Source of the DNA: a virus
Length of the DNA stretch: 64,000 nucleotides
Reading direction: 5' to 3' (one strand)
Virus record (IMG/VR): IMGVR_UViG_3300017748_000001
Location: 62,998-126,997 of that record
Part shown: piece after piece, positions 1 to 64,000 of the stretch
Position numbering within the stretch: position 1 is the first letter of the stretch
Layout of the letters: each line of letters opens with the position of its first letter
Made by a program: the position numbers and the translations under genes
The notes under the pieces: model-generated
The model's database searches: none
What the model saw: the letters and a program-made list of their open reading frames with translations, nothing else
What the model was told of the DNA's origin: nothing

Positions 1-756
1 CTCAGAAAACAACTCATTCAATCTAGTGGTGAATGATTCCTTTAATTGTTCAGAAGTATTCTCTACATCAGTTAATAAAGTTTCTTCGGAGTCTGAAGTG
101 AATTGTTGGAGTAGTGTATCGTCATTTAAAATATCTTCTACAATATTTCTAGAAGTGTCATTTATTATTTCTCGGAAACTATCGAATATTTGACCTATCG
201 AACTTAAATCTATTTCGCCCGAAGTATCAGTATCTACAAATCCAGCTTTCTGTAAAACTTCTAATATTAGATCTGGTTCTATTTGATTTATCGGAGAAGT
301 CGCGGAACCTCTATTTGCAGAAATCGCGTCGGATAAACTAGAGGCAACAATAGAAGTAAGAATTTCTGATATTCTTGTATTTTCGTCGTTAGATTGACTA
401 GAGAATTTCGCTGGTTCATTTGCGAGAGGATCATTTATCTCGACACTCCAAGAAAAAGTGTCTGCGACTTCGTAAATAAATCCAGATACTCTTTCAAGAA
501 CTTGAACTTCGTATGCGACAGGCTGATTTATTACTTGATGATTGACTTCTAATCTTAGTCTATCACCATTCTGAACTGATACTACATTTCCCCAGAAAAT
601 GTCATCCACATACATGAACGCACTTAAGGATACGAGTACAATAATATCATCTAATCCAGAGATGACAATTTCATTTGAACCAACTGATTGTGGTTGAGCA
701 TTTAGTTGGGTTTCAACATAATCCTCAAATAAAAATATTGTTTTATAATCTGGCAT
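1..756 (-). CDS. Hypothetical late (probably virion) protein, 3' end runs off the window
   Basis: ATG at 756 (MPDYKTIFLFEDYVETQLNAQ...). Frame was open in the stretches translated (756 to about 181) and not truncated by the ORF track; follows a CATAAATA late-type motif. Absent from the ORF track because it has no stop in the window. Confidence 0.7.
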   Translation of the reverse strand, partial: MPDYKTIFLFEDYVETQLNAQPQSVGSNEIVISGLDDIIVLVSLSAFMYVDDIFWGNVVSVQNGDRLRLEVNHQVINQPVAYEVQVLERVSGFIYEVADTFSWSVEINDPLANEPAKFSSQSNDENTRISEILTSIVASSLSDAISANRGSATSPINQIEPDLILEVLQKAGFVDTDTSGEIDLSSIGQIFDSFREIINDTSRNIVEDILNDDTLLQQFTSDSEETLLTDVENTSEQLKESFTTRLNELFSE

Positions 757-772
757 TAGGTTCTCTGGATAT

Positions 773-799
773 AAAAAAAGGAGACATAGGCCTCCTTTT
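773..799 (-). terminator. Intrinsic terminator after the 1253-aa gene
   Basis: Minus strand AGGAGGC-CTAT-GTCTCCT followed by a T run. Confidence 0.75.
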
Positions 800-806
800 A
801 TTTATG
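799..806 (-). promoter_or_regulatory. T4-type late promoter variant CATAAATA
   Basis: One mismatch to the gp55 consensus TATAAATA; 42 nt upstream of the ATG at 756. Confidence 0.6.
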
Positions 807-821
807 ACGATTTATTGAGGT

Positions 822-3800
822 CTAAGTCCTAACAACAAAATCCGAATAGATAGGATTGATAGGGCCACCTCTTACTAGAACAAATATTCTCATACCGTTT
901 CCATAACTCTGCGTAGATTGCATACCTACATAAGATCTGGATGCAGAACTTGATGAAGTATCTGTTCCGGTGTGCCAAGAATATATGTCTCTGTAGTTAA
1001 GAACATCTCCATTTACGGAAGTATAGTCTCCAGCAGACGATGCGCTAGGCGCAACACCAACGCCGTTATCAAGACTAAATGAACCAGTGATATCACTCGC
1101 AAGACTTACTTGTTTCCCGTCTAGATCGTATTTTGGAGACGCTACAGTACCAATACTAGTGAAACCTCCGAGCGTCGATGAACTAGCACCAGAATAACAT
1201 ATCAAATCCATTTCGGAGTTTGGATAGATAAACTTCTGTGTTGTCAAAGGAGAAGGGAATGTGAACACAAACGTCTTATCCTGAGTGATTGATAATTGTT
1301 CCTGTGGATTGATAATCGCTGGACTATCTATCTGAGGAATAACAGCAGAGACATGGAAGTCCCATGGCTTCAATACATCACTTTCGCGAACAACAAATCG
1401 ATATATCGCAATAGTGTCTTTGTGTAAGTTAGACCAAGCACTAGGAATATCTCTATCTTCTGGTATTTCTAACAAGTAAGTTGCAGAAGCGGAATCCGTT
1501 TCTTCTGAAGAGTTATAGTTCTCATAAGAGAATTTCAGTTGTTCTCCATTTACCAATTCGTTCTTGACGTATATTGTATCTTGTGCGACAGAATATACAT
1601 ATTCGTTTTGTGCGCTGAGAGTTATGTCTCGGAAAGATACATCTCCATCAGATGTGATAATGTATCCAGAAGGATATGGAGAAGAACTAATCTCTACGCC
1701 ATTTACAAATACATCCAGTCTGTTCACTTCGTATAATGGTTTAATTTGTGCAGTGGGCCTTATCTGAGAAGTTCCTCCAAACGGATTGATGTACTGTCCT
1801 TGATAACCAGCACCATTCCAGACATACAACAAGATAACCTTTGTATTTTCTGGACTGAAGTAAGAACGGACTTCTAGAACATCGCTACTGGATAATTGTC
1901 CAGTTACTGTTTCGTCGTAACTAAATCTCGGCAGAGCACTCGTTGTTGCTGCAACCGTATCTATAGAAACCGTTACATCTCCTGATTGACCTACAGAAGC
2001 AGCTTCTAGAACAATACTTCCAGCAGGAGAAAATGGAACTGATTCGCTGACCTTGACGGTTTCGGTAATAGTAAATTCTCCTAACGCACTGATACTAACA
2101 CCAGTTGCAGTTCTGTTTCCGCCGTCGAAGATTATATCCGCAGCTGCCTGAGTTCCAAGAGTATAATTAGATAAAGTTACAGTAAAAGAAAACTCTTGAG
2201 ATATTTGATATTGAGAACTTGGTATCAACGCACCGTTCTTTAGTACTCTTTGTGCGACAACTGAATTTCCTGCTGCGTCATACCATCCATGTCTTCCCAA
2301 TTGTAGAGAAGTCGCAAGAACCGCGCCTGGCATATTTGGGCCTTCTACTAAATCTGAAATGTACATACTGGGAACAATATTTTCTGTATCCAGAGTCTTG
2401 AACTGCAGATACCAATAATCGTCAGTTTCTTTTACAACCTCGTAATCAAGACCTTCTGTCAGGGTTGCAACTCTATTACTTCCACCAGTGGCAACGTCTA
2501 ACGCTTGAACTTGATATGGGGCAAGACCGGACTCGGATGGCCCAAGTTGTTCTTGTCGAGACAGACTCAGAGTGTTCAATTTCTTAGGAACATATCTAAG
2601 ACCATCTGGGTTTGACAACTGAATACCGGCAGTCGCTGCAGTTGCATAAGAGACGATTGCAAATTCTTGATCCGCTGCTTCTATTGCGTCTGTAGGAACA
2701 TTAACAGATGGTGTTCCAGATTGAGCATAAGGATAACCCAACATATCTCCCGCAGTACTTAATCCAGTATCTGGTGGCATAAGTCTGTTGTAGACACCCT
2801 TTGTCGTATAGTTTGATCCAAGAGGGAGTTGATAGTTACCAGCACCAAGAGCATAGTCTGCGATATTTTTCTCATGAATTGGATCGTAACTAACAGGGGG
2901 AGTTCTATAACTCGTTCCTCTGTAGTATGCGGTTCCTGCATTTGATACTGCGACTGGTTCTTTGTCCGTTATGATAGAAAACTGTATCGGAGTCTCTGGT
3001 GTTAACTGAGTTCCGTCCGTCTTGAATATAGGCCCAAGATCTGTTGTTTCGATGACCGTCTTTCCACTGGCAAAGGTTTGAGATGAATATGAAGCAAAGA
3101 ACCCCATATTAAAATCAGACGCCTCTGTGGGGCGTTTAGACGGTGCATACACGCAATGAACTGGAGACTTACCATCTTCTAAGTCAATCTTACCGGAGAT
3201 ATTATTAACGTGTCTCTGAACTACAAACCATGCGTAGTCATCATCTGACACTGAAGCTTGATCTTGAATAAAGAATGCGGTTCCATGATCCGAACAAGTG
3301 AGACGATATGATATGGGATAACTTCCAGCAATATTTCCATCAGTCTTTCCCTGCCTTCTATAGAAACCAGATTTTGCTTTGTTTCCTCTCTCATCAAACT
3401 TGTAATACACATCGGAAAGTTCGCCCGGACTTCTTGTTGGGCCAGATTCGATACCATCTCTTCCGACAGTTTCTGACAATGTTCCGTCATCAAGAATCTG
3501 AAACTTAGTTCCAATATTTACATGAATATATTCATCTCTAGAGTCATAGAAAAATCTCATTCTCCATTTCTGTGGAGTTCTATTTTCCTGAGCAACCTGA
3601 GAGGCGACTGCAGTAGTAGGAACAAATGTATTAGATGAGTCGATATCTTTCAATGAAGAAAGAATATCTGTTCCTTTTTCTGATTCTACTACAAATACTG
3701 ATCCAACTCTTCGAATACAATCCATGACTGAAGTATGATCTTGTTGACCATCAAAATCTATTGGAGGATTTGTGATGTCATAATCTTGTACTCTTGGGTA

Positions 3801-4583
3801 TATTATATTATATGGCTGTGGTTCGACATCAGCACTAGGAATTACTAACATCCACTCTCCCTCGTTATAAGAGGTAGTGGAAGAATCTGATTTGACTTTA
3901 AGAACTGTTATGTCTGCGATATTATTAGTTACCGAATCGACCAGAAAGACACCAGTTCCATACTTTTCTTTTATTCTCTTTCCTGTATCGGATGGATCAA
4001 AATTAACTGATGCCCCAGAAGAATCTGTTAGTGTAATTGTGCCAGATTGATCAACGCTATTTACTGCAATATCAACCGCTGCGACAGATTTCTTTTGTTG
4101 ATTAGATGACCATGCTTCAGAAAAATCATTTCGATATGGATGTAGCGTTAAATCTTTCGCAAGAATTTGAAGAATTCCAGAAGGATCCGCGTTCCCTGAG
4201 TTTACTACAGGGAAATACTGAACTACTATTTTTAGACCTGACGCTGGAGCGGTTTTAAATGTTATAGTTCCATTATCACTATCGTCTGAAGTTTGCGGAG
4301 GTGTATAATAGAACTCTCCATTATTCGCAAAGGTCGAATCTCCAGTAATATTATCTAAACTATACTCTGGCCCATTAACAGAAACTTGGAACACGCGAAA
4401 CTGCTGAACATCCGATAGGTTCAGATTAGGTCTTTTACCTTCCTCAGAAAATACTGGAAACGATGTTGATGTTCCATCCCCTTGTAATAGGTGAGTAAAA
4501 TAAGGAGGTTGAACAGTAAGTATTTCATTTCTTTGTACTGAAAATCCGGAAGACTTAAATGGATAATTCAAAGTCGAAGACAT
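822..4583 (-). CDS. Large virion-associated protein, paralog 1 of a three-gene family (unknown conserved scaffold with inserts)
   Basis: Shares blocks YPISYRLT..DHG..DDDYAWFVVQRHV..SPVHCVY, RFVVRESDVLKPWD..IINPQEQLSITQD and GNGMRIF with the next two ORFs; late promoter upstream; S/T/G-rich beta-type inserts. Confidence 0.65.
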   Translation of the reverse strand: MSSTLNYPFKSSGFSVQRNEILTVQPPYFTHLLQGDGTSTSFPVFSEEGKRPNLNLSDVQQFRVFQVSVNGPEYSLDNITGDSTFANNGEFYYTPPQTSDDSDNGTITFKTAPASGLKIVVQYFPVVNSGNADPSGILQILAKDLTLHPYRNDFSEAWSSNQQKKSVAAVDIAVNSVDQSGTITLTDSSGASVNFDPSDTGKRIKEKYGTGVFLVDSVTNNIADITVLKVKSDSSTTSYNEGEWMLVIPSADVEPQPYNIIYPRVQDYDITNPPIDFDGQQDHTSVMDCIRRVGSVFVVESEKGTDILSSLKDIDSSNTFVPTTAVASQVAQENRTPQKWRMRFFYDSRDEYIHVNIGTKFQILDDGTLSETVGRDGIESGPTRSPGELSDVYYKFDERGNKAKSGFYRRQGKTDGNIAGSYPISYRLTCSDHGTAFFIQDQASVSDDDYAWFVVQRHVNNISGKIDLEDGKSPVHCVYAPSKRPTEASDFNMGFFASYSSQTFASGKTVIETTDLGPIFKTDGTQLTPETPIQFSIITDKEPVAVSNAGTAYYRGTSYRTPPVSYDPIHEKNIADYALGAGNYQLPLGSNYTTKGVYNRLMPPDTGLSTAGDMLGYPYAQSGTPSVNVPTDAIEAADQEFAIVSYATAATAGIQLSNPDGLRYVPKKLNTLSLSRQEQLGPSESGLAPYQVQALDVATGGSNRVATLTEGLDYEVVKETDDYWYLQFKTLDTENIVPSMYISDLVEGPNMPGAVLATSLQLGRHGWYDAAGNSVVAQRVLKNGALIPSSQYQISQEFSFTVTLSNYTLGTQAAADIIFDGGNRTATGVSISALGEFTITETVKVSESVPFSPAGSIVLEAASVGQSGDVTVSIDTVAATTSALPRFSYDETVTGQLSSSDVLEVRSYFSPENTKVILLYVWNGAGYQGQYINPFGGTSQIRPTAQIKPLYEVNRLDVFVNGVEISSSPYPSGYIITSDGDVSFRDITLSAQNEYVYSVAQDTIYVKNELVNGEQLKFSYENYNSSEETDSASATYLLEIPEDRDIPSAWSNLHKDTIAIYRFVVRESDVLKPWDFHVSAVIPQIDSPAIINPQEQLSITQDKTFVFTFPSPLTTQKFIYPNSEMDLICYSGASSSTLGGFTSIGTVASPKYDLDGKQVSLASDITGSFSLDNGVGVAPSASSAGDYTSVNGDVLNYRDIYSWHTGTDTSSSSASRSYVGMQSTQSYGNGMRIFVLVRGGPINPIYSDFVVRT

Positions 4584-4599
4584 ACTTTCCTCTTTATAT

Positions 4600-4607
4600 T
4601 ATTTATG
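4600..4607 (-). promoter_or_regulatory. Late promoter variant CATAAATA
   Basis: Intergenic, 16 nt upstream of the ATG at 4583, with GAGGA RBS in between. Confidence 0.65.
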
Positions 4608-4630
4608 AGATATTACGAATGCGAAACTCC

Positions 4631-7600
4631 TTATGTTGGAGCTTCACCTTCGGTAACATCACTATAACGTACACTAGAACCAGTAACTTGTAAGAATACT
4701 CTCATACCATTACCATTTGGTTCTGTACTCATCATACCTTCGTACTTCCTCTTATTCTTCTTCCAGATGTACTGTCGATTGTCTGGCCCGGTATGCGCCG
4801 CAAACCTAAATGGCCCAGCACTATCGGAAATTCCAGTAGGATTGATACCTTCTAAATTAGCGCCAACAAATAGAGTTCCGTTCTTTCCATCTGAGTCAGA
4901 ATACTTGTCAATTTCAATATGACCAGCCTGTGTAGAGAAGTCAGCAGAAGAAATTGCAATCAAGTCTAATTCACTTCTAGGATAATAGAATCTTTGAGAA
5001 GTCAACTGAGTTGGGAAACTAAATACGAAATCCCTATCCTGAGTGATTGACAACTGTTCTTGTGGGTTGATAATTGAGTTAGAATCTGCTTCATGCATTG
5101 TTGCAGAAGTATGATAATCCCAAGGTTTCAGCACATCACTTTCTCTTACGACAAACCTGTTGATAGTCTTAACAGAGTTTTGGTTACGATCCGGAAGATC
5201 TCTATCCGGCGGAACTGTCACAATGTATGTGGTCTGTGATGGAGTAGATGAGTTATAATTCACCAACTTCATAGAGAATGAAGAACCTGATCGTGGAGTA
5301 TCTCTAAAGTAGAGAGTCTGGTTGAAGAAGTCATACAGATACCTGTTAGGCCCTGCAGTCAAGTTCAACTGAGATGTTCCGTAATCTGAGAAGATTGGGT
5401 CGCCTGGCAACTTACCTCTCAACCCAACAGAATCTGTGGAAGTTACTAAAAAGTCTGATGGAGTTAGTGCTTGTATATTAGTTACAAATGTTGCGTCAAA
5501 CGGATCTCCAGATCCGGTAGAACTCTTACTTTCGTTTGTTGTTCCGCCAGGGCCGCCGCTGAGTCCGGTGACAAAGGATAGAGTATCACCTGCAGCATTT
5601 TCCGGCAACTTAAAGTTGGTTCCAAATGCATCTACTCCAGCATTATCAAGACCCTCTAAGAATCTTTGTACTGTTGCGGGATCTCCATTTCGTACCCATT
5701 CGTCATATGTAAGAACATATGCGTTGGGATCTCGTAGAATTTCTACGCCGTCAAGAGCAACTACCAAACTTTCAAATACCTTTTCTCTGTTTGCGGATAC
5801 TTCATTAAAGAGAATATCTAATAGTGCATAAGACGGATCGTCCCAGTCGCCCAATGTAAGGGGATCTTGACCCGCCGTTTGATTTGTCGCGTCATCAAAT
5901 GATGATACAGAACTTATTTCAGAAACTGGAAATGTTACATTACCAGAAAGTTGAGTACCTAATTGCTGGCCAGGGTTTGTCTGCCAACTTGCTCCTGCCT
6001 GCGCCCCAACCTGTAATGGTGTGGTTGAAGATGCCACAGGATAACTTGCGCCGCTGGTAACATTACCGATATTAGTAAACCTACCTGATCGTCCTAGTGC
6101 TCCAAATCCTAAAATACTTAGTTCAGATACTTTATCTCCACCAGAATTCCAGTAAGTGGTTGCAACCGCATCACTGACATCCGCACCACCGATAAAACCA
6201 ACATCCAGTTCATCTTTATATATTGGTGTGCCTGGCGTTGCCTGGGGAATAGCGTATGTTCCTGTGAAGTCGATTGCGTTTACAAAGTCGTTAAAGAAAC
6301 TCTGGTCTCTGTTTACAAAGATTGTAGGAGCTTCTGTTTCTAATTCTCTACCAAAACTATCAAATATGTTTCTTGGTTTAGAAAGATCCGCGACATCTTG
6401 TGTTGAGTAGTATGTGTTCAAGTCACTAATTTCTACTGGTCGTTTTGTTGGTGAGTATACACAGTGTACTGGAGACTTACCAGAGAATTCTGGTTGTCCT
6501 GTAGACTGGTCAACGTGACGTTGTACAACAAACCATGCATAGTCATCATCTTGGTCTACTGATGCTTGATCAAATACGAACAGTCCCATACCGTGGTCGG
6601 TTACTGTCATTCTATATGACATCGGATATGAACGTGCTACTTCATCTTCACTCTTAGATACTCTAGTAAAGAATTGTGACTTTGCCTTTTGGATTCTGGT
6701 GACAACGCCTCGACCAATGCTTGGTTCTTGGTAAACGTCACACAATTCGCCCGGCTCTCTGTAGATGGGATATTTCGCACCATCTCTTCCTTGACCTTGT
6801 GTAATTGTCATGTCATCAAGGAGTTGATATTCTGTTGCGACATTGACCTTAATCTGAGAACCATCACCACTGTATTCAAAACGAATTCTCCAGTTTTGTG
6901 GTTTGGTCTTATTTGATGTTGGATCGGTAGAGATCGGAGTCAATTCGTCATCTGATAGCAAGTCAGTTCCTCTTGCGGATTCTACAAGAAATTTTGTAGT
7001 GACTTGTTTCAGTGCAGCAAGAACATCTTCTTTGGAATTACTTACTGGTTTGGGGTGAATCAGATTAAACGCAGGGATAAACTGTTCGTCATCTTTGAAT
7101 TCTAGTAGGAACAGATCTCCTGACTTGATAAAATCTAAGTCTGCAGATTGAGTTTTACCAGTGTTAAGTCCAGTCGCAACCGGATTATCTGGATCGGTAT
7201 CATCGACAAGATCAGAAAATAATATAGTTGCTCTATTTCCAGAAGACGGGTTGGTATATGTGATTTGTCCACCGTCAGGATCGAATGGCCCAAACTTTGC
7301 ACCAAATGGAACTGCGAGTGAATGCTTCCAGTGAAAACCTACAATAACTTCGACGGAACTTGCGTCAGATACCCAGTTGAATTCAGAAGAAGCAACCAAT
7401 AACTTAATGGTTACAGAACGATCTGAGTTTTGTTCAACAGACCAGTATTCATCTTGGATAACTCTTCCTGCAATAGATACTCGGAATTCTCCGTCTCCTA
7501 AATCAGCAATAGAAAATGGGAAATCACTAGTTAATGTTTTTGGAGTAATGTTGGATGGATCTGAGTCCGATATATCTACAGCCGAATATGTTACTGCGTG

Positions 7601-8272
7601 TTCTCTAATAAGTTTGTAAACCGCATTAGGAGTTCTTGCCGTTTTTCTAGCATCCTCAATCGCTTGAGCAGTGTTAGTTGCTGGGTTCTCACTAAAGTCA
7701 TCACTAAAAGACTCTGAAAGTCCAATTGGACTAGCGGAACCCATATACTTGAATATTTCTGGAGAATCATAAGGATGGATACACATATCACTTGCAAGTT
7801 GGAAAAGAAGTCCGCCTCTGGAACCAGTCCATTGAGTTTCATGTTCTTGATATGTAATCTCTAAGATTTCGTTACCTGATGGAGTATACTCTGGTGCGAA
7901 TTCAATGCCTCCGAATACGCCAAGACTCTGATCGAACTTTACTGCGCCCAATCCAGAAACAGTATCTCCTTCTGCATAGGTTTCCGTAGAAGAATCCCAA
8001 ATTGCTTGGTCAGTCTTACCAGAAGCAGTACCGTTCTGTGCAGAAGAGTTTCCTCCATTTGCAACAGAGCCCGGAGCAATTGTTCTATCTAGGTCATAAC
8101 GAACACCACCAACTTTGATGCTCCACTCCCAATCTTTACTTGTGAAATCAATCTTAGACCTCAAGAAAAACTGGTTCTTTGTACCTTCAGCAGAATGGGT
8201 TTCATATTGCTGACGATGAGGTATATTAATGATTTCATTTCTTTGAATACTATATCCACTTGCAACAGGCAT
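4631..8272 (-). CDS. Large virion-associated protein, paralog 2
   Basis: Same conserved blocks as 822..4583; N-terminus SGYSIQRNEI matches SGFSVQRNEI of paralog 1. Confidence 0.65.
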   Translation of the reverse strand: MPVASGYSIQRNEIINIPHRQQYETHSAEGTKNQFFLRSKIDFTSKDWEWSIKVGGVRYDLDRTIAPGSVANGGNSSAQNGTASGKTDQAIWDSSTETYAEGDTVSGLGAVKFDQSLGVFGGIEFAPEYTPSGNEILEITYQEHETQWTGSRGGLLFQLASDMCIHPYDSPEIFKYMGSASPIGLSESFSDDFSENPATNTAQAIEDARKTARTPNAVYKLIREHAVTYSAVDISDSDPSNITPKTLTSDFPFSIADLGDGEFRVSIAGRVIQDEYWSVEQNSDRSVTIKLLVASSEFNWVSDASSVEVIVGFHWKHSLAVPFGAKFGPFDPDGGQITYTNPSSGNRATILFSDLVDDTDPDNPVATGLNTGKTQSADLDFIKSGDLFLLEFKDDEQFIPAFNLIHPKPVSNSKEDVLAALKQVTTKFLVESARGTDLLSDDELTPISTDPTSNKTKPQNWRIRFEYSGDGSQIKVNVATEYQLLDDMTITQGQGRDGAKYPIYREPGELCDVYQEPSIGRGVVTRIQKAKSQFFTRVSKSEDEVARSYPMSYRMTVTDHGMGLFVFDQASVDQDDDYAWFVVQRHVDQSTGQPEFSGKSPVHCVYSPTKRPVEISDLNTYYSTQDVADLSKPRNIFDSFGRELETEAPTIFVNRDQSFFNDFVNAIDFTGTYAIPQATPGTPIYKDELDVGFIGGADVSDAVATTYWNSGGDKVSELSILGFGALGRSGRFTNIGNVTSGASYPVASSTTPLQVGAQAGASWQTNPGQQLGTQLSGNVTFPVSEISSVSSFDDATNQTAGQDPLTLGDWDDPSYALLDILFNEVSANREKVFESLVVALDGVEILRDPNAYVLTYDEWVRNGDPATVQRFLEGLDNAGVDAFGTNFKLPENAAGDTLSFVTGLSGGPGGTTNESKSSTGSGDPFDATFVTNIQALTPSDFLVTSTDSVGLRGKLPGDPIFSDYGTSQLNLTAGPNRYLYDFFNQTLYFRDTPRSGSSFSMKLVNYNSSTPSQTTYIVTVPPDRDLPDRNQNSVKTINRFVVRESDVLKPWDYHTSATMHEADSNSIINPQEQLSITQDRDFVFSFPTQLTSQRFYYPRSELDLIAISSADFSTQAGHIEIDKYSDSDGKNGTLFVGANLEGINPTGISDSAGPFRFAAHTGPDNRQYIWKKNKRKYEGMMSTEPNGNGMRVFLQVTGSSVRYSDVTEGEAPT

Positions 8273-8308
8273 TATTTTCTCCTTTGAGACATATTTTACT
8301 TATCTGAC

Positions 8309-8316
8309 TATTTATA
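8309..8316 (-). promoter_or_regulatory. T4 late promoter TATAAATA
   Basis: Exact consensus, intergenic, 36 nt upstream of the ATG at 8272. Confidence 0.8.
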
Positions 8317-8332
8317 AAACTTTTTTCATCAC

Positions 8333-10309
8333 TTAAATTAAGTTTGCGGAAGTATCTGTTCCAATGTTAACATCACTGTTAAAGATGTGTCTTCCGTTCA
8401 CTAATAACATAATTCTCATGCCGTTTCCGTTGGCAAGAGTTGACCTCATTCCCTGATATCTTCTATTGTCTGCGTTTCCAGAAGGAAGATATGTATTCAT
8501 AGGAACATTACTTCCTTCAGCCACAACCTCCGCAGAAGAAAAACATATGAGGTCTATTTCTTCTTTCGGATACATAAATCTTTGCGTTGTCAAACCAGTC
8601 GGGAATGTAATTACAAATCTATTGTCGTTAGTTATTGCTAACTGTTCTAGAGGATTTATAATCGCATTGCTGTCGGTCTGATGTTTAGTCGCAAGTTTAT
8701 GAACATCCCAAGGTTTTAATATATCAAATTCTCTCGCAACAAATCGCCAGATAAGTTTTGCAGTAAATTCGTCTGCAAGAGAATCTTCTCTATCGTATGG
8801 ACTCAGAATATAAAAACTATCATTATTTAAATTATCAACAGAATAACTGTTACCTTCGTTATCGAAAACAGTATTCACTGTGGTTTCTGCGGTTTGTAGA
8901 TTCGCAGCACTCTCAGAGAAGTATACACCGAAATCTCTCGCATATACACTTTCTCTAGAACAAGAATAAAGAACATGAACTGGGTATCTTGAGGCCTCAT
9001 CTGTTGGTGCTGTACCTTCTACATTATCTACGGTTCTTTGTACGCAAGTCCAAGCGTAATCGTCTGACTGATCACTGGCTGCATCGTCAAAGATATAGAA
9101 AACAAATCCTCTTTCTGTCATAGTCAAACGATATGACATGGGATACGTTCCCTCAAGATTAGTTCCGATCTTTGGAAATCTCTTGAACCAACCTTTTCCT
9201 TTTCTCTTATTTCTAAATCTCTTACTTCTATTTATTTCGGTAGTAACAAGAGTTAGAGCGAGGGTAAGGCTACTATCTGCACCAGTTACTGTTTCTCCTT
9301 CAACAAAAGGAATACTATTCCAATTAGAAAATGTAATGCTCTGTGTAGTAGATGCGGTAGAACAACTATGAACGGTTGCTGATGCTCCTCCTGCTCCAGT
9401 AATAACTTCTCCGACGGTATATTTGTTCACACCATCATAAGGCAATATTAATGATTGTGCAGGAATTGTGACATCTTCGAAGTGTAAATCAACTAGTTCG
9501 CCCGGAGTCCGAACTACAGAAGTTGTAAGAGTAGATCCATTTTCCAGAGTGATCAATCCATCATTTCCTGATATAGACTCTAACACACTGCCGTCATTCA
9601 GAAGTTGATTGGATGTCCCTATGTTTATTTTCAACCAACCGTACATACAGTTTGGTATTCCTTCTGATTCTGTCCAAGATCCATTAAATGTATATCCAAC
9701 GTGTACGAGATTATTATCCGAATCTTTAGAGTTCTGAAGAAGATGTTGAGATTCTGAAGTTTCGTTGATATTCGCACCAGAAACATATTGCGCCTTGCCC
9801 ATAGATCTCAATTTTAAATTAAGTTGATAAAGTTCTCTCTTATATTCTGTATCTGTGGTATTCAATCTTGGCCTTTCGTCAAACTCAAATCTTACTCTAT
9901 ATGACTGATCAACACCCCTAGAAACCGCTCCACGATTTGGAAGAATTTCGTTGGTTGTTTCTAACAACATAACGTGTTGACGTTGATTGCCTAATGGCCC
10001 AAAGTTAGCCTGACCAGAATATGGTTGTGAATTCAAATTAAGTTGATTGAAAAATTTTTTAGTAATATCGGTGGCAGAATTATCCCCTACTCCGACTAAT
10101 TGTATTTTATTATCTGGAGTAGTTTCTCCGTTATACAATTGCCATGATGCAGTCATATCAGATGCAAGAGTCATCATCAGCCCAACACCAGAAACCGCGC
10201 CGGTGCTGTCAATTCCTCCAGTATCTGTGAGTTTAGTGAATCCAGACCTTGCCACGGATATTCCATAGTTAGGTAAATCACTTATACTGTTTATTAATTT
10301 TACTGCCAT
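8333..10309 (-). CDS. Virion-associated protein, paralog 3 (compact form)
   Basis: YPMSYRLT..DDYAWTCVQR..PVHVLY, RFVAREFDILKPWD..IINPLEQLAIT and GNGMRIM blocks with short linkers. Confidence 0.65.
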   Translation of the reverse strand: MAVKLINSISDLPNYGISVARSGFTKLTDTGGIDSTGAVSGVGLMMTLASDMTASWQLYNGETTPDNKIQLVGVGDNSATDITKKFFNQLNLNSQPYSGQANFGPLGNQRQHVMLLETTNEILPNRGAVSRGVDQSYRVRFEFDERPRLNTTDTEYKRELYQLNLKLRSMGKAQYVSGANINETSESQHLLQNSKDSDNNLVHVGYTFNGSWTESEGIPNCMYGWLKINIGTSNQLLNDGSVLESISGNDGLITLENGSTLTTSVVRTPGELVDLHFEDVTIPAQSLILPYDGVNKYTVGEVITGAGGASATVHSCSTASTTQSITFSNWNSIPFVEGETVTGADSSLTLALTLVTTEINRSKRFRNKRKGKGWFKRFPKIGTNLEGTYPMSYRLTMTERGFVFYIFDDAASDQSDDYAWTCVQRTVDNVEGTAPTDEASRYPVHVLYSCSRESVYARDFGVYFSESAANLQTAETTVNTVFDNEGNSYSVDNLNNDSFYILSPYDREDSLADEFTAKLIWRFVAREFDILKPWDVHKLATKHQTDSNAIINPLEQLAITNDNRFVITFPTGLTTQRFMYPKEEIDLICFSSAEVVAEGSNVPMNTYLPSGNADNRRYQGMRSTLANGNGMRIMLLVNGRHIFNSDVNIGTDTSANLI

Positions 10310-10318
10310 AATATATCT

Positions 10319-12109
10319 CTAACTTGGTTTAGTTCGAAGGCTGGCACTGGTGCTGGAACCACCGCCGGTCTGAACGCCTCCGGTGAATTCGCCACCACCA
10401 ACTGTTACATTAGGATCTTGATACACATCCAAGAGAGTAGTCCATTCCGATACTATTGATTGATCTGCAACTTTTCTAAGTCTAAATTTAATTGTACTCT
10501 GAGACTCAGAATTGGCTATTAAGGAAAATTTTCTGAGTGACCCCAACGATTTAAAGTCACCAATGGGGCCCCCGGGCTTATACCCCGACTCATGTGTTGC
10601 ACTAATTTCATACTTCTCTCCTACGAGGGAATTCGTTTGCTCGTGCCACCTGTATGAAAAATATACAACATTTCCAGTTTCATTACTTGCTATTTGAGTT
10701 AAATCATCCCCCGCCAAGATCTTCCCTCCATCACTAACAGCATTAAGTGTTATAGTTCCATTGGATTCAAACGAAATTTCCAATCTTCCCTGAGTCCCAT
10801 AGTATCTGAATTGAAGATGGCCTAGATCGTCCGGAATGACATCTGCCGTATCTAGTGGTTCTACCACCTGTACTTCTGGAACAGCATTATCATCAGTAGT
10901 ATCTTCTATAACAGTATTTGCTGGTGGTTGTGGAGAATTCGCTCGCCATCTAGTATATGTTGACAAATCTTCAGTATTTCCAAATGCAGTTTGTGGAAAA
11001 TTGGTATAATTTACTCTGCTAGTTGCAGAGAAAGAATCTCCAGCAACTTTATCAATATACTGACTTTCTGTTAACAAACAGAAATTAACCTTTTGCATAG
11101 ATCGGATATCAGAAAAATTAAACTGAGACGCCGGAGAATTTCCAGTTTGGTCTGTTGAATATATTTGGACAAATGATATATCTTTATCAGTCCAATCGCT
11201 TACTTTGGCCATCATTGTAACTGAAATCTGACAATTAAATGAAGACTGATCAAATACAGTATCATTATTACTAAAATTTTCCCAATAATTTCTCGTATTA
11301 TCCCTGTCCCCTCTCTTGGTATCTAAACCACTGTCGTTGGCGATAGGTATGACTCTTCCACTTTTGGAATTTATATCTCTGCCACTGAATTGTCCAAACA
11401 TAGGAGTAACATCATTATCAAAGAGTTGTGGATTGCTGCCCGCATAGTCTGCGAGGTCATATGACCCCTGATTATATGTTTTTGCGCCTATAGTTATATT
11501 TCTTTGAGTGTTGCTATTGGGAATCAAATAAACATGAGATTTCTTGATATCATCTCTTACTCTAAGGAGATCAGAACTAGTATGAGAAGTAGTAAGTAAT
11601 CCTCCATTTGAAGTAGTGCCTGCAGTTGTAAAGAAAAACATATTGTTGATTGCGTTGTCGCCAGATCTTCCAAGAGAATATGTTTGAAAAGTAACAGTAA
11701 GGGGGAAATAACCATTAACAACACTTGAGTCGGAAATTAACGTATAATATTTTCCTCCATGTTTATAAACCGGACTAGCCATATAGTTCGCTTCGAATTC
11801 AGAGTTGCTCTTATTAGTTCCAGATTTAGATCTCATACCACTAAGAGTTGGACATTTAATTTTATTAATTTCCCATCCGTTTATTTGGAAGTAACAATTT
11901 CCTGTCTGATTTCTCCATTGATTGTAGGACAACCAATTTTTTCTCAAATCCGTATTATAATTCGTAGAACTAGGTAAAGAAACTTGAACAATATCTTTTG
12001 CCCACACCAAATCACTGCCGGAATAAACTTTAGATATTGAATCTCTTCCGACATAAATTTCCTTTAGGTCACTGAATGTGCCATTAGAATTTGGTACTTG
12101 TATGGGCAT
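10319..12109 (-). CDS. Putative fibre-tip / receptor-binding protein
   Basis: N-terminal LKEIYVGRDSISKVYSGSDLVW motif of the type seen on proteins that follow tail fibres; directly downstream of the 664-aa fibre. Confidence 0.5.
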   Translation of the reverse strand: MPIQVPNSNGTFSDLKEIYVGRDSISKVYSGSDLVWAKDIVQVSLPSSTNYNTDLRKNWLSYNQWRNQTGNCYFQINGWEINKIKCPTLSGMRSKSGTNKSNSEFEANYMASPVYKHGGKYYTLISDSSVVNGYFPLTVTFQTYSLGRSGDNAINNMFFFTTAGTTSNGGLLTTSHTSSDLLRVRDDIKKSHVYLIPNSNTQRNITIGAKTYNQGSYDLADYAGSNPQLFDNDVTPMFGQFSGRDINSKSGRVIPIANDSGLDTKRGDRDNTRNYWENFSNNDTVFDQSSFNCQISVTMMAKVSDWTDKDISFVQIYSTDQTGNSPASQFNFSDIRSMQKVNFCLLTESQYIDKVAGDSFSATSRVNYTNFPQTAFGNTEDLSTYTRWRANSPQPPANTVIEDTTDDNAVPEVQVVEPLDTADVIPDDLGHLQFRYYGTQGRLEISFESNGTITLNAVSDGGKILAGDDLTQIASNETGNVVYFSYRWHEQTNSLVGEKYEISATHESGYKPGGPIGDFKSLGSLRKFSLIANSESQSTIKFRLRKVADQSIVSEWTTLLDVYQDPNVTVGGGEFTGGVQTGGGSSTSASLRTKPS

Positions 12110-12115
12110 AATTTA

Positions 12116-14110
12116 CTACTCTTTGATGAAGTAAATGGTGTTTGCATCTGGAGAAGAAGGCAGAGAACTCCTTACATCTATCTTTTTACCGCCCCAAGTA
12201 CTATCATCGGGATTTCTCCATGCAGGGGTGCCACTGGAGTTAGTTTTCCAAACTTTATTATATTGGCCACTGCCGGAAGCAACATAACCTTCTCTGGCAT
12301 TTGTATTCGAATGCCAAGTATTGGTATTCACTATACTATTACTTATTACTGTTCCAATTATATTAATTCCAGTTCCAGCAGTATATGTAGTATCTGTGTT
12401 TGTAAATGATGGGCTGTATGATGTAGTAGTCCCATCCCTGTCAGTTAATGTTAGAGTGTTTCCACTCTTGGACGCTGATGCAACATATTGCTCTGGATGT
12501 GTGTCGGAGAAGTTTATGTACAGACTAGACGGTCTTCCTTCTTGTCCTAAAGTAAGAGTAGAAACTTTTACTTTTTGTGGAGATGAATCAATTCTTCCAC
12601 TCAAAGAAATGACGGAACCATCTGGAAGATTTGAAGTTCCTATTTTGCCGAGGCTTATATTATTATTGCTGTCAATACTCAGCGGAGAAGATGCTGTGTA
12701 TGTGGTATCATCATCAGTAAATGACGGAGTGTATGATGTAGTAGTCCCATCCCTGTCAGTTAATGTTAGAGTGTTTCCACTCTTGGACGCTGATGCAACA
12801 TATTGCTCTGGATGTGTATCCGAGAAGTTTAGGTATAGATGGGTCGGTCTTCCTTCTTGTCCTAAAGTAAGAGTAGAAACTCTTACTTTCTGTGGAGATG
12901 AATCAATTTTTCCGCTTAGAGAAATAACAGAACCATCTGGAAGATTTGCAGCAGTTAATTTGTCGGAGTTCTTTAAGAAGTATTCCGAACTTGTACCGTT
13001 ACTGAATTCATTTAAGTTTGTTGGAACATTTGTGGAATCCAAATCATCATAGTCTCCACTCAGAGCCACGGGATGAAGTGTTGTGGGGTCAAAGTTATAT
13101 CCAGCCTTCGCCTGAATTACCCCTATTTGAGTTTCATTTTCTTTGACCTCAGTATCCAGTGAAGAAACTGCATCACGGACATTCTGAGAATTTATGTAAT
13201 TAGTTCCAGAATAACTATGAGTATCTCCTATAGTTGCACCCAAAAATGAAGTAATAGTCGTTGCAATATTATTTAATCGATTATTGTGATCTGTAAGTTC
13301 TGTGTCATTTGAAGATATTTGTTGTTGTAGGATAGTGTCTGCCTGTGATAGAGTGCTCGCACCAGAAATTGTTCCAATATATTCTCCAGAACCGCCAAGG
13401 CCTGCGCCTGTTTGAGTTGCATCTAGTTCATTCTGAATTCTATTGGCATATGCATTTAGATTTGCGATTGCATTTGCACTGGAGTATACTTGACTATCTA
13501 GTGCCCCCAACGAGGTCTTCACCGTACTGGAAATATAATTTCCAGACAATGATATAGTTCCATTTGCTTCTGTTCCTATAGAACTTTGTGTTGTGTCTAG
13601 TTCTTGTTGAGTTGCATCCAGAGATTGATCTAATTTCTTATCCGCATCCGCAAGATTAGAAGCAGATCCAATATATCTAAGGCTGGACTGTTGAATATAT
13701 CCACCAGAACCAGTAAGACCAGAAGAAACTTCAATGGTATCAATAGCACTCTGTAGAGTATTGTCTGATGTGGTTCTTGATGATGCTTCGTTTGCAACTT
13801 GGGTGTCAGTATAATTTGTAGATGTTGTATACAAATTATTCATGGCAGTAGAGAGGTTGGAGGCACTCGTAAATGCGGAACTCAGAGAGGCAACATCTCC
13901 AATGTTTGCAGTATTAGTGTCTGTTTCGCTATGAATTTCGTTAAACGCACCTACGACAGTTTTATTGTTGGTATTTAGTCCTGCGAAATCTCCCAAGAGT
14001 GATGCCACATAAAGAGTATGCGAATTTAACTCATTGGTTTTATTCTTCCAAGTATCAAAGGTATCAGTCCTTAATACATTGTTTGTTGATGGATAATTAA
14101 ATGTTGCCAT
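12116..14110 (-). CDS. Tail fibre-like protein (trimeric coiled coil plus repeats)
   Basis: N-terminal [13 protein letters not shown], repeated SL..AD..LD.Q coiled-coil units, SGDYDDLD motif, internal 105-aa duplication, C-terminal [15 protein letters not shown]. Confidence 0.7.
12381..12948. repeat. Intragenic tandem duplication, period 315 bp
   Basis: 12415-12502 is identical to 12730-12817 (88 nt); similarity spans 12381-12633 vs 12696-12948. Confidence 0.95.
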
Positions 14111-14327
14111 GTTGTTTGCTCTCTAAAATTTTATTCAGAAGTACCTTTATTTCTGTTAACTCAGTCTTAAGACCTTCTATTTCCCTCTCTTGCGTCTCAA
14201 TCTTTTTCAATTTCTTTATGTACTTAACATACGCACCATTATCAAAATTTATTATAGCTCCAGAGTTTGGATCTCTTCTCAGAGTTCTGTCTTCTTTTAC
14301 TATCAAATACTCTTTAATATCTTTCAT
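14097..14327 (-). CDS. Small conserved hypothetical protein with C-terminal coiled coil
   Basis: [16 protein letters not shown] then heptad-like [20 protein letters not shown]; typical of the gene after DUF4815 proteins in T4-like phages (recalled, not searched). Confidence 0.7.
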
Positions 14328-14330
14328 GAA

Positions 14331-14338
14331 TATTTATA
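14331..14338 (-). promoter_or_regulatory. T4 late promoter TATAAATA
   Basis: Exact consensus, 3 nt upstream of the ATG at 14327. Confidence 0.75.
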
Positions 14339-17300
14339 CTAGTTCGCAAGAGCGATAATTCTTAAATCTTTCAATCTAGGCGGCATTGCAGAATTCTTAG
14401 TTCGCAACACAACCTTTATTCCAAATGATGAAAACTCACTCAATCCTTTGACATCATAATCAAATTCTGTGAATTGGTTTATACCAGTAGCCGATTGAGC
14501 ATATCCCTCCGGCCTTTCGATAAAGTCATAGTTCAATTTTCTATACTCTTGACTATCACTCGTTTTTATCTTATAATACAGGTCAACGTCTGCATCTTGT
14601 GGTCGATGCATCGAAAGAACAATTTTGAATGATGTCGCCGGTTGATTTAATTGTATTTCCTTTGTGATATACTTGGACTCCGTAGTCCCTCCGGTATTAT
14701 TTCTTTCTGATATGAAGTTGACATAATTAGAAGAAGTATCTGTAGAGTTTCCTTGCGAATCTGTCGTTGTGGTAAATATCGGGTAGTTTACTACATTGGA
14801 TATCAAAGTAGAACTAATTCTCTGAGTATCTATTACTGGAGATATATTATCCTGAGTAGAAGATAATGTCAACTTATAAACTAAAGATTTTTTCTCAAAG
14901 TTGCTACTACCAGTTCCGAAGTTATTCTCGTTGTAAGAAGAATAAACTGATCTGGGGGTATCGAAGGCAATATCTTTATTTGGAACAAAGTTAGTCCAAG
15001 AACTATCCTTGACTCCAGTTATCATATCTGAGTCCTGTGATAACCCACTAGTTGTCTTCAGTGCGTAAGTTACATTTGTCTGTGGTAGTTGTAGAGATTG
15101 AATCGTAGGAACCAATACATCAAACTTAGAGTTGACTTCGGCAGTAACTTTACCCGTTGCATCCGCAGAAGGATTAAATCTTCCAGAAGAAGCGAGAGTA
15201 GCAGCCTTTGATGTCCCTGCCACGTTATTTCCGCCAACATACCGGACATTAGTCATCAATATGTCAAATGTATGCAAAGTAGTTGCAACTACTTCATGAG
15301 TTCCATTTAATTCTGAACCCAACCAAGCATTACTTGCGTCATCTCCGCCGTATCTTGCGTTTGAATTTAGTCCCGCAATAGTAACATAATAATGAGTATT
15401 CTGTGCGGTAGATGGAATTAGATCGTGATTGCGAACATGGAACCGAACAACATCCTGACCAGCAAAGGTCTCAATAGAAGAGGGCCCAAGTTTTACTTCG
15501 TTCGCGGCAAACCCAAGTTTGTCTGTGCTACTATTTTCAAAATACAACGAAGAACTTACGTTGGTGTCGAATTGAGCCCTAAACAATGTAAACTTCATGT
15601 CTTCCATTTGTTCTGGAGCCCAAGAGGTCGATGCCGCCTTATAGAATACTCCACTATATGGTTGTTTGCTGATAGTTCCAGTTCCATCCAAAGAGTTTTC
15701 ACCAAGTCTTGCGACATGGACGCTGTAGTCCTGAGAATCCGCAAGAACGACCATCGCGTATTCTACGCCCTGTTCTATATAAACTGGTGCGTCAAATAAG
15801 AAGTTTGTTGCGAGGTTTCCATTTGAAGATGTCAATACATTAGAAGGATATAACGTCTTTCTAGTAAGAACGGTCTTGCCTGGATAACCACCAACTGTAT
15901 TTCTTAGTTCTACACTTACAGGTATGACGGAATCTTTCGATGAGAAGAAGATATTTACTGATGTGAGGAATGCTCCCCCAATCTTATCTGTCATCACAGT
16001 CTGTGCGATAGGATTGAATTGATTAGACCCTTCTCCGATCTGATTTCTTACTGAACCGTTACTTTGAACAAATTGTGAACTATATCTCTGTTGTCTCGTA
16101 GAAGTAGTAGAGTCTAACTTGGTCTTCGCGGAATACAATCCTTCTGCCTCTGTTTGAGCGAAAGCAGTGCTTGACTGTTGATCGGATAGTTTGAATATCT
16201 TATCTCCAGTTCTGAAACGCATCTGGTCTGTATTCGGGACTGCAAATATTCCTCTCAAGTTACCAGATTCATCGGTAATCAGAGTAGAACTATTAGAACC
16301 AGTTTCCAATGCAAACTTGCCGGGCGATATACCGTTTGTGAAATTCGGGCCAACTAAGAATAACGCTTGTCCGCCAGTAAATGAATTTGTGTCAATGTTA
16401 TCAATGACATAGAAATTTAGAGTGGTAGCATCAACATATTGAATTCCAACTACTCTAACTTCATGTCCCTGATTATTGACCAGAGTCATATCTCCAGTAT
16501 TATCAATAATCTCAGACTCATACGTCTGGATGAAATTATCCGCTGAGGAAACGCCAGTTACTTTGATTGTCTTTGTAGTCGTACAAAATTCAGATACTGG
16601 AGTTCCATCAAAGAATGCAAATACTCTTGTCTTGGGCTTCATGCCGGAAGCATGGAAAAATACATTCCTTTCTCTGATGAAGAATGTTCCTACAGGATCA
16701 ACCCCCTTCGGCACTCCATCGTCTTGATCATCATCCGCATCTCTTGTGAATGGAGGCCAATCTGTTGCACCTACCGAACCGGATGGACTTGAACTATCAT
16801 CTGGTTCTCTTTCGGTATCCTTCCAATCGTCTTGTTCTGGGAAGAGTTTAACAAAACCCTTGAATCCCATTATTGCGTATGGGTTTACTGAAACTGTCTT
16901 GGATGACTTTCCTTGGCCCGCGAGGATGACCGAAGTGTATGGTAACATGACCATTCCATCTTTGATATCATACAGAGTTGATTCTGTTTGATTAAATCGC
17001 ATCGGAGAGTTTTTCTGGTAATATACTGGTCGCAATTCTTTGTTTACTACATCAATTGCACAGTTATACTGAGGATCAAAGACATCTCCGATAGTATGTC
17101 CAGTGAACGGTTCTACTACGAAACCATTCTTGAATCTGTCCAGACCATTATCGTCAAGAACATCCATATCCTTTGTTTCTTTTTCTAAGAGAGACAATGT
17201 TGTATAGTATTCTACAGTCTTAATTCTCTTCTCTAGATTTCCGATATCACGCATTGTATATCGTTTGTTATCCAACATTTCTTTAACAATACTTTCAGTT

Positions 17301-20300
17301 CCAAGACTATATGGATCCGTAGCAAGTTTATAGATAACCATTCCATCATTCGGATCTTCTGGGTAATTTGGAGAAACTGAAGGTGCTCCATACTTGATTA
17401 AGAAATCGCCTTCTTTGCTCAAGTATACTTTATCTTTTCTTGGTAGATATTGACGATAATCGGCGATAACATAAGAACTATCAAGAGGGGTATTAGAAGT
17501 TGTTGATATCTGACCAAACTTTAATGGAGTCGCAAGAGACTTTTCAGTGAACAAGTCAGCGGCTACTGTTTGAGGTCTGAAGTCTAACACATCTGATAGT
17601 CTTGTTTCTTTGAATGAAGGTATCTGTGAATACAATACCCCAGAGGTAGAATGCGTATAAGAATCCGCAGAGAAATAATCCCCTCCAGTGCTATGATCGA
17701 AATATGAGTATACTATCGCAACTCTTCCTGCACATTCAGATTGACCGGGCTGAATCTTGATGTCGCCAAGATCATACATACCAGTTCTCTGGCCATTATC
17801 AAATGTGTATCTATCGGTAATATCTACAATCTTCACTGGAGCATCCGCGAACCCTGTTGGATTAACTCCAGTCTCTTCATATTCTAAGTATGCGTCAAGT
17901 GCAAATTTTAACTCAGAAGCAGTCATCTCGTTGTAGAATTTCTTCGTTCCCGCAGAGTCTATCTGATAAACAACATTAGTGACGTTACAAGTATCATACA
18001 CTGCAGTCAACTCAAATATATCAGAGTGTTCTAGTTGTAATGAAGTCAGTGCGAGAGAATTTCCTAAACCGTCAGTCGTACTTGAATTGAATACGCCTGC
18101 AGTATTATTAAGTCCGTATAGATCCCCAGCAAACCAAGTAGAAGATGGATTAGATGCGTATGATTCTATCGCAACCGAAGTTCCGTCTGTCTTTCTTCCT
18201 GCAAATGGGAATATTACTTGATCTTGTACGAGAGTTTTAGTTTTTTCTGCGGCATTTGTTTTAATTACTGGAGCATATACAATTACATTATTCCCTGCGG
18301 CTAAAGAATCTAAAGTTATTAGTGCAGTCGTTACTCTATTGTTTGCGTCAGTAGAAAGAGCTACGTTACTAGAAGTTAATTGATGTACTACGGGGACACC
18401 GCTTCCTGATGTGGGGGTATATGCAAAGTAGTACTTCTCGTTAAAAGAACCAAATACTTGATTTGAATTCGTTCCCAAGGTTAGTTCTACCTGACTTCCA
18501 GTACCACTATATGACTGTGAAATATTTTCAAATTTGATCTGAACGGTATATGAAGTATCTACACTACTGTTTCCGCTATCGTCATCAACGAATCGAATAG
18601 TCTTTACAAATTTAGAACCAGTGTCTACAACACTAGAACCCGAAGTATCAAAGATAACATTGCGAGAAACTACTCTTGCGTTATTTGCAGTAATTCCTAT
18701 GTCATGGTTCGTAGAGCCCGAGAATGCGTTTTCCGGAGATGCATCAAATTCAACTTCTCTTACAACCTCGTTACTCTCAAAGAGTCTTGGGTTTAGTTCT
18801 CCGACACCGACTGAAGAAGGGTTTCCCGATCCAAGTGTCTTAACCAAAATCTTATTTGATGTGCTGAAGTATACCACACCTCTCACATCTGAGTCCTGAT
18901 ACTCGGAGTAGATGATATTCTTGTTGCTGAAGGACGCTAGCTGGTCTACAAGGGTGTATTCTACGAGAACATTACCATTGAACAGGTTAAATGCTCCGGC
19001 GACTGACTGAGATTCTATAGACCTCAGATCGTTGAGTAAGTATTCTCTATTTGTTCTTGGGTTGATTTCCATCCTAATATCATACAGGTATACTTTATAA
19101 ATCGCACTGTCTGTATCCGAATTAGTCGGGGAAAAATTACCAGAAGAAAAATCTAAGTTTTGGTCGTGTGCGAAATGTTCGACATATCGGATTTTAGCAG
19201 TACCGATAACATCTGCGCCGATGGGGTTGTTAGAAGACCATGTGGAAAAATCTGCAGTTATTTGATTCTTGTCGTATGTAGACTTGCCTTGGCTATTAGA
19301 ACCGTCTCCTGCATTGAATTGAGGATTGTCTCCAATCTTTACATGATCATTACCATTGACATTGATATTTAATAAATCGACCGTCTGATTTGGAATAGGA
19401 AGACCCATAACATCTGTGAGGTAAACAAAATTTCCTAACTTTGTTGTAAGATATTCATTATTTTTTTGTATGTGATCTCTGGATTTCTTATAGTCTACAA
19501 ATTGAGTTACTAGAGTTTCTAATTCGTATCCTCTGACGTATGACTTGCCCGGCTCAATTCCAATCGCAAGTCTATTTCTCAAAGCAGCAACGAGACTGTC
19601 ATGAGTCTTGCCAGGATAAAATTTTGTTCCAGTCGCATCTAAGTTTTGTTCTGGATATTTCGTTCTGTCATTTGGGGTTGCAGTGTGCGCTTGCCCATTT
19701 CCGGTTGCAAGGTCAATCATGTCTGGCTCATCGAAGAAACGAGTTCTTGCCATTGACTTTGCGTCTACTTCATTTGAAAACTCAAAATCGGCAAGAGTAG
19801 AAACTCCACGATTTTCATTTTCATTCAAAAGTTCTCTGATATCTACTTCATATGGTCTTACTGTGTAATCGCCAGATTCGTCAAAAGTTCTTCTCGCAAG
19901 AGTTTCCTCAAGAACAGAATACTCAGTAGTTCTTACATGAGACTCGACAACACCATTCCTGACACTGATAAGTTCAATAAAGTTGCTTGTATCTACTTCG
20001 TCAATAGATCTCTTAGAAAATACAAGAGAAATTCGATATCTATCAGCGCCTGGCGAGTTAAAGTTTGTTGTTCCCTGTGCGTTGTCTAGAAGAGTATTGT
20101 CCATATTACTGTTGACAAATGCCTCATTGACTTGTAGACCAATCTTATAAGATGGCTTATTTGAGTATTTGTCTAGGACTATCTTTTGGTCATTGACCAT
20201 AACCAAGTGTTTCTGTAGATAATATACACCAGATTCGATAAAGGCAATAGAGCCTTTACCCGTTGGTGTATCAGAAGCAGGTTTGATTTGACACGCAAAG

Positions 20301-20803
20301 TCACTCATAGAAGAGACTGACTCTGTTGTAAGGACTTCTTCTTCCAAGAAAGAGATACTATCTCCTTCGACAAAATCTACTGAAGAGTAATCTGATATAT
20401 CAGCACCGCTGATAAATTTTACATAAAGAGTATCGGGATCATCTGCGTCAGTAGATCCAGTTGTATTTTCTGCGTGTACTACTAATGCTCGGATTCCTGT
20501 GGTAGAACCGACAATTACTCTGCCTACAAAGTCTGCGGCAGAGTTGTATGTAACTGAATTTCCTTGATTTTCTATCTTTAAAAAGGAAATATCTGTGTCA
20601 ATCGCTGACTGGCCAGGGATGATCATTGCACCTTCTTTGAAGAAGTGGTCTGATACATTCGCAATCTGTTGTTGTAAGATAGACTGAATCTGTGTCAGTT
20701 CTCTTGCTTGAACAGAGTTGCCCGGCTTGAACAGTATTTTGAGATATCCACTATTTACGTCATAGTCATCATAATATGGAGTTACATTAAAATTGGATGC
20801 CAT
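14339..20803 (-). CDS. DUF4815 / VrlC-like large virion structural protein
   Basis: N-terminal FNVTPYYDDY..ILFKPGNSVQARELTQIQSILQQQI; TLARRTFDESGDYTVRPY; RFKNGFVVEPF; C-terminal PPRLKDLRIIALA. Confidence 0.8.
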   Translation of the reverse strand: MASNFNVTPYYDDYDVNSGYLKILFKPGNSVQARELTQIQSILQQQIANVSDHFFKEGAMIIPGQSAIDTDISFLKIENQGNSVTYNSAADFVGRVIVGSTTGIRALVVHAENTTGSTDADDPDTLYVKFISGADISDYSSVDFVEGDSISFLEEEVLTTESVSSMSDFACQIKPASDTPTGKGSIAFIESGVYYLQKHLVMVNDQKIVLDKYSNKPSYKIGLQVNEAFVNSNMDNTLLDNAQGTTNFNSPGADRYRISLVFSKRSIDEVDTSNFIELISVRNGVVESHVRTTEYSVLEETLARRTFDESGDYTVRPYEVDIRELLNENENRGVSTLADFEFSNEVDAKSMARTRFFDEPDMIDLATGNGQAHTATPNDRTKYPEQNLDATGTKFYPGKTHDSLVAALRNRLAIGIEPGKSYVRGYELETLVTQFVDYKKSRDHIQKNNEYLTTKLGNFVYLTDVMGLPIPNQTVDLLNINVNGNDHVKIGDNPQFNAGDGSNSQGKSTYDKNQITADFSTWSSNNPIGADVIGTAKIRYVEHFAHDQNLDFSSGNFSPTNSDTDSAIYKVYLYDIRMEINPRTNREYLLNDLRSIESQSVAGAFNLFNGNVLVEYTLVDQLASFSNKNIIYSEYQDSDVRGVVYFSTSNKILVKTLGSGNPSSVGVGELNPRLFESNEVVREVEFDASPENAFSGSTNHDIGITANNARVVSRNVIFDTSGSSVVDTGSKFVKTIRFVDDDSGNSSVDTSYTVQIKFENISQSYSGTGSQVELTLGTNSNQVFGSFNEKYYFAYTPTSGSGVPVVHQLTSSNVALSTDANNRVTTALITLDSLAAGNNVIVYAPVIKTNAAEKTKTLVQDQVIFPFAGRKTDGTSVAIESYASNPSSTWFAGDLYGLNNTAGVFNSSTTDGLGNSLALTSLQLEHSDIFELTAVYDTCNVTNVVYQIDSAGTKKFYNEMTASELKFALDAYLEYEETGVNPTGFADAPVKIVDITDRYTFDNGQRTGMYDLGDIKIQPGQSECAGRVAIVYSYFDHSTGGDYFSADSYTHSTSGVLYSQIPSFKETRLSDVLDFRPQTVAADLFTEKSLATPLKFGQISTTSNTPLDSSYVIADYRQYLPRKDKVYLSKEGDFLIKYGAPSVSPNYPEDPNDGMVIYKLATDPYSLGTESIVKEMLDNKRYTMRDIGNLEKRIKTVEYYTTLSLLEKETKDMDVLDDNGLDRFKNGFVVEPFTGHTIGDVFDPQYNCAIDVVNKELRPVYYQKNSPMRFNQTESTLYDIKDGMVMLPYTSVILAGQGKSSKTVSVNPYAIMGFKGFVKLFPEQDDWKDTEREPDDSSSPSGSVGATDWPPFTRDADDDQDDGVPKGVDPVGTFFIRERNVFFHASGMKPKTRVFAFFDGTPVSEFCTTTKTIKVTGVSSADNFIQTYESEIIDNTGDMTLVNNQGHEVRVVGIQYVDATTLNFYVIDNIDTNSFTGGQALFLVGPNFTNGISPGKFALETGSNSSTLITDESGNLRGIFAVPNTDQMRFRTGDKIFKLSDQQSSTAFAQTEAEGLYSAKTKLDSTTSTRQQRYSSQFVQSNGSVRNQIGEGSNQFNPIAQTVMTDKIGGAFLTSVNIFFSSKDSVIPVSVELRNTVGGYPGKTVLTRKTLYPSNVLTSSNGNLATNFLFDAPVYIEQGVEYAMVVLADSQDYSVHVARLGENSLDGTGTISKQPYSGVFYKAASTSWAPEQMEDMKFTLFRAQFDTNVSSSLYFENSSTDKLGFAANEVKLGPSSIETFAGQDVVRFHVRNHDLIPSTAQNTHYYVTIAGLNSNARYGGDDASNAWLGSELNGTHEVVATTLHTFDILMTNVRYVGGNNVAGTSKAATLASSGRFNPSADATGKVTAEVNSKFDVLVPTIQSLQLPQTNVTYALKTTSGLSQDSDMITGVKDSSWTNFVPNKDIAFDTPRSVYSSYNENNFGTGSSNFEKKSLVYKLTLSSTQDNISPVIDTQRISSTLISNVVNYPIFTTTTDSQGNSTDTSSNYVNFISERNNTGGTTESKYITKEIQLNQPATSFKIVLSMHRPQDADVDLYYKIKTSDSQEYRKLNYDFIERPEGYAQSATGINQFTEFDYDVKGLSEFSSFGIKVVLRTKNSAMPPRLKDLRIIALAN

Positions 20804-20828
20804 ACTCTTTCTCTATCAATTAATTTTT

Positions 20829-22517
20829 TTAAAATTCGAATACTACTTTAATATCTTCGATTTGGTCTACTGCTCTTGAAACAGGTTGTCTGTTTTCTAT
20901 ATAAAGAACTTTACCAGTTCCAGCGGTTACATTAAACTCTGAGTTTCCGTCATCGTATTCTGGATGAGAGGGGCCCCGATAAGTTGTATTGTAAGCAATT
21001 TTAGTCGTAGAAGTATCAATCGGATCCGATAAGATTATAATCTGTCGGAATACTGGATCGAAACCACTCAAAGAATCTGAGACTACAGGGAAAACAGATT
21101 CTGTGTTTCCGCCTCTTGTGTCCTGTTCGTCGTATTCAAGTTTAAGGGCAACCATTGCATAATAACCACCCAATTCTTCTACTGGGTTACATCCATGACC
21201 ATCGCCCGGCGACATAATTGCTCTAACTTGACATTCTGTTCCACTGGAAATCGCTGGAAGAACTGTTGCGGTTGCGTATGTATAGCCACTTCCGCGATTA
21301 CTGATAACTACTTTAGCAATTTCGTCACCCTGTGTCAATCCATATGCTGCTGCACCAGTTCCATCTCCTGCGAGTTGAACTTCTGGCGCAATAATAATAT
21401 CACCAGATTGTGATCCGGTGAGGCCAGGAAATGATCCATCCAGAGTTATATCGACCTGACCCGCACTAAATGAGAATGAAGAGATAGATTGTTGATACGA
21501 TGTGTTTCCTGAGATGAATACTAATGCATAATCATCATAACCACCATTTCCAGCATCTGTTGCTCTTGAGATCATATCGCTCGCAGTCGGAGTGAATGAG
21601 AAACTTGTAGTAGATTCTCCAATAGTAACTCCTGAGTGATTAAGATTCTGAAGATAACCTCTTCCTCCGGCATGACCAGAACCATCTCCATCGTCTACAA
21701 TCTTAACAAAATCAATAGCTCCGGTGGAAGATTTGGCGGACTGTTGAACTTGGTATTGTGTATAATCTGCAGATGTGGTATCGGAAGGTTCTGCTGTCAG
21801 ATATTTGACAGGGAAGTAATCTTTAGTTAAGAACTTGAGAGCCCTATCTAATTGAACGGAGTACATATATTTCCATACATATCCATCACCAGTTTCTAAA
21901 AGCTCTGTGGTAGAAGTCCCTGTCGGTTTTACCGTAGATGCTACGGGTGCGACACCGACAGAAGTATCTGTCCATTTAGAATTATTGATGCACTTATAAA
22001 CATTAAACTGGTTGTTCCCTTCAGTAAGAACATATCCATTCGGAATGATTTCTTCTGGATCTTGATCGTCATACATCGTATAAACACTACCAGTTTCCCA
22101 ATCGATTCTTGGTAATGCAAGAGTAATGGTATCATCACCTACCTTCTTCATTGCTATCAGATCGTTTTTGACTGTGTAGTGTTCTTTTACTGAGTCTGAG
22201 GGAGTTGGAGGATTTGAGTCATCTGCCCATGCAGTATTTTTTCCAATCCCAAGATAAAGGTTGTTGTAAAGTGATACGTTGTAGAATGCCCAACGCAAAA
22301 CTGAACCACCAGCAGAAACTCCTGTGGTATGTGTGGGGGGTAAGCTGACTTCTGAAGTTCCTGACTCTACTGCAATGTAAAGGTTTGATTGATATAAAAC
22401 TACGTCGCCCTCAGAGTAAGATACACCGCCTTCCCATAGTGGAGTTTGTTCTGACAGGGATTCAATGAACTGCTGTGCATTAAATATTCTGAGTCGATTT
22501 GTGATGATTGCCGCCAT
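20829..22517 (-). CDS. gp8: Baseplate wedge subunit gp8
   Basis: MAAIITNRLRIFNAQQF start, VYKCINN, GDGYVWKYMY, GKVLYIENRQPVSRAVDQIEDIKVVFEF end; position after gp7. Confidence 0.85.
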   Translation of the reverse strand: MAAIITNRLRIFNAQQFIESLSEQTPLWEGGVSYSEGDVVLYQSNLYIAVESGTSEVSLPPTHTTGVSAGGSVLRWAFYNVSLYNNLYLGIGKNTAWADDSNPPTPSDSVKEHYTVKNDLIAMKKVGDDTITLALPRIDWETGSVYTMYDDQDPEEIIPNGYVLTEGNNQFNVYKCINNSKWTDTSVGVAPVASTVKPTGTSTTELLETGDGYVWKYMYSVQLDRALKFLTKDYFPVKYLTAEPSDTTSADYTQYQVQQSAKSSTGAIDFVKIVDDGDGSGHAGGRGYLQNLNHSGVTIGESTTSFSFTPTASDMISRATDAGNGGYDDYALVFISGNTSYQQSISSFSFSAGQVDITLDGSFPGLTGSQSGDIIIAPEVQLAGDGTGAAAYGLTQGDEIAKVVISNRGSGYTYATATVLPAISSGTECQVRAIMSPGDGHGCNPVEELGGYYAMVALKLEYDEQDTRGGNTESVFPVVSDSLSGFDPVFRQIIILSDPIDTSTTKIAYNTTYRGPSHPEYDDGNSEFNVTAGTGKVLYIENRQPVSRAVDQIEDIKVVFEF

Positions 22518-22550
22518 TGCTCATTATCCTCTAAAAATTGTCTAATCCTA

Positions 22551-22558
22551 TATTTATA
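22551..22558 (-). promoter_or_regulatory. T4 late promoter TATAAATA
   Basis: Exact consensus, intergenic upstream of gp8. Confidence 0.8.
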
Positions 22559-22567
22559 AAACTTTTT

Positions 22568-25500
22568 TTAATCTATGATTTGCGTTAATGATTCTAATTC
22601 TTCTATCGTTGTCGGAACATTACCCGTATCATAAACGCTCAGAATTGTCTCATGTGCAAAGTTTGTCTTTTCCAAATATTTTGAGTCTATATCTGTTAAT
22701 TTTACAGTCTCAAAATTATTATCTAATATCTGTGGAGTTTCTCGGAACTTAGATCTTTCGATAGAAAGGTTAGTCATTCCGGCAACTCTCAAACCATCAG
22801 TTTCGGGATTTTCGTCAGTTATAACCAAATACTTTGGTTTTAGTGTAACTCTAGAATCCAAAACCGCATGATAATTTCTTTCAAATAATTCTTCTACTTC
22901 TTGTATTGTTGTATTGGGCCAGTCATGATCTGTTCCATCAGTAATGCCTACAAAATTATTTTGCGAGAATACTGGGACAACTCCCCATACATTTGTTCCA
23001 TCTTCTTTCTGAACCAAAGTTACTTGATTTCCTGACATCGAAGTATTTCTAAACGCACCAGTATATCCATAGTAAGCAAGATATGGGGAATCTAAGGCCT
23101 CTTCTTGTGGGCTAAACCGATACCTTATCAAGTCATCAAATGAGAATGTAGTATCAAAGAAGAACTTAAATCTTTCTAAACTTCTGTAAGATGTTCCTAG
23201 ACTCGGTATTTCTTGTTGTCTGGTGATGATATTTACAATAAACTTCTCATCTCTGGGGTCTGCACCATCTCTTATAGAACCTACCCAATTAGTATTTATC
23301 CTACTAACATTACCCCTAGAAACTTTATCCCATCTAAATTCTACTACATTGCCTGGAGTTCCTGTATCATTGTCTAAAGATCCGTGTGAGGTTAATAAAT
23401 TTACTCCAAGTAAAATATAGTGTTCAGTAGAAGTTGCACTGGTCACTTCGAATTTAGCAAATGAACGAGTAACTCTGTGTTCATCTCCAGTTATTATTTC
23501 TTCCGACACATTGTAGAAGGTAAAGAAGTTTCCTATGATGCCACTTTCGTAGTAATGTTTCTGACTTTTGGAAAATCTATCGTGATGATTTAGAGCAATA
23601 TAATTAATTTCTGAAAAATTATTTGCTCCTCCGCCAGACGCATCCGCATTAATCATCAGAGCATACCTACCTTCTCCCTTATCTACTGTTGCACCTACTG
23701 GAGTATCATCAGAAACCCCACTGAGAGAAGATAAAGTATCTTGTCGGTTATTATATTCTAATATAAGGCCAGAAGACATCAAATCCTGTGAGTTAACTGG
23801 AGTTTGTTTGTTGACAACATTCCCCGAACCGTCTAGTGTGGTTCCTCCAGTCCATTTTCCAAGTCCGTCCATATTCTTCATCGTGACATCGACGTTCTTG
23901 ATAATTTCGTAGAACAAATAGAGAATTGCTTGTTTGAGTCTCTTTCCTTCAATCTTGGTAGTGAGTGTAACTTCTCCGAAGACCATCATTCCTGCAGGGT
24001 GAATAACTCTCTTAATGAGTTCTCTCCACTCATCAATGACTCTATTGACTCTTACAACATATGAATAATCTTGCCAGAGATAACCATCATGAATTCTATT
24101 ATCTGACGATGCGAAACTCTGGTCATCTACAAATGCACCTTCGCGAACACATAGAGGGCCGGTCACTACATCTACTTGCGCTGTACCGTCTCCTATCGCA
24201 GTTAAGTCTAAAGTGGGTGCAGTTGTATACCCAACACCAAAACCGTCCTGAGAGGGGTCTGACGTTTGTTGTCGAATGGATATTTCTTCTATTCCTCCAA
24301 TATCAGAACCTGCAATAGATACTGATGCGCCAGAACCACTAGAGACGTAACCATTTGATTCGTCGGAAATATACGCATAAGGATTTCTCGCATATCCAGA
24401 TCCTCCAGTCACAATGTCAATTTTTTCTATTGGGCCTTTGGCGATATTATTGAATTTGAGTTGCAAAGATTGCCAGTCTGGTATTGCAGTTGGAATTAAG
24501 TCTCCGTTGCTGTCATAGTCCATAAAGGATATTGTATTATTGATCGAACTTATGGAGTATTGGTAATCGGATAATCTTCTTGCTACCTGTATCGGATCTA
24601 ATTCCCAACCAAATATCTGTATTTCGCCAGTAGTTTGATTTTGATATTCGGTGAATCTCTGTCCCTTAGTTATTCTAAAGGAACCAAAGAATGAAGTTGA
24701 CATATCACTGCCACTGTCAGAGTCATCGTTGTCTGCGCCAATAGTAAGAACCGCATCTTCTCTCATATCCACAATCAAGTCTGGGAAGTCTACTGCTTCT
24801 GTTCCATCAAGATATACGGTAGTCCCGTCAGCTGCAGAAGAATATATTGTAACGTGTCTCCAAGTATCTAACTGAGTCAATTGAACATTAGTGGGAGAAG
24901 TATAATCTCTTCTTACATTACTTTCATCAGAAGCAATCATCTCAAACTGACCGGATGCGAGGTGACGCATCACAAAAAGATCTGCGTTATCATTCTGACC
25001 TATTCCATTAAATGCGAATACGACAGAATCTGAACCGCCAGTTCCATAATACCAGAAATCTATTGTAAATGAAGGTATGTCGTGGAAATAACTTGCAGCA
25101 GTAGGTATTCTAACATACCCATCTCCCCTGAGAGATAAGCTAAAGTTGCCTATCGCAGATCCGAAAGAAGGATTTTCTCTATACGCATTATATCGAACAC
25201 TGTCAGTGTCTTGCTTGAACTCATAAAATACAGAAGATGATTTTACAGTATCAAAATCGTATAATAAAACAACATCATCGTAACTGGTATCTCTGTTGAC
25301 TAGATAAGCTTCTACTTCTCTGGAAGTTTGAGAATCAAATACAGCATCCGGATAATCTGAAATGTCCCACACTAGTTGCGGATAACTTGGATCCTTTGTG
25401 TCCTGAGTCCATGTGATATCAAAATCTCTTTCAACTCCACCGACCTGTGATATTCTTCCTATGGCTCCAGATCCAAATGTTCCATCATTTACAAACTCTA

Positions 25501-26782
25501 CGAATTCGCCAGTAATATAGTTGTCGCCGGCAGTATTTACTGCGATATTAGAAATCCCGGCCGTTGTGGTGTTATCAATTTTCGCACTAAATCCAGAGCC
25601 CGAACCATTTGTTCCTAGACTAAAATCTAAATTAAAATTTCTGGGATAATTACTGCCAGGATTTACAATATTAAATCCAGTGACGCAAGAATATAATTGT
25701 TCTTTGACTAATCTTCCATCGTCCATTTCAACGAAGACATTTTCCTGATCTTGAAATTCGCCAGAAACATCTCCAAGGAAATATTCGTTGACATTAAAAT
25801 TTGAACGCGAAAAAGTTACTTTAGATTCTATTATTCCTATGGCAGAACTCGTTTCTCCGATAATTCTGACGGGAGTACCCGCAGCAGAAGTAGTATTCGG
25901 GTTAGTTCTAATACTTTTATTCTCCACCCATCTATTATTACTTGCCTTGAAGATATTTTCTTTTGGATAATAGACATCGATATCTTCATTAAGAAAAGCT
26001 CTGAAAAGAAACTTCAGTGATTTCTGAGATCCTTTAGACTCATAAAAATCTTTAAGGAGTTTGAGAAAATGATTTTGGTCGGTAAATCGTTTCTTCTGTT
26101 CCTCTTCGATATTCTTATCTGGAGATGATGTCGGATTAGTTCTTAATTGAAATACGACTACAATAGAAACCCCATTGAGAGGAGCAAGAATATTATTCTC
26201 TTGACCAAAGAATAATTTATCATCACTTAGAAAATAATCAGTTCCCTCTGTCAATTCTGTGTAGTCATCGGGAAATGACAATAGACTTGCATCGGCCGCA
26301 GGGACACCAGAAAATGGATTTGGTGGGTTAGTGTAGACTTTCAGATCAGCAACATATGGAGATATGTCTCTTCCAAAGTAATACGAAGGATCTTTGAATG
26401 ACATCAAGAATTCAGATACAATTCCATTTCCCATAAAGGTATCTTGGACGAATGTTTCGTTTTCAGAATTAGACTGAGCCGTTGCGTTGAATAGTGCGGA
26501 TAATAGTTTTGTGCTTGTATTCTTATCTCGTATTCTTGTTACAGAAGGAAATACTGCGCCTATTTCTGACTTGAATTGATTTACGAATATATCTAATGTT
26601 TTATCAAGATCGCCGTAGTCGGTAATCTCTGACATCACATCTAAAGGATTGCCGTCTGCAGATAACCATTCATAGTATAATTCAATGAATCGAACAAAGT
26701 TATCATAATCCCCTTCTCGGATATGAAAGGGCAACGACTCCTTAACGATAGAAGCAATATTCTTTAAATTTGGACTTGACAT
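22568..26782 (-). CDS. gp7: Baseplate wedge initiator gp7-like, with LamG-like domain
   Basis: FVRFIELYYEWL, DFYESKGSQKSLKFLFRAFL, WQDYSYVVRV..WRELIKRVIHPAGMMVFGE; FTIDFW..WRHVTIY..VYLDG..LTIGA LamG-type motifs. Confidence 0.8.
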   Translation of the reverse strand: MSSPNLKNIASIVKESLPFHIREGDYDNFVRFIELYYEWLSADGNPLDVMSEITDYGDLDKTLDIFVNQFKSEIGAVFPSVTRIRDKNTSTKLLSALFNATAQSNSENETFVQDTFMGNGIVSEFLMSFKDPSYYFGRDISPYVADLKVYTNPPNPFSGVPAADASLLSFPDDYTELTEGTDYFLSDDKLFFGQENNILAPLNGVSIVVVFQLRTNPTSSPDKNIEEEQKKRFTDQNHFLKLLKDFYESKGSQKSLKFLFRAFLNEDIDVYYPKENIFKASNNRWVENKSIRTNPNTTSAAGTPVRIIGETSSAIGIIESKVTFSRSNFNVNEYFLGDVSGEFQDQENVFVEMDDGRLVKEQLYSCVTGFNIVNPGSNYPRNFNLDFSLGTNGSGSGFSAKIDNTTTAGISNIAVNTAGDNYITGEFVEFVNDGTFGSGAIGRISQVGGVERDFDITWTQDTKDPSYPQLVWDISDYPDAVFDSQTSREVEAYLVNRDTSYDDVVLLYDFDTVKSSSVFYEFKQDTDSVRYNAYRENPSFGSAIGNFSLSLRGDGYVRIPTAASYFHDIPSFTIDFWYYGTGGSDSVVFAFNGIGQNDNADLFVMRHLASGQFEMIASDESNVRRDYTSPTNVQLTQLDTWRHVTIYSSAADGTTVYLDGTEAVDFPDLIVDMREDAVLTIGADNDDSDSGSDMSTSFFGSFRITKGQRFTEYQNQTTGEIQIFGWELDPIQVARRLSDYQYSISSINNTISFMDYDSNGDLIPTAIPDWQSLQLKFNNIAKGPIEKIDIVTGGSGYARNPYAYISDESNGYVSSGSGASVSIAGSDIGGIEEISIRQQTSDPSQDGFGVGYTTAPTLDLTAIGDGTAQVDVVTGPLCVREGAFVDDQSFASSDNRIHDGYLWQDYSYVVRVNRVIDEWRELIKRVIHPAGMMVFGEVTLTTKIEGKRLKQAILYLFYEIIKNVDVTMKNMDGLGKWTGGTTLDGSGNVVNKQTPVNSQDLMSSGLILEYNNRQDTLSSLSGVSDDTPVGATVDKGEGRYALMINADASGGGANNFSEINYIALNHHDRFSKSQKHYYESGIIGNFFTFYNVSEEIITGDEHRVTRSFAKFEVTSATSTEHYILLGVNLLTSHGSLDNDTGTPGNVVEFRWDKVSRGNVSRINTNWVGSIRDGADPRDEKFIVNIITRQQEIPSLGTSYRSLERFKFFFDTTFSFDDLIRYRFSPQEEALDSPYLAYYGYTGAFRNTSMSGNQVTLVQKEDGTNVWGVVPVFSQNNFVGITDGTDHDWPNTTIQEVEELFERNYHAVLDSRVTLKPKYLVITDENPETDGLRVAGMTNLSIERSKFRETPQILDNNFETVKLTDIDSKYLEKTNFAHETILSVYDTGNVPTTIEELESLTQIID

Positions 26783-26786
26783 TTAC

Positions 26787-28652
26787 CTATCTTCTGATAA
26801 TACTAACACTTTGAGTAGTGATATCGTAATTATTGTTATAATCGTCGGTATCAGCCATCATATTTATTGTTACTTCTTGTGGATCTATAACTAGAATTTG
26901 ATTTCTTCTAGGGAATATATCCTGATCTTTTGGTGTTATTTTTATTTTCAAAAGACTTGAATTATTTTCTAATTCTGTTATAGTTAGATCGTTGAGAGTT
27001 AATGTTCCTTTTTTGTGGTCTATTGTGCCGGAAACATTAGTCACATAAACTTTCTTTCCATTACTATCCATATAATAAAACTTTAAGTCAGTTTGATTTA
27101 CGTCTTCGATATATAATAGATTATTAGAATTCATAACCTTGAATCCAGTAGAAGATATTGACATCGGAGATATTTGATTATTAAATTGATAGACATATTG
27201 TGATCTAGCATTTAATGTTATTTTCTTCTCGATTTGAAGATCTACTGTGGTCGTATTATTTGTTATCGCGTCATTTGAACTGTCAATAGAACTGACGAAG
27301 TTAGAATATCTAAAGTAGTTATCGAATTCGTTCATAAAAGTATCGCTGAAATTATTAATTGAATTTAAGACTATTGTTTTTAATTCGTCTTCTCCCAAGA
27401 TAGTAGCCTCATTATCATATTTAACATTAGTAGTAACAATGAGTTTAGTAAAATTTGGATCGATAATCTCTGGAAGAATTGTTAAAATAGAATAATCAGT
27501 CTTGAGTTTATTTTGAATAGAAGTTTTTTCAAAATCCGTTAAAAAACTTCCATCATTTGGCTTGATCGATATAAACACTCTTCCAAATTGTGGCGGTTCG
27601 TTATCTTCTCCGCCCCAAACATTCACAGAGGATGCTTGTGTGTATATTTTAGGAATGATTGTCTTATAATCTCTTACGGTGACTGCTCTATTCTGACCTT
27701 CGAATGTTCTTGGTGCGTAGAACTTAATAGAATCTGTGGTTTCTTTGTTAGATCCTCCGAAGACTTTATTTACTGTTTTAATTTCTGTTATTTTGAACTC
27801 GGAATTGGTATTATTAGAATTAATTTTTGCGATTCCATTTGATGCTGCGCCGTCTGTTGTAAGATATTCGACTGTTATTAAGTTTCCGCTCTCTACCGCA
27901 GTTCCCAACACACCATCTCCGAAGAATACTTCATACAATCCACTTTCGACTTCTTGAACGAAGAAAGAATTTGATACATCGGTTAAATCCATCGTGTCAG
28001 TTGGTCTTTTGAATTCGGTAAATTCGTCTGTTGTTAAGTCTTCTCTGACGGTTACGCTGATTGTAGTTGTGTCCGCGTTGGCATTAGATAAGATAAACCG
28101 CTGATTGGGGTTAGTTGTGTCCACGACAAAGAATTCTGTCACTGGATCGCCCTGTACTAAAACTAAGTCACCCAAAAAATATCTCGTAGTAACTGTCACG
28201 CCATCATCATCGACATTAGAAGACAGTATCGGCACAGACCTTGGTATTTCCGGAGAGAAGTTGTAAGAAACTCCATCAAGTGTCGCGGTGAATTTAAATT
28301 CACTGTTAACAAGAACTGTAGAACTTTCACTCTCCAACGGCCCGGTCTTTTCTATCACTAATGAAACTACCGCATTAGGAGCGATGTTAGATTTAGATTC
28401 ATATCCCAACATCTTCGCTCGCGACACCACATTCTCTCTGAGTCTTGCAGTATCTAAGAACATTTCGTTTGCAACCATGTTCAGATAGTATGAAGTATAG
28501 TGAGTATTGTAGGATAGAATGTCCATTAAGGTATTCAGACCAGAGGCCTCAAAGTCATAATCGACAAAAGTCGGATCATTCTTCATATACGCTATGATAT
28601 TTTTCTTGATATCCTTAAAGTCTAGGTCTGATATTTGAATAGTTCTTGCCAT
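26787..28652 (-). CDS. gp6: Baseplate wedge subunit gp6
   Basis: LDFKDIKKNII..DYDFEASGLNTLMDILSYNTHY..NEMFLDTA; APRTFEGQNRAVTVRDY; VWGGEDNEPPQFGRVFISIKP. Confidence 0.92.
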   Translation of the reverse strand: MARTIQISDLDFKDIKKNIIAYMKNDPTFVDYDFEASGLNTLMDILSYNTHYTSYYLNMVANEMFLDTARLRENVVSRAKMLGYESKSNIAPNAVVSLVIEKTGPLESESSTVLVNSEFKFTATLDGVSYNFSPEIPRSVPILSSNVDDDGVTVTTRYFLGDLVLVQGDPVTEFFVVDTTNPNQRFILSNANADTTTISVTVREDLTTDEFTEFKRPTDTMDLTDVSNSFFVQEVESGLYEVFFGDGVLGTAVESGNLITVEYLTTDGAASNGIAKINSNNTNSEFKITEIKTVNKVFGGSNKETTDSIKFYAPRTFEGQNRAVTVRDYKTIIPKIYTQASSVNVWGGEDNEPPQFGRVFISIKPNDGSFLTDFEKTSIQNKLKTDYSILTILPEIIDPNFTKLIVTTNVKYDNEATILGEDELKTIVLNSINNFSDTFMNEFDNYFRYSNFVSSIDSSNDAITNNTTTVDLQIEKKITLNARSQYVYQFNNQISPMSISSTGFKVMNSNNLLYIEDVNQTDLKFYYMDSNGKKVYVTNVSGTIDHKKGTLTLNDLTITELENNSSLLKIKITPKDQDIFPRRNQILVIDPQEVTINMMADTDDYNNNYDITTQSVSIIRR

Positions 28653-29089
28653 TATCTTACTCTCTCTATAGTAAATGTAGTTGTAACCTCTTCATCGGTT
28701 GCAATCAGTACATAAACTACTTGTATTTTTGCCGAATTGGGATAAAGTTCTGGATACTCTACCGAAACATTTACAATCTTGACTCTTCTTTCGTAGTTGG
28801 TAATAGATCTTGTAATTCTATCTTCTAAGTCTCTTCTGGTAAATTCATCTTGTGGTTCGAATAAAGAATTGTATATATCTCCACCAAACGCAGGCGTGAA
28901 TTGTCTTTCAAATTTATTTGTCAAGAGAAGATTTCTCAATGCTTGGTTGATCGCGTTTACATTTTTCTTCATCATGACATCATTGGTAATGGGATTTCTT
29001 TTGAAAGACAAATCAATATCCAGATACTGATCTCCGCCAAGTATGCCAACTTTATTGTCTATTGATGTATTTGAATTTGAATATGCCAT
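28652..29089 (-). CDS. gp25: Baseplate wedge subunit gp25
   Basis: YLDIDLSFKRNPITND..AINQALRNLLLTNKFERQFTPAFG..YERRV. Confidence 0.9.
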   Translation of the reverse strand: MAYSNSNTSIDNKVGILGGDQYLDIDLSFKRNPITNDVMMKKNVNAINQALRNLLLTNKFERQFTPAFGGDIYNSLFEPQDEFTRRDLEDRITRSITNYERRVKIVNVSVEYPELYPNSAKIQVVYVLIATDEEVTTTFTIERVR

Positions 29090-29095
29090 GATTTT

Positions 29096-29941
29096 TTACG
29101 GATTTAAGTCTAGTTTGGGAGCCTCGATTGTATGAGTTCCTCCCGAATTTACTTTGTGTGTACCACCATATTTATACTCCGCAGACGAACCTACATCAAC
29201 AGAAATTTTTCCATCCACAATCACTTTATAATTTCCTTTGATGTGGAGGGTTTTATCTCCTTCTACTATCTCGTAATCGTCGCTTTTTGACTTTTTGACC
29301 GTAGTGCCATCTGGGTGAATTTCTATGAATGTTCCAGATTTATGATAGATGTGTATTCTCTCTGCGCCTGGCGTATCATCAAGCTCTACATGATGACCAG
29401 ACTTAGTACTAATTACATTATTGTGCGGATATTCTGCTGCATATGGAGTGGATGGTTCTCCTGACTTTGAGTCTAGGGAATCTTTCTTTTCCTGTACAAT
29501 GGTCTCCGAAGTATTGTCTCCCGTCGCAAGTCTATTGACATCAGATTCGCCCAAAACGCTTCCGTCGGGTAACAGAGAATCTTTATTCTCTGTGGGGTAT
29601 AAACCAGCTGGATCAGAAAAAGCATTCTCTGTATTAATTTTAGTTTGAGGTTTGCCGGGCACTGTACCAAAGATAATTGGATCTTCTGCAGATTCTCCAT
29701 CGCGAAAGAATCCGACAACCCATGCACCAGTTACTACCCCAGTCGGAGATGTTCCAAGACCACCAATGCTTGCGGAAGTGATTGGCATAATCGGTGATGC
29801 CCAAGGCAATAAATCAACATCTACTTCTTCTGTGTGATATCCAAATATCCTTACCTTGACTCGGCCAATCTTTTCTGGGTCATCAATATCTTGAACGATA
29901 CCCTGCCACCAGATCAGGCCTGCATTCACCAAACTATCCAT
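29096..29941 (-). CDS. gp5: Baseplate hub / spike gp5 (OB-fold plus beta-helix, no lysozyme domain)
   Basis: WWQGIVQDIDDPEKIGRVKVRIFGYH..LPWA; EYPHNNVISTKSGHHVELDDTPGAERIHIYHKSGTFIEIHPDG. Confidence 0.88.
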   Translation of the reverse strand: MDSLVNAGLIWWQGIVQDIDDPEKIGRVKVRIFGYHTEEVDVDLLPWASPIMPITSASIGGLGTSPTGVVTGAWVVGFFRDGESAEDPIIFGTVPGKPQTKINTENAFSDPAGLYPTENKDSLLPDGSVLGESDVNRLATGDNTSETIVQEKKDSLDSKSGEPSTPYAAEYPHNNVISTKSGHHVELDDTPGAERIHIYHKSGTFIEIHPDGTTVKKSKSDDYEIVEGDKTLHIKGNYKVIVDGKISVDVGSSAEYKYGGTHKVNSGGTHTIEAPKLDLNP

Positions 29942-31139
29942 AACTGACTCCAGAACCGTCCTTGACTAGTTCCATAGTCATACTGTATCCTCTCTTGAGA
30001 AACGTGTGTTTAATTGCTACAATCAACCAGTTTCCACTGTAATGTTTATCTTCTTCTGGGCCTCTGTTTCCTTCCGGCGGAGAGAGTTCCGGAAAAACTA
30101 ATTTAATGACATCTCCCGAAGAGATACGACTGTCTCCAAACACATCTATTTTTATTTTAAAGTTTTTAAATATTTGTTCGTTTGCTTTTGACTGTAGATA
30201 AAATTTATCCTGTTGGTATGGATTTAAAAAGTTTTCGGGAAGTAAATATTCATTAGTAGGAGCGTAATTATAGGCTCCACTTGCCTGCAATTTATTCTCT
30301 GCAAGTTTCGGAGAATAATTCTCATTCCAATAATTATAATTAAATTGATCGTAGGTTCTTCCGATTAAATCTACTGTTCTTGCTTTTGTTGCATACATTC
30401 CGGATGTAATATTATCCAATACAGAAAATTTAGATATAACGGAGTAGTCCAATAATTTATTCTCTTCCTCCGATTGATTGCCTGTATTTGGGACTGCTTT
30501 GATATATTCTTTCTTAGGACTTCCGGATGCAAGTTCTAAGAGAGGTTTAAATCGATACTCATTTGCGGTTTCGAAAAAATAGTATGGAGCAGAATGAGTA
30601 TTTGAGAATGATTTATCTTTTAACCAATTTATTGCTCGGAATGGAGTCATATTTGGAACCACAAGAGATTGACTATCATCGCTCGCAGTAATATTGAGTT
30701 TTTTATCAGAACTTAATTTCTTAAATATCTTATTGACAATCGCAGAAGAACTTTCTTCTCTGTGGCCGGTACAGACTCTCTTCTCAAAGTTTGTAATGAA
30801 ATCTCTTGTGGTCATATCTAAAACATAAGTGATGGCTTCTCCGTCCTGTTCTATATTCGTCACATTGTATATAACCAGATCTAGTTTTATAGGATCGATT
30901 GGATCTTCTTCTGGTTCTGTAGTCATTTCTAATTCTAGTTCTACAGATTCCTGACCGATAATTGGAATTAATCTTATGAAATCATATGTATCTACGATTG
31001 TTGCCCGAACAGACAAACTCTGAGAAAATATATTCTCATATATTGATATTTCTAGAAATACAGCACCAAGGTCAATTCCTCTTCCCTCAGTCTGATATAC
31101 TCTAAAACTTTTTACATCATACTGACCAGCAAATTTCAT
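29934..31139 (-). CDS. Baseplate hub protein (gp27-like)
   Basis: EISIYENIFSQSLS, VVPNMTPFRAINWL, YYFFET, GDSRISSGDVIKL, YSGNWLIVAIKH; lies between gp53 and gp5. Confidence 0.65.
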   Translation of the reverse strand: MKFAGQYDVKSFRVYQTEGRGIDLGAVFLEISIYENIFSQSLSVRATIVDTYDFIRLIPIIGQESVELELEMTTEPEEDPIDPIKLDLVIYNVTNIEQDGEAITYVLDMTTRDFITNFEKRVCTGHREESSSAIVNKIFKKLSSDKKLNITASDDSQSLVVPNMTPFRAINWLKDKSFSNTHSAPYYFFETANEYRFKPLLELASGSPKKEYIKAVPNTGNQSEEENKLLDYSVISKFSVLDNITSGMYATKARTVDLIGRTYDQFNYNYWNENYSPKLAENKLQASGAYNYAPTNEYLLPENFLNPYQQDKFYLQSKANEQIFKNFKIKIDVFGDSRISSGDVIKLVFPELSPPEGNRGPEEDKHYSGNWLIVAIKHTFLKRGYSMTMELVKDGSGVSYG

Positions 31140-31681
31140 AGTTTAATAACTCTTTCATATTCTCTCACAAAATCATCAACAACATCGTTCCTCAAAAGTC
31201 GAATTGTACGATTCTTTTCGTTTAACTCATTCTCATATTGAAATTTAGAAAACATCTCATACTGTGCTCTATCGAAGTCTGTAGTAAAGAAACTATAAGT
31301 TTCCGGACTAATCTTTGTGGAATTTGTTTTATGGACATAATAATGCGGAGTTGTTTCTGCAGTCATTAAGTCTCCATATTTTTCTGCAATCATAGTTGCA
31401 AATGCTCCGGAACTTAACGGCCATTCGTCATAAAAACTAGTTATTCCATTAAATACCAAAATAGTCCAATGATAAAGCGGAGATTTGTAATACAATTCTG
31501 AAATAATTTCCGGAGTATCACCATCATTAACAATATATTCGTATGATGAAGAGGGTGCGACTTGATATTTCTCTACTACCTGTGCGACCTTAAAAATATT
31601 CTTTACTACTCTATTTTTATTATTTAAGAGTATATCGTAAGAAGTATAAGGAACTTTATTAAATATGCTTTTGCCTGCCAT
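31136..31681 (-). CDS. gp53: Baseplate wedge subunit gp53
   Basis: EYIVNDGDTPEIISELYYKSPLYHWTILVFN..DEWPLS; YENELNEKNRTIRLL. Confidence 0.88.
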   Translation of the reverse strand: MAGKSIFNKVPYTSYDILLNNKNRVVKNIFKVAQVVEKYQVAPSSSYEYIVNDGDTPEIISELYYKSPLYHWTILVFNGITSFYDEWPLSSGAFATMIAEKYGDLMTAETTPHYYVHKTNSTKISPETYSFFTTDFDRAQYEMFSKFQYENELNEKNRTIRLLRNDVVDDFVREYERVIKL

Positions 31682-31683
31682 TT

Positions 31684-32643
31684 TTAAAATCCTTTTGGTA
31701 CATCATCTCTAGTGACTTGTTCATTTTCAGAGAAGGTTAAAGATAACTGAATGTTCGCAGGATATCCATCTTTGGTCAATGTATATCTTCCATTTGCTCC
31801 AAAAGTAACATTACATTCTTCAAGATTGCATGGTTTAAATTGATGCATAAAATTCTTAATTTTGCCTGCGTCATCTTTTATAATATATCGAATATCAAAT
31901 GATTGAGGAATATCATAAAATCCAGTAGATATAATATTTGGTAACATTGCTTGTCGGAAAGTTTCTATGATTTTATCTAACTGTTGAGACTCTTGAAGAC
32001 TTCTAGGAACTAAGTTATATTGGAATTGAAACTTTCTAAATTCTATCCCTTTAAATGTTAAATACTTTGCTGCGTTCGCGGCCCTGCCAAAGACTGCTTG
32101 GTTTATTACGTCTCCTGCACCGCCTCCCAACATATTACCACCAGTTTGAGTTACTTCTGCTTTAAAGGATTCAAAAAAATTACCCCCAGCACCAACATCC
32201 TTTAAATCTGCAAAATTTCCAGCAAGAGCACTAGTCAATCCAGCACCAAGAGTTCCAAGTGTATTAGAATCGTATTGAGCAGTAGTGGGCATTGCAATGT
32301 TTTCTGGGATAAAAAGTCTTATTGTCTCTCCAGCTTTCACTCTGCTAGTAGTTTTTATGATTACATCATCTGCTCGAGTTTGATTTTCCACCTCTTGAAG
32401 TTTCTTAGCAGCAGTTTCTGGGTCAGACGCAATAACAGATATTTTGTCTTTAAGAGACATTCCCCCTATCATTTCCCTGGCGTTGGTCTCTTCTCTAACT
32501 CTAAATTCGATATAACTGTGGAGTTCTGTGCCTTCCTGGCCCAAATTACTGGGGAATTGAAATGAGGGTTTAGTCTCTTTTGCCTTCTCTATTTCTTTAT
32601 TTGCAGTGTTTAGGGGTGTTGCTGTTGTGCTTTCTTCTGCCAT
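31684..32643 (-). CDS. gp48: Baseplate tail-tube cap gp48
   Basis: IRLFIPENI, LTFKGIEFRKFQFQYNL.PRS..ES, YPANIQLSLTFSE. Confidence 0.82.
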   Translation of the reverse strand: MAEESTTATPLNTANKEIEKAKETKPSFQFPSNLGQEGTELHSYIEFRVREETNAREMIGGMSLKDKISVIASDPETAAKKLQEVENQTRADDVIIKTTSRVKAGETIRLFIPENIAMPTTAQYDSNTLGTLGAGLTSALAGNFADLKDVGAGGNFFESFKAEVTQTGGNMLGGGAGDVINQAVFGRAANAAKYLTFKGIEFRKFQFQYNLVPRSLQESQQLDKIIETFRQAMLPNIISTGFYDIPQSFDIRYIIKDDAGKIKNFMHQFKPCNLEECNVTFGANGRYTLTKDGYPANIQLSLTFSENEQVTRDDVPKGF

Positions 32644-32663
32644 GACCAGTCCGTTTTATTTTT

Positions 32664-32671
32664 TATAAATA
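32664..32671 (+). promoter_or_regulatory. T4 late promoter TATAAATA (rightward)
   Basis: Exact consensus upstream of gp4. Confidence 0.8.
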
Positions 32672-32686
32672 ATTATTTACACCTAT

Positions 32687-32694
32687 TATTTATA
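32687..32694 (-). promoter_or_regulatory. T4 late promoter TATAAATA (leftward)
   Basis: Exact consensus upstream of gp48. Confidence 0.8.
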
Positions 32695-32706
32695 TGAGGT
32701 TTTTGA

Positions 32707-33147
32707 ATGTCGCGGAAATTTACCTACAAAGGTAGATATACTCCTGAGAATCCCCAAAAATACATAGGTGATACAAGTAAAATAGTATATCGCTCCAGTT
32801 GGGAGAGAAGATTCATGGTCTATTGTGATAAGAACCCTTCTATACTTTCATGGGCAAGTGAAGAACTTGCAATCCCCTATTTGTCACCAATCGATCACAA
32901 GATGCACCGATACTATCCAGACTTTATCGTAAAAACAAAAGATAAGGTTAGTATGATTGAAATTAAACCTAATCGCGAAACAAAACCACCCAGAAAAAAG
33001 AAAAATCAGAGAACATATATCAATGAGGTAAAGACTTGGGGTGTCAATGAAGCAAAATGGAAGGCTGCAGAGAAATACTGCGAGATGAAGGGATGGGATT
33101 TTAAAATCATCACAGAAAAACATATTTTACCGAAACTAAATAAGTAA
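32707..33147 (+). CDS. gp4: Head completion nuclease gp4 (TnsA-like fold)
   Basis: YKGRYTPENPQKYIGD..YRSSWERRFMVYCD..WASEE..RYYPDF..EIKP..VNEAKWKAA. Confidence 0.92.
   Translation: MSRKFTYKGRYTPENPQKYIGDTSKIVYRSSWERRFMVYCDKNPSILSWASEELAIPYLSPIDHKMHRYYPDFIVKTKDKVSMIEIKPNRETKPPRKKKNQRTYINEVKTWGVNEAKWKAAEKYCEMKGWDFKIITEKHILPKLNK
33135..33142 (+). promoter_or_regulatory. Late promoter variant ACTAAATA in front of the P450
   Basis: Inside the last codons of gp4, 18 nt upstream of the P450 ATG, with GGAGG (33152-33156) downstream; the same variant precedes gp26 and def. Confidence 0.55.
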
Positions 33148-33160
33148 AACTGGAGGCAAC

Positions 33161-34555
33161 ATGAGCAATCAACCAATGTGGACAGACGAAGACGAAAAAA
33201 GAATGGATATCATTGGAAGTAATGGCAACGACGGCGAACACTATGCGGAACTAGAAGAAAGAGAATCCGCAGCCGCTGCGGGATTTTCTAGAGCAGGATC
33301 AGAACAAGATGAATTTACTGGTGATATTCCTTCTGCATATGATGTTCCGTTAGAAACACTCAATCCGGTATGGAATAGACTTTTTGAAGAAAACAAGAGT
33401 CTTGAGATGTTCAAAAGACTTAGAGAAGAAGATCCAGTACACTTTAATGAGACAGACGTTGCAGGAAGATTCTGGTCATTGACAAAATATGACGATATCA
33501 AAAAAGTTGATATGAACCATCAAGAGTTTTCTTCTGAACCAATGATAACAATAGGTTATCCTGTCGGGACTCCACGCCCAGAAGGTGCGTTAGATATATC
33601 TCTGTTCATTGCAATGGATCCACCCAAACACGATCTTCAACGACGAACAGTTGCTCCAGTAGTTTCTATGAGAAGTATGATGGGACTAGAGCCCCTTATC
33701 AGAGAAAGGACTGGTGCAGTTTTAGATTCTTTGCCAGAAGACGAAACATTTAATTGGGTAGAGAATGTTTCTATTGAACTTACTACACAAATGCTCGCAA
33801 CTCTCTTTGACTTCCCATTTGAAGAACGCAGAAAGTTGACACGATGGTCTGATGTTGCGACTGCAGTTCCGGGCGCAGGTGTTATCGATACAGAACAACA
33901 AAGAATTGACGAATTGGTAGAATGTCTACAATATTTTACCGAAGTCTGGGAAATGAGAAAGAAAGAACCTACAAATGACTTCGTTTCTATGATGGTCAAA
34001 GGAGAACATACAAAAGATATGGAGCCAATGGAGTTTCTGGGTAATCTTATTCTACTGATTGTGGGAGGAAATGACACTACAAGAAATTCTATGTCTGCTG
34101 GTGTTCATGCCCTCAATCTGTTCCCCACAGAATATGAAAAACTCAAAGGAGATCTAGGTTTGATACCGAATATGGTATCAGAAATTATTAGATGGCAGAC
34201 TCCCCTCGCATATATGAGAAGAACCGCAAATGATGACTGTGTTATTGGAAATAAAGAAATTAAAAAACACGATCAGATTCTTATGTGGTATCTTTCCGGA
34301 AATCGTGACGAAGAAGTTTTCCCTAATGGAGAAGATCTAATCATTGATAGAGAGAATGCTCGTAATCATTTATCATTTGGTTTTGGAATCCATCGTTGTA
34401 TGGGAAACAGAACCGCAGAACTACAACTCAAGATTCTTTGGGAAGAAATAATGAAAAGATTTGATCGAATAGAGGTTGTAGGTGAAGAGAAACGCACATT
34501 CTCATCATTTGTCAGAGGTTATACTGAACTTCCTGTGAAAGTTTATCGAAAATAA
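33161..34555 (+). CDS. cyp153: Cytochrome P450, CYP153 (alkane/fatty-acyl omega-hydroxylase)-like
   Basis: Heme motif FGFGIHRCMG, I-helix IVGGNDTTRN, ExxR (EIIR), FIAMDPPKHD and SIELTTQMLATLFDFPFEERRKLTRWSD typical of CYP153; intact ORF with GGAGG RBS. Confidence 0.93.
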   Translation: MSNQPMWTDEDEKRMDIIGSNGNDGEHYAELEERESAAAAGFSRAGSEQDEFTGDIPSAYDVPLETLNPVWNRLFEENKSLEMFKRLREEDPVHFNETDVAGRFWSLTKYDDIKKVDMNHQEFSSEPMITIGYPVGTPRPEGALDISLFIAMDPPKHDLQRRTVAPVVSMRSMMGLEPLIRERTGAVLDSLPEDETFNWVENVSIELTTQMLATLFDFPFEERRKLTRWSDVATAVPGAGVIDTEQQRIDELVECLQYFTEVWEMRKKEPTNDFVSMMVKGEHTKDMEPMEFLGNLILLIVGGNDTTRNSMSAGVHALNLFPTEYEKLKGDLGLIPNMVSEIIRWQTPLAYMRRTANDDCVIGNKEIKKHDQILMWYLSGNRDEEVFPNGEDLIIDRENARNHLSFGFGIHRCMGNRTAELQLKILWEEIMKRFDRIEVVGEEKRTFSSFVRGYTELPVKVYRK

Positions 34556-34556
34556 A

Positions 34557-34564
34557 CATAAATA
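34557..34564 (+). promoter_or_regulatory. Late promoter variant CATAAATA
   Basis: Lies between the P450 stop and the gp2 ATG (4 nt upstream). Confidence 0.6.
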
Positions 34565-34568
34565 GAAC

Positions 34569-35165
34569 ATGGCAGACTTTAGACCACTACTCAAACGACT
34601 GGCCCAGAAGGGCATACAACCGAACTCATCGGCGGCTAGAGAGTGGTTCAGTAAAAAGGTAAGACAAAGTGCAGTAACAAGTGCATTGTCTCGTCAGCCG
34701 GGTAGGAGAAGTCTTTTATCTGACTCTGAAAGAAGAGCAGCGACCCCACAGATAGGAAAAATGTATTTCTACAATTACGATCCGAAGTTTAAAGACAAGT
34801 TGCCCTATTATGATGAGTTTCCGTTGATATTCGCGGTAGATTACTTCTCTGGAGGATTTCTAGGAATGAATTTGCATTATGTATCTCCTAGAAACAGAAT
34901 GTTGATTATGAATAGTCTGAGCGATATTGCGACAAATGCAAGATATGACTCCAGTACACGACTTGCGTTATCATACAAAGTGTTAAAGGGTGCGAGCAAA
35001 TTCAGCACAATTAAACCTTGTATCAAAAGATACTTGTATAGTAATGTAAAAAGTAGTTTTGTGTCTATAGATGCAAATGAATGGGATATCGCAATATTCC
35101 TTCCAGTACAAAGATTTAGAAAGGCCGGTGCAAGCAAAGTCTGGTCTGATTCCGCAAGAGGATAA
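34569..35165 (+). CDS. gp2: DNA end protector protein gp2
   Basis: GKMYFYNYDPKFKDKLPYYDEFPLIF..GFLGMNLHY; CIKRYL; EWDIAIFLPVQRF. Confidence 0.92.
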   Translation: MADFRPLLKRLAQKGIQPNSSAAREWFSKKVRQSAVTSALSRQPGRRSLLSDSERRAATPQIGKMYFYNYDPKFKDKLPYYDEFPLIFAVDYFSGGFLGMNLHYVSPRNRMLIMNSLSDIATNARYDSSTRLALSYKVLKGASKFSTIKPCIKRYLYSNVKSSFVSIDANEWDIAIFLPVQRFRKAGASKVWSDSARG

Positions 35166-35167
35166 CA

Positions 35168-36025
35168 ATGGCTATTAATCAAATCATTATACCGAATTTG
35201 CCCAAGATTCCGACTCAACAACAGATTCGTACTGATATAGGCAATGCGACATTTGATTTGCCGGGCCTTGGAAGACCCAGTTCTCCAGATCCGTCAAAAG
35301 ACGCACCAAAATTTAGAGAGAGTAGGAATCTTTTCCACGGCAATATGCAGGATAGATCCCCATCAGTTAGGCCGGATAGTGATAAGAAACCTTCCAGAAG
35401 CACTATTGTCGATAGAGGGGGGAAATTTAGTATACAGAATTTTTCTTCCAAGGTATCTAATAATTTATTGATACCTAATACCTATGCGTTGTTCATTCCA
35501 TACCCTGCTGGTCTTCCTAATAGTATTACAGATGGAATGTCAGAAAACTTGACTCTGAGAATTGATAATTTAGAATTGCCCGGCAAACAACTCGCCACAG
35601 AAGAAGTTCAATACTATGGCCCACCTAGAAAATCTGCATACGGAATGATATATGAAGATTTATCATTTAATGTATATCTCAGTAAAGATTTAAAAGAACG
35701 AGATTTTTTCAGCGCATGGATGGATTTGACTTATAGTTATAATACCGCTCATGTGTCATACTATGATGATATTATAAAAGACTGCACTTTCTATTCATAT
35801 GATAGAAGTTCAAATCAAAATCAAATACAATCTACGATAGATATGGTTAATAACACCTTTAACGAATTAGAGAAGAAAGAACTGAAAGACTTTTCAAATT
35901 ACTCTGTAACCTTTGAAGAAGCATATCCAATTTCTATTGGACAGATAACCTATGCATACGCATCAGACGAAATAGCAAGTTTACCTGTCACAATGGCATA
36001 CCGCAAGTGGAAAAAGTCTGACTAA
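35168..36025 (+). CDS. gp54: Baseplate tail-tube initiator gp54 (tail tube-like fold)
   Basis: LELPGKQLAT, ERDFFSAWMD, FEEAYPISIG..LPVTMAYRKW. Confidence 0.75.
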   Translation: MAINQIIIPNLPKIPTQQQIRTDIGNATFDLPGLGRPSSPDPSKDAPKFRESRNLFHGNMQDRSPSVRPDSDKKPSRSTIVDRGGKFSIQNFSSKVSNNLLIPNTYALFIPYPAGLPNSITDGMSENLTLRIDNLELPGKQLATEEVQYYGPPRKSAYGMIYEDLSFNVYLSKDLKERDFFSAWMDLTYSYNTAHVSYYDDIIKDCTFYSYDRSSNQNQIQSTIDMVNNTFNELEKKELKDFSNYSVTFEEAYPISIGQITYAYASDEIASLPVTMAYRKWKKSD

Positions 36026-36028
36026 ATA
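36021..36028 (+). promoter_or_regulatory. Late promoter variant ACTAAATA
   Basis: Overlaps the gp54 stop, upstream of gp26. Confidence 0.5.
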
Positions 36029-36064
36029 ATAGTAGTGACTTATTTTTTATTATAGGAGATTAGA

Positions 36065-36796
36065 ATGGCTCTACCTAAGTTAGATACGCCAACTTATAAT
36101 CTTACAATTCCGTCAACTAAAAAGAAGATTAAATATCGACCTTTTTTGGTGAAAGAAGAAAAGATTCTATTGATGGCTAACGAAGGAGACGATGTTGAAG
36201 AACAAGTAGACGCTGCAAAACAGATCATATCAAATTGCATTATAACCAAAGGTGTAAAAATTGAGAGTCTTGCAACATTCGATATAGAATACTTATTTGT
36301 CAACATTCGCAGCAAGTCTGTAGGAAACGTCGTACAGTTAAATTATAAACATGACTGTCCTGCTGGATCTGAAGACGGATCAACTACTGAGAAAGATATT
36401 AGATTTGATATCAATCTTGATAATGTTGAAATTGAAAATAATGAGGATCATACAAATAGAATTGATTTAACAGATACTATTGGTGTGATAATGAAGTATC
36501 CAGATTTTAAAATACTTAGAGGTGTTCAAAATCTGAATACATTTGAAGATACAATGAAAATGTTAAAAAATTGTATCGAATATATCTATGATGGCGACGA
36601 AGTTTACGATATTGCGGATTCTGATGATGAAGAAGTATCTGATTTTTTAGAATCTTTGTCGCAAATGCAGTTTCAGAAGATAAATACTTTTTTTGAGACT
36701 ATGCCTCAGTGTGTAACTGATGCAGTTGTGAAATGTCCTGATTGTGGATGGACAAATACCTTTAAACTACGAGGAATCACCGATTTTTTCGTATAG
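36065..36796 (+). CDS. gp26: Baseplate hub assembly protein gp26
   Basis: MALPKLDTPTYNLTIPSTKKKIKYRPFLVKEEKILLMA; FDIEYLFVNIRSKSVG; GVIMKYP; FFETMP..CPDC..LRGITDFF. Confidence 0.92.
   Translation: MALPKLDTPTYNLTIPSTKKKIKYRPFLVKEEKILLMANEGDDVEEQVDAAKQIISNCIITKGVKIESLATFDIEYLFVNIRSKSVGNVVQLNYKHDCPAGSEDGSTTEKDIRFDINLDNVEIENNEDHTNRIDLTDTIGVIMKYPDFKILRGVQNLNTFEDTMKMLKNCIEYIYDGDEVYDIADSDDEEVSDFLESLSQMQFQKINTFFETMPQCVTDAVVKCPDCGWTNTFKLRGITDFFV
36771..36790 (+). promoter_or_regulatory. Candidate -1 frameshift signal: internal SD GAGGA plus slippery T TTT TTC
   Basis: GAGGA at 36771-36775; heptamer 36784-36790 correctly phased in the gp26 frame (GAT TTT TTC GTA TAG). Confidence 0.6.
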
Positions 36797-36966
36797 GTTT
36801 ATATCATGAAACATTATATTCTCTCTATCAGACGAACTTCGCATTGATGCAACACCATAAATATAGTCTGACAGAATTAGAGAATATGATGCCGTGGGAA
36901 AGAGAAATCTATGTATCAATGCTCTTGAACTATCTACAAGAAGAAAAAGATAGAATGAAAAAATAG
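36784..36966 (+). CDS. gp51: Baseplate hub assembly protein gp51 (probably translated as a gp26-gp51 frameshift fusion)
   Basis: -1 frame reads FFRIGLYHETLYSLYQTNFALMQHHKYSLTELENMMPWEREIYVSMLLNYLQEEKDRMKK*. An in-frame stop at 36763-36765 and the first ATG only at 36847 leave the conserved N-terminal part without a start. Missing from the ORF track. Confidence 0.85.
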   Translation, partial: FFRIGLYHETLYSLYQTNFALMQHHKYSLTELENMMPWEREIYVSMLLNYLQEEKDRMKK

Positions 36967-36975
36967 GAAATTATT

Positions 36976-37296
36976 ATGGCAGTAGAAAAACCTTTAACAA
37001 AAAAAGTTAAAATAGATCTAGAAATTGACACAGATACAGTTAACAGCGGAAGTAATCCATACAAAAAAATGATTCATCTTGCGGCTGCAATTGATGCTTG
37101 GAGAATTTTCCCAAGATTATTCTTATCTGTATACATATTCTTATTATACAAAACAGTTCTTTGGTATATGGATCTTCCAGCACCATCTATGGAACAATCC
37201 GGTCTTATCTCAGTAATCGTTGGGGCTGGTGCTGCATGGTTTGGTCTTTATGCTGGAACAAGTAAATCAAATAAGTCTTTTAACGGCGACAAATAA
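36976..37296 (+). CDS. Small two-TM membrane protein
   Basis: Hydrophobic segments WRIFPRLFLSVYIFLLYKTVLWY and GLISVIVGAGAAWFGLY. Confidence 0.75.
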   Translation: MAVEKPLTKKVKIDLEIDTDTVNSGSNPYKKMIHLAAAIDAWRIFPRLFLSVYIFLLYKTVLWYMDLPAPSMEQSGLISVIVGAGAAWFGLYAGTSKSNKSFNGDK

Positions 37297-39689
37297 TGGC
37301 TGAAGCAAGTCTAGACTCAGTAATAGATAAATTAGAATCTGTAAATATGGACTATCGGGGTTTGTCTGAGAGTCTAGACAGTGCTAGTGGCGCAATGGAA
37401 TCCAATACTGCGAATGAAGCGTTACGCCAAGTATCCGATTTGATATCAAAACAAGGAGATATGGAAGCGAAAGAGCGCAGGGCCAGCAGAAAGGAAATGT
37501 CGAATATCGCAAAGTTAATCGAAGACTCCAAAGAAGTCGGAGATTCCGACAAACAAAGATTCCAGTCACTAATCCAAATGCACGATCAGAGAGTCAAATC
37601 AGATTCTTCTTTGATGAATGATGTCGGATCAAAAATAACAGATACCCTCACCGAAGGAGTAACAAATATAAGTGCAGTTGTTGCTGGTGTGGTTTCTGAT
37701 AGTCCTATCCTTGCATTGGGAGTCAAATTCTTGGGCGATAGTGTAAGAAAGGGTGTAGTTGCGTTCAGAAATTTCAGAAAGAAGAAACGAGAAGAAAAAA
37801 CTATCAGAGAAAAGCAAAGAGAACTCTTCAGAGAACAAGAAAGAATTGATTCCGAAGAAAGAAGAGTTCTAAGAGAACAGATTTCAGAATCTGATGTCCA
37901 AAATAAATTAAATCTCTCCGAAGAAGATATACAAAAGAAAGCGGAAGAGGCTAATAAGACTAGAGAACAGATCTATAACGAAGAAAGAGATAGAATTATA
38001 GAACAGTCTAGAATTGCCAAAGAACAGAGAGATAATGCACAGTCAGAGCAATCAAGAATACAAGAATTAAGAGATCGTGTTGGTTTAGATATAGAACCCA
38101 CAGACCAAGAAAGAGCTTCTCCCACGGAATCTGGTTCAGATTCTCCAGAAATAAATCAAATTACTGGAGAGGCAGGAGAAAGAATAGAATCAAGTTTAGT
38201 TTCTAGAGTAACAGAAGGGGGAGATAGTGATACTACTACTTCCACAAATACAATAAGAGAAACTGGGTCAGATTCGTCAGAAATAAATCAAATTGCTGGA
38301 GATGCGATACCATCTGCCGAATCTATTATTTCACCAACAATATCTGCGTCATTAGATAGTTCAGAAGAAATCGCAGTAACATCTCCATTCCTCAAAGAAA
38401 TCAGAGATCTATTACAATTTCTGGGACAAAATCAAAGTGAATCAGAAACCGAAGAAATAGAAAAAGAAAGAGAGCGAAGAAGACAAGATAGAGCAAACAC
38501 GCAAGTAGAAAGAAGACAAAATAATCTTATTGCAGAATCCATAGAAGCGAGCTCCGCAGGTTCATCAAGAAGAGATGACGACAGTGGGGGATTTAGTCTG
38601 CCGAGCATAAAAGGAATTCCGGGCGGCGGAATGATGAAAGGGATGAAAGGAATTTTTACGAACTTAGGAGGTTCTTTGAAAAAACTTTCCGGAATAGGGA
38701 AAGTATTGAATGGACTAACTAAGGGACTCAAAGTATTCAGATTTCTGGGAAGCATTATAACAAAACTACCAATGATGCTTAGTTTGTTAATCAGTCCGAT
38801 AGCACTAAAGGTTATCGCAGCAGTTGCCGTAGTTGCTGGAACTATTGCATTTTTCAGATCAGAACTTCCTCAAAAGATTGGAGAATTTGTGCGGGGAATT
38901 CCAGAAAAGGTATCTGCTGCAGTTACTACTATGCTTGAATCGGTAAAACAATTCTTCGCAGACATGATAGAGAAAGTAAAAGCATTTCTTGAGGCTCCGT
39001 TTGATCTTGTAAAAAACACAGCAGACAAAGCCAAAGAAACTGTCAAAGAAGGATTTGAAGGTGCGAAACAATTTGTGGGAGATGCTGCAGAAAGTGTTTC
39101 TGATGTTACAAGTAGTGGATTTAATTTTGTCAAGGATGCAATTGGTTTCGGCGGAGATGACGAGCCTCAATCCAACATAACTCCAGTGTCAACAGAGAAT
39201 ACTAATCAAGAAAATGTTACTGCGATAAGAGATGGAGTTGCTGTAGATGGATCTAGTATCCCAGTAAACCAAAATGTAACAGGGATTTCCCCAGATTTAT
39301 CTTCTCCTGAGAACGCAAATGTATCGGTCATACCCACAGAACTCGCTCAGGGAACACAGAGTCCTTCTCAGGAAGTTGCAGTCAGAGAGGGTGTAGTTAT
39401 CCCTGCTGGTGAATCTGCGCCCATAGAACAGGTTTCTGGTGCGCCTACGCAAGAACTTGGAAATATATCATCACCTATGGCCGGGGTAAGAAGTTCTGCT
39501 GCGAATGCCATGAAGGAGAGTGCGATAGAGAAGAGTGCATCAACAAATATTAGTCCTATACTCAACAACCTATCAAATGTGACCAACAATAACGTATCAA
39601 ATTCAAGCAGTACTGTAATCCCAACAAAGGCATACAATACTGAAAATAGTTTTAACAAAATCAACTCAGCACTATCCGGTGCAGTATAA
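37296..39689 (+). CDS. Tape measure / baseplate hub protein (gp29-like)
   Basis: Long charged coiled coil, amphipathic GMKGIF..LGKVL segment, C-terminal NNVSNSSSTV tail, position after gp26/gp51; internal repeat 38127-38170 vs 38259-38302. Confidence 0.7.
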   Translation: MAEASLDSVIDKLESVNMDYRGLSESLDSASGAMESNTANEALRQVSDLISKQGDMEAKERRASRKEMSNIAKLIEDSKEVGDSDKQRFQSLIQMHDQRVKSDSSLMNDVGSKITDTLTEGVTNISAVVAGVVSDSPILALGVKFLGDSVRKGVVAFRNFRKKKREEKTIREKQRELFREQERIDSEERRVLREQISESDVQNKLNLSEEDIQKKAEEANKTREQIYNEERDRIIEQSRIAKEQRDNAQSEQSRIQELRDRVGLDIEPTDQERASPTESGSDSPEINQITGEAGERIESSLVSRVTEGGDSDTTTSTNTIRETGSDSSEINQIAGDAIPSAESIISPTISASLDSSEEIAVTSPFLKEIRDLLQFLGQNQSESETEEIEKERERRRQDRANTQVERRQNNLIAESIEASSAGSSRRDDDSGGFSLPSIKGIPGGGMMKGMKGIFTNLGGSLKKLSGIGKVLNGLTKGLKVFRFLGSIITKLPMMLSLLISPIALKVIAAVAVVAGTIAFFRSELPQKIGEFVRGIPEKVSAAVTTMLESVKQFFADMIEKVKAFLEAPFDLVKNTADKAKETVKEGFEGAKQFVGDAAESVSDVTSSGFNFVKDAIGFGGDDEPQSNITPVSTENTNQENVTAIRDGVAVDGSSIPVNQNVTGISPDLSSPENANVSVIPTELAQGTQSPSQEVAVREGVVIPAGESAPIEQVSGAPTQELGNISSPMAGVRSSAANAMKESAIEKSASTNISPILNNLSNVTNNNVSNSSSTVIPTKAYNTENSFNKINSALSGAV

Positions 39690-39699
39690 GGAGAATCTT

Positions 39700-39879
39700 A
39701 TGTTACAATTAGAATATCTAAAAGCAAAACTGAAAGAGAAAGTAGGAGAAGCTTCTACATGGGATGGAGCGGTACTAATCGCTGGTGGCGTTGCGGTATT
39801 GTTTGTTAAATCTATTGTTGCGTACATTGCATACGCAGCGATTCTGTATGGTGCTTATAAGATTTATAAGAAAGGATAA
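39700..39879 (+). CDS. Small membrane protein (59 aa)
   Basis: AAGGAG RBS before the ATG at 39700; hydrophobic C-terminal half. Confidence 0.7.
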   Translation: MLQLEYLKAKLKEKVGEASTWDGAVLIAGGVAVLFVKSIVAYIAYAAILYGAYKIYKKG

Positions 39880-39881
39880 GA

Positions 39882-39971
39882 TGGCGGAGAGGGAGAGATT
39901 CGAACTCTCGGAAGGGACTAACCTTCGCTTGTTTTCAAGACAAGTGCTTTAAACCACTCAGCCACCTCTCC
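39882..39971 (-). tRNA. trnS: tRNA-Ser(TGA)
   Basis: GGAGAGG acceptor, CTTGT-CTTGAAA-ACAAG anticodon arm, long variable arm, TTCGAAT T-loop, encoded CCA. Confidence 0.97.
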
Positions 39972-39986
39972 GTGTCTTTTAGTTAA

Positions 39987-40063
39987 TGGCGGAGTAGACG
40001 AGACTCGAACTCGCAACCACCGGCGTGACAGGCCGGTACGCTAACCAATTGCGCCACTACTCC
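39987..40063 (-). tRNA. trnD: tRNA-Asp(GTC)
   Basis: GGAGTAG acceptor, CCGGC-CTGTCAC-GCCGG anticodon arm, CCA. Confidence 0.97.
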
Positions 40064-40071
40064 AATTAAAT

Positions 40072-40079
40072 TATTTATA
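40072..40079 (-). promoter_or_regulatory. T4 late promoter TATAAATA for tRNA-Asp/Ser
   Basis: Exact consensus, 8 nt upstream of tRNA-Asp. Confidence 0.7.
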
Positions 40080-40089
40080 GACGTTAAAA

Positions 40090-40174
40090 TGGTGGCGGGG
40101 GAAGGATTCGAACCTTCGAAGGCATAGCCGTCAGATTTACAGTCTGATCCCTTTGACCGCTCGGGAACCCCGCC
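40090..40174 (-). tRNA. trnY: tRNA-Tyr(GTA)
   Basis: GGCGGGG acceptor, TCAGA-CTGTAAA-TCTGA anticodon arm, variable arm, CCA. Confidence 0.97.
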
Positions 40175-40187
40175 GCAAGAAAGAAGT

Positions 40188-40208
40188 GGGGCGAGTTAAA
40201 CTCGCCCC
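40188..40208 (-). terminator. Hairpin after gp32 (terminator or processing stem)
   Basis: Perfect 9-bp stem GGGGCGAGT/ACTCGCCCC followed on the minus strand by ACTTCTTTCTT. Confidence 0.7.
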
Positions 40209-40217
40209 TGAGAGATA

Positions 40218-41123
40218 TTAGTCTTCGTTTGCTAACTTCTCAAAGTAAGACAACGCATCATCTTCTTCATCTTCTACAGCAGCAACTCTTTCCTTTGCAG
40301 GCGCAGGAGATGGAGTCTCGACGGCGAATGGAACTTCCATCCTGTCTTCAACCATATCCTCTGCAGCAGTCCTAGTCACAGATACAGTACCAAGAACTCT
40401 ATCAAGACGTTCCTTTAACTGTTCATAAGTCTTAAATGACTCAGGAGAAACAAACTCTTGCAAAGAATTTTCTTTATTAAAGATTGCTTCTAACTCATCG
40501 TCATCATCAGACAATGCACTAACAGAATCAAACTCAGACTTGTCATAGTTGATATAACCGTCCACAGTTCGAATCTTCAACTTGAAGTTCGCACCTTCCC
40601 ACAAATCAAATGGGTTTGTAGGTTCTTCATCCTCAAATGCGGGCTGCATGATATCAGAGATCTTATCAAAGATCTTCTTACCAAACTGGTATAAGAATAC
40701 CTTACCTTCATTTTCTGGATGAGCGGGATCACTCACCACATAGATGTTTGAGAAATACTTCAACTTACGCTTGCGTTCTCTCGCAAGGTTTTGGTTTTCC
40801 GTAGTTCCAGTGTTCCATAATTCAGTGTTTGCTTCACTGACAGGACACTTCTTACCCAAGGTTGTCAAAGAGTTCTCAATGAACCAACCGCCTGGGCCTT
40901 TGAACCCATGAGTAAAGACGCGAACCCAAGGCAAATCTTCATCCGCAGGAGGCGGCAAGAATCGGATTACAGCATAACCATTTCCGGTCTTGTCTGTAGT
41001 TGGTTTCCAGAAACGATCATCTCTATTGGAAGAAGTTTGTTGGGGGGATTGGATCTTCTCTAACTCAGCAGTTAGCTTGCTGAAGTCCTTTCCTTTTTTG
41101 AGTTTTGCGAATGCATTCGACAT
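40218..41123 (-). CDS. gp32: Single-stranded DNA-binding protein gp32
   Basis: DDRFWKP..DKTGNGYAVIRFLP; FKGPGGWFIENSLTT; GKKIFDKI; NPFDLWEGANFKLKIR; acidic tail EDDALSYFEKLANED. Confidence 0.97.
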   Translation of the reverse strand: MSNAFAKLKKGKDFSKLTAELEKIQSPQQTSSNRDDRFWKPTTDKTGNGYAVIRFLPPPADEDLPWVRVFTHGFKGPGGWFIENSLTTLGKKCPVSEANTELWNTGTTENQNLARERKRKLKYFSNIYVVSDPAHPENEGKVFLYQFGKKIFDKISDIMQPAFEDEEPTNPFDLWEGANFKLKIRTVDGYINYDKSEFDSVSALSDDDDELEAIFNKENSLQEFVSPESFKTYEQLKERLDRVLGTVSVTRTAAEDMVEDRMEVPFAVETPSPAPAKERVAAVEDEEDDALSYFEKLANED

Positions 41124-41185
41124 AGTATTTCCTTATATTCGTAGTATTTTTGTATGTTAATATCATCATTATGATATTGTGTAGT

Positions 41186-41214
41186 ATCATACCAAAGTAA
41201 TATTGGTTTGTCAA
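41186..41214 (-). promoter_or_regulatory. Sigma70-type promoter for gp32
   Basis: TTGACA-17 nt-TATGAT. Confidence 0.8.
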
Positions 41215-41217
41215 CTA

Positions 41218-41442
41218 CTAATTATCCCTACTTGCTTCCGCAAGTTGAAGAGATTCTTGTGTGAAACCCCGCTTTGAGATTAACTCATTTCGGAATTTTT
41301 GTTTTAGTTTTGGTTTATTTGCTGTATAGTATTTGTCCAAAACCTCATCTTTGGTGAGGCTCTTCATATAGTAATGTTTTATTGTTTTCTTTTTTGTTTG
41401 CCGATTCACGTTTGTCGCACTTTTCTGATATTTCATTGGCAT
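41218..41442 (-). CDS. Hypothetical basic protein
   Basis: 74-aa ORF filling the gap in a co-oriented operon, with AAGGAG upstream. Confidence 0.55.
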   Translation of the reverse strand: MPMKYQKSATNVNRQTKKKTIKHYYMKSLTKDEVLDKYYTANKPKLKQKFRNELISKRGFTQESLQLAEASRDN

Positions 41443-41456
41443 AATATAACTTCTCC

Positions 41457-42794
41457 TTAAGTTTCGTTTTCATCCTTCAGAGTTTCGTTGAGTTCCCTTC
41501 GACGTTTCTCTGTTCTATCAAGTCTCTGCCATCCGCCAGAGGTTTTCATTAACACATTTTCTGCATCATCAAAATTTGGAATATCTACTGGGCCTTCTGC
41601 CGCTAGTTTTGCGTTCTTAACTGCAAGCAAATTCATGTTTGCAGCAATCAATAGAAGTACCGCAAGAGGATCGAATACAAATACAATGAGAAGTATGATC
41701 CACTTGACTGCGTTCTCTAGTGCTTCTTCTGATGCGTTATTTCCTATTGCGAGTTCTGCGATATACTTAATTGGCCCAACTTCTGCTTCCAGTTGACGGT
41801 AACTGGTTTCCAGATCAAACTTCTCTAAATTAAGTTCGTCCAGTTTGTCTTCTAGAGTATCTATTATGTTTCTTTGTTCTGCAACCAACTCTAGTTTATT
41901 ATCGTTCACAGGCGCACCCAGTTGCGCTCTAAGACGTTGTATGAGGGCATTGGAGTCAGTTATCTCCTGACGCACAGTTTCTCTTATATCCGCAATTTGA
42001 TCCATTGCGGAGTCTATATTCTGGTTGTCTTTGTTTCGTATTTCGTCAATCTTTACTAGAAGCTTGTCTCTTTCTTCTAGTTGTTGCGCCCTAAAGTAAT
42101 CAACTTTTGTTGCGGTTTCTTCTCCATAAGAACCATCGACAATAGTACCGACAATTCTTTGGATTATTCTTACGTTATTTTCTTGTATAGCGGTATCAAG
42201 TTGATCCATACGAGAATCAATATTCGCAACCTCATCTCTGTAAGGCTTGACTCTATTCTCAACAATCTCATTCTCTCTTTCGATGATACCCATCTGAGAT
42301 TTTATCTGAGGATCTGCACGTTCATATGCAGTATCAATCCTCTGTTGTTCTCTATCTATCTGACTTTGTATTCCATCAGAGAAATCTATATCAGCAGTCT
42401 CAAAATCTTGTATCTTTGCTTCTGCGGCGTCTATAAGATAGTCTGTCCGTTGGATTTCATCTTCTACTCTGAGAATCTTAGATTGATTCTCCTGATTCCC
42501 TAGTGTCTGTTCTATATGTGCTGATGATAAGAACCCAAAAATTCCCATAGAGGTTATAAACATCAATACCAGAACAGCACTTACAAAGTATGTTTTGAGT
42601 AACACTGGACAAGTTTTCCAGTTTCGATATAACCAAGATGCGGTTACGAGTTTTCCGATCTCAAGAACCACTCCCATAATGATAATTGGAAGGACTGCAG
42701 CGGAAAATATCTTTGCCAGTCCAAATATAGAATAATATGCGGCGACTCCACTAATTGCTAGTGCCGATAAAAGTGTAATTATTGCTAGTTGCAT
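41457..42794 (-). CDS. Conserved membrane protein with long coiled coil and a peptidoglycan-binding-like motif
   Basis: Three N-terminal TM segments, EAEVGPIKYIAEL plus C-terminal TM (FVFDPLAVLLLIA); central IQRIVGTIVDGSYGEETATKVDYF. Confidence 0.75.
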   Translation of the reverse strand: MQLAIITLLSALAISGVAAYYSIFGLAKIFSAAVLPIIIMGVVLEIGKLVTASWLYRNWKTCPVLLKTYFVSAVLVLMFITSMGIFGFLSSAHIEQTLGNQENQSKILRVEDEIQRTDYLIDAAEAKIQDFETADIDFSDGIQSQIDREQQRIDTAYERADPQIKSQMGIIERENEIVENRVKPYRDEVANIDSRMDQLDTAIQENNVRIIQRIVGTIVDGSYGEETATKVDYFRAQQLEERDKLLVKIDEIRNKDNQNIDSAMDQIADIRETVRQEITDSNALIQRLRAQLGAPVNDNKLELVAEQRNIIDTLEDKLDELNLEKFDLETSYRQLEAEVGPIKYIAELAIGNNASEEALENAVKWIILLIVFVFDPLAVLLLIAANMNLLAVKNAKLAAEGPVDIPNFDDAENVLMKTSGGWQRLDRTEKRRRELNETLKDENET

Positions 42795-42795
42795 T

Positions 42796-43500
42796 TTACT
42801 TCTCTAGTGATTTGCCATACTCTTCGTAATAATCGTCTAATAGTATCTTTCTCACTTTTTTAGTATAGGATTTATTATTTATCACCAAAAATCCTGAGTA
42901 CTTTTTACACTTTCTTTTGTATATCGGCCAATAGATGGTATCATTGATTCTAACTCTATCCAAAAAGTCTAAGATTTTGTCTAAAATTACCAAAGTTTCT
43001 ATGGATATGAGGCCTCTGCGTTCCATTTGCATGACCAGAGGGTATTCCCCATCAATACATCTAAAAATTTCGTCAAATTTTAACTCGTTCTTGACTGCGA
43101 GGTCTAACACTCTACCAAAATCCTCTTCAAAAAGATAAGATAGACTCTGATTTCTAGTTTTCCAGAGTTTATAGTAGTCTTGAGTCTCTTCTGAGAGCAA
43201 GTCTGAGGAATTTAAGAATTCCCCTCTTGCAATTGCAGTTCCGTTCTCGTTAGAAGACAGAAATACGGACAAAAAGTAGTTTTCTAACTCTTTGCGAGTG
43301 TATTTTTTACTCAAATCTTTGAAAACCGAACGATCTTTTCTTTTTAGATAAGTATTTTCGTGAATAGAGACTCTCCCACGATACTTTATGTAGTCATAGG
43401 CGTCATTTTTGGTTGAGAAATGATTTTTCATTGCTATAAACATTTTATAACACTCAAAATCATCGATTTTTCTGCTGGCCATGACCAGACCCGACCTCAC
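42796..43500 (-). CDS. gp59: Helicase loader gp59
   Basis: FECYKMFIAMKNHF..YDYIKYRG..KRKDRSVF; ISIETLVILD; lies between gp33 and gp32. Confidence 0.85.
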   Translation of the reverse strand: MRSGLVMASRKIDDFECYKMFIAMKNHFSTKNDAYDYIKYRGRVSIHENTYLKRKDRSVFKDLSKKYTRKELENYFLSVFLSSNENGTAIARGEFLNSSDLLSEETQDYYKLWKTRNQSLSYLFEEDFGRVLDLAVKNELKFDEIFRCIDGEYPLVMQMERRGLISIETLVILDKILDFLDRVRINDTIYWPIYKRKCKKYSGFLVINNKSYTKKVRKILLDDYYEEYGKSLEK

Positions 43501-43721
43501 AGGGGTAGTTGATTAGCAGTTTTTGCCATCATATTGAGACTTTCTGCCTCAAATTGGATTTTTTGTTTTAGAACTGTACTGAGAAGAGAGTTTATGCTCT
43601 CAAAGTCTAGTTCTTTTTCTTTGCAGTACATGATAATAGAGTCCATATACGACTGTCTTGTGTCTCGCACATACTTTTCAATTTCTTCACTGAACTCTTT
43701 TTGACTCATGGTCTTTAACAT
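43497..43721 (-). CDS. gp33: Late promoter transcription co-activator gp33
   Basis: EFSEEIEKYV..SYMDSIIMYC..LKQKIQFEAESLNM..QLPL; start moved to the ATG at 43721. Confidence 0.85.
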   Translation of the reverse strand: MLKTMSQKEFSEEIEKYVRDTRQSYMDSIIMYCKEKELDFESINSLLSTVLKQKIQFEAESLNMMAKTANQLPL

Positions 43722-43731
43722 AATGGTTTTC

Positions 43732-44274
43732 CTATCGGTAGAATATATGGGCACCAATCTTAGTGGTGTAAACCAACTTAGAATGGAACTTAGATTTAAC
43801 ATAGTCTGCGTGATACCATAACGCTCCATCAGTAGGATCGCTGTGGCGTTCTGAACCATACTCTACGGTGACCATTGCAGCCACATTGGTTGCGCTTTTC
43901 CACGCAACCAAGTCTAGTATCTTGTCAGATTTACCATCACAGTACCAAGAAAATTGACATCTGTCCTTTACAGGAACAAATACAGCGTCATCTGGATCTT
44001 TGGTCATCCTAGTTTTCCATGACTCTTTGTATTCTCCCTGTCGGACTACGCCACATACAGTATTTGGATGTTTTGGAGCAAAAACCCGATTGAGAGTAAC
44101 ATATGCGACAGCGATTTGTCCCATAACACTCTCATTTCTGGATTCGAAGTAAATGTTTTCCGCAAGGCATCGAACTTCTTCTTCAATTCCTGCGTTCCTA
44201 TCCAGAATACTGGTTGTCACTTTGCTGGGAGTAATTGCCCCCAGCGCAGCGACTAATAGAAGCATAAATTTCAT
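43732..44274 (-). CDS. Cell wall hydrolase SleB (Hydrolase_2) with N-terminal signal-like segment
   Basis: CLAENIYFESR..GQIAVAYVTLNRV..CQFSWYCDGKSD; D.TDGALWYHADYV; IGAHIFYR. Confidence 0.9.
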   Translation of the reverse strand: MKFMLLLVAALGAITPSKVTTSILDRNAGIEEEVRCLAENIYFESRNESVMGQIAVAYVTLNRVFAPKHPNTVCGVVRQGEYKESWKTRMTKDPDDAVFVPVKDRCQFSWYCDGKSDKILDLVAWKSATNVAAMVTVEYGSERHSDPTDGALWYHADYVKSKFHSKLVYTTKIGAHIFYR

Positions 44275-44309
44275 ATACAACTTTCCTGTGTTATGTTAAT
44301 AACCCTTCA

Positions 44310-44338
44310 ATTATATAACATAACTAAGATATTGTCAA
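44310..44338 (-). promoter_or_regulatory. Perfect-consensus sigma70 promoter
   Basis: TTGACA-17 nt-TATAAT upstream of SleB-gp33-gp59. Confidence 0.88.
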
Positions 44339-44351
44339 GAAGTTCTACATA

Positions 44352-44582
44352 TTAATTTGTAGATAAGACTGCGATAGGCTCTAGGTCTGGATCATAATTC
44401 ACCGAGGCGGAGTTTCTCACAGTGTTCTTAATCACATCAAAGTATTTAGTATAATCTGATGTTATCGATTTTACGGATTCGATATTTTGTTCTGTCGGAA
44501 ATGTCACGACAGTCTCTTCGTAATCTTCTCCATCCCAATTGAGGTCTGTTAGACTTGCTTGAAGTTGTCTGTAGTTTTCCAC
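44352..44582 (-). CDS. Hypothetical protein
   Basis: 76-aa co-oriented ORF with a GTG start. Confidence 0.55.
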   Translation of the reverse strand: MENYRQLQASLTDLNWDGEDYEETVVTFPTEQNIESVKSITSDYTKYFDVIKNTVRNSASVNYDPDLEPIAVLSTN

Positions 44583-44603
44583 GGCGAGTTGTCCTTGTGT
44601 GAA

Positions 44604-44849
44604 TTATTTGTTTTCTAGCGCCTCCAATCTACTTTCTAATTCGTCCATTTTTGCAGAAACATTTGGATACTTTTTTCTCCAAGTGTCTTCTGCATCTAAG
44701 ACCTTTAAATTATACCGCGTTGCGGCCCAGTCGTATATAGAAGATACTTTTGCAAAGAACCATTTCCCTGCTGCAGTGTTCTGAAACCAACTGCTTGTAG
44801 CACTTCCGATTATACTTCCAGCGATAGCTTGAATTAACCATACCCACAT
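44604..44849 (-). CDS. Hypothetical protein, hydrophobic N-terminus and C-terminal coiled coil
   Basis: GAGG RBS; KMDELESRLEALE heptads. Confidence 0.7.
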   Translation of the reverse strand: MWVWLIQAIAGSIIGSATSSWFQNTAAGKWFFAKVSSIYDWAATRYNLKVLDAEDTWRKKYPNVSAKMDELESRLEALENK

Positions 44850-44916
44850 ATTTAGTACCTCGACTTCCGATTTTCGTCAAAAAACCGTGAAATAAATGAG
44901 GAATATTTGGAAATCA

Positions 44917-45633
44917 TTACTTCCCAATTATTCCCGTTTTTAATTGATTATTATTTGTCAGACCATTTTTGACATAATATTCATCAATCATTCCAATCAA
45001 ATCTCCGATATGATTGTCTCTCTTTGAGACATGGACTTCCGGATGTAATTCATTGTCTACCGCAGCAATAATAACAACCTGAGAAACAGGTATTCTGGTT
45101 CGTTCTTCAAACATTACTGCATACCCTGAGGCTTGTCTGAAGTACTTGTCTAATTTCTCTCCACCAAACGCACTGAGAGGTCGTTTAGACGTTTTAAAAT
45201 CTATTATGGATAACTTACCATCGAATTCCGCAATACAGTCACATCGTCCTGCTATCCCCAGATGATCCGAATACATCGCATACTCTTGAGCATAGACTTT
45301 TCCGATTCTTTCATCAAGGACTGGTTTCATAATGTGAAACATTTCCAAGTCGCTTGGCATCGATTCCTTTTTCATAGGAAGATTATTGATATAGTCTTCG
45401 CACATTAAGTGGACGTTGGTTCCTCTACGAGATGCTTTGAGAGAGACTTTATTTGCCTCTGCTTCTCCGACTCGTTTTCTCCACGCCATGATGGCTGCTT
45501 TACTAAAGTAAGAAATTACTGTAGTGATAGAAGGATATCTCCCACCACTATCAGTAACGTACCATCTTTTTCCATCTTCATTCACAGTTTTAAGTTCGAA
45601 GTCATCAGACTTAAACTCTACATGATTAAACAT
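44917..45633 (-). CDS. PD-(D/E)xK exonuclease
   Basis: RYPSITTV, WRKRVGEAEANKV..RGTNVH, IAGRCDCIAEFDGKLSIIDFKTS. Confidence 0.88.
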   Translation of the reverse strand: MFNHVEFKSDDFELKTVNEDGKRWYVTDSGGRYPSITTVISYFSKAAIMAWRKRVGEAEANKVSLKASRRGTNVHLMCEDYINNLPMKKESMPSDLEMFHIMKPVLDERIGKVYAQEYAMYSDHLGIAGRCDCIAEFDGKLSIIDFKTSKRPLSAFGGEKLDKYFRQASGYAVMFEERTRIPVSQVVIIAAVDNELHPEVHVSKRDNHIGDLIGMIDEYYVKNGLTNNNQLKTGIIGK

Positions 45634-45640
45634 AATTTAT

Positions 45641-45685
45641 CTAACAACAATCACAATTACAACATTCGCAGCATTTGCAATTCAT
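45641..45685 (-). CDS. 14-aa Cys-rich micropeptide MNCKCCECCNCDCC
   Basis: AAGGAGG (45700-45694) 8 nt before the ATG; 8 of 14 codons are Cys; fills the gap between two genes. Not in the ORF track. Confidence 0.75.
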   Translation of the reverse strand: MNCKCCECCNCDCC

Positions 45686-45698
45686 GTTATGTGCCTCC

Positions 45699-46010
45699 TT
45701 ATTTTATTTCAGACTTTATCTTCTGAATCATTTTTCCAATATGTTGGTAGAATTGATTATCAACCCCCAACTGCCTATCCAACGTGGCATTGATTGCCAT
45801 GTTAATAAAGGTTAGATCGTCCAACATTCTTTTTTCTGTTATATTGAAGCCAGATTGGTCTATTGCATCAATAATATTTACCATAAGACTATGAGATATG
45901 CTTCTCCCATACTCTTCTGCCTCGATGTAGTTTTGAATTCCTTCTAGATCTTTGGCATTGATAAATTTTCGTATTTCGAAAATATTTTTTGCGTCTACTA
46001 AATCGCCCAT
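45699..46010 (-). CDS. Hypothetical protein
   Basis: AAGGAG RBS, co-oriented operon. Confidence 0.65.
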   Translation of the reverse strand: MGDLVDAKNIFEIRKFINAKDLEGIQNYIEAEEYGRSISHSLMVNIIDAIDQSGFNITEKRMLDDLTFINMAINATLDRQLGVDNQFYQHIGKMIQKIKSEIK

Positions 46011-46020
46011 AGGTATCTCC

Positions 46021-46725
46021 TTAGACTATTCCTGCCTGCAGTTTATTAAGTATATAGGATTTGACAAAACAACTTCTCACGATATCTTCTTCTACAAATT
46101 CTGTAAACCCTACATCGGTCATGTTCTTCATAATATTCATAAACTGTAGTATGCCATCTTTATCGTTTGTTTTTGTGAAGTCGCTTTGACGAAAATCTCC
46201 ACAAAATATAATTCTACAATTCTTTCCTAACCTTGTAATAATTGAATCCAATTCATGGAAATTCATATTCTGACACTCATCTACTAAAATGATGGTATCG
46301 TTTAATGTGACTCCTCTGATAAATGAGGTAGTCATGAAATTAATCGCACCCTTCTTTTTCAGTAATTGGTATGCGTCTCCTCTGCAAAATAAATCAGAGA
46401 AGATTGATTTATATGGAGCCTCATAGACTTCCATCTTTTGTTCTTCCGAACCTGGCAAAAACCCGATATCTCTTGTAGGTACAATACTCCTTACTATGCT
46501 TAAATTTTTATATCTCGGGCCTAAGTCAAATAGTTCTCTCGCTGCTAGATACAAAGAAATGTAAGTCTTTCCTGTTCCAGCGACACCATGTAAAAATAGG
46601 TGTTTTCCGTTTTCAAAGTCTTCAAATACTCTGCTCTGATTCGCAGTCATTGGATGAATGTCCACTATGTTGAAGTGTGATTCGTTCAATGCGAACCTTG
46701 CAGTTTTTCTTCTATGCTTACCCAT
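46021..46725 (-). CDS. phoH: PhoH-family ATPase
   Basis: Walker A GVAGTGKT, RSIVP, GFLPG, FIRG.TL..IILVDECQN, TRLG..IIFCGDFRQSD. Start at 46725 (AGGAG RBS) preferred over 46767. Confidence 0.93.
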   Translation of the reverse strand: MGKHRRKTARFALNESHFNIVDIHPMTANQSRVFEDFENGKHLFLHGVAGTGKTYISLYLAARELFDLGPRYKNLSIVRSIVPTRDIGFLPGSEEQKMEVYEAPYKSIFSDLFCRGDAYQLLKKKGAINFMTTSFIRGVTLNDTIILVDECQNMNFHELDSIITRLGKNCRIIFCGDFRQSDFTKTNDKDGILQFMNIMKNMTDVGFTEFVEEDIVRSCFVKSYILNKLQAGIV

Positions 46726-46777
46726 GAAATGGCTCCTGTTGTTGAGCACCATCCCATAATATTCCATAATAAAAAAC

Positions 46778-47020
46778 TCAAATCGCAGCGCCTGGCACTT
46801 TTCTAGCTTTATCTAAAACTCCTTCCTTAAAGTCTTTTGGTATCTTCTTGACACCCAATGCAATCGGATCACCGACATTCACTTTCAATATAGTTTGAGA
46901 TACTGCATTTTCTCCGCACTTTTCGCATGGTTCCTGTAGAGGTCTATTTCTTTCGGATATTTTCAGTATTTCCTCAAATCTATAATTACATGAATTACAA
47001 ATATATGTGTATGTTGGCAT
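46778..47020 (-). CDS. FmdB-family zinc-ribbon protein
   Basis: MPTYTYICNSC..FE..PCEKCG. Confidence 0.85.
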   Translation of the reverse strand: MPTYTYICNSCNYRFEEILKISERNRPLQEPCEKCGENAVSQTILKVNVGDPIALGVKKIPKDFKEGVLDKARKVPGAAI

Positions 47021-47028
47021 ATTATTCC

Positions 47029-47823
47029 CTATGCAATATTATCATAATAATCCGATATGTCATGATCTTTGACCAATGACAGAAACGGCACTTTGGAGAA
47101 GATTGAACTTACCATCAGTTTAAATCTAATCCAATCAAAATTTAATAAAGAAGATGTAGTGTACACTATTTTTTTCTTCTTGTCTACCACTTTAATGTCT
47201 CCTATGTGCCTATAGAACAACATAGGCAACGGAACGGCAGGAACTATATCGGCTCCTTGTACATGGCGGTAGATGGTTGATTTTACATTCTTTGCGTACT
47301 TTTTGCTTCCAACTCTCGGCTGGCCATAAGTGTAAACTTGACAAAGATACTTTGATCTAGCAGCAGCAACAGTTGCGAGAGCGCCTCCCAAACTGTGACC
47401 GCAAATGTAGACCAAATCTCCGGACGCATGGATTGAGTCCAGATAGAGTTCTACATCATCCCAAATTTTATCAAGGGCTTCTGCGAAACCACTATGAACA
47501 ATCCCTTGTCGTTCTTCGGATTTCTTTGGGATGATATTGATATCAGCTAAGATGTCTTTGAGTTCTGTTGGTTCAGTTCCGCGAAAAGAAAGAACAATAC
47601 AAGTTCCAGTCTTTACTACGAGTGCTTCTGTACCATCGTTATCAAAAGTTTTGAAGTGTGATTTGGTATAACCCGACAATGCATTCTCTAAGAAATGTTT
47701 GTTGTCGGTCTTGTACACTAACACTGAGAAGAGTGCTAGTTGTTTAGCGACAGATGTGGAATACTCACCCGCCTTTTCGATAGTTTTATATTTTTCGAAT
47801 TCTTTTTTTAAATCCAGTTCCAT
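47029..47823 (-). CDS. Class 3 lipase (alpha/beta hydrolase)
   Basis: VLSFRGTE..DILAD, VHSGF, GHSLGGALA nucleophile elbow, YTYGQPRVG, DIVPAVP, terminal H in DHDISDY; start at ATG 47823. Confidence 0.9.
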   Translation of the reverse strand: MELDLKKEFEKYKTIEKAGEYSTSVAKQLALFSVLVYKTDNKHFLENALSGYTKSHFKTFDNDGTEALVVKTGTCIVLSFRGTEPTELKDILADINIIPKKSEERQGIVHSGFAEALDKIWDDVELYLDSIHASGDLVYICGHSLGGALATVAAARSKYLCQVYTYGQPRVGSKKYAKNVKSTIYRHVQGADIVPAVPLPMLFYRHIGDIKVVDKKKKIVYTTSSLLNFDWIRFKLMVSSIFSKVPFLSLVKDHDISDYYDNIA

Positions 47824-48382
47824 CGTTAATCCCCATAATATCAATATTATTTATAGTATAATTATTTTTGGAGTATTTCTTCATTCTATTCTTAGCCCTC
47901 TGTATCTTGAGACTAGAAACCTTGGAAGTAAACACTACGCCGTTTAGATGATCCAGTTCATGTTGGAAACATCTCGCATCAATTCCATAAAGTAATTCTT
48001 GTCTTTTATTTTGATTTTCATCATAATACTCTACCTCAACCGACTTTGGTCTAGATATTTCTAGGAATAAATTAGGGTAACTCAGACATCCTTCTGTGTC
48101 TGCCTGAATGCTTTTGGATTTAGATAAGATCTTAGGATTTATTGCGGTGACAAATTCTCCAGAACTTCTCTGCATAACAAATATTCTGGCGTCGAGGTTG
48201 AGTTGATTCGCACTCAGGCCCCGCCCAGAATGAAATAACATATTATCTATCATCTCCACACTTAATTGTGGAGCATCGTATAGTTCGTAATCGAAGTCCT
48301 TAAGTTTAGTAGTCAGTACCTTATGTGGAGCTTCTATCAATTTCAATTTTTTATAAAAAAGTCTAGTATTAAAATTTGACAT
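47786..48382 (-). CDS. def: Peptide deformylase
   Basis: GRGLSANQL, EGCLSYP and QHELDHLNG motifs. Confidence 0.95.
   Translation of the reverse strand: MSNFNTRLFYKKLKLIEAPHKVLTTKLKDFDYELYDAPQLSVEMIDNMLFHSGRGLSANQLNLDARIFVMQRSSGEFVTAINPKILSKSKSIQADTEGCLSYPNLFLEISRPKSVEVEYYDENQNKRQELLYGIDARCFQHELDHLNGVVFTSKVSSLKIQRAKNRMKKYSKNNYTINNIDIMGINDGTGFKKRIRKI
47848..47855 (-). promoter_or_regulatory. T4 late promoter TATAAATA for the lipase
   Basis: Exact consensus embedded in the 3' end of def, 24 nt upstream of the lipase ATG. Confidence 0.7.
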
Positions 48383-48388
48383 GAAAAA

Positions 48389-48396
48389 TATTTAGT
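48389..48396 (-). promoter_or_regulatory. Late promoter variant ACTAAATA
   Basis: 6 nt upstream of the def ATG, just after a terminator. Confidence 0.5.
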
Positions 48397-48406
48397 AATC
48401 TTTTAT

Positions 48407-48442
48407 TAAGAAAAACCCCAATTCAGTTTCCCAAATCGGGGT
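48407..48442 (-). terminator. Intrinsic terminator
   Basis: ACCCCGATTTGG-GAAA-CTGAATTGGGGT stem (with G.U pairs) followed by TTTTCTT. Confidence 0.75.
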
Positions 48443-48466
48443 CTTTATGAAGATATTATGGAGTTT

Positions 48467-48718
48467 TTATCCAGCGATACCGAAGTCTATGTTGTCTACT
48501 AAGACTTTGCAGTAGTCAAATACAGAATATCCATTAATATAGACCAGTTCTTTTCCGGTCTTTTTTCTATACTGAATACCATATTTGTTAAGACAATTTG
48601 CTAGCATTTCTCTTTTGGGACTAATAGTCGCAAATCCGTATCTTGAGACATCATTTGATGATGTCGCGCACCCTAATAGTGCAGCGGTTGTTAATATCAG
48701 TATTAGTTTTTGCATCAT
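48467..48718 (-). CDS. Small lipoprotein
   Basis: MMQKLILILTTAALLG-C lipobox; the start overlaps the upstream stop (ATGA). Confidence 0.75.
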   Translation of the reverse strand: MMQKLILILTTAALLGCATSSNDVSRYGFATISPKREMLANCLNKYGIQYRKKTGKELVYINGYSVFDYCKVLVDNIDFGIAG

Positions 48719-48870
48719 ATGGCCATTTGCCCCAGAGCGTGCATTGCCGCTACAGATGGGCCGAAGCCAATTACAATATACATAAACATTTCTAACTTTC
48801 TTCCAGTGTTGTCCGAAAATAACCATCCGTCAGAATGATGGTCATACGAAGTTTCTACATTATTTTTCAT
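48715..48870 (-). CDS. 51-aa protein with hydrophobic C-terminus
   Basis: MKNNVETSYDHHSDGWLFSDNTGRKLEMFMYIVIGFGPSVAAMHALGQMAI*; stop overlaps the lipoprotein start; AAGGAGG is unusually far upstream (17 nt). Confidence 0.55.
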   Translation of the reverse strand: MKNNVETSYDHHSDGWLFSDNTGRKLEMFMYIVIGFGPSVAAMHALGQMAI

Positions 48871-48953
48871 TACTTTTTTATTTTTTGCCTCCTTTAAGAC
48901 ATATAGTTAGGTCACTACAAGTAACATCACTTTGTTACTTTGAGTAACGAAAT

Positions 48954-48961
48954 TATTTATA
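48954..48961 (-). promoter_or_regulatory. T4 late promoter TATAAATA
   Basis: Exact consensus in an intergenic region. Confidence 0.7.
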
Positions 48962-49053
48962 AAAAGGAGGATGAAAAAATCGTGAAAACTGAACCTTTTT
49001 GTGATGTTTATTGACAATGTAGTGTTGCATAAGAACAACACCATGTTCAAAAA

Positions 49054-49263
49054 TCACTCCAAAGGATCGCCGACTATGGGATTGAGTAAATTGTCTTTCT
49101 TGTCATATACACTAAGACGACCATGAGCAAGACCATAAGTGAACTTATTTGTGATTATATTGATCCCATTATAATCTTTAATTTTCTCTTTTCCATCCGA
49201 CTCAATTTGTTTTACTAACTGAGTTAATGTGTTCCACTTTTTTTCTGCGTACTCAAGACCCAT
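49054..49263 (-). CDS. Hypothetical protein
   Basis: Co-oriented, overlaps the upstream stop, GAGAG RBS. Confidence 0.6.
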   Translation of the reverse strand: MGLEYAEKKWNTLTQLVKQIESDGKEKIKDYNGINIITNKFTYGLAHGRLSVYDKKDNLLNPIVGDPLE

Positions 49264-49678
49264 TTGTTGCTCTCTCTGTTAAATATTTTTTGTAGTCCAC
49301 CCATCCCTTGTTGGTGTTAAACCCCCAAGTTCTAGTTTTCTTTGTTCTCATAAAGAGACTCAATGCGTATGAACCTTCTGGAACTTCTATCCAGTGTAAA
49401 GATTTAGCCTTAGAGAATCTCCAGTGACCCGGCCCTCTCCAGAATTTTCCTTCTGGTGTATGTTCCCAGTATCCGCCCCAGAGAATGAAGGTGAAGTAAT
49501 CCCAAGGATGGTCATGAAGAACCGGCTCATCAGATAACATAATCTTATGAAGATAAATGTTAAATTTCAAATCCCTGCTTTCTCCCAATGTGCTGGTTTT
49601 ATCTTTTATCAATTGCCACCGGATCATGTAGGGATGTTTATCATCCCTATCCATTATAATTCTTTTCCGTCCAAACAT
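49253..49678 (-). CDS. Cupin-fold-like hypothetical protein
   Basis: LHKIMLSD..LHDHPWDYFTFILWGGYWEH..LHWIE His/Glu metal-site pattern. Confidence 0.7.
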   Translation of the reverse strand: MFGRKRIIMDRDDKHPYMIRWQLIKDKTSTLGESRDLKFNIYLHKIMLSDEPVLHDHPWDYFTFILWGGYWEHTPEGKFWRGPGHWRFSKAKSLHWIEVPEGSYALSLFMRTKKTRTWGFNTNKGWVDYKKYLTERATNGS

Positions 49679-50235
49679 TATTTCATTAGTACCTTAATCT
49701 TACTACCAACTCCTGGCTGCCTTCTGGCATTTGTAGTGGTATAGATTCCATCGACTTCTACAGTAACTCTGTAATAGTCTACTTTCTGAAAAGTTTCTTC
49801 AGTAAAAACAGTCTCGCACTGGTTCACAGTTTTGTACTCAGTGTTCCTTTCTTTTCGACTTTGCTCTACCCTATCTCCAATTCTTGCACCCAAAACCACA
49901 CCAGTTATCGTAGCGAGGGTTTTACCTTGACCCCCACCAACTCTACTCCCAAGTCCGCCACCCAGTACAGCGCCTATTAGACCGCCTGTAGACCCGAATT
50001 TGCGTTCTACCGAACGACCAACCGTCCCGCCACCAGAGCGATGCCGTTCGATTGGAATCAGGACATCCCTGCATATTCTTTGCGGCCGTCTATTGACAAC
50101 TTCATAATATACAGGTTCTGAAGATATAACTTCTGCTTCGACCAACTCCGCACCATGAACCGCATTTGTTACAAAAACAGTTGCGAAAATTATGGATGCA
50201 TAGATTGCTACATAATAACTATGATTTTTTTGCAT
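49678..50235 (-). CDS. Glycine-zipper 2TM outer-membrane protein (YcfJ-like)
   Basis: Signal peptide, GGLIGAVLGGGLGSRVGGGQGKTLATITGVVLGARIG; start at ATG 50235 with AGGAG. Confidence 0.85.
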   Translation of the reverse strand: MQKNHSYYVAIYASIIFATVFVTNAVHGAELVEAEVISSEPVYYEVVNRRPQRICRDVLIPIERHRSGGGTVGRSVERKFGSTGGLIGAVLGGGLGSRVGGGQGKTLATITGVVLGARIGDRVEQSRKERNTEYKTVNQCETVFTEETFQKVDYYRVTVEVDGIYTTTNARRQPGVGSKIKVLMK

Positions 50236-50383
50236 CAAGGATCTCCTGATATTTCTTTTCCAAAAACTCTTTATTTGCCTCAATATAATCTTGAAGTCTT
50301 TCAAATCGCGGAAGTTGATAATGCATCCGTTCTTTACAATTATCGTTGTACATAATAAGTACCCATTCATCGAAACCTGTCAT
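50219..50383 (-). CDS. Hypothetical protein (54 aa)
   Basis: MTGFDEWVLIMYNDNCKERMHYQLPRFERLQDYIEANKEFLEKKYQEILDAKKS*; AGGAG RBS. Not in the ORF track. Confidence 0.65.
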   Translation of the reverse strand: MTGFDEWVLIMYNDNCKERMHYQLPRFERLQDYIEANKEFLEKKYQEILDAKKS

Positions 50384-50393
50384 ATCTTCTCTC

Positions 50394-50837
50394 CTAAAAA
50401 TCGGAATGTGCTTCGCGGAAACACTCCATTGCTAAAGGCACTTCCAATCGATATGCCTCCTTTTCCCAAGGCTGTTCCATATATTCAACATTGTCCCAGT
50501 TTTTTGGAGACTTTTTCCACATCGTTCCAACGTGCCAAGGGCCATCATAAACATCTCGCAATTCTTTACGAGCGTACTGTTTAACATGAACCATTTCATG
50601 ACAAAGTGCAGATATCAAATCGAAAATTTTCATACCTTTCTGAATACGAATTTCAAACTCATTTTTGTCGATATGATGACATTCTGCATGAGTTCCGTCT
50701 GCGAAATTTTTAAAGATGACTTCAATATCAAGAGTTCTGAATCTTGCAAGAAGTTTTTTTGCACACCATTCAACTGTAATCTTAGCGATCTTGGATTCAC
50801 CTTTCAGGCCGCCTCTTACAGAAAAAACATTGGACAT
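50394..50837 (-). CDS. HExxH zinc metallopeptidase-like (SprT-like) protein
   Basis: ALCHEMVHVKQY..QPWEKEAY. Confidence 0.75.
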   Translation of the reverse strand: MSNVFSVRGGLKGESKIAKITVEWCAKKLLARFRTLDIEVIFKNFADGTHAECHHIDKNEFEIRIQKGMKIFDLISALCHEMVHVKQYARKELRDVYDGPWHVGTMWKKSPKNWDNVEYMEQPWEKEAYRLEVPLAMECFREAHSDF

Positions 50838-50916
50838 ATTTTTGGATCTCTCTATCAACTTACTGAGCTATTCTCTCATAGATTGAGAACTGAGTCAAGG
50901 ATTTTTTTAGATTATT

Positions 50917-51132
50917 TTAATCTAAGTCCATCTCTTTTAATTCTTTTTTGGTAAGATCCCTAAATTTTCTCCGAGAAACACTCCAGTGTGATGGCGGCTT
51001 TGAAAAATATTTAGGGGTTTTGGAGCCTTTCGGGATATAACCCACTAAAGAACTGCCGGATGTGATGTAGATGTGGTTGGCAACCTTGCCGTCACCCTCA
51101 TCCCATTCTGTTATTTCTTGTCGATATCTCAT
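50917..51132 (-). CDS. Hypothetical protein
   Basis: Co-oriented small ORF. Confidence 0.65.
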   Translation of the reverse strand: MRYRQEITEWDEGDGKVANHIYITSGSSLVGYIPKGSKTPKYFSKPPSHWSVSRRKFRDLTKKELKEMDLD

Positions 51133-51135
51133 AAT

Positions 51136-51342
51136 TTACCAAATAAAGTTCAAAATCAGAAAAAGTATTACAGTTACGATGATTACGATTGTTTCTGGTT
51201 CTTTCCAGACTCCATCCCAATTCATCTCTTCTTCTGGAGTCGCAGACTCCATCATTGCCGTTGCAGCATCATCTGCTGCAGACGGCAACTCATCTTTCTC
51301 TCTATATTCTTCATAGAGATCCAGATCAGTAGGAAATCTCAT
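51136..51342 (-). CDS. Hypothetical acidic protein with C-terminal TM helix
   Basis: TIVIIVTVILFLILNFIW tail. Confidence 0.65.
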   Translation of the reverse strand: MRFPTDLDLYEEYREKDELPSAADDAATAMMESATPEEEMNWDGVWKEPETIVIIVTVILFLILNFIW

Positions 51343-51692
51343 TGTACTAGGTACTTTCCATTCTTAATTGCGTACTTGACAGAACCCACTTCGATACACT
51401 TCCAACCTTTGGTGCCAGAGGAGGATTCCCGCATAAGTTCGACGGTTTCTGTCATCTCAACACCTTCTTCCATAACCTTAGTCGCAAGAAGATTCCAACT
51501 ATCAGTCCAAGGCTTGGTTCCGTTGATGATATCAGTCAACCGAACGGTTTTGAAGTGTTTCATTTCGGGAAGTTCGAACTTAGTTCCGGTTTCCCCAATT
51601 TGCATATTGGTGGTATCGAACATATATCCATCAATTTCGTGGATGGTCTGTAGACCAGTCGAACCAGTAGAAAAACTTGCAGTATAACCCAT
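51339..51692 (-). CDS. Hypothetical protein
   Basis: AAGGA RBS before the ATG at 51692. Confidence 0.6.
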   Translation of the reverse strand: MGYTASFSTGSTGLQTIHEIDGYMFDTTNMQIGETGTKFELPEMKHFKTVRLTDIINGTKPWTDSWNLLATKVMEEGVEMTETVELMRESSSGTKGWKCIEVGSVKYAIKNGKYLVQ

Positions 51693-51702
51693 AATATATT
51701 CC

Positions 51703-51996
51703 TTATAACTTGATTTGAATGCCAACAGCGGCAAGGGCTTTTTCCCAAAGAGTTTTGGGAGTGTGGTACTTGATCAGCGCACTGACCTCTCGACGCCAAT
51801 ACATGATCCAGTCATCGACCTTCTCACTATCTTTGCCGTGTTTTTCGGTCAACATCAAATAACGAAGACGCATTTCATAGGATCCATTAGAGGCACCTTC
51901 GAAACCGCCAAACCGATTAATGATTCGCGTAGCCTCTTTACGGGTCATCTGCTGAACCATAGTTTGGGGAAGATCTGGAACACCTTTCAATCGCAT
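51703..51996 (-). CDS. Hypothetical early protein
   Basis: First gene after a sigma70 promoter. Confidence 0.6.
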   Translation of the reverse strand: MRLKGVPDLPQTMVQQMTRKEATRIINRFGGFEGASNGSYEMRLRYLMLTEKHGKDSEKVDDWIMYWRREVSALIKYHTPKTLWEKALAAVGIQIKL

Positions 51997-52028
51997 ATTT
52001 CTCTCTCTAATCAACAAAATATTAGCAT

Positions 52029-52057
52029 ATTATAGATGATTAGAGAGAGTTCGTCAA
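52029..52057 (-). promoter_or_regulatory. Sigma70-type promoter
   Basis: TTGACG-17 nt-TATAAT with an A-tract upstream. Confidence 0.8.
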
Positions 52058-52122
52058 GGACTTTTTGAAAATAATTTAAGTTTTTTTAGACCGATTTGGT
52101 CTAAGGGTTATAGTTGTTATAA

Positions 52123-52206
52123 CTAAAATACTAGCGCGTAGGCAAATGGTGACACCATAAAAATCGCAAGTGGACTTAACATCCGTATCAGGACAACATT
52201 AGACAT
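52123..52206 (-). CDS. 27-aa hydrophobic peptide MSNVVLIRMLSPLAIFMVSPFAYALVF
   Basis: AGGAG RBS about 6 nt before the ATG; only ORF between the endolysin and the next promoter. Confidence 0.6.
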   Translation of the reverse strand: MSNVVLIRMLSPLAIFMVSPFAYALVF

Positions 52207-52228
52207 TTTTTACTCCTATAATATAATT

Positions 52229-52285
52229 GTTACAAAATTGTGACAACTATACTATATATAAAAAAATGTTACAGAATTATGACAG
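52229..52285 (-). promoter_or_regulatory. Two Pho-box-like sites (PhoB/OmpR-family direct repeats)
   Basis: CTGTCATAATTCTGTAAC (52285-52268) and TTGTCACAATTTTGTAAC (52246-52229); TATAGT lies 11 nt after the first. Confidence 0.65.
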
Positions 52286-52288
52286 TCC

Positions 52289-52741
52289 CTACATTAATTC
52301 AAAATGAGGGGCATCAATGAACGGTCTTCTACCCTGAGATCGTCTCGTATCGATATAGGAATTCATCGCATCTTCCATAGTTCCGTCCCAATCTCTAATA
52401 TCGCTGATAGTCCATGCAGCACCCCAGCGAACAGCGACTCCAACTTTCTCCGCACCAATTTTTACTGCATCTGCGATTTCGTCATAGACATTGAGTTCCC
52501 AACTTCCGCGACTACCGATATAAGCCATAAGATCGACTGCGCGGCCTTCTAGGTGTTTGGACTTCATTGTTTGTGATGCTCCAGCAGCAACCAGTTCTTC
52601 TTGTTTCTGAATAGAACGGACACCTTCGATGACTCCGAAATCAATCTTGGTTTCTTCGATTGCATATTTGACTACTTGGACTAAATCCGGATCAACTCCG
52701 TCTAGTCTCTTCAATGATCTTGATGATAAATTAAATCCCAT
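52289..52741 (-). CDS. Endolysin, peptidase M15 (L-Ala-D-Glu peptidase type)
   Basis: RSLKRLDGVDPDL..DFGVIEGVRSIQKQEEL..SKHLEGRAVDL..RWG..FIDAPHFEL. Confidence 0.9.
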   Translation of the reverse strand: MGFNLSSRSLKRLDGVDPDLVQVVKYAIEETKIDFGVIEGVRSIQKQEELVAAGASQTMKSKHLEGRAVDLMAYIGSRGSWELNVYDEIADAVKIGAEKVGVAVRWGAAWTISDIRDWDGTMEDAMNSYIDTRRSQGRRPFIDAPHFELM

Positions 52742-52765
52742 AATATAATCCTCCGATTAAAAAAC

Positions 52766-52773
52766 TATTTATA
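52766..52773 (-). promoter_or_regulatory. T4 late promoter TATAAATA for the endolysin
   Basis: Exact consensus overlapping the upstream stop codon. Confidence 0.8.
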
Positions 52774-53395
52774 CTGATATCTCAATTGAAAAATTAATAC
52801 TAAATGAAGTCTCATTTCCAGTTGGATCCTTTATTGTAAAAGTATGTGTGTTTGATGCAGCGCCCATTCCGGTTTTATCTAATGTAAACTGCACAAATCC
52901 GAATGTGTAGGTAGAATAATTATCGAAGTTAGATAGACCTCCGCCTTCAGTCAAAGAAGATCCCGTACCTTGGTTATCGCTGCACTTAAATTGATAACCA
53001 GAAAAACTAGATGCTGTGGATGTTGTCCACCTAAATTCTTGAAGAGTCTTTGTTGGTTCATTTGCGTATCCAAAAGACGAAGAGTGTGTCGGAGTTGTAT
53101 TTAATGAATGACCAGATATTGCATTTCCTTCTTGAGATTTAATTTCTATAAATCCATTCTCCAAGAAATTCACAATAATCCGCATAAGAGGTTGACCCGA
53201 TCCACCCATTTGCCGGTTTGAGGTTACGTCTACCGAGGTCAATGTAGTTCCAATTGAAGTAGTCGGGGCAGCAGGAGTTAATGGCCATACTTCGGTATTG
53301 TTTCCGTCTGCGTCTGTATAGAATACTTTATTTACCACTTGGTTATTGTAGTAAACATTAGTAGGTACACTGCCGTTATAGTGAAACTTAGTCAT
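52769..53395 (-). CDS. Putative fibre-tip protein
   Basis: N-terminal NVYYNNQVVNKVFY..EVWP motif parallels 10319..12109; follows a fibre gene. Confidence 0.5.
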   Translation of the reverse strand: MTKFHYNGSVPTNVYYNNQVVNKVFYTDADGNNTEVWPLTPAAPTTSIGTTLTSVDVTSNRQMGGSGQPLMRIIVNFLENGFIEIKSQEGNAISGHSLNTTPTHSSSFGYANEPTKTLQEFRWTTSTASSFSGYQFKCSDNQGTGSSLTEGGGLSNFDNYSTYTFGFVQFTLDKTGMGAASNTHTFTIKDPTGNETSFSINFSIEISV

Positions 53396-55605
53396 TATGA
53401 AGTCGAGATATAGAGATTGCCGTTACTGAATGATACTTTGACTCCACCTAGATCCTGAGAAGTAGCTGCGGGAACAGGAACATTTACATATGCATTTGTA
53501 CCAGACATTTGTACTGCATAGTTTTGCGAAGCAACATTAGTGCTATAATTGGTAGTAATGCCGCCTAAGGTGCCCGGCCCAGCAGTTGGCAAAGTATATG
53601 CAGATGGAATAGATGGCTTATTATCCAAGTCATCGTAGTCGCCAGAGAATACTGCATTATCAACATATGTTTGTGTAGCGTATCCTGTTAACGAAGGTAT
53701 AGTCGGTTTATTATCCAAGTCATTATAGTCACCAGAGAAACCGCCACCAGTAGAAGAGACCCAAGGGACATTCACATATGCCTTATTGCTACCATCTAGT
53801 ATCACCGGATAGTTTTTATTGTTCTGTGAATACCCTATTCTTATTCCACCCAATACCCCGGCAGCTGCAGTCGGCAAAGTATATGCGGATGGAATAGATG
53901 GCTTATTATCCAAGTCATTGTAGTCGCCAGAAAAAATATCTGAAGTATTTGCCTTCAATGCAAGGGAATTTGTTATTGTTGTGCTAAAGTTAGAATCGTC
54001 TCCCAGTGCCGCTGCCAATTCATTCAATGTGTTTAGTGTGGAAGGAGCAGAATCTACTAAATTAGAAACTGCAGTATCGACATATGTTTCCGTAGCATAT
54101 CCAGATAGGTCTGTCCCAGAAGGAACATCGGTCAGGTCATTATAAGATCCAGAGAATAAACTTGGTTTATTAGACAAGTCATTATAAGATCCAGAGAATA
54201 AACTTGGTTTACTGGACAAGTCACTATAGTTACCGGAGAATAAACTTGGTTTATTGTTTAGATCATCGTAACTCCCAGAACTTGCGACTGCGTGGAGATT
54301 ATCTATTCTAGTATCCAATGCGGTATCTGCAGATGCTCTTGTAGATGCCTCGGAATCTATATTAGTTTGTAAGGTAGTATCTGCAGATGCTCTTGTAGAT
54401 GCCTCGGAATCTATATTAGTTTGTAAGGTAGTATCTGCAGATGCTCTTGTAGATGATTCTTGCACCAACGCAGCATCAAGTTTATTATCCGCATCTTTGA
54501 GACTAGTCGATGCAGTCAAGTGAGTACTGGAACTATTTGCGACATATTGACCAGATCCAGTTAATCCTGCTCCCGATTGAGTTGTATCTAATTCTGTCTG
54601 TAACGCACTATCCGCATTTTGCCTTGCGGTAGTTTCTGTCGCAATTGCGTCTGCGTTTACTTTTGATTGTGCGTCAAGTTTTTCGTCTGCATCCTGTAAC
54701 GAAACTGCTTCGTCGATATAATTAGCATCCGTCTTGGCAATATAACTTCCATCCGTATCTAAACCAGCACCGATCTGAGTCGCATCTAGTTCATTTTGTA
54801 TCGCAAAGATTGCTGAATCTAGAAGAGAGTCTGCGCCTCTCAGAGATGATGCAGTTTGTATATAATTACTACTAGAGTCTTCCGCATACGCACCAGAGAA
54901 TGTTAATCCCGATCCCAATTGAGTTGCATTTAATTCTGATTGAAGTGCTGCGGTTGTACCCAGAATAGTCGTATGGAAATCCGAATCGTCGTTGATTGCG
55001 GCCGCGAGTTCATTGAGTGTATCTAGTGTAGATGGTGCAGAATCTATCAGACTGGCAATTGCCCTATCGGTATATTGCGTTGTTGCAATTTTAGTTGAGT
55101 TGTCTCCTTCTGATGGAGTTATTGTGTCCAGTGTCGCCGATGCGATGTAATCAGAAACTTTTCCGTCAGTATAGTATAAATTTGACGGATGTTCATCTAC
55201 ATACTGAGTATCTATTCTTCCAAAGTTGTATTTTGGAGAATCTACCCCGTTAATATCAATTCTCTGGCCGGTGTATTGAATAAGGTCTCCGAGATCTGGT
55301 TCTCCCGATTCGATATCAGAAAGTCTTCTCAATGATAGAGAAACCTGAGCATCTGGAGCGAATCTTATAGAAATGGGGACGATCTGGCTCTCTACGCCAT
55401 AAACATCTTCTAAGTAAAGTTTGATGGCCTCTGCTTCTACTCTAGTAGAAGCGATTCGGAGAAAGCTGTCTTCTCGTAAGACACCCCGACTTCTGGTTTG
55501 GTTGGTGCGATTATATATTTGTTTTGGTTGAACAATATATACGAATGCATCTTCTGTGACAGAATCTATAGAATCAAAACTTGTGCTATTGTAGGATACC
55601 GACAT
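53395..55605 (-). CDS. Second tail fibre-like protein
   Basis: DSAPSTL.TLNELAAA x2, TQ.GAGL..SL..AD..LD units, ASTRASADTTLQTNIDSE repeats, SGDYNDLDNKP repeats. Confidence 0.75.
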   Translation of the reverse strand: MSVSYNSTSFDSIDSVTEDAFVYIVQPKQIYNRTNQTRSRGVLREDSFLRIASTRVEAEAIKLYLEDVYGVESQIVPISIRFAPDAQVSLSLRRLSDIESGEPDLGDLIQYTGQRIDINGVDSPKYNFGRIDTQYVDEHPSNLYYTDGKVSDYIASATLDTITPSEGDNSTKIATTQYTDRAIASLIDSAPSTLDTLNELAAAINDDSDFHTTILGTTAALQSELNATQLGSGLTFSGAYAEDSSSNYIQTASSLRGADSLLDSAIFAIQNELDATQIGAGLDTDGSYIAKTDANYIDEAVSLQDADEKLDAQSKVNADAIATETTARQNADSALQTELDTTQSGAGLTGSGQYVANSSSTHLTASTSLKDADNKLDAALVQESSTRASADTTLQTNIDSEASTRASADTTLQTNIDSEASTRASADTALDTRIDNLHAVASSGSYDDLNNKPSLFSGNYSDLSSKPSLFSGSYNDLSNKPSLFSGSYNDLTDVPSGTDLSGYATETYVDTAVSNLVDSAPSTLNTLNELAAALGDDSNFSTTITNSLALKANTSDIFSGDYNDLDNKPSIPSAYTLPTAAAGVLGGIRIGYSQNNKNYPVILDGSNKAYVNVPWVSSTGGGFSGDYNDLDNKPTIPSLTGYATQTYVDNAVFSGDYDDLDNKPSIPSAYTLPTAGPGTLGGITTNYSTNVASQNYAVQMSGTNAYVNVPVPAATSQDLGGVKVSFSNGNLYISTS
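53583..53943. repeat. Direct repeat, offset 285 bp (FSGDYNDLDNKPSIPSAYTLPTA)
   Basis: Near-identical DNA at about 53583-53655 and 53868-53940. Confidence 0.85.
54130..54280. repeat. 42-bp tandem repeats (SGSYNDLSNKPSLF), about 3.5 copies
   Basis: Repeated gagaataaacttggtttat core at a 42-nt period. Confidence 0.9.
54323..54455. repeat. Perfect 54-bp tandem repeat, about 2.5 copies
   Basis: Unit gtatctgcagatgctcttgtagatgcctcggaatctatattagtttgtaaggta at 54323, 54377 and (partial) 54431. Confidence 0.95.
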
Positions 55606-55623
55606 TATAATTCCCGAAAGAAC

Positions 55624-55631
55624 TATTTATA
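55624..55631 (-). promoter_or_regulatory. T4 late promoter TATAAATA for the second fibre module
   Basis: Exact consensus overlapping the guaC stop. Confidence 0.8.
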
Positions 55632-56772
55632 TGGTGTTTTGCTCGTAGACAGTATTATATTGCCGAGTAGTTCGAATGAATGTACAACACTTGGACATAT
55701 TCTTGATATTCTTCGCACCGATATAACTACAGGTAGACCTCAGACCCCCCAGAATGTCCTGTAAGGTAGGTTCTATATCGCCCCTATACTTTATCAGTAC
55801 TTCTCTTCCTTCAGCGCTACGGTAGTTTTTGAGACCGCCATTGTGTGTTTCGTTTGCAGTCTTAGAACTCATTCCATAGAATGTGATATTCCCATCAACT
55901 ATTTCGGAATCTGGATCTAATCCCTGTTCATGACCAGACAACATTCCGCCTGCCATAACAAAGTCCGCTCCAGCACAAAAGGCCTTGGCGATATCAGCTG
56001 GAGTCCGGCATCCGCCATCCGCAATGATGTGACCGCCCAAACCGTGAGCAGCATCAGCACATTCTATGATTGCGGAAAGCTGGGGATACCCAACTCCAGT
56101 CTTAATTCTAGTCGTACATACAGAACCTGGCCCGATACCTACTTTAATGATATCTGCGCCTCGCAGTAAGAGTTCTCCGGTCTGATCTGCAGTCGCGACA
56201 TTCCCAGCGATGATAATCAAATGGGGAAATGTATTACGGATATCTTCTACATAGTCACCGAAACTTTCAGTGTATCCGTTTGCAACATCGATACAGACAT
56301 ACTTAATTTCTGTTTCAGAACACACTCGTTCTAACTTTTCTTTATCTTCTAGAGTCATGCCGATAGTCACTGCAACAGATTCTACAGTTTGTGAATTGTC
56401 TACAAAAAAGTTTATCAACTCTTCGGAACTATAACTCTTCTTGAGACAAGTAAATAATCCAAGATTCGAAAGGGTCAGTGCCATTGATAGAGTTCCGACT
56501 CCATCCATATTTGCAGCCATTATAGGAATACCAGAATAATCTCTGCGAGCAAGAGGTTTCTCATTCCAAGAGAAACTATCAAACCCATCAATTTCACCTA
56601 TGTTAATGAATTCTGGATATTCTGGCGGAGTTCTTAAATGTGCAGGCGGAGAATAATTGCGAAATTGATATTCTCTTTCTAGTTGTACTTCGCCGCGTGA
56701 GGTAAGTGTAGATCTTTTGGGGCGAATCAAAACATCATCGAAGTCATACTTTAATGCTTCTTCAATTATCAT
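55627..56772 (-). CDS. guaC: GMP reductase
   Basis: DVLIRPKRSTLTSR, PIMAANMD, CIDVANGY, KVGIGPGSVCTTRIKTGVGYPQLSAIIECADAAHGLGGHIIADGG, FYGMSS, YRSAEG, GGLRSTCSYIGA. Confidence 0.93.
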   Translation of the reverse strand: MIIEEALKYDFDDVLIRPKRSTLTSRGEVQLEREYQFRNYSPPAHLRTPPEYPEFINIGEIDGFDSFSWNEKPLARRDYSGIPIMAANMDGVGTLSMALTLSNLGLFTCLKKSYSSEELINFFVDNSQTVESVAVTIGMTLEDKEKLERVCSETEIKYVCIDVANGYTESFGDYVEDIRNTFPHLIIIAGNVATADQTGELLLRGADIIKVGIGPGSVCTTRIKTGVGYPQLSAIIECADAAHGLGGHIIADGGCRTPADIAKAFCAGADFVMAGGMLSGHEQGLDPDSEIVDGNITFYGMSSKTANETHNGGLKNYRSAEGREVLIKYRGDIEPTLQDILGGLRSTCSYIGAKNIKNMSKCCTFIRTTRQYNTVYEQNTI

Positions 56773-57026
56773 TCAACATTTTCCTTATTAGCGGAAGGGA
56801 GATTATGAGATTCTAGAAAAGTATTCCATAACCTATCAAATCTCATTTCATACAACTCTTTTAGGCCCAGTAACTTGTTTGCAAGAACATCTTCTGTTTC
56901 CGGTGGCATTGTAAATTTTGGATTGTCTAGAACATATTCCATCAGCATATTGATATCATCTACTATGTACCAACACTGATGGATATCTTGTTCTAGGTCA
57001 AATCGATCTTTACTTTTCTTCGTCAT
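56769..57026 (-). CDS. Hypothetical protein
   Basis: DRFDLEQDIHQCW.IVDDI; stop overlaps the guaC start. Confidence 0.7.
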   Translation of the reverse strand: MTKKSKDRFDLEQDIHQCWYIVDDINMLMEYVLDNPKFTMPPETEDVLANKLLGLKELYEMRFDRLWNTFLESHNLPSANKENVE

Positions 57027-57177
57027 CTTGTTCTCTATAGTCTTCTATATTGAAGACATTATTTTCTTTGCGATTGCCGCGGTTTTTTGCGACCAAATCT
57101 AATGCCATTTTTATCAACTGGAGTTCTTCTTCGGTCATTTCTAGACCTTCATACTTTCCATCATCATCGTCAGACAT
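57010..57177 (-). CDS. Acidic hypothetical protein (55 aa)
   Basis: MSDDDDGKYEGLEMTEEELQLIKMALDL...EEK*; TAGGA RBS. Not in the ORF track. Confidence 0.6.
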   Translation of the reverse strand: MSDDDDGKYEGLEMTEEELQLIKMALDLVAKNRGNRKENNVFNIEDYREQDDEEK

Positions 57178-57201
57178 TGAATTTCCTATATATTAATAAG
57201 T

Positions 57202-57318
57202 GCGACAATGTGGGATCAAGAGCGTTGATGAGGGAGAGAGGAATTCTCTATCACCCACACTTGTCGCGGTCTTTCGGCAACCAACCCTATACCATTATTT
57301 TAGAACTGGAAGGTATAG
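57202..57318 (-). ncRNA. Candidate structured leader RNA (three-way junction plus upstream hairpin)
   Basis: 13-bp stem GCGACAA(G)TGTGGG/CCCACATTGTCGC enclosing two small hairpins; CTATACC/GGTATAG stem upstream. Confidence 0.4.
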
Positions 57319-57386
57319 ATTCACAGCCACCTCGTTCATATTAAACACTTCAAAAGAAATAGAGGTTTTTTCATTTCTTGAGATAC

Positions 57387-57415
57387 ACTATACAGATTTA
57401 ATCTATACTTGTCAA
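57387..57415 (-). promoter_or_regulatory. Sigma70-type promoter
   Basis: TTGACA-17 nt-TATAGT. Confidence 0.8.
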
Positions 57416-57421
57416 GTTTTT

Positions 57422-57898
57422 TTACCAGTGATTTAGCGGAGACCATGCATCGCATAATAAATTGTAATGGTTTTCGTTTTTCGAATGGATTATTTTAGAT
57501 ACGGCGTACAACAACCAGACTCCAAACATTTCATTGAGTTCTTTCCCGATTTTCAAGAGAGTCGGACAATGCATTTCGTATGCTTCGTATCCGGTCTTAT
57601 ATGTCTTATCGTCTCTCTCAATGATTCGGAAGATTACTTGGATTTGGTTTACTTGTCTAGTGATGTCAAAGACATCTTCGATCTCGCCAGTTGAATTGAA
57701 GTCGCCATTGGAATTCACCCACACAGGTTCATAAGTTACTTTCACGATATATTTGTCGGCGACATTTCTAGGAATTCTTTCTATTTTAACTTTAGGATCG
57801 TCAAAGAAAACATTATCCGCACTCATAAGCGTTCGCATCGTCAAATGCGAAGAGTTGTTTCCGGTATCTTTCTTTTTGGAGCCTTGTTCGTTTTCCAT
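57422..57898 (-). CDS. Hypothetical protein
   Basis: AAGGA RBS, 158-aa co-oriented ORF. Confidence 0.65.
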   Translation of the reverse strand: MENEQGSKKKDTGNNSSHLTMRTLMSADNVFFDDPKVKIERIPRNVADKYIVKVTYEPVWVNSNGDFNSTGEIEDVFDITRQVNQIQVIFRIIERDDKTYKTGYEAYEMHCPTLLKIGKELNEMFGVWLLYAVSKIIHSKNENHYNLLCDAWSPLNHW

Positions 57899-57947
57899 AA
57901 TAGATTCCTTATACTATTAATTTATAATCAATGAATATTTAGAATCT

Positions 57948-58091
57948 CTATTTGGGTGGGGTTTTGGTTGGTTCGGCGCACTGTCTACATATTGTACCAT
58001 GTATTGGGCCGAGTTGTGAATAATGCGTGATAACGAAGAGATCTACATCTTTTAATTCCTCACACCTTTTACACTTTCGTAATATGATCAC
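57948..58091 (-). CDS. Small zinc-finger protein (47 aa)
   Basis: GGAG RBS plus GTG start after tRNA-Thr; CKRC...CRQC. Confidence 0.55.
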   Translation of the reverse strand: MIILRKCKRCEELKDVDLFVITHYSQLGPIHGTICRQCAEPTKTPPK

Positions 58092-58106
58092 GGAATCTCC
58101 GAAATT

Positions 58107-58182
58107 TGGTGCCGGTTGAGAGAATCGAACTCCCGACCTTCTCATTACAAGTGAGTTGCTCTACCTGCTGAGCTAAACCGGC
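58107..58182 (-). tRNA. trnT: tRNA-Thr(TGT)
   Basis: GCCGGTT acceptor, CTTGTAA anticodon loop, TTCGATT T-loop, CCA; A27.A43 mismatch at the top of the anticodon stem. Confidence 0.95.
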
Positions 58183-58188
58183 AAAGAG

Positions 58189-58355
58189 GGTAGAGGCGGA
58201 TGGGAATCCAACCCATCGGAAAACTTGTCGTATCCTATCCTCAGTGCGTAGTACAGGAACCGCGTTGCCCACACGATTAATGCCATCTCTGAAGTACTAG
58301 GGGGCAATTGACTCAGGCTCTCTATAGAGCATTTCCTCAAATCGCAGACGCCTCA
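58189..58355 (-). ncRNA. tRNA-like / tmRNA-TLD-like RNA of about 167 nt
   Basis: Acceptor TGAGGCG/CGCCTCT, D-like loop TCTGCGATTTGA, GGAAA/TTTCC helix, T-arm GATGGG-TTGGATT-CCCATC, 3' ACC. Confidence 0.6.
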
Positions 58356-58360
58356 TTATT

Positions 58361-58582
58361 CTATATTTTTTTCCAATCCTTTATTGTAGAAACTCGTATA
58401 TCTTGATACTGTTTAGTTTCTGTATTTTGTACCACAATAACATCACTAGTAGAATTCTGATGCATCGGTTTACCTTTCATGGTTCCGATCACAGACTCCG
58501 TTCTACCAGAGTTGACAGTTTTGTAAGTGATTTTTGCTGTGCCCAAACTAAGGGTCTTCAACAGGTTTTCAATTGTATCCAT
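58361..58582 (-). CDS. Small beta-barrel (SH3/WYL-like) hypothetical protein
   Basis: AKITYKTVNSGRT..GT..IVVQ..QYQDIRVSTI pattern; GAGAG RBS. Confidence 0.6.
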   Translation of the reverse strand: MDTIENLLKTLSLGTAKITYKTVNSGRTESVIGTMKGKPMHQNSTSDVIVVQNTETKQYQDIRVSTIKDWKKI

Positions 58583-58598
58583 TACAAAAGTCTCTCTT

Positions 58599-58673
58599 TG
58601 GAGCGGGTACTGAGAATCGAACTCAGATGATCAGCTTGGAAGGCTGACGTAATAGCCTTTATACGATACCCGC
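58599..58673 (-). tRNA. trnG: tRNA-Gly(TCC)
   Basis: GCGGGTA acceptor, TCAGC-CTTCCAA-GCTGA anticodon arm, CCA. Confidence 0.96.
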
Positions 58674-58699
58674 AAAAACTCATAACAAAAAGAGCAGTT

Positions 58700-58860
58700 T
58701 TATCCTAGATGACTTACTCAGGTCATCCTCAACACTCAGACGATTGTTACCTCTAGGGATCTCCTTAATAAAACGGAGAACGGAAAGTCTAGCCTAGTAA
58801 GTGGAGTCTGCAGTACTCCATACAATCACTGGTTGAGTATTCGACTCTATCGTCGATTCT
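58700..58860 (-). ncRNA. Candidate structured RNA at the 5' end of the late tRNA operon
   Basis: Nested long-range helices CTCAAC/GTTGAG and TGATTGT/ACAATCG plus four local hairpins; no credible ORF. Confidence 0.5.
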
Positions 58861-58866
58861 GTATAT

Positions 58867-58874
58867 TATTTATA
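58867..58874 (-). promoter_or_regulatory. T4 late promoter TATAAATA
   Basis: Exact consensus directly upstream of the structured region. Confidence 0.75.
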
Positions 58875-59069
58875 CTAGTTTTCCTCATCATTTTTAAAAA
58901 ATTGATAATATAAAACAACATCTCTTTTGTTGTGTTTCAACTCATACTTCAGAGTTAAATTTTTTCTCTTAGCATATCGCTGAAGTTCAAATACACGATG
59001 AGCCCGTTCTGGTTTAGAATCAAAAATTTCAAAACATTGCCAGATCATCTTACTTTTTGTCCCAATCAA
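58875..59069 (-). CDS. Hypothetical protein
   Basis: Co-oriented, overlaps the upstream gene end. Confidence 0.55.
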   Translation of the reverse strand: MIGTKSKMIWQCFEIFDSKPERAHRVFELQRYAKRKNLTLKYELKHNKRDVVLYYQFFKNDEEN

Positions 59070-59313
59070 TTTCTGTATCCATTGCGTAAGTAATTGCTTC
59101 TCGTAATTCTGGGAATATCTTATTCATTGCAGCGATATAGACTTCTGCAGCTTCACGATCCAGTTCATGTTTCCCGTATATCCGTTCCTTTATGGAATGA
59201 ATATAACGAAGAAAAGATTCATACTTCTCTTCTTCTATCCGTTTTTCTTCTTCTGACAAATCTTCGTCTGTCTTTGGCTTATCGCCGCTGGGGAAATCTA
59301 TAATATCCCCCAT
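59050..59313 (-). CDS. Hypothetical protein
   Basis: MGDIIDFPS start typical of small phage proteins. Confidence 0.6.
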   Translation of the reverse strand: MGDIIDFPSGDKPKTDEDLSEEEKRIEEEKYESFLRYIHSIKERIYGKHELDREAAEVYIAAMNKIFPELREAITYAMDTEIDWDKK

Positions 59314-59315
59314 GA

Positions 59316-59570
59316 TTATTGTCCGTAATAAAGAGAATCCGCAAGTTCGATCAGAGTTTTGTTCTCTGAAGAGGTAAGATTGCATATGCGGTAAAGCGTG
59401 TTATCTTCCTTGTTCCAATCATAGATGGCAACCCAAGTCCCACTAGGCCCGCGAGATGATCCAGCAATAATTTCTGAACCATCTACGGTTTCGTATACCT
59501 TCAGTTTAGTGACTGTAAGGGGGTTAACAAAGTGTCCAGCGGAAATTGTTTCCATTACGAATACTCCCAT
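59316..59570 (-). CDS. Hypothetical protein
   Basis: Co-oriented small ORF. Confidence 0.55.
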   Translation of the reverse strand: MGVFVMETISAGHFVNPLTVTKLKVYETVDGSEIIAGSSRGPSGTWVAIYDWNKEDNTLYRICNLTSSENKTLIELADSLYYGQ

Positions 59571-59767
59571 CCTAACCCATGATTCAAGTCTAAAGTGCAG
59601 TATTCCATCTCCGGAATCTCTTCTCTTAGTTCTCGTTTATTCCAAAAAGAAATTAAGTTCTTATTACAAGAATGTATATTTTCCTTGTAATAAAATTCAC
59701 CACCAAATTCTTTGCCTTCTGACTTTAGAGTTTCTAATTCTTTGCGGAGATATTCTCTAGTAAACAT
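59555..59767 (-). CDS. Hypothetical protein
   Basis: GAGG RBS; start abuts the upstream stop. Confidence 0.55.
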   Translation of the reverse strand: MFTREYLRKELETLKSEGKEFGGEFYYKENIHSCNKNLISFWNKRELREEIPEMEYCTLDLNHGLGWEYS

Positions 59768-60033
59768 TATGCTGCCTCTCGTTGTTCCAAAACGATGTCG
59801 CGAACCCACTCGCGGTCTACGGTGTCGCCTTCGAACTCATGTTCTTGATGACGAATCATTCGTTCCGCATAACCAGCGACAACTTCTTCCCTAGTGAACT
59901 GCATTTCGGGATAAAGTTCAGACTCTGGGCTGTAAAAATCAAGAACGTACTCGATAAATTCTTCCAGTTTTTGGTCTTGTTTGCCAGAAATGGCAAAAAG
60001 TTCCAGTTGAGTTCCTTTAGATGACTTAATCAC
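59767..60033 (-). CDS. Hypothetical acidic protein
   Basis: Start abuts the upstream stop. Confidence 0.6.
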   Translation of the reverse strand: MIKSSKGTQLELFAISGKQDQKLEEFIEYVLDFYSPESELYPEMQFTREEVVAGYAERMIRHQEHEFEGDTVDREWVRDIVLEQREAA

Positions 60034-60269
60034 TACGCAATCTCCACAACTTCTTCTGCATAAACGGGCAAAGTCGTTCCAACCGGACGAATTTTACCCA
60101 TGACGTTGACTTCTTTTGCCAACTCGACTTCAAGTTCGATCTTTCCGCCGTGACATTCTCGGCGACCAACCACCGTTCCTTCTATCAGGAACTCCCCAAT
60201 ATACATTGCGGTGGCTGTTTTGCCGACAGCGGTTCCCCAAGGAGTTAATTTTTCTTCGACAACAGTCAT
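60033..60269 (-). CDS. Hypothetical early protein
   Basis: First gene after a consensus promoter; AAGGA/GAGAG RBS. Confidence 0.6.
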   Translation of the reverse strand: MTVVEEKLTPWGTAVGKTATAMYIGEFLIEGTVVGRRECHGGKIELEVELAKEVNVMGKIRPVGTTLPVYAEEVVEIA

Positions 60270-60308
60270 TTTTCTCTCTTTCCTTACAATCTCATCAAGT
60301 GAACCACT

Positions 60309-60337
60309 ATTATAGGGTATATTGGGGATGTTGTCAA
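60309..60337 (-). promoter_or_regulatory. Perfect-consensus sigma70 promoter
   Basis: TTGACA-17 nt-TATAAT. Confidence 0.88.
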
Positions 60338-60381
60338 CTATATTTAATCAAATATAGTAACTTTTTTTAGATTATTCTGGT

Positions 60382-60558
60382 CTAAGACTCTTCTTCCTCA
60401 TAACCATCGGGTCTATGATACTTAGTTTTGTCTCTGTGCGTCTTTGCAGTCGCACCAAATTGTGCTGCGTACTTCGCAACATAGTTGTTTAGGGGATTTT
60501 TTGCAGGATCTTCGGAAGTTTTTCCGATAGTTACTCTGCTTCTTCTGCGTCTAGCCAT
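60382..60558 (-). CDS. Small basic hypothetical protein
   Basis: MARRRRSR..NYVAKYA..THRDKTKY.R motif. Confidence 0.6.
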   Translation of the reverse strand: MARRRRSRVTIGKTSEDPAKNPLNNYVAKYAAQFGATAKTHRDKTKYHRPDGYEEEES

Positions 60559-60571
60559 GTCATTTCTCGTT

Positions 60572-60817
60572 TTAATTAATTTGCGAAGACACTTTTTCAT
60601 TATTTTTCTTATTCTCTCTTCGGTCAAGTTTATCTGCGGCAATTGAAGAGATTAACATCTCTCGTAATTCTTCAACAGACCAAGTTTCGGTATCAAATTC
60701 GCGTTCTTTCGCAAGAGATATGACATTTCCATCCGACATTCCTCTAATCCAGTCGCTAGTGGACTTGATTGCCTCGTACCTTGACAGATTTTCATCTAAA
60801 AAGTCTTGATATGTCAT
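60572..60817 (-). CDS. Hypothetical protein
   Basis: ATG at 60817 overlaps the upstream TGA. Confidence 0.6.
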   Translation of the reverse strand: MTYQDFLDENLSRYEAIKSTSDWIRGMSDGNVISLAKEREFDTETWSVEELREMLISSIAADKLDRRENKKNNEKVSSQIN

Positions 60818-60972
60818 ACAAATGCCGTGATGAGCAGCGTGACTGCGACTCCAGTGAAGAAACTCACCCAAGAAAGTTCGTATTCGTCCAAATTTAATTT
60901 TTCCATAAACCTATCGAAGAGTTGTTTGTGTGCTTCGATAAGATTTCTCACTGCTTTCATAATATCAGCCAT
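60814..60972 (-). CDS. 52-aa protein with C-terminal TM helix
   Basis: MADIMKAVRNLIEAHKQLFDRFMEKLNLDEYELSWVSFFTGVAVTLLITAFV*. Not in the ORF track. Confidence 0.6.
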   Translation of the reverse strand: MADIMKAVRNLIEAHKQLFDRFMEKLNLDEYELSWVSFFTGVAVTLLITAFV

Positions 60973-61054
60973 TTCTTGGATCCCTCGCTTGTTGTTTAAG
61001 TTGCTCTAAGTACTCCTTAGAGGGCTGTGGTTGATGTTGTTGTGGTTGTGCCAT
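60965..61054 (-). CDS. 29-aa Gln/Pro-rich peptide
   Basis: AGGAG RBS; MAQPQQHQPQPSKEYLEQLKQQARDPRNG*; stop overlaps the next start. Confidence 0.55.
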   Translation of the reverse strand: MAQPQQHQPQPSKEYLEQLKQQARDPRNG

Positions 61055-61063
61055 GTTACTCTC

Positions 61064-62122
61064 CTAAACGTAACTAAAGTCTCCCATTATCCTAGTTGGA
61101 TATCCATCAGTTCCCTGAGAATCGCGGATATTCATTTTGATAACATATTTCGGAGTTTTCACTTCGATATCGACTCGTTTACCAGTTCCGGTTTTGCCTC
61201 CATAGAATACATTCACGCCTTGTATCTGTGTTGCATTATTAAGATATGGAAGATCTACCGTGTATGTTTTGATTCCTGACGATACTTTATGTACCACACA
61301 ATAACCATAACCAATTCCGGATCTTAAGAATTCTCGTAGTTTTATTTTATCTGCTCTTCCTACTTCTCGTTTCCCTGTATACCCACCATTAAAAGGCTTA
61401 CAAAATTCTTCTGGATCTAATCCCAACATATTCAAGAGTTTCAATCCATCCGCATTTTCTACAATTCCGTTCTCTATTTCTTTGCGAGTAAGAATTGTCT
61501 TCACTCCTATATTAAAAAATGTCACTGTGTTCTTTAACTTTAAACTCAGATAAGCGATATCTCTTTGTCCGGACTTGATGGTCAAATCCGTGACCGCCTT
61601 CCCTATATCCAGACCACTTGTAGGCGAAGATATAATCGGAGTGTTTCCTCTAAAGATCAATGGGCGTCGAGTGTTTGCTGCACCCTCTTCCATAATCTTT
61701 AGATCTTTCAGTGAATCTAGTTTATACGCCCTTCGAAGATAGTCAATAGATTTTTGAGTCTGCACATCAGAAATTTTTTCTCCTCGCCAGAACGATCTAA
61801 CATCTTCCGCATATAGACCTTCGAAAAGATTTCCTCTATTGTTGGTTCCTCTATTTCCTCGACTTCCTTCTCCCATAGAAAGTTTAACATTCTTGAGGTT
61901 TAGGTTTCGTTTGATTCTATCTAATTGAACAGTTCCAGTTAAAGCTCGAGTCACTTTAATATTTTTCTTTTCTGCAGATTTCCTAGACAATGCAATAGGC
62001 TTCTTAACTCTAGGATAAGTAGTCGTTAAGAAGTCAAACACAGAGACATACTCCGGATCTGATAAAAAGTTTCTATCTTTCAAAATTTCTTCTTTTCTTT
62101 CCGGTATAAAGTCGTAAGCCAT
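61064..62122 (-). CDS. Putative PD-(D/E)xK restriction-endonuclease-like protein
   Basis: GNLFE helix, KAVTDLTI..IAYLSLK catalytic-like motif, KRVDIEV..MNIRDSQG..YPTRIMGDF; AAGGGG RBS before the ATG at 62122. Confidence 0.5.
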   Translation of the reverse strand: MAYDFIPERKEEILKDRNFLSDPEYVSVFDFLTTTYPRVKKPIALSRKSAEKKNIKVTRALTGTVQLDRIKRNLNLKNVKLSMGEGSRGNRGTNNRGNLFEGLYAEDVRSFWRGEKISDVQTQKSIDYLRRAYKLDSLKDLKIMEEGAANTRRPLIFRGNTPIISSPTSGLDIGKAVTDLTIKSGQRDIAYLSLKLKNTVTFFNIGVKTILTRKEIENGIVENADGLKLLNMLGLDPEEFCKPFNGGYTGKREVGRADKIKLREFLRSGIGYGYCVVHKVSSGIKTYTVDLPYLNNATQIQGVNVFYGGKTGTGKRVDIEVKTPKYVIKMNIRDSQGTDGYPTRIMGDFSYV

Positions 62123-62174
62123 TTCGTTCCCCTTTCTCAGAGAACTATTTAGGAGAAACGCGCTGGTTTCCCCG

Positions 62175-62426
62175 CTAATTTTCTTGGCCCTCAGGAGTAG
62201 ACCTTCTTGCATTCCGTTCCTCATCAGACTCGGAGTCTTTCTCTAAGATATCATCAACCATCCCAATGACATCATGCAGAGTCGCAGTGGATGCAGAGAG
62301 TCTCGCAAGAAAATCTTTATTCTGAACACCTTCGTCCAGAAAACTCTGAGCAAAATCTAATTCCTCTAGAAGAGTCTTTCGCATTCCACCCAGAGAGTCT
62401 CTGTAGTATTTAACGTCCTGTGACAT
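62175..62426 (-). CDS. Hypothetical helical protein
   Basis: GGAGG RBS before the ATG at 62426. Confidence 0.6.
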   Translation of the reverse strand: MSQDVKYYRDSLGGMRKTLLEELDFAQSFLDEGVQNKDFLARLSASTATLHDVIGMVDDILEKDSESDEERNARRSTPEGQEN

Positions 62427-62643
62427 AATCACCTCCCGCGCGAGTTGCAATCTCAGACATCTTCACCTGATATTCTGCGTGAACATCTAGAAGCTTCAGA
62501 ACGTGTGCGTAAGCAATCTTCTGTCCGCTCAACTGAGAAATCTGAGGAATCCCTTCAAGAGAATCTTCGATTGCGCGAAGTCGCTTTTCGATTGTTAGAA
62601 GTTGTTCTAGAACTTCCGACTTGATCATTGCTAAACTATCCAT
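62410..62643 (-). CDS. Hypothetical coiled-coil protein
   Basis: GGAG-6 nt-ATG inside the 24-bp repeat. Confidence 0.6.
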   Translation of the reverse strand: MDSLAMIKSEVLEQLLTIEKRLRAIEDSLEGIPQISQLSGQKIAYAHVLKLLDVHAEYQVKMSEIATRAGGDYVTGR

Positions 62644-62655
62644 ACTTTTCTCCAA
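62632..62655. repeat. 24-bp direct repeat, copy 1
   Basis: taaactatccatacttttctccaa, identical to 63909-63932. Confidence 0.95.
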
Positions 62656-63384
62656 TTAAATTCCTAAAGGATTGGCATTCTCAATCCGATCTTTTGCAAT
62701 ATTAAAATACTTCTCTTCCATTTCAATCCCAATAAAGTTGCGTTGGGTGTTCATACACGCAACCCCAGTAGTACCACTGCCCATAGTGTTATCAAGAACT
62801 GTATCACCTTCATTAGAATATGTTTTGATAAAATACTCCATCATCTCAATGGGTTTTTGTGTTGGGTGATAACCCTTCTCTTGCTTCCATCGTTGTACAG
62901 TCTTTGGATATCGAGACCCATCCGGATTGTCACGATGTTTAGACTTTGCACTGCCGTAGACTTCGCCAATCTTAGATTTTTCTGAAGAGAATCCACTGTA
63001 TGGTGTACTGTACCACATTTGCGGATTGTATGTAGGTTTATCTCTATAAAACACCAAAACATTTTCATGAGACTTTAAAGGCATGATCTTGGCATTCATT
63101 GGGTTAGTTCCCTGAGGCTTCTCCCATATCCACTCATACTTTAAGTTCTCAATATTTGATGCAGCCAACACAGTTGTAAACGGTTGTTGAGAAGTGAATA
63201 CCATAGCGGCATTCTTTTTACATACACGATTATACTGATCCCACAACTGATCAAGTGGAATAATAGTGTCCCACTTACAGGCAGTAGTGCCGTATGGCAG
63301 ATCTACCAATAACATATCAACGGAGTTATCATCGATCTCCGGCAAAACATCCAAACAATTTCCTATGCGTAAATCTCTTTCCAT
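62656..63384 (-). CDS. DNA N6-A/N4-C methyltransferase (beta class)
   Basis: Motif IV variant DLPYG, WIWEK, HENVLVF, HPTQKP, motif I LDNTMGSGTTG, FIGIE. Confidence 0.92.
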   Translation of the reverse strand: MERDLRIGNCLDVLPEIDDNSVDMLLVDLPYGTTACKWDTIIPLDQLWDQYNRVCKKNAAMVFTSQQPFTTVLAASNIENLKYEWIWEKPQGTNPMNAKIMPLKSHENVLVFYRDKPTYNPQMWYSTPYSGFSSEKSKIGEVYGSAKSKHRDNPDGSRYPKTVQRWKQEKGYHPTQKPIEMMEYFIKTYSNEGDTVLDNTMGSGTTGVACMNTQRNFIGIEMEEKYFNIAKDRIENANPLGI

Positions 63385-63920
63385 TCTTCCGCCTTTATAA
63401 CATATTCTGATTCTAAGAGTTCATTCAACCTAGTTGTAGTAGTTATCCAATCATCGTTGCCTAACTTATCCCCACCTTGTTGAATAGAAAAGTACTTTCT
63501 ACCTTTTATTAATTTTCTGAACGTCTCTTTAGAAAAGAGTCTGATAGAGTCTTCGTGGGGTTTTGGATTGACTCCGACAAAACACAACCATTCCCAATCC
63601 TTTCCGGCCGAAACATGATTCATCATCCATGAATATGCACGAATCGGGCCTCTGTTCTTTCGGTTTTCTTTCGTCGCAAGAGAGAATTTACATTCCACCT
63701 TCACTCCGTTCACAAGCATATCATGGCCCGGATTTAATGGCTTCTCAACTTCACATCCAATCTCAGAGAAATATCGCCGCAAAATTTCTTCTCCTTTAGC
63801 GCCCTTTTCTTTGCTGGTTAGCAGATAATGCTCCTCGTAGGGAGTTCCGATCCACGGATTGACTACCTTCTCCTTTTTGTCGTAGACAAAACTTGCACAT
63901 TCGTCCAGTAAACTATCCAT
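63363..63920 (-). CDS. Putative type II restriction endonuclease-like PD-(D/E)xK protein
   Basis: KGAKGEEIL helix, GHDMLVNGVKVECKFS (D..ExK); overlaps the MTase start. Confidence 0.6.
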   Translation of the reverse strand: MDSLLDECASFVYDKKEKVVNPWIGTPYEEHYLLTSKEKGAKGEEILRRYFSEIGCEVEKPLNPGHDMLVNGVKVECKFSLATKENRKNRGPIRAYSWMMNHVSAGKDWEWLCFVGVNPKPHEDSIRLFSKETFRKLIKGRKYFSIQQGGDKLGNDDWITTTTRLNELLESEYVIKAEEWKEIYA

Positions 63921-63932
63921 ACTTTTCTCCAA
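63909..63932. repeat. 24-bp direct repeat, copy 2
   Basis: Identical to 62632-62655, 1277 bp apart. Confidence 0.95.
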
Positions 63933-64000
63933 CTTTCAACAACGCGACAGCCTTTGTCGCTCGATCCAATGTATCTATTCGTTCCTTTTCGAAAAGACGC
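63913..64000 (-). CDS. 3' end of an upstream gene (partial)
   Basis: ...RLFEKERIDTLDRATKAVALLKVGEKYG*, with the stop inside the repeat. Confidence 0.5.
   Translation of the reverse strand, partial: RLFEKERIDTLDRATKAVALLKVGEKYG

Follow-up and report, generated by a model that had tools for sequence, protein, structure and literature searches.

The locus considered here raises the question of what an intact cytochrome P450 gene is doing among the virion genes of a phage: whether it truly belongs there, where it came from, when it would be expressed, and what would supply its product with electrons and substrate. It lies in a 64,000-nucleotide stretch of the IMG/VR record IMGVR_UViG_3300017748_000001 (hereafter the window), whose parent 127-kb contig, estimated to be 63% complete, derives from a T4-like marine myovirus. 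Our main explanation, to which we assign a probability of roughly 60%, is that the gene encodes a working class I CYP153 enzyme that was captured once, is expressed late, is fed with electrons by the host and acts as a terminal hydroxylase of aliphatic compounds.

A CYP153-family P450 in a viral genome

The P450 gene (33161..34555, plus strand, matching Pfam p450) starts with ATG, ends with a stop codon at 34553-34555 and encodes 464 aa; the range of 33135-34564 given in the original prediction comprises this reading frame plus both flanking 8-mers. Direct reading of the frame and its motifs bore out the predicted intact enzyme with heme cysteine, GGNDTT and EIIR. The I-helix signature GGNDTT (34064..34081, residues 302-307; GGNDTTRN at 302-309) occupies invariant columns in an alignment of 95 CYP153 sequences, and all P450 signature motifs, including the EXXR motif EIIR (34181..34192, residues 341-344) and the heme-binding loop FGFGIHRCMG (34376..34405, residues 406-415), fall in invariant or near-invariant columns. 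The loop fits FxxGxHxCxG, with Cys413 (codon 34397-34399) invariant across the 95 sequences. With FIAMDPP at residues 149-155 (within LFIAMDPPKH, residues 148-157), the protein shares the heme loop and all three of the CYP153 motifs GGNDTTRN, EXXR and FIAMDPP with CYP153A enzymes.

P450 nomenclature defines family membership by more than 40% amino-acid identity to named members, and the phage protein is 53% identical to the P450 encoded on plasmid pAC450 of Acinetobacter EB104 and 56% identical to that of Polaromonas JS666. A phmmer search against the PDB returned eleven solved CYP153 chains (E 1e-144 to 1e-131). In an AF2 model built from the 95-row alignment (mean pLDDT 80.2; a 14-row alignment gave 47.8 and was unusable) the fold was that of the family: all 28 top Foldseek hits were CYP153 entries (TM up to 0.91), and superposition on CYP153A structures gave TM 0.88-0.91 at 52-56% identity over ~405 residues. 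These structures are of the hydroxylases of Polaromonas (7ANT and 7AO7, the latter with TM 0.91) and Marinobacter aquaeolei (5FYF, 5FYG), of P450pyr (3RWL, deposited as CYP153A7) and of CYP153A71 (8B2P); some were solved with octan-1-ol, octanoic acid or 12-hydroxydodecanoic acid bound. The phage P450 falls inside the CYP153 family, as had been proposed; its placement in subfamily A is borderline, because 52-56% identity sits around the 55% subfamily line. PHROGs holds no family for it.

A bacterial-type gene on a metagenome-assembled and incomplete contig could be an artefact or a dead passenger, that is, the product of a chimeric assembly, a misfiled bacterial contig or a decaying hitch-hiker, and the lack of a homologue in deposited phage genomes (tblastn of the P450 protein against 50,697 genomes, nothing at E <=1e-5) would fit such an origin. 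However, the contig encodes T4 gp23, gp32, gp59, gp26, gp53, gp4 and gp2, placing the P450 within a bona fide viral genome with hallmark genes on both sides. The order gp4-P450-gp2 recurs in seven other IMG/VR contigs from different samples, one of them a complete genome of 200,733 bp with terminal repeats and T4 gp23, and the gp4/P450/gp2 junctions, common to all eight contigs, are real as predicted. Independent metagenome contigs also span the P450 gene and the P450/gp2 junction, and the stretch was detected in 20 public runs from 14 studies. In 74 more distant relatives (gp2 identity <=80%) gp4 abuts gp2. For the major capsid protein of the P450-bearing clade, identity to cultured phages does not exceed 60%. 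Nor does the gene look like a passenger in decay: a dN/dS of 0.03-0.10, with dS up to 0.8, indicates purifying selection, seven copies examined contain no stops, and its GC3 (0.28) lies within the range of the flanking phage genes (0.25-0.40) rather than that of the closest bacterial homologues (0.50-0.65), in agreement with the predicted A/T-rich codons and long residence in the phage. As far as sequence data allow, the artefact or dead-passenger explanation is refuted, and we give it next to no credence.

Origin and divergence of the phage gene

The phage P450s form one clade (SH-aLRT 100) nested in marine gammaproteobacterial CYP153s, as sister to the bacterial sequences P0003, P0008 and P0009 (support 96). 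The closest bacterial P450s, at 75-79% identity, belong to marine OM182/K189A/TMED92-type Gammaproteobacteria. The NCBI label 'Acidimicrobiaceae' on P0003 probably reflects misbinning; gammaproteobacterial synteny is seen on the contig of its near-twin P0008. The tree topology shows a single origin of the phage gene and points to its capture by the ancestor of a narrow clade of uncultured marine T4-like myoviruses, with a marine OM182/K189A-type gammaproteobacterium (GTDB order Pseudomonadales) as the putative donor and the same group as probable host. The phage, at 39% GC, is much less GC-rich than donor-type genomes (47-56%), so the current host may differ from the donor.

The source copy would have been an orphan CYP153 paralogue, whose conserved neighbour is a DUF5916 protein and not alkane-pathway genes. 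Like the phage gene, these bacterial orphans have no linked redox genes, but their neighbourhood (DUF4856-P450-DUF5916) was not taken by the phage, in which the P450 would have been inserted at the gp4|gp2 junction.

The phage clade has a long stem branch, of 0.36 substitutions per site. Against the close bacterial clade, all its members share 17 fixed substitutions, six of them in a flexible loop (residues 126-139, 33536..33577, plus strand) that precedes FIAMDPP and in which residues 128-135 have pLDDT <50 in the AF2 model. G128M, L278M, A279V and G370H change positions whose conservation is 87% or higher among the more distant CYP153s sampled. Since substitutions affect both the loop and conserved positions, specificity may have shifted from that of the donor enzyme. 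The FYMINK fraction of the phage protein is raised and its GARP fraction lowered, and the shift to A/T-rich codons may explain part of the amino-acid divergence.

A second gene occupies the same site in a sub-lineage. In three of the contigs (L004, L005 and L191) a gene of the PF04116 fatty-acid-hydroxylase family, whose closest bacterial relatives are from marine Pseudomonadales, is encoded between gp4 and the P450, and the variant with both genes was also found in an independent metagenome. It was not found in the complete relative or in the available sequence of the window's contig, so the P450 does not need it. The possibility that it was part of a bacterial P450 operon was rejected, as its bacterial homologues are not beside CYP153. 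This second cassette gene and the phage-specific N-terminal extension with its widely shared peptide, described below, are new to the present analysis; neither figures in the original prediction.

Late-gene context and an N-terminal peptide module

The P450 gene is located 13 nt after a gp4-like head completion gene (32707..33147, plus strand; phrog_218, head closure, E 6.7e-59; Pfam Tn7_TnsA-like_N), the first gene of a plus-strand late unit, with its TAA stop at 33145-33147, and 13 nt before a gp2-like DNA end protector gene (34569..35165, plus strand; phrog_429, E 3.5e-54). The same strand block continues downstream of gp2 with a tail-tube/gp48-like gene (35168-36025) and the gp26 baseplate hub gene (36065-36796), a block (35168..36796) assigned from matches to phrog_45, phrog_150 and Pfam T4_baseplate. 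A GGAGG ribosome-binding site (33152..33156, plus strand) ends 4 nt before the P450 ATG, and the late-promoter-like variant ACTAAATA (33135..33142, plus strand) lies within the last gp4 codons, 18 nt before that ATG; both features, and the 13-nt spacing, had been predicted and were confirmed by direct reading. A third 8-mer, CATAAATA (34557..34564, plus strand), begins 1 nt after the P450 stop and ends 4 nt before the gp2 ATG.

The proposal that these 8-mers are late promoters stood in part. As a class they exceed chance: over the 107 genes of the 127-kb contig, TATAAATA occurs upstream of 15 (0.6 expected), CATAAATA upstream of 3 (0.2 expected) and ACTAAATA upstream of 4 (0.2 expected). What the original prediction had missed is a canonical T4-type late promoter motif, TATAAATA, on the plus strand at 32664..32671, 35 nt upstream of the gp4 ATG, which is a stronger putative late promoter than ACTAAATA; a second copy on the minus strand, at 32694, faces divergent baseplate genes. 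ACTAAATA is kept in all clade members regardless of which cassette gene comes next. CATAAATA is the ancestral gp4/gp2 junction motif: at the empty site of contig L025 the motif and the gp4 stop overlap, and gp2 follows 22 nt later. The spacing of CATAAATA, with its end just 4 nt from the ATG, casts doubt on the predicted restart of transcription for gp2.

No site resembling a terminator separates gp4, the P450 and gp2. A terminator-like hairpin at 33266-33282, in the N-terminal coding part, was seen only in the window, in L002 and partly in L003, and was taken as chance. With TATAAATA upstream of gp4 and no terminator after it, late co-transcription is likely, and the predicted placement of the P450 in a late morphogenesis operon holds on this evidence. 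The enzyme would accordingly be made from a gp4-P450-gp2-tail/baseplate transcript starting at TATAAATA, with translation from its own GGAGG site. RNA-library contigs identical to the window cover 33740-33978 and 34422-34747, leaving parts of the P450 gene uncovered; they come from one data set, apparently deposited twice (X17, X18), are unstranded and could reflect DNA carry-over, so they give a weak hint of expression.

The phage enzymes also carry an N-terminal extension of 41 residues (33161..33283, plus strand) that is missing in all bacterial homologues of the alignment and is predicted to be flexible (pLDDT <50 over residues 1-41). Over codons 1-55 dN/dS is ~0.1. Its core, residues 7-28 (WTDEDEKRMDIIGSNGNDGEHY; 33179..33244, plus strand), is a module of ~22 residues with the pattern (W/F)(D/E)ExEKRMDIIGxNGNDGEHY that is common to many unrelated phage proteins: exact GxNGNDGEHY was found in >118 IMG/VR contigs, in proteins of 44 PHROG families. 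Among the carriers of the peptide are ribonucleotide reductase small subunits, QueD-type enzymes, 5'-3' exonucleases and nucleotide-kinase-like proteins, and its placement may be N-terminal, internal or C-terminal. Cultured phages that bear it include Pseudomonas phage PspYZU01 and Itty13. Pfam and PHROGs gave no match in residues 1-60, the ESM Atlas no usable match for residues 1-40, and we found no description of the motif in the literature. A neighbour gene shared by 77 tag-bearing loci was looked for and not found; the clusters that most often accompany the tag are probably there through synteny with one protein family of 27 members.

We take the peptide to be a docking or regulatory tag. 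A bolder version, which we regard as possible though improbable, is that it serves as an address label read by one partner, a phage or a host protein, and recruits the P450 (and in some strains the PF04116 enzyme) into a late lipid or hydrocarbon oxidation module assembled by the phage; if so, a captured bacterial hydroxylase would have been plugged into a phage-controlled assembly. The module may hint at a general principle by which phages organize enzymes. Alternatively, the peptide could act like a T4 capsid-targeting sequence and direct the P450 to the virion, as cargo delivered with the DNA or as a virion-modifying enzyme. The conserved, flexible extension and the position of the probably late gene between those for head completion and DNA end protection are compatible with such a role, as is an L-E-E triplet at residues 31-33, which we take to resemble the T4 prohead-protease LxE site. 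Yet a peptide found on unrelated enzymes at all positions is a poor fit to a capsid-loading signal, and an injected P450 would still depend on host electrons, which makes virion cargo a very unlikely explanation.

Electron supply and possible function

Class I CYP153 enzymes such as that of pAC450 (Fdx-P450-FdR) and that of the Polaromonas plasmid (P450-FdR-Fdx) are encoded beside their partner genes, whereas none adjoin the phage P450. The original prediction that the window encodes no ferredoxin or reductase could be extended to the 127-kb contig and the complete 200.7-kb relative, in which neither the Fer2, Pyr_redox_2 and Flavodoxin_1 HMMs nor tblastn with Acinetobacter and Polaromonas Fdx/FdR queries returned a match. 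Donor-type bacteria do encode such partners. Fdx, 51-57% identical to the EB104 protein, was found in three of the five genomes searched, where it adjoins a second CYP153 paralogue, and all three also encode, elsewhere, an FdR of 50% identity; the orphan orthologous to the phage gene has no Fdx/FdR within 6-8 kb. Because the phage encodes no class I redox proteins, its P450 is likely to be supplied with electrons by those of the host, as originally suggested. The phage P450 would thus function as a soluble heme-thiolate monooxygenase supplied by a host CYP153-type [2Fe-2S] ferredoxin and FAD reductase, and the bacterial orthologue would draw on the same two proteins from unlinked genes. The phage may not be wholly devoid of electron carriers, since a gene for an SdhB-like Fe-S protein is present in the complete relative, at a position beyond the end of the window's contig. 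This protein is unlikely to be a dedicated P450 partner: it occurs in ~30 viral contigs, most of them without the flanking genes seen in the complete relative.

The enzyme would most likely hydroxylate the terminal carbon of an aliphatic substrate of medium or long chain length, such as an n-alkane, a fatty acid or an acyl lipid chain, and the benefit to the phage would be that hydrocarbon or lipid oxidation by the host is kept or boosted in late infection. The alkane or lipid substrate, and carbon supply, membrane weakening or virion modification as the purposes named in the original prediction, are conjecture.

Two other functions deserve consideration. The enzyme could serve lipid remodelling and not hydrocarbon catabolism, hydroxylating fatty acids of the host or acyl chains of its membrane lipids during late infection so that the envelope is altered before lysis or material is freed, with the PF04116 di-iron enzyme of some strains and possibly a phage class 3 lipase as partners. 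The adjacency of the PF04116 gene, directly upstream of the P450 in its carriers, the position of the P450 among late genes, a Lipase_3 gene in the window (47029-47823), and solved CYP153A enzymes that, judging from structure titles, bind fatty acids as well as alkanols all speak for such a role. However, the P450 has no need of the PF04116 gene, the bacterial homologues of which do not adjoin CYP153, and the lipase appears to be an older gene, unrelated to the P450 clade and widespread in marine contigs that are probably viral. The sequences nearest to the lipase are marine and unnamed, with no named bacterium above about 42% identity, so it was also uninformative as a clue to the host. Lipid remodelling is an unlikely alternative, if the foremost among the functional ones. 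We regard as less probable still a small-molecule target that is no bulk carbon source, for instance an acyl-homoserine lactone or another lipid signal, or a metabolite of the host or of a competitor that interferes with infection, with a regulatory or protective rather than a metabolic benefit. The bacterial orthologue is an orphan paralogue maintained alongside a canonical Fdx-linked CYP153, which suggests a distinct substrate, and the long stem branch and the phage-fixed changes in the loop and at otherwise conserved positions would fit a new target; yet the enzyme is 52-56% identical to alkane and fatty-acid hydroxylases, and the codon shift may account for some of this divergence. Terminal hydroxylation of an aliphatic substrate with host electrons is the reading we prefer.

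Marine cyanobacteria release large amounts of alkane, which uncultured Gammaproteobacteria consume via AlkB and CYP153, and marine Pseudomonadales (Halieaceae, Alcanivoracaceae, HTCC2089) are reported to be the only clade expressing cyp153 in photic-zone metatranscriptomes (PMC13488336). That a T4-like phage keeps an intact, selected CYP153 suggests a possible part for phages in the oxidation of hydrocarbons or lipids in the sea; in a widespread clade, such an enzyme would put viruses directly into the short-term hydrocarbon/lipid cycle. We found no description in the literature of a CYP153 in a T4-like marine phage. A cold-seep virome study lists cyp153 among putative viral auxiliary metabolic genes and proposes aerobic alkane oxidation (bioRxiv 10.64898/2025.12.10.692286); in the accessible part of that preprint the gene is treated at catalogue level, for another habitat, and without lineage, synteny, selection or partner analysis. 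Marine T4-like cyanophages resemble the present case in carrying host-derived oxidoreductases that need a ferredoxin-type donor, but those phages, with genes for phage Fd and Fd-dependent oxidoreductases, often bring their own ferredoxin (bioRxiv 10.1101/2020.02.07.937771), whereas the P450-bearing clade has neither ferredoxin nor psbA.

Compared with solved CYP153A enzymes, the phage protein is set apart by being phage-encoded, by its extension and by its clade-specific substitutions, and it differs from the bacterial orphans in its N-terminal module and codon usage. Viral P450s have been reported from giant viruses, Ranid herpesvirus 3 and Mycobacterium phage Adler (Lamb et al., summarised in PMC9405906). 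Those enzymes likewise have no known redox partner gene and are presumed to use host partners, but they belong to another P450 family and other viruses. The phage CYP153 differs from them in having a clear donor lineage, an insertion site conserved in T4-like marine phages, evidence of selection at the population level and a phage peptide fusion; since candidate redox partners can be identified, and a second lipid oxygenase accompanies it in some natural variants but not in others, it would make a tractable viral P450 case.

The CYP153 gene and its place between gp4 and gp2

The reading frame at 33161-34555 (+) encodes 464 residues with a Pfam p450 match, and its top matches among PDB sequences are all CYP153 enzymes (E 1e-144 to 1e-102), with CYP125 and CYP124 far behind. 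An AlphaFold model built from a 95-sequence alignment (mean pLDDT 80.2) superimposes on CYP153A structures with TM-scores up to 0.91 at 52-56% identity; identity to the P450 of the Acinetobacter EB104 plasmid pAC450 is 53%. The signature motifs named in the original prediction were all found where it had placed them, in columns invariant or almost so across the 95 CYP153 sequences, and its CYP153-type assignment is borne out. Within the phage clade, 17 positions are fixed for a residue differing from the one conserved at ≥90% among the 22 bacterial sequences nearest to the clade. Residues 126-139, a loop that is flexible in the model, hold six of these positions, and G128M, L278M, A279V and G370H alter positions conserved at ≥87% across the sampled CYP153 sequences of greater distance. 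A specificity shift relative to the bacterial enzymes is possible, and a shift towards A/T-rich codons accounts for part of the divergence.

A chimeric assembly can be rejected. The P450 recurs at 85-97% protein identity, with the gp4-P450-gp2 order kept, in seven further IMG/VR contigs obtained from different samples, giving a phage clade of eight contigs, source included; among the seven is a complete genome of 200,733 bp that has direct terminal repeats and aligns collinearly with the source contig at 80-92% DNA identity. Contigs from independent marine metagenomes cover the P450 and run across its junction with gp2, and the stretch was detected, whole or in part, in 20 runs from 14 studies. 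Since gp2 directly follows gp4 without a P450 in all 74 more distant relatives (collected via gp2 at ≤80% identity), the gene is an insertion at the gp4/gp2 junction limited to a narrow clade.

Among cellular homologues the closest (75-79% identity) are those of marine Gammaproteobacteria bearing the labels OM182, K189A clade, TMED92 or Pseudomonadales. A maximum-likelihood tree of 61 sequences unites the eight phage proteins in a single clade (SH-aLRT 100) whose stem is long (0.36); the clade is nested within this gammaproteobacterial group and sister to the bacterial proteins P0003, P0008 and P0009 (support 96). Compared pairwise, seven of the phage copies give dN/dS values of 0.03-0.10, with dS reaching 0.8. 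The predicted long residence, read from phage-like A/T-rich codons, agrees with a GC3 of 0.28, which resembles that of neighbouring genes (0.25-0.40) and lies below that of bacterial homologues (0.50-0.65). These sequence comparisons indicate a single, ancient capture retained by selection. P0003 carries the NCBI label Acidimicrobiaceae (L099, GCA_902631405.1); the contig of its near-identical twin P0008 has the DUF4856-P450-DUF5916-Lin0512 synteny of OM182-type Gammaproteobacteria, together with a TonB-dependent receptor, and misbinning probably explains the label.

Another viral lineage, unrelated to the first (L190, 4956-6206; L192; L193), encodes a different CYP153 of 416 residues (55-56% identity), which lacks the N-terminal tag described below and lies near a Dps/ferritin gene, so viruses have captured CYP153 at least twice. 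Because its contigs of 25-57 kb are rated just 7-16% complete, this lineage is possibly a jumbo phage; the contig pieces searched yielded no gp23.

Known viral P450s, as treated in PMC9405906, come from giant viruses, one herpesvirus and Mycobacterium phage Adler, and the cases described there resemble the phage CYP153 in having no partner genes in the viral genome. The putative viral auxiliary genes of a cold-seep virome preprint include cyp153 (bioRxiv 10.64898/2025.12.10.692286). We found no account of CYP153 in T4-like marine phages in the literature, and no homologue at E ≤1e-5 in 50,697 deposited phage genomes.

Probable late expression and proposed electron supply

Of the 107 contig genes, 15 have the canonical T4-type late promoter motif TATAAATA in the 60 nt preceding them, against 0.6 expected. 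The divergent region 32644-32706 holds one copy per strand, the plus-strand copy at 32664 standing 35 nt before gp4 (32707-33147), and no terminator-like site was found between gp4, P450 and gp2 (34569-35165). On this evidence, and independently of the status of two variant 8-mers, late co-transcription of the P450 with virion genes is well supported at the sequence level, as the predicted late morphogenesis unit requires. One variant, ACTAAATA (33135), is kept at the gp4 end in the entire clade and is enriched upstream of genes (4/107, 0.2 expected). The other, CATAAATA (34557), had been thought to restart transcription for gp2. At T4 late promoters the start site is a few bases 3' of the motif, and CATAAATA ends 4 nt upstream of the gp2 ATG; only a leaderless message would therefore be possible, which makes the restart doubtful. 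In the nearest relative with an empty site (L025), CATAAATA overlaps the gp4 stop, 22 nt 5' of gp2. Unstranded contigs from an RNA library, apparently deposited twice, are identical to the window at 33740-33978 and 34422-34747, the second crossing the P450/gp2 junction, a weak hint of transcription.

The lack of ferredoxin and reductase genes noted for the window extends to the whole source contig and the complete relative: neither yielded a match to Fer2, Pyr_redox_2 or Flavodoxin_1 profiles, or in tblastn to the redox partners (ferredoxins and reductases) encoded in the CYP153 operons of Acinetobacter and Polaromonas. The orthologous P450 of donor-type bacteria is also an orphan, with a DUF5916 gene next to it, TonB-dependent receptors nearby and no ferredoxin or reductase gene found within 6-8 kb. 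Donor-type Gammaproteobacteria (genomes of L103, L104 and L111) possess two CYP153 paralogues: the DUF5916-adjacent orphan, orthologous to the phage gene, and a canonical one adjoining a putidaredoxin-type ferredoxin. Three of five donor-type genomes encode, beside this second paralogue, a ferredoxin 51-57% identical to that of EB104 (L353-L355), and all three encode elsewhere a reductase sharing 50% identity with its EB104 counterpart (L358-L360). Such a host could therefore supply the electron chain, in agreement with the proposed borrowing of host electrons.

A caveat to this absence of carriers is an SdhB-like Fe-S protein with Fer2_3 and 4Fe-4S dicluster domains in the complete relative (L008:18908-19959, at about 19 kb of the genome); its gene adjoins an Fe-S cluster assembly gene (PF01883), in a region that maps past the end of the source contig. 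Because about 30 IMG/VR contigs (31-43% GC) have SdhB-like genes, a dedicated P450 partner is not favoured.

Three loci (L004:5028-5999 (+), L005 and L191:2665-3636) carry between gp4 and the P450 a gene for a 323-residue member of the fatty-acid hydroxylase/sterol desaturase superfamily (PF04116, E 9e-24), and a loose end in an independent metagenome fits this variant; the gene is absent from the source contig and the complete relative. Its nearest bacterial relatives (56-61%) are from marine Pseudomonadales, e.g. Azotimanducaceae (HTCC2089), and are unlinked to CYP153. Two lipid-type oxygenases from one bacterial group, set next to each other by the phage, lend weight to both the proposed host and the reading of an aliphatic substrate. 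The presence of a phage-borne CYP153 is confirmed, and the core of the original prediction, a late gene using borrowed electrons, holds as far as can be judged from sequence; carbon supply, membrane weakening and virion modification are conjectured purposes.

An N-terminal extension and putative peptide tag

Residues 1-41 (pLDDT <50) are missing from every bacterial homologue, and alignable sequence begins near Phe42. Over residues 7-28, synonymous differences between seven copies are numerous and just two replacements occur, both conservative; dN/dS over codons 1-55 is about 0.1. With the first 34 residues as query, tblastn found short protein stretches, at varying positions in the proteins, in 22 deposited phages that belong to unrelated groups. 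Among the matches listed, more than 118 IMG/VR contigs contain a back-translated GxNGNDGEHY pattern, for which the estimated chance expectation is about 2^-42 per position, and the extended consensus is (D/E)ExRMDIIGQNGNDGEHY, or (D/E)ExRMDIIGxNGNDGEHY (window 33179-33244; loci L235-L314). The 59 distinct carriers among the matches listed span eight Pfam and 44 PHROG families, including ribonucleotide reductase small chain (NrdB), PTPS/QueD, 5'-3' exonuclease, RimK-like and DUF3310 ('nucleotide kinases') proteins, with the motif N-terminal, internal or C-terminal. The P450 is the sole carrier in this phage and in the complete relative; no neighbour gene common to the tag-bearing loci and no paper on the motif was found. 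By its distribution the segment behaves like a portable peptide tag. That enzymes of replication and nucleotide metabolism also carry it speaks against a role in capsid loading.

The phage and its candidate host

The source contig (126,997 bp, estimated 63% complete, the window being its final 64 kb) encodes the major capsid protein gp23 (E 2e-143) and further T4 core genes: gp32, gp59, gp26 baseplate hub, gp53, tail-tube and baseplate genes, gp4 (head completion) and gp2 (DNA end protector). The capsid protein reaches at best ≤60% identity to deposited phages and is about equidistant from T4-like cyanophages, Methylophilales phage Melnitz and Pelagibacter phage Mosig; no psbA was found in this phage. 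The two captured genes, P450 and PF04116, point to a host among OM182/K189A/HTCC2089-type Gammaproteobacteria, although the phage GC of 39% is lower than that of these bacteria (47-56%).

Further auxiliary-type genes of the window, all on the minus strand, encode PhoH (46021-46767), a class 3 lipase (47029-47823), peptide deformylase (47786-48382) and an IMPDH/GMP-reductase-family dehydrogenase (55627-56772). Two tRNA clusters, with coordinates converted from contig positions, comprise Ser(tga), Asp(gtc) and Tyr(gta) (39882-40174, (-)) and Thr(tgt) and Gly(tcc) (58107-58673, (-)). A 445-residue reading frame between gp32 and gp59 (41457-42794, (-)) has a weak SMODS nucleotidyltransferase match (E 8e-4), and its N-terminal part looks membrane-like; both signals fall under Pfam cut-offs. 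Outside the window, contig stretches of about 800 bp (near 13.7, 18.7, 34.8 and 36.8 kb of G000 C1, the source contig) match several separate sites of the complete relative at 76-86% identity, which suggests a multi-copy element or a paralogous gene family.

Follow-up and report, generated by a model that had tools for sequence, protein, structure and literature searches.

An octa-cysteine micro-gene upstream of the exonuclease gene

A micro-gene of 14 codons followed by a TAG stop (45641-45685, minus strand) encodes the peptide MNCKCCECCNCDCC, whose eight cysteines form the skeleton CxCC-x-CC-x-CxCC. The micro-gene is real and under selection, this selection acts on the peptide, and by analogy with known proteins the product is judged moderately likely to be a metallothionein-like thiolate metal binder.

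The micro-gene lies in what is referred to here as the window, the whole 64,000-nt stretch of viral DNA that was analyzed, with its ATG at 45685-45683 and its TAG at 45643-45641 on the minus strand. A Shine-Dalgarno (SD) sequence, AAGGAGG (45694-45700, minus strand), is positioned 8 nt 5' of this ATG and overlaps the TAA stop (45701-45699) of the upstream gene, a 103-aa ORF (45699-46010, minus strand) that is also found in close relatives, has no Pfam or PHROG match and retrieved no loci when its product was used as an anchor query. On the other side, a 7-nt spacer composed only of A and T, ATAAATT (45634-45640, minus strand), separates the micro-gene stop from the ATG of the downstream gene and contains no SD motif. 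This downstream gene (44917-45633, minus strand) encodes a 238-aa PD-(D/E)XK exonuclease of the T4-like gene cluster 325 type, matching Pfam PF12705 and phrog_298 (exonuclease, E 1.5e-67), and its homologue is annotated as an exonuclease in cultured Kyanoviridae. The preliminary description of this DNA had reported a 14-residue, eight-cysteine ORF preceded by AAGGAGG and 8 nt, filling the gap between the 103-aa gene and an exonuclease gene that starts 7 nt later with no SD of its own; both the ORF with its signal and its position in the gap were confirmed from the sequence, on the minus strand and at the coordinates given here.

Cysteine accounts for 57% of the micro-gene codons, the first three Cys codons being TGC and the last five TGT, and the peptide contains three CC pairs with K, E, N and D as spacers. 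The 36-nt Cys skeleton was matched once in the 64-kb window and not at all in 100 dinucleotide-preserving shuffles, and the micro-gene is the sole Cys-rich micro-ORF of the 127-kb genome record. A second, shorter match to CCxCC at 53012-53026 (plus strand) was rejected as a chance occurrence, lying antisense inside a 208-aa minus-strand gene. No promoter or terminator was found at the micro-ORF and no promoter-like site between it and the co-oriented genes 13 nt upstream; the predicted RNA fold of the 131 nt around it was unexceptional (z = -0.92, with 37 of 200 shuffles folding equally well), and no Rfam family matched the region. With no RNA structure, Rfam family, promoter or terminator to account for it, the sequence is not otherwise explained. 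We infer that the micro-gene is translated.

Other features of the window were also recorded. Near the micro-gene, at 46778-48382 (minus strand), are encoded an 80-aa Zn-ribbon (FmdB-like) protein, a class-3 lipase and a peptide deformylase, which are metal-dependent or metal-binding proteins. Two tRNA clusters (39882-40174 and 58107-58673) comprise Ser-TGA, Asp-GTC and Tyr-GTA, and then Thr-TGT and Gly-TCC, respectively; the window contains no tRNA-Cys.

The octa-cysteine micro-ORF family

Matches to the pattern C-[KN]-C-C-x-C-C-x-C-x-C-C that are preceded by a start within 0-12 codons and followed by a stop within 0-9 codons were taken to define a family. Pattern scans of viral contigs and genomes yielded no fewer than 44 different 36-nt cores and some 40 different peptides of 13-26 residues; a search for short, SD-led Cys-rich ORFs in related phages had been proposed as a check. 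The window peptide fits the family skeleton exactly and shares the polar spacers, the SD of its own and the setting in a low-GC genome. Among the matches listed from viral contigs were dozens of ORFs of 13-17 codons on contigs with a GC content of 0.32-0.41 (0.39 in the window), and the phage members listed place the Met 0-4 codons before the first Cys and the stop 0-1 codon after the last. The micro-gene is single-copy in each phage genome. Among the matches listed from prokaryotes, for which one genome per species was searched, members were found in SAR86 and in Porticoccaceae/Cellvibrionales, the latter being 25-26 aa long with a short C-terminal tail, and one each in single Oligoflexia and Woesearchaeota MAGs; 3 of 139 SAR86-family genomes carried the micro-gene. 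Most phage loci are regarded as Kyanoviridae-like because they are flanked by genes for DUF6267 and cytidylyltransferase, which belong to T4-like cluster 71 of cyanophages and pelagimyophages. Uncultured marine T4-like (Kyanoviridae-type) phages are judged to be the main carriers of the family, with SAR86, Porticoccaceae and a few other genomes as sporadic ones.

The family is apparently undescribed in the literature, in which no published account was found and the motif matched only unrelated eukaryote sequences. NCBIfam gave no match at E values up to 10 for the 21-25-aa members compared, and blastn of the 65-nt cassette against phages returned only chance matches (E about 1). With a 25-aa member as query, tblastn against deposited phages gave no match, such a sequence being masked as low-complexity. 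No copy of the pattern was present in the ten deposited Kyanoviridae-type genomes searched (HTVC008M, P-SSM2, S-SSM7, S-PM2, S-BM1, Melnitz, C48C1, AG-345-P14, vB_Psh_XG4 and S-PRM1), so these phages offer no cultured model. Gene callers apply a minimum gene length of about 30 codons and miss the micro-gene because it falls below this cut-off.

A relaxed 6-Cys pattern returned mostly off-frame noise without start codons, together with a few true variants. Variant peptides at three loci (L371, L399 and L447) have the N-terminal half C-K-C-C-x-C-C-x-C and continue with x-C-E-N-C-C, giving nine Cys in 18-22 aa, and those at L373 and L412 combine the same half with the ending T-C-P-E-C-N (eight Cys, 16 aa). 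The nine-Cys peptides resemble the octa-Cys family in their N-terminal half, size range and marine phage setting, differ from it in their C-terminal half and probably represent a sister subfamily; together with the T-C-P-E-C-N variants they suggest a wider superfamily of phage Cys micro-peptides.

Evidence for coding and for selection on the peptide

Coding and selection are supported by four lines of evidence, three of which are independent of the search pattern. An SD-like 4-mer was present at positions -18 to -4 in 36 of 48 family members (75%), compared with 11.8% of all ATGs at the same loci. At spacer positions 5, 8 and 10, which the search pattern left free, a hydrophobic or aromatic residue occurred once in 132 against a background of 39% (P about 2e-27) and Cys did not occur; these positions were almost always T, K, S, E, D or N. 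Off-frame matches to the same pattern were rich in Cys, Ile, Val and Leu.

Alleles were also retrieved independently of the pattern via neighbouring genes, using exonuclease-anchored loci from viral and metagenome collections, which gave four alleles at the window's site, and NfuA-anchored loci, which gave five more cores. Across these alleles the Cys codons had undergone a minimum of eight changes, all of them third-position T/C swaps and none at positions 1 or 2; five changes were found in spacer codons, and the stop varied between TAG and TAA. For all eight changes to fall at the silent position has, by our own calculation, a probability of about (1/3)^8 = 1.5e-4 under neutrality. Family-wide, TGT and TGC both occur at each of the Cys positions, and the earlier argument that mixed TGC and TGT codons reflect selection on Cys was borne out by the exclusively silent swaps in the anchor-retrieved alleles. 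No decayed or frameshifted copies were seen, the micro-gene being either intact or cleanly absent.

Predicted metal binding and the Fe-S alternative

The peptide presents eight thiols within twelve residues, with Lys beside Cys, polar spacers and no aromatic residues. Such an arrangement of Cys clusters and such a composition are the compositional signature of metallothioneins, and it is this that leads to the metal-thiolate reading. The product, whose family comprises peptides of 13-26 residues in which the eight Cys are invariant, would fold around metal ions via its thiolates in the manner of a miniature metallothionein, and could buffer or deliver metal, possibly an Fe-S cluster, during infection. 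In the complete SAR86 genome CP097973.1 (L329:4364-4877) the micro-ORF lies about 70 nt 5' of a co-oriented gene for a MerC-family metal transporter, which is followed by a DUF1993 gene. The neighbours of the cellular copies show no consistent theme beyond this one MerC and one GloB, and the NfuA/IscU and MerC neighbours are only hints of a metal role. Against a metallothionein-like function, a 14-residue peptide may be short-lived in cells, and its closely packed CC pairs might just as well take part in redox or sulfur chemistry.

It is considered unlikely that the peptide handles Fe-S clusters, sulfur or redox equivalents instead of buffering free metal, acting as a transient Fe-S or persulfide carrier or as a thiol reductant with the Isc/Nfu machinery of host or phage. 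The micro-gene immediately adjoins an NfuA-like gene, on either side of it, in 8 of 50 NfuA-anchored phage loci, the identification of NfuA being based on its Fe-S_biosyn and NifU domains and on 41-45% identity to bacterial YhgI/NfuA. At one locus (L214) the next gene after the micro-ORF is IscU-like, a GloB-like gene (thiol chemistry) lies downstream of the micro-gene in one SAR86 genome, and marine phages are known to carry Fe-S genes as auxiliary genes (PMC9038755). The other 42 of the 50 NfuA-like phage loci, however, lack the micro-gene, and the NfuA-adjacent cases are confined to a few related lineages. Neither NifU nor NifU_N was detected in the window's record or in its complete 200.7-kb relative, so the Fe-S link is not general. 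Adjacent CC pairs are, moreover, typical of metallothioneins and not of Fe-S ligation.

The NfuA homologue itself, composed of an A-type-carrier-like and an Nfu domain and bearing an invariant GGGCQGC motif, is encoded by fifty viral contigs (L356-L361 and L546-L589) and seems to be an Fe-S auxiliary gene that is widespread in marine phages.

A presence/absence polymorphism at the phoH-exonuclease junction

The micro-gene is situated in a conserved block that is opened by the gene for a PhoH-like ATPase (248 aa; 46021-46767, minus strand; PF02562, E 1e-43) and extends to the exonuclease gene, with variable genes inserted within it. The order phoH, variable segment, exonuclease is a conserved arrangement in T4-like marine myoviruses (Kyanoviridae): phoH directly abuts the exonuclease gene in S-PM2, S-SSM7 and S-BM1, one 170-aa ORF separates the two in Pelagibacter phage HTVC008M, and in the window the 103-aa ORF and the micro-ORF lie between them. 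Since its contents differ between phages the junction accepts insertions, and on comparison of these gene orders it is regarded as an insertion hot spot, a variable slot in Kyanoviridae. In distant relatives (50-60% identity; L010, L027, L052-L068 and others) a near-consensus TTGACA-N17-TATAAT promoter directly precedes the exonuclease gene, about 60 nt 5' of its start. An exonuclease promoter of this type is absent from the window's lineage, in which the exonuclease gene therefore appears to be co-transcribed with phoH.

The contig of L069, a relative whose 200,733-bp genome is complete and has terminal repeats, contains an identical micro-ORF, and about half of the phages whose exonuclease is 93-97% identical to that of the window carry the micro-ORF. 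Conservation at the syntenic position, which the preliminary description had named as a check, was accordingly found in about half of these relatives and not in the others. At this junction the micro-gene constitutes a clean presence/absence polymorphism of about 56 nt, and it is dispensable, since phages with a 93-97% identical exonuclease lack it. In the ORF-less alleles the junction reads TAAGGTAGGTT-ATG, with AAGG 6 nt before the exonuclease ATG, and the upstream flank of two of them (L471 and L472) is letter-for-letter that of the ORF-bearing L466 and L473. As the 88% exonuclease relative and every more distant one are without the micro-ORF, the ORF-less state is taken to be ancestral and the cassette of about 56 nt, comprising SD, micro-ORF and A/T tail, to be an insertion. 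In the exonuclease nucleotide tree sequences with and without the ORF interleave (L001, with the ORF, is sister to L468, without it, at 96.1% identity), which indicates that recombination within one population is adding, removing or exchanging the cassette. Two studies provided RNA-library contigs that cover the micro-ORF with at most one mismatch; these are compatible with its transcription, DNA carry-over being possible and strand, ends and translation not being shown by such contigs. The RNA libraries of one marine sample contained contigs of both alleles (window 45476-46258), the ORF-less one with the loose end ...CCTACCTTATTTTG, so variants with and without the ORF co-occur in the same water.

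Because the purine run serves the micro-ORF in ORF-bearing alleles, the exonuclease gene is left with ATAAATT and no SD of its own. Its translation at the window locus probably depends on termination-reinitiation or coupling, or on SD-independent initiation, and the 7-nt spacer without an SD makes reinitiation or coupling the likely route. The cassette, with its own SD, would have arrived at the phoH-exonuclease junction and would have left the exonuclease to be translated in this manner.

These observations also bear on whether the cassette is a neutral or selfish passenger, one that recombination spreads at hyperplastic T4-like phage junctions without benefiting its carrier, which we regard as quite improbable. 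Its clean insertion or deletion among near-identical phages, the interleaving of alleles on the exonuclease tree, its single-copy occurrence at variable sites to which it travels with its own SD, and its rarity in SAR86 would all fit such a passenger; the purifying selection that has kept all eight Cys and the polarity of the spacers in dozens of diverged copies does not, and decayed copies, flanking repeats and mobility genes were not found.

Gene neighbourhoods and the leader-peptide alternative

The genes downstream of the micro-gene differ between loci and encode the exonuclease, cytidylyltransferase/DUF5824, a 432-aa protein of unknown function, NfuA-like and IscU-like proteins and small basic proteins; flanking genes also include DUF6267, the upstream genes are equally varied, and no single consistent partner was found across the family. 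At many loci the downstream gene has an SD of its own, which overlaps the micro-ORF stop. At L142 and L203 the micro-ORF comes after phoH, and a hairpin and a sigma-70-like promoter lie between it and the exonuclease gene. In four Porticoccaceae/Cellvibrionales genomes the micro-gene is the second of two genes in a conserved mini-operon that ends at a strong intrinsic terminator, the next gene being on the opposite strand. The varied neighbours and the terminator-closed mini-operon argue for a free-standing peptide rather than a leader.

In this mini-operon (L334:2208-2420; also L327, L341 and L347) the first gene is a 28-aa hydrophobic ORF (MEITTG...SEFWL...) with its own SD, followed after 3-4 nt by the 25-26-aa Cys peptide and then by the intrinsic terminator. 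A conserved AATAGTATGCATTTGAG motif situated about 100 nt 5' of the mini-operon could be an operator.

A Cys- or sulfur-sensing uORF gating exonuclease translation had been proposed in the preliminary description. In such a leader, ribosomes short of Cys-tRNA would pause at the eight Cys codons and so control whether the exonuclease is translated, in keeping with the SD-less exonuclease ATG of ORF-bearing alleles (AAGG lies 6 nt upstream in ORF-less ones), with the many family members that stop 0-10 nt before the next start codon, and with the polycysteine sORFs of mycobacteria, which are Cys-responsive attenuators (bioRxiv 10.1101/834739). However, the downstream genes of the family are mutually unrelated and mostly outside Cys metabolism, and many have an SD of their own overlapping the stop; several copies are terminal and are followed by a terminator or promoter; and the exact Cys spacing and polar spacers are conserved, neither of which a stalling sensor needs. 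The region also has no significant RNA structure (z = -0.92) and no Rfam match, the ORF is operon-internal and SD-led, not leaderless, and sibling phages manage without it. As the neighbourhoods do not fit a leader peptide, a Cys-sensing uORF is given very little credence and simple coupling at the window locus is accepted. Of the earlier proposal, sensing is thus disfavoured by the varied genes, the spacing, the lack of RNA structure and the ORF-less siblings, and what survives, given an exonuclease without an SD, is a probable translational coupling.

That the micro-gene encodes a precursor of a modified (RiPP-like) peptide, or a peptide that serves a specific host enzyme as substrate or inhibits it, is extremely improbable, for although RiPP cores are often short and Cys-rich the family has no leader region (in some members the Met directly precedes the first Cys), no maturase conserved beside the micro-gene and no NCBIfam match for the 21-25-aa members.

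Implications of a proposed metallothionein-like micro-peptide

By analogy, the micro-gene is tentatively proposed to be a portable phage auxiliary gene for the shortest and most Cys-dense ribosomal metal-thiolate peptide known (13-17 residues, eight Cys). In marine T4-like phages and a few SAR86/Porticoccaceae cells this peptide could perhaps capture or hand over trace metal or an Fe-S cluster during infection, which we advance as a serious possibility rather than as the probable case. Should the peptide bind metal, it would be half the size of the smallest gene-encoded molecule of the metallothionein type known, and trace-metal or Fe-S handling would join the auxiliary functions of abundant ocean phages. 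The family shows that phage genomes contain conserved genes of 13-17 codons, too short for any standard gene caller to report. The clean with/without polymorphism among co-occurring near-identical phages is a ready-made natural experiment through which, if the proposal is true, the benefit of the peptide would be readable from ocean metal gradients, and the peptide is small enough for direct synthesis.

Comparison with known Cys-rich peptides and attenuators

Phytochelatins have the structure (gamma-Glu-Cys)n-Gly and are made by phytochelatin synthase, not by ribosomes. They are metal chelators and, like the micro-peptide, are short and thiol-rich; the micro-peptide is encoded by an ORF with a start, a stop and an SD, would have ordinary peptide bonds and contains no Glu-Cys repeat. 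The earlier term 'phytochelatin-like' was wrong in kind, phytochelatins being made enzymatically and not gene-encoded; a gene-encoded thiol or metal-binding peptide, as also proposed there, is the prediction with the best support. The bacterial metallothioneins SmtA/BmtA, which occur in marine cyanobacteria among others, are about 55 aa long and contain Cys and His and a Zn4 cluster. Compared by description, these proteins and the micro-peptide are alike in being prokaryotic, small and of thiolate type (a prediction for the micro-peptide), and SmtA/BmtA differ in being four times longer, with a zinc-finger-like fold, His ligands and another Cys pattern.

The polycysteine attenuators of mycobacteria are leaderless first ORFs of Cys-metabolism operons in which an RNA duplex hides the next RBS (10.1101/834739). 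Both they and the micro-ORF are unannotated short ORFs with runs of Cys codons just 5' of another gene, and the micro-ORF contains the two or more consecutive Cys codons in a short ORF that characterize such attenuators (10.1101/834739). The micro-ORF differs from them in being SD-led and operon-internal, with co-oriented genes 13 nt upstream, in its conserved peptide pattern, and in being followed by unrelated genes or by the end of an operon; the downstream gene encodes the PD-(D/E)XK exonuclease here, is heterogeneous across the family and mostly lies outside Cys metabolism, and no RBS-sequestering duplex was found in the 131-nt fold.

With metallothioneins the micro-peptide shares gene encoding, richness in Cys, CXC, CC and CXCC clusters, Lys next to Cys and polar spacers, and the 14-aa peptide has the composition that characterizes the class (small, high in Cys, with CXC/CC/CXCC and no aromatics). 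CXCC clusters and CKC motifs are found in ciliate (Tetrahymena), crustacean and mollusc metallothioneins (PMC4862169), and the shortest classical metallothioneins, the Cu-thioneins of Neurospora crassa and Agaricus bisporus, have 26 aa and seven Cys (PMC4755600). No detectable homology to a recognised metallothionein family was seen among the 21-25-aa members compared with NCBIfam, and the Cys pattern of the micro-peptide differs from that of Neurospora (PMC4755600). The micro-peptide is about half the length of the shortest recognised metallothionein, has about twice the Cys density (57% compared with roughly 27-30%) and, unlike the fungal, ciliate, crustacean and mollusc proteins, is encoded by phages and marine bacteria. 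On these likenesses and differences, the micro-gene would be best filed as an extreme variant of the metallothionein kind.
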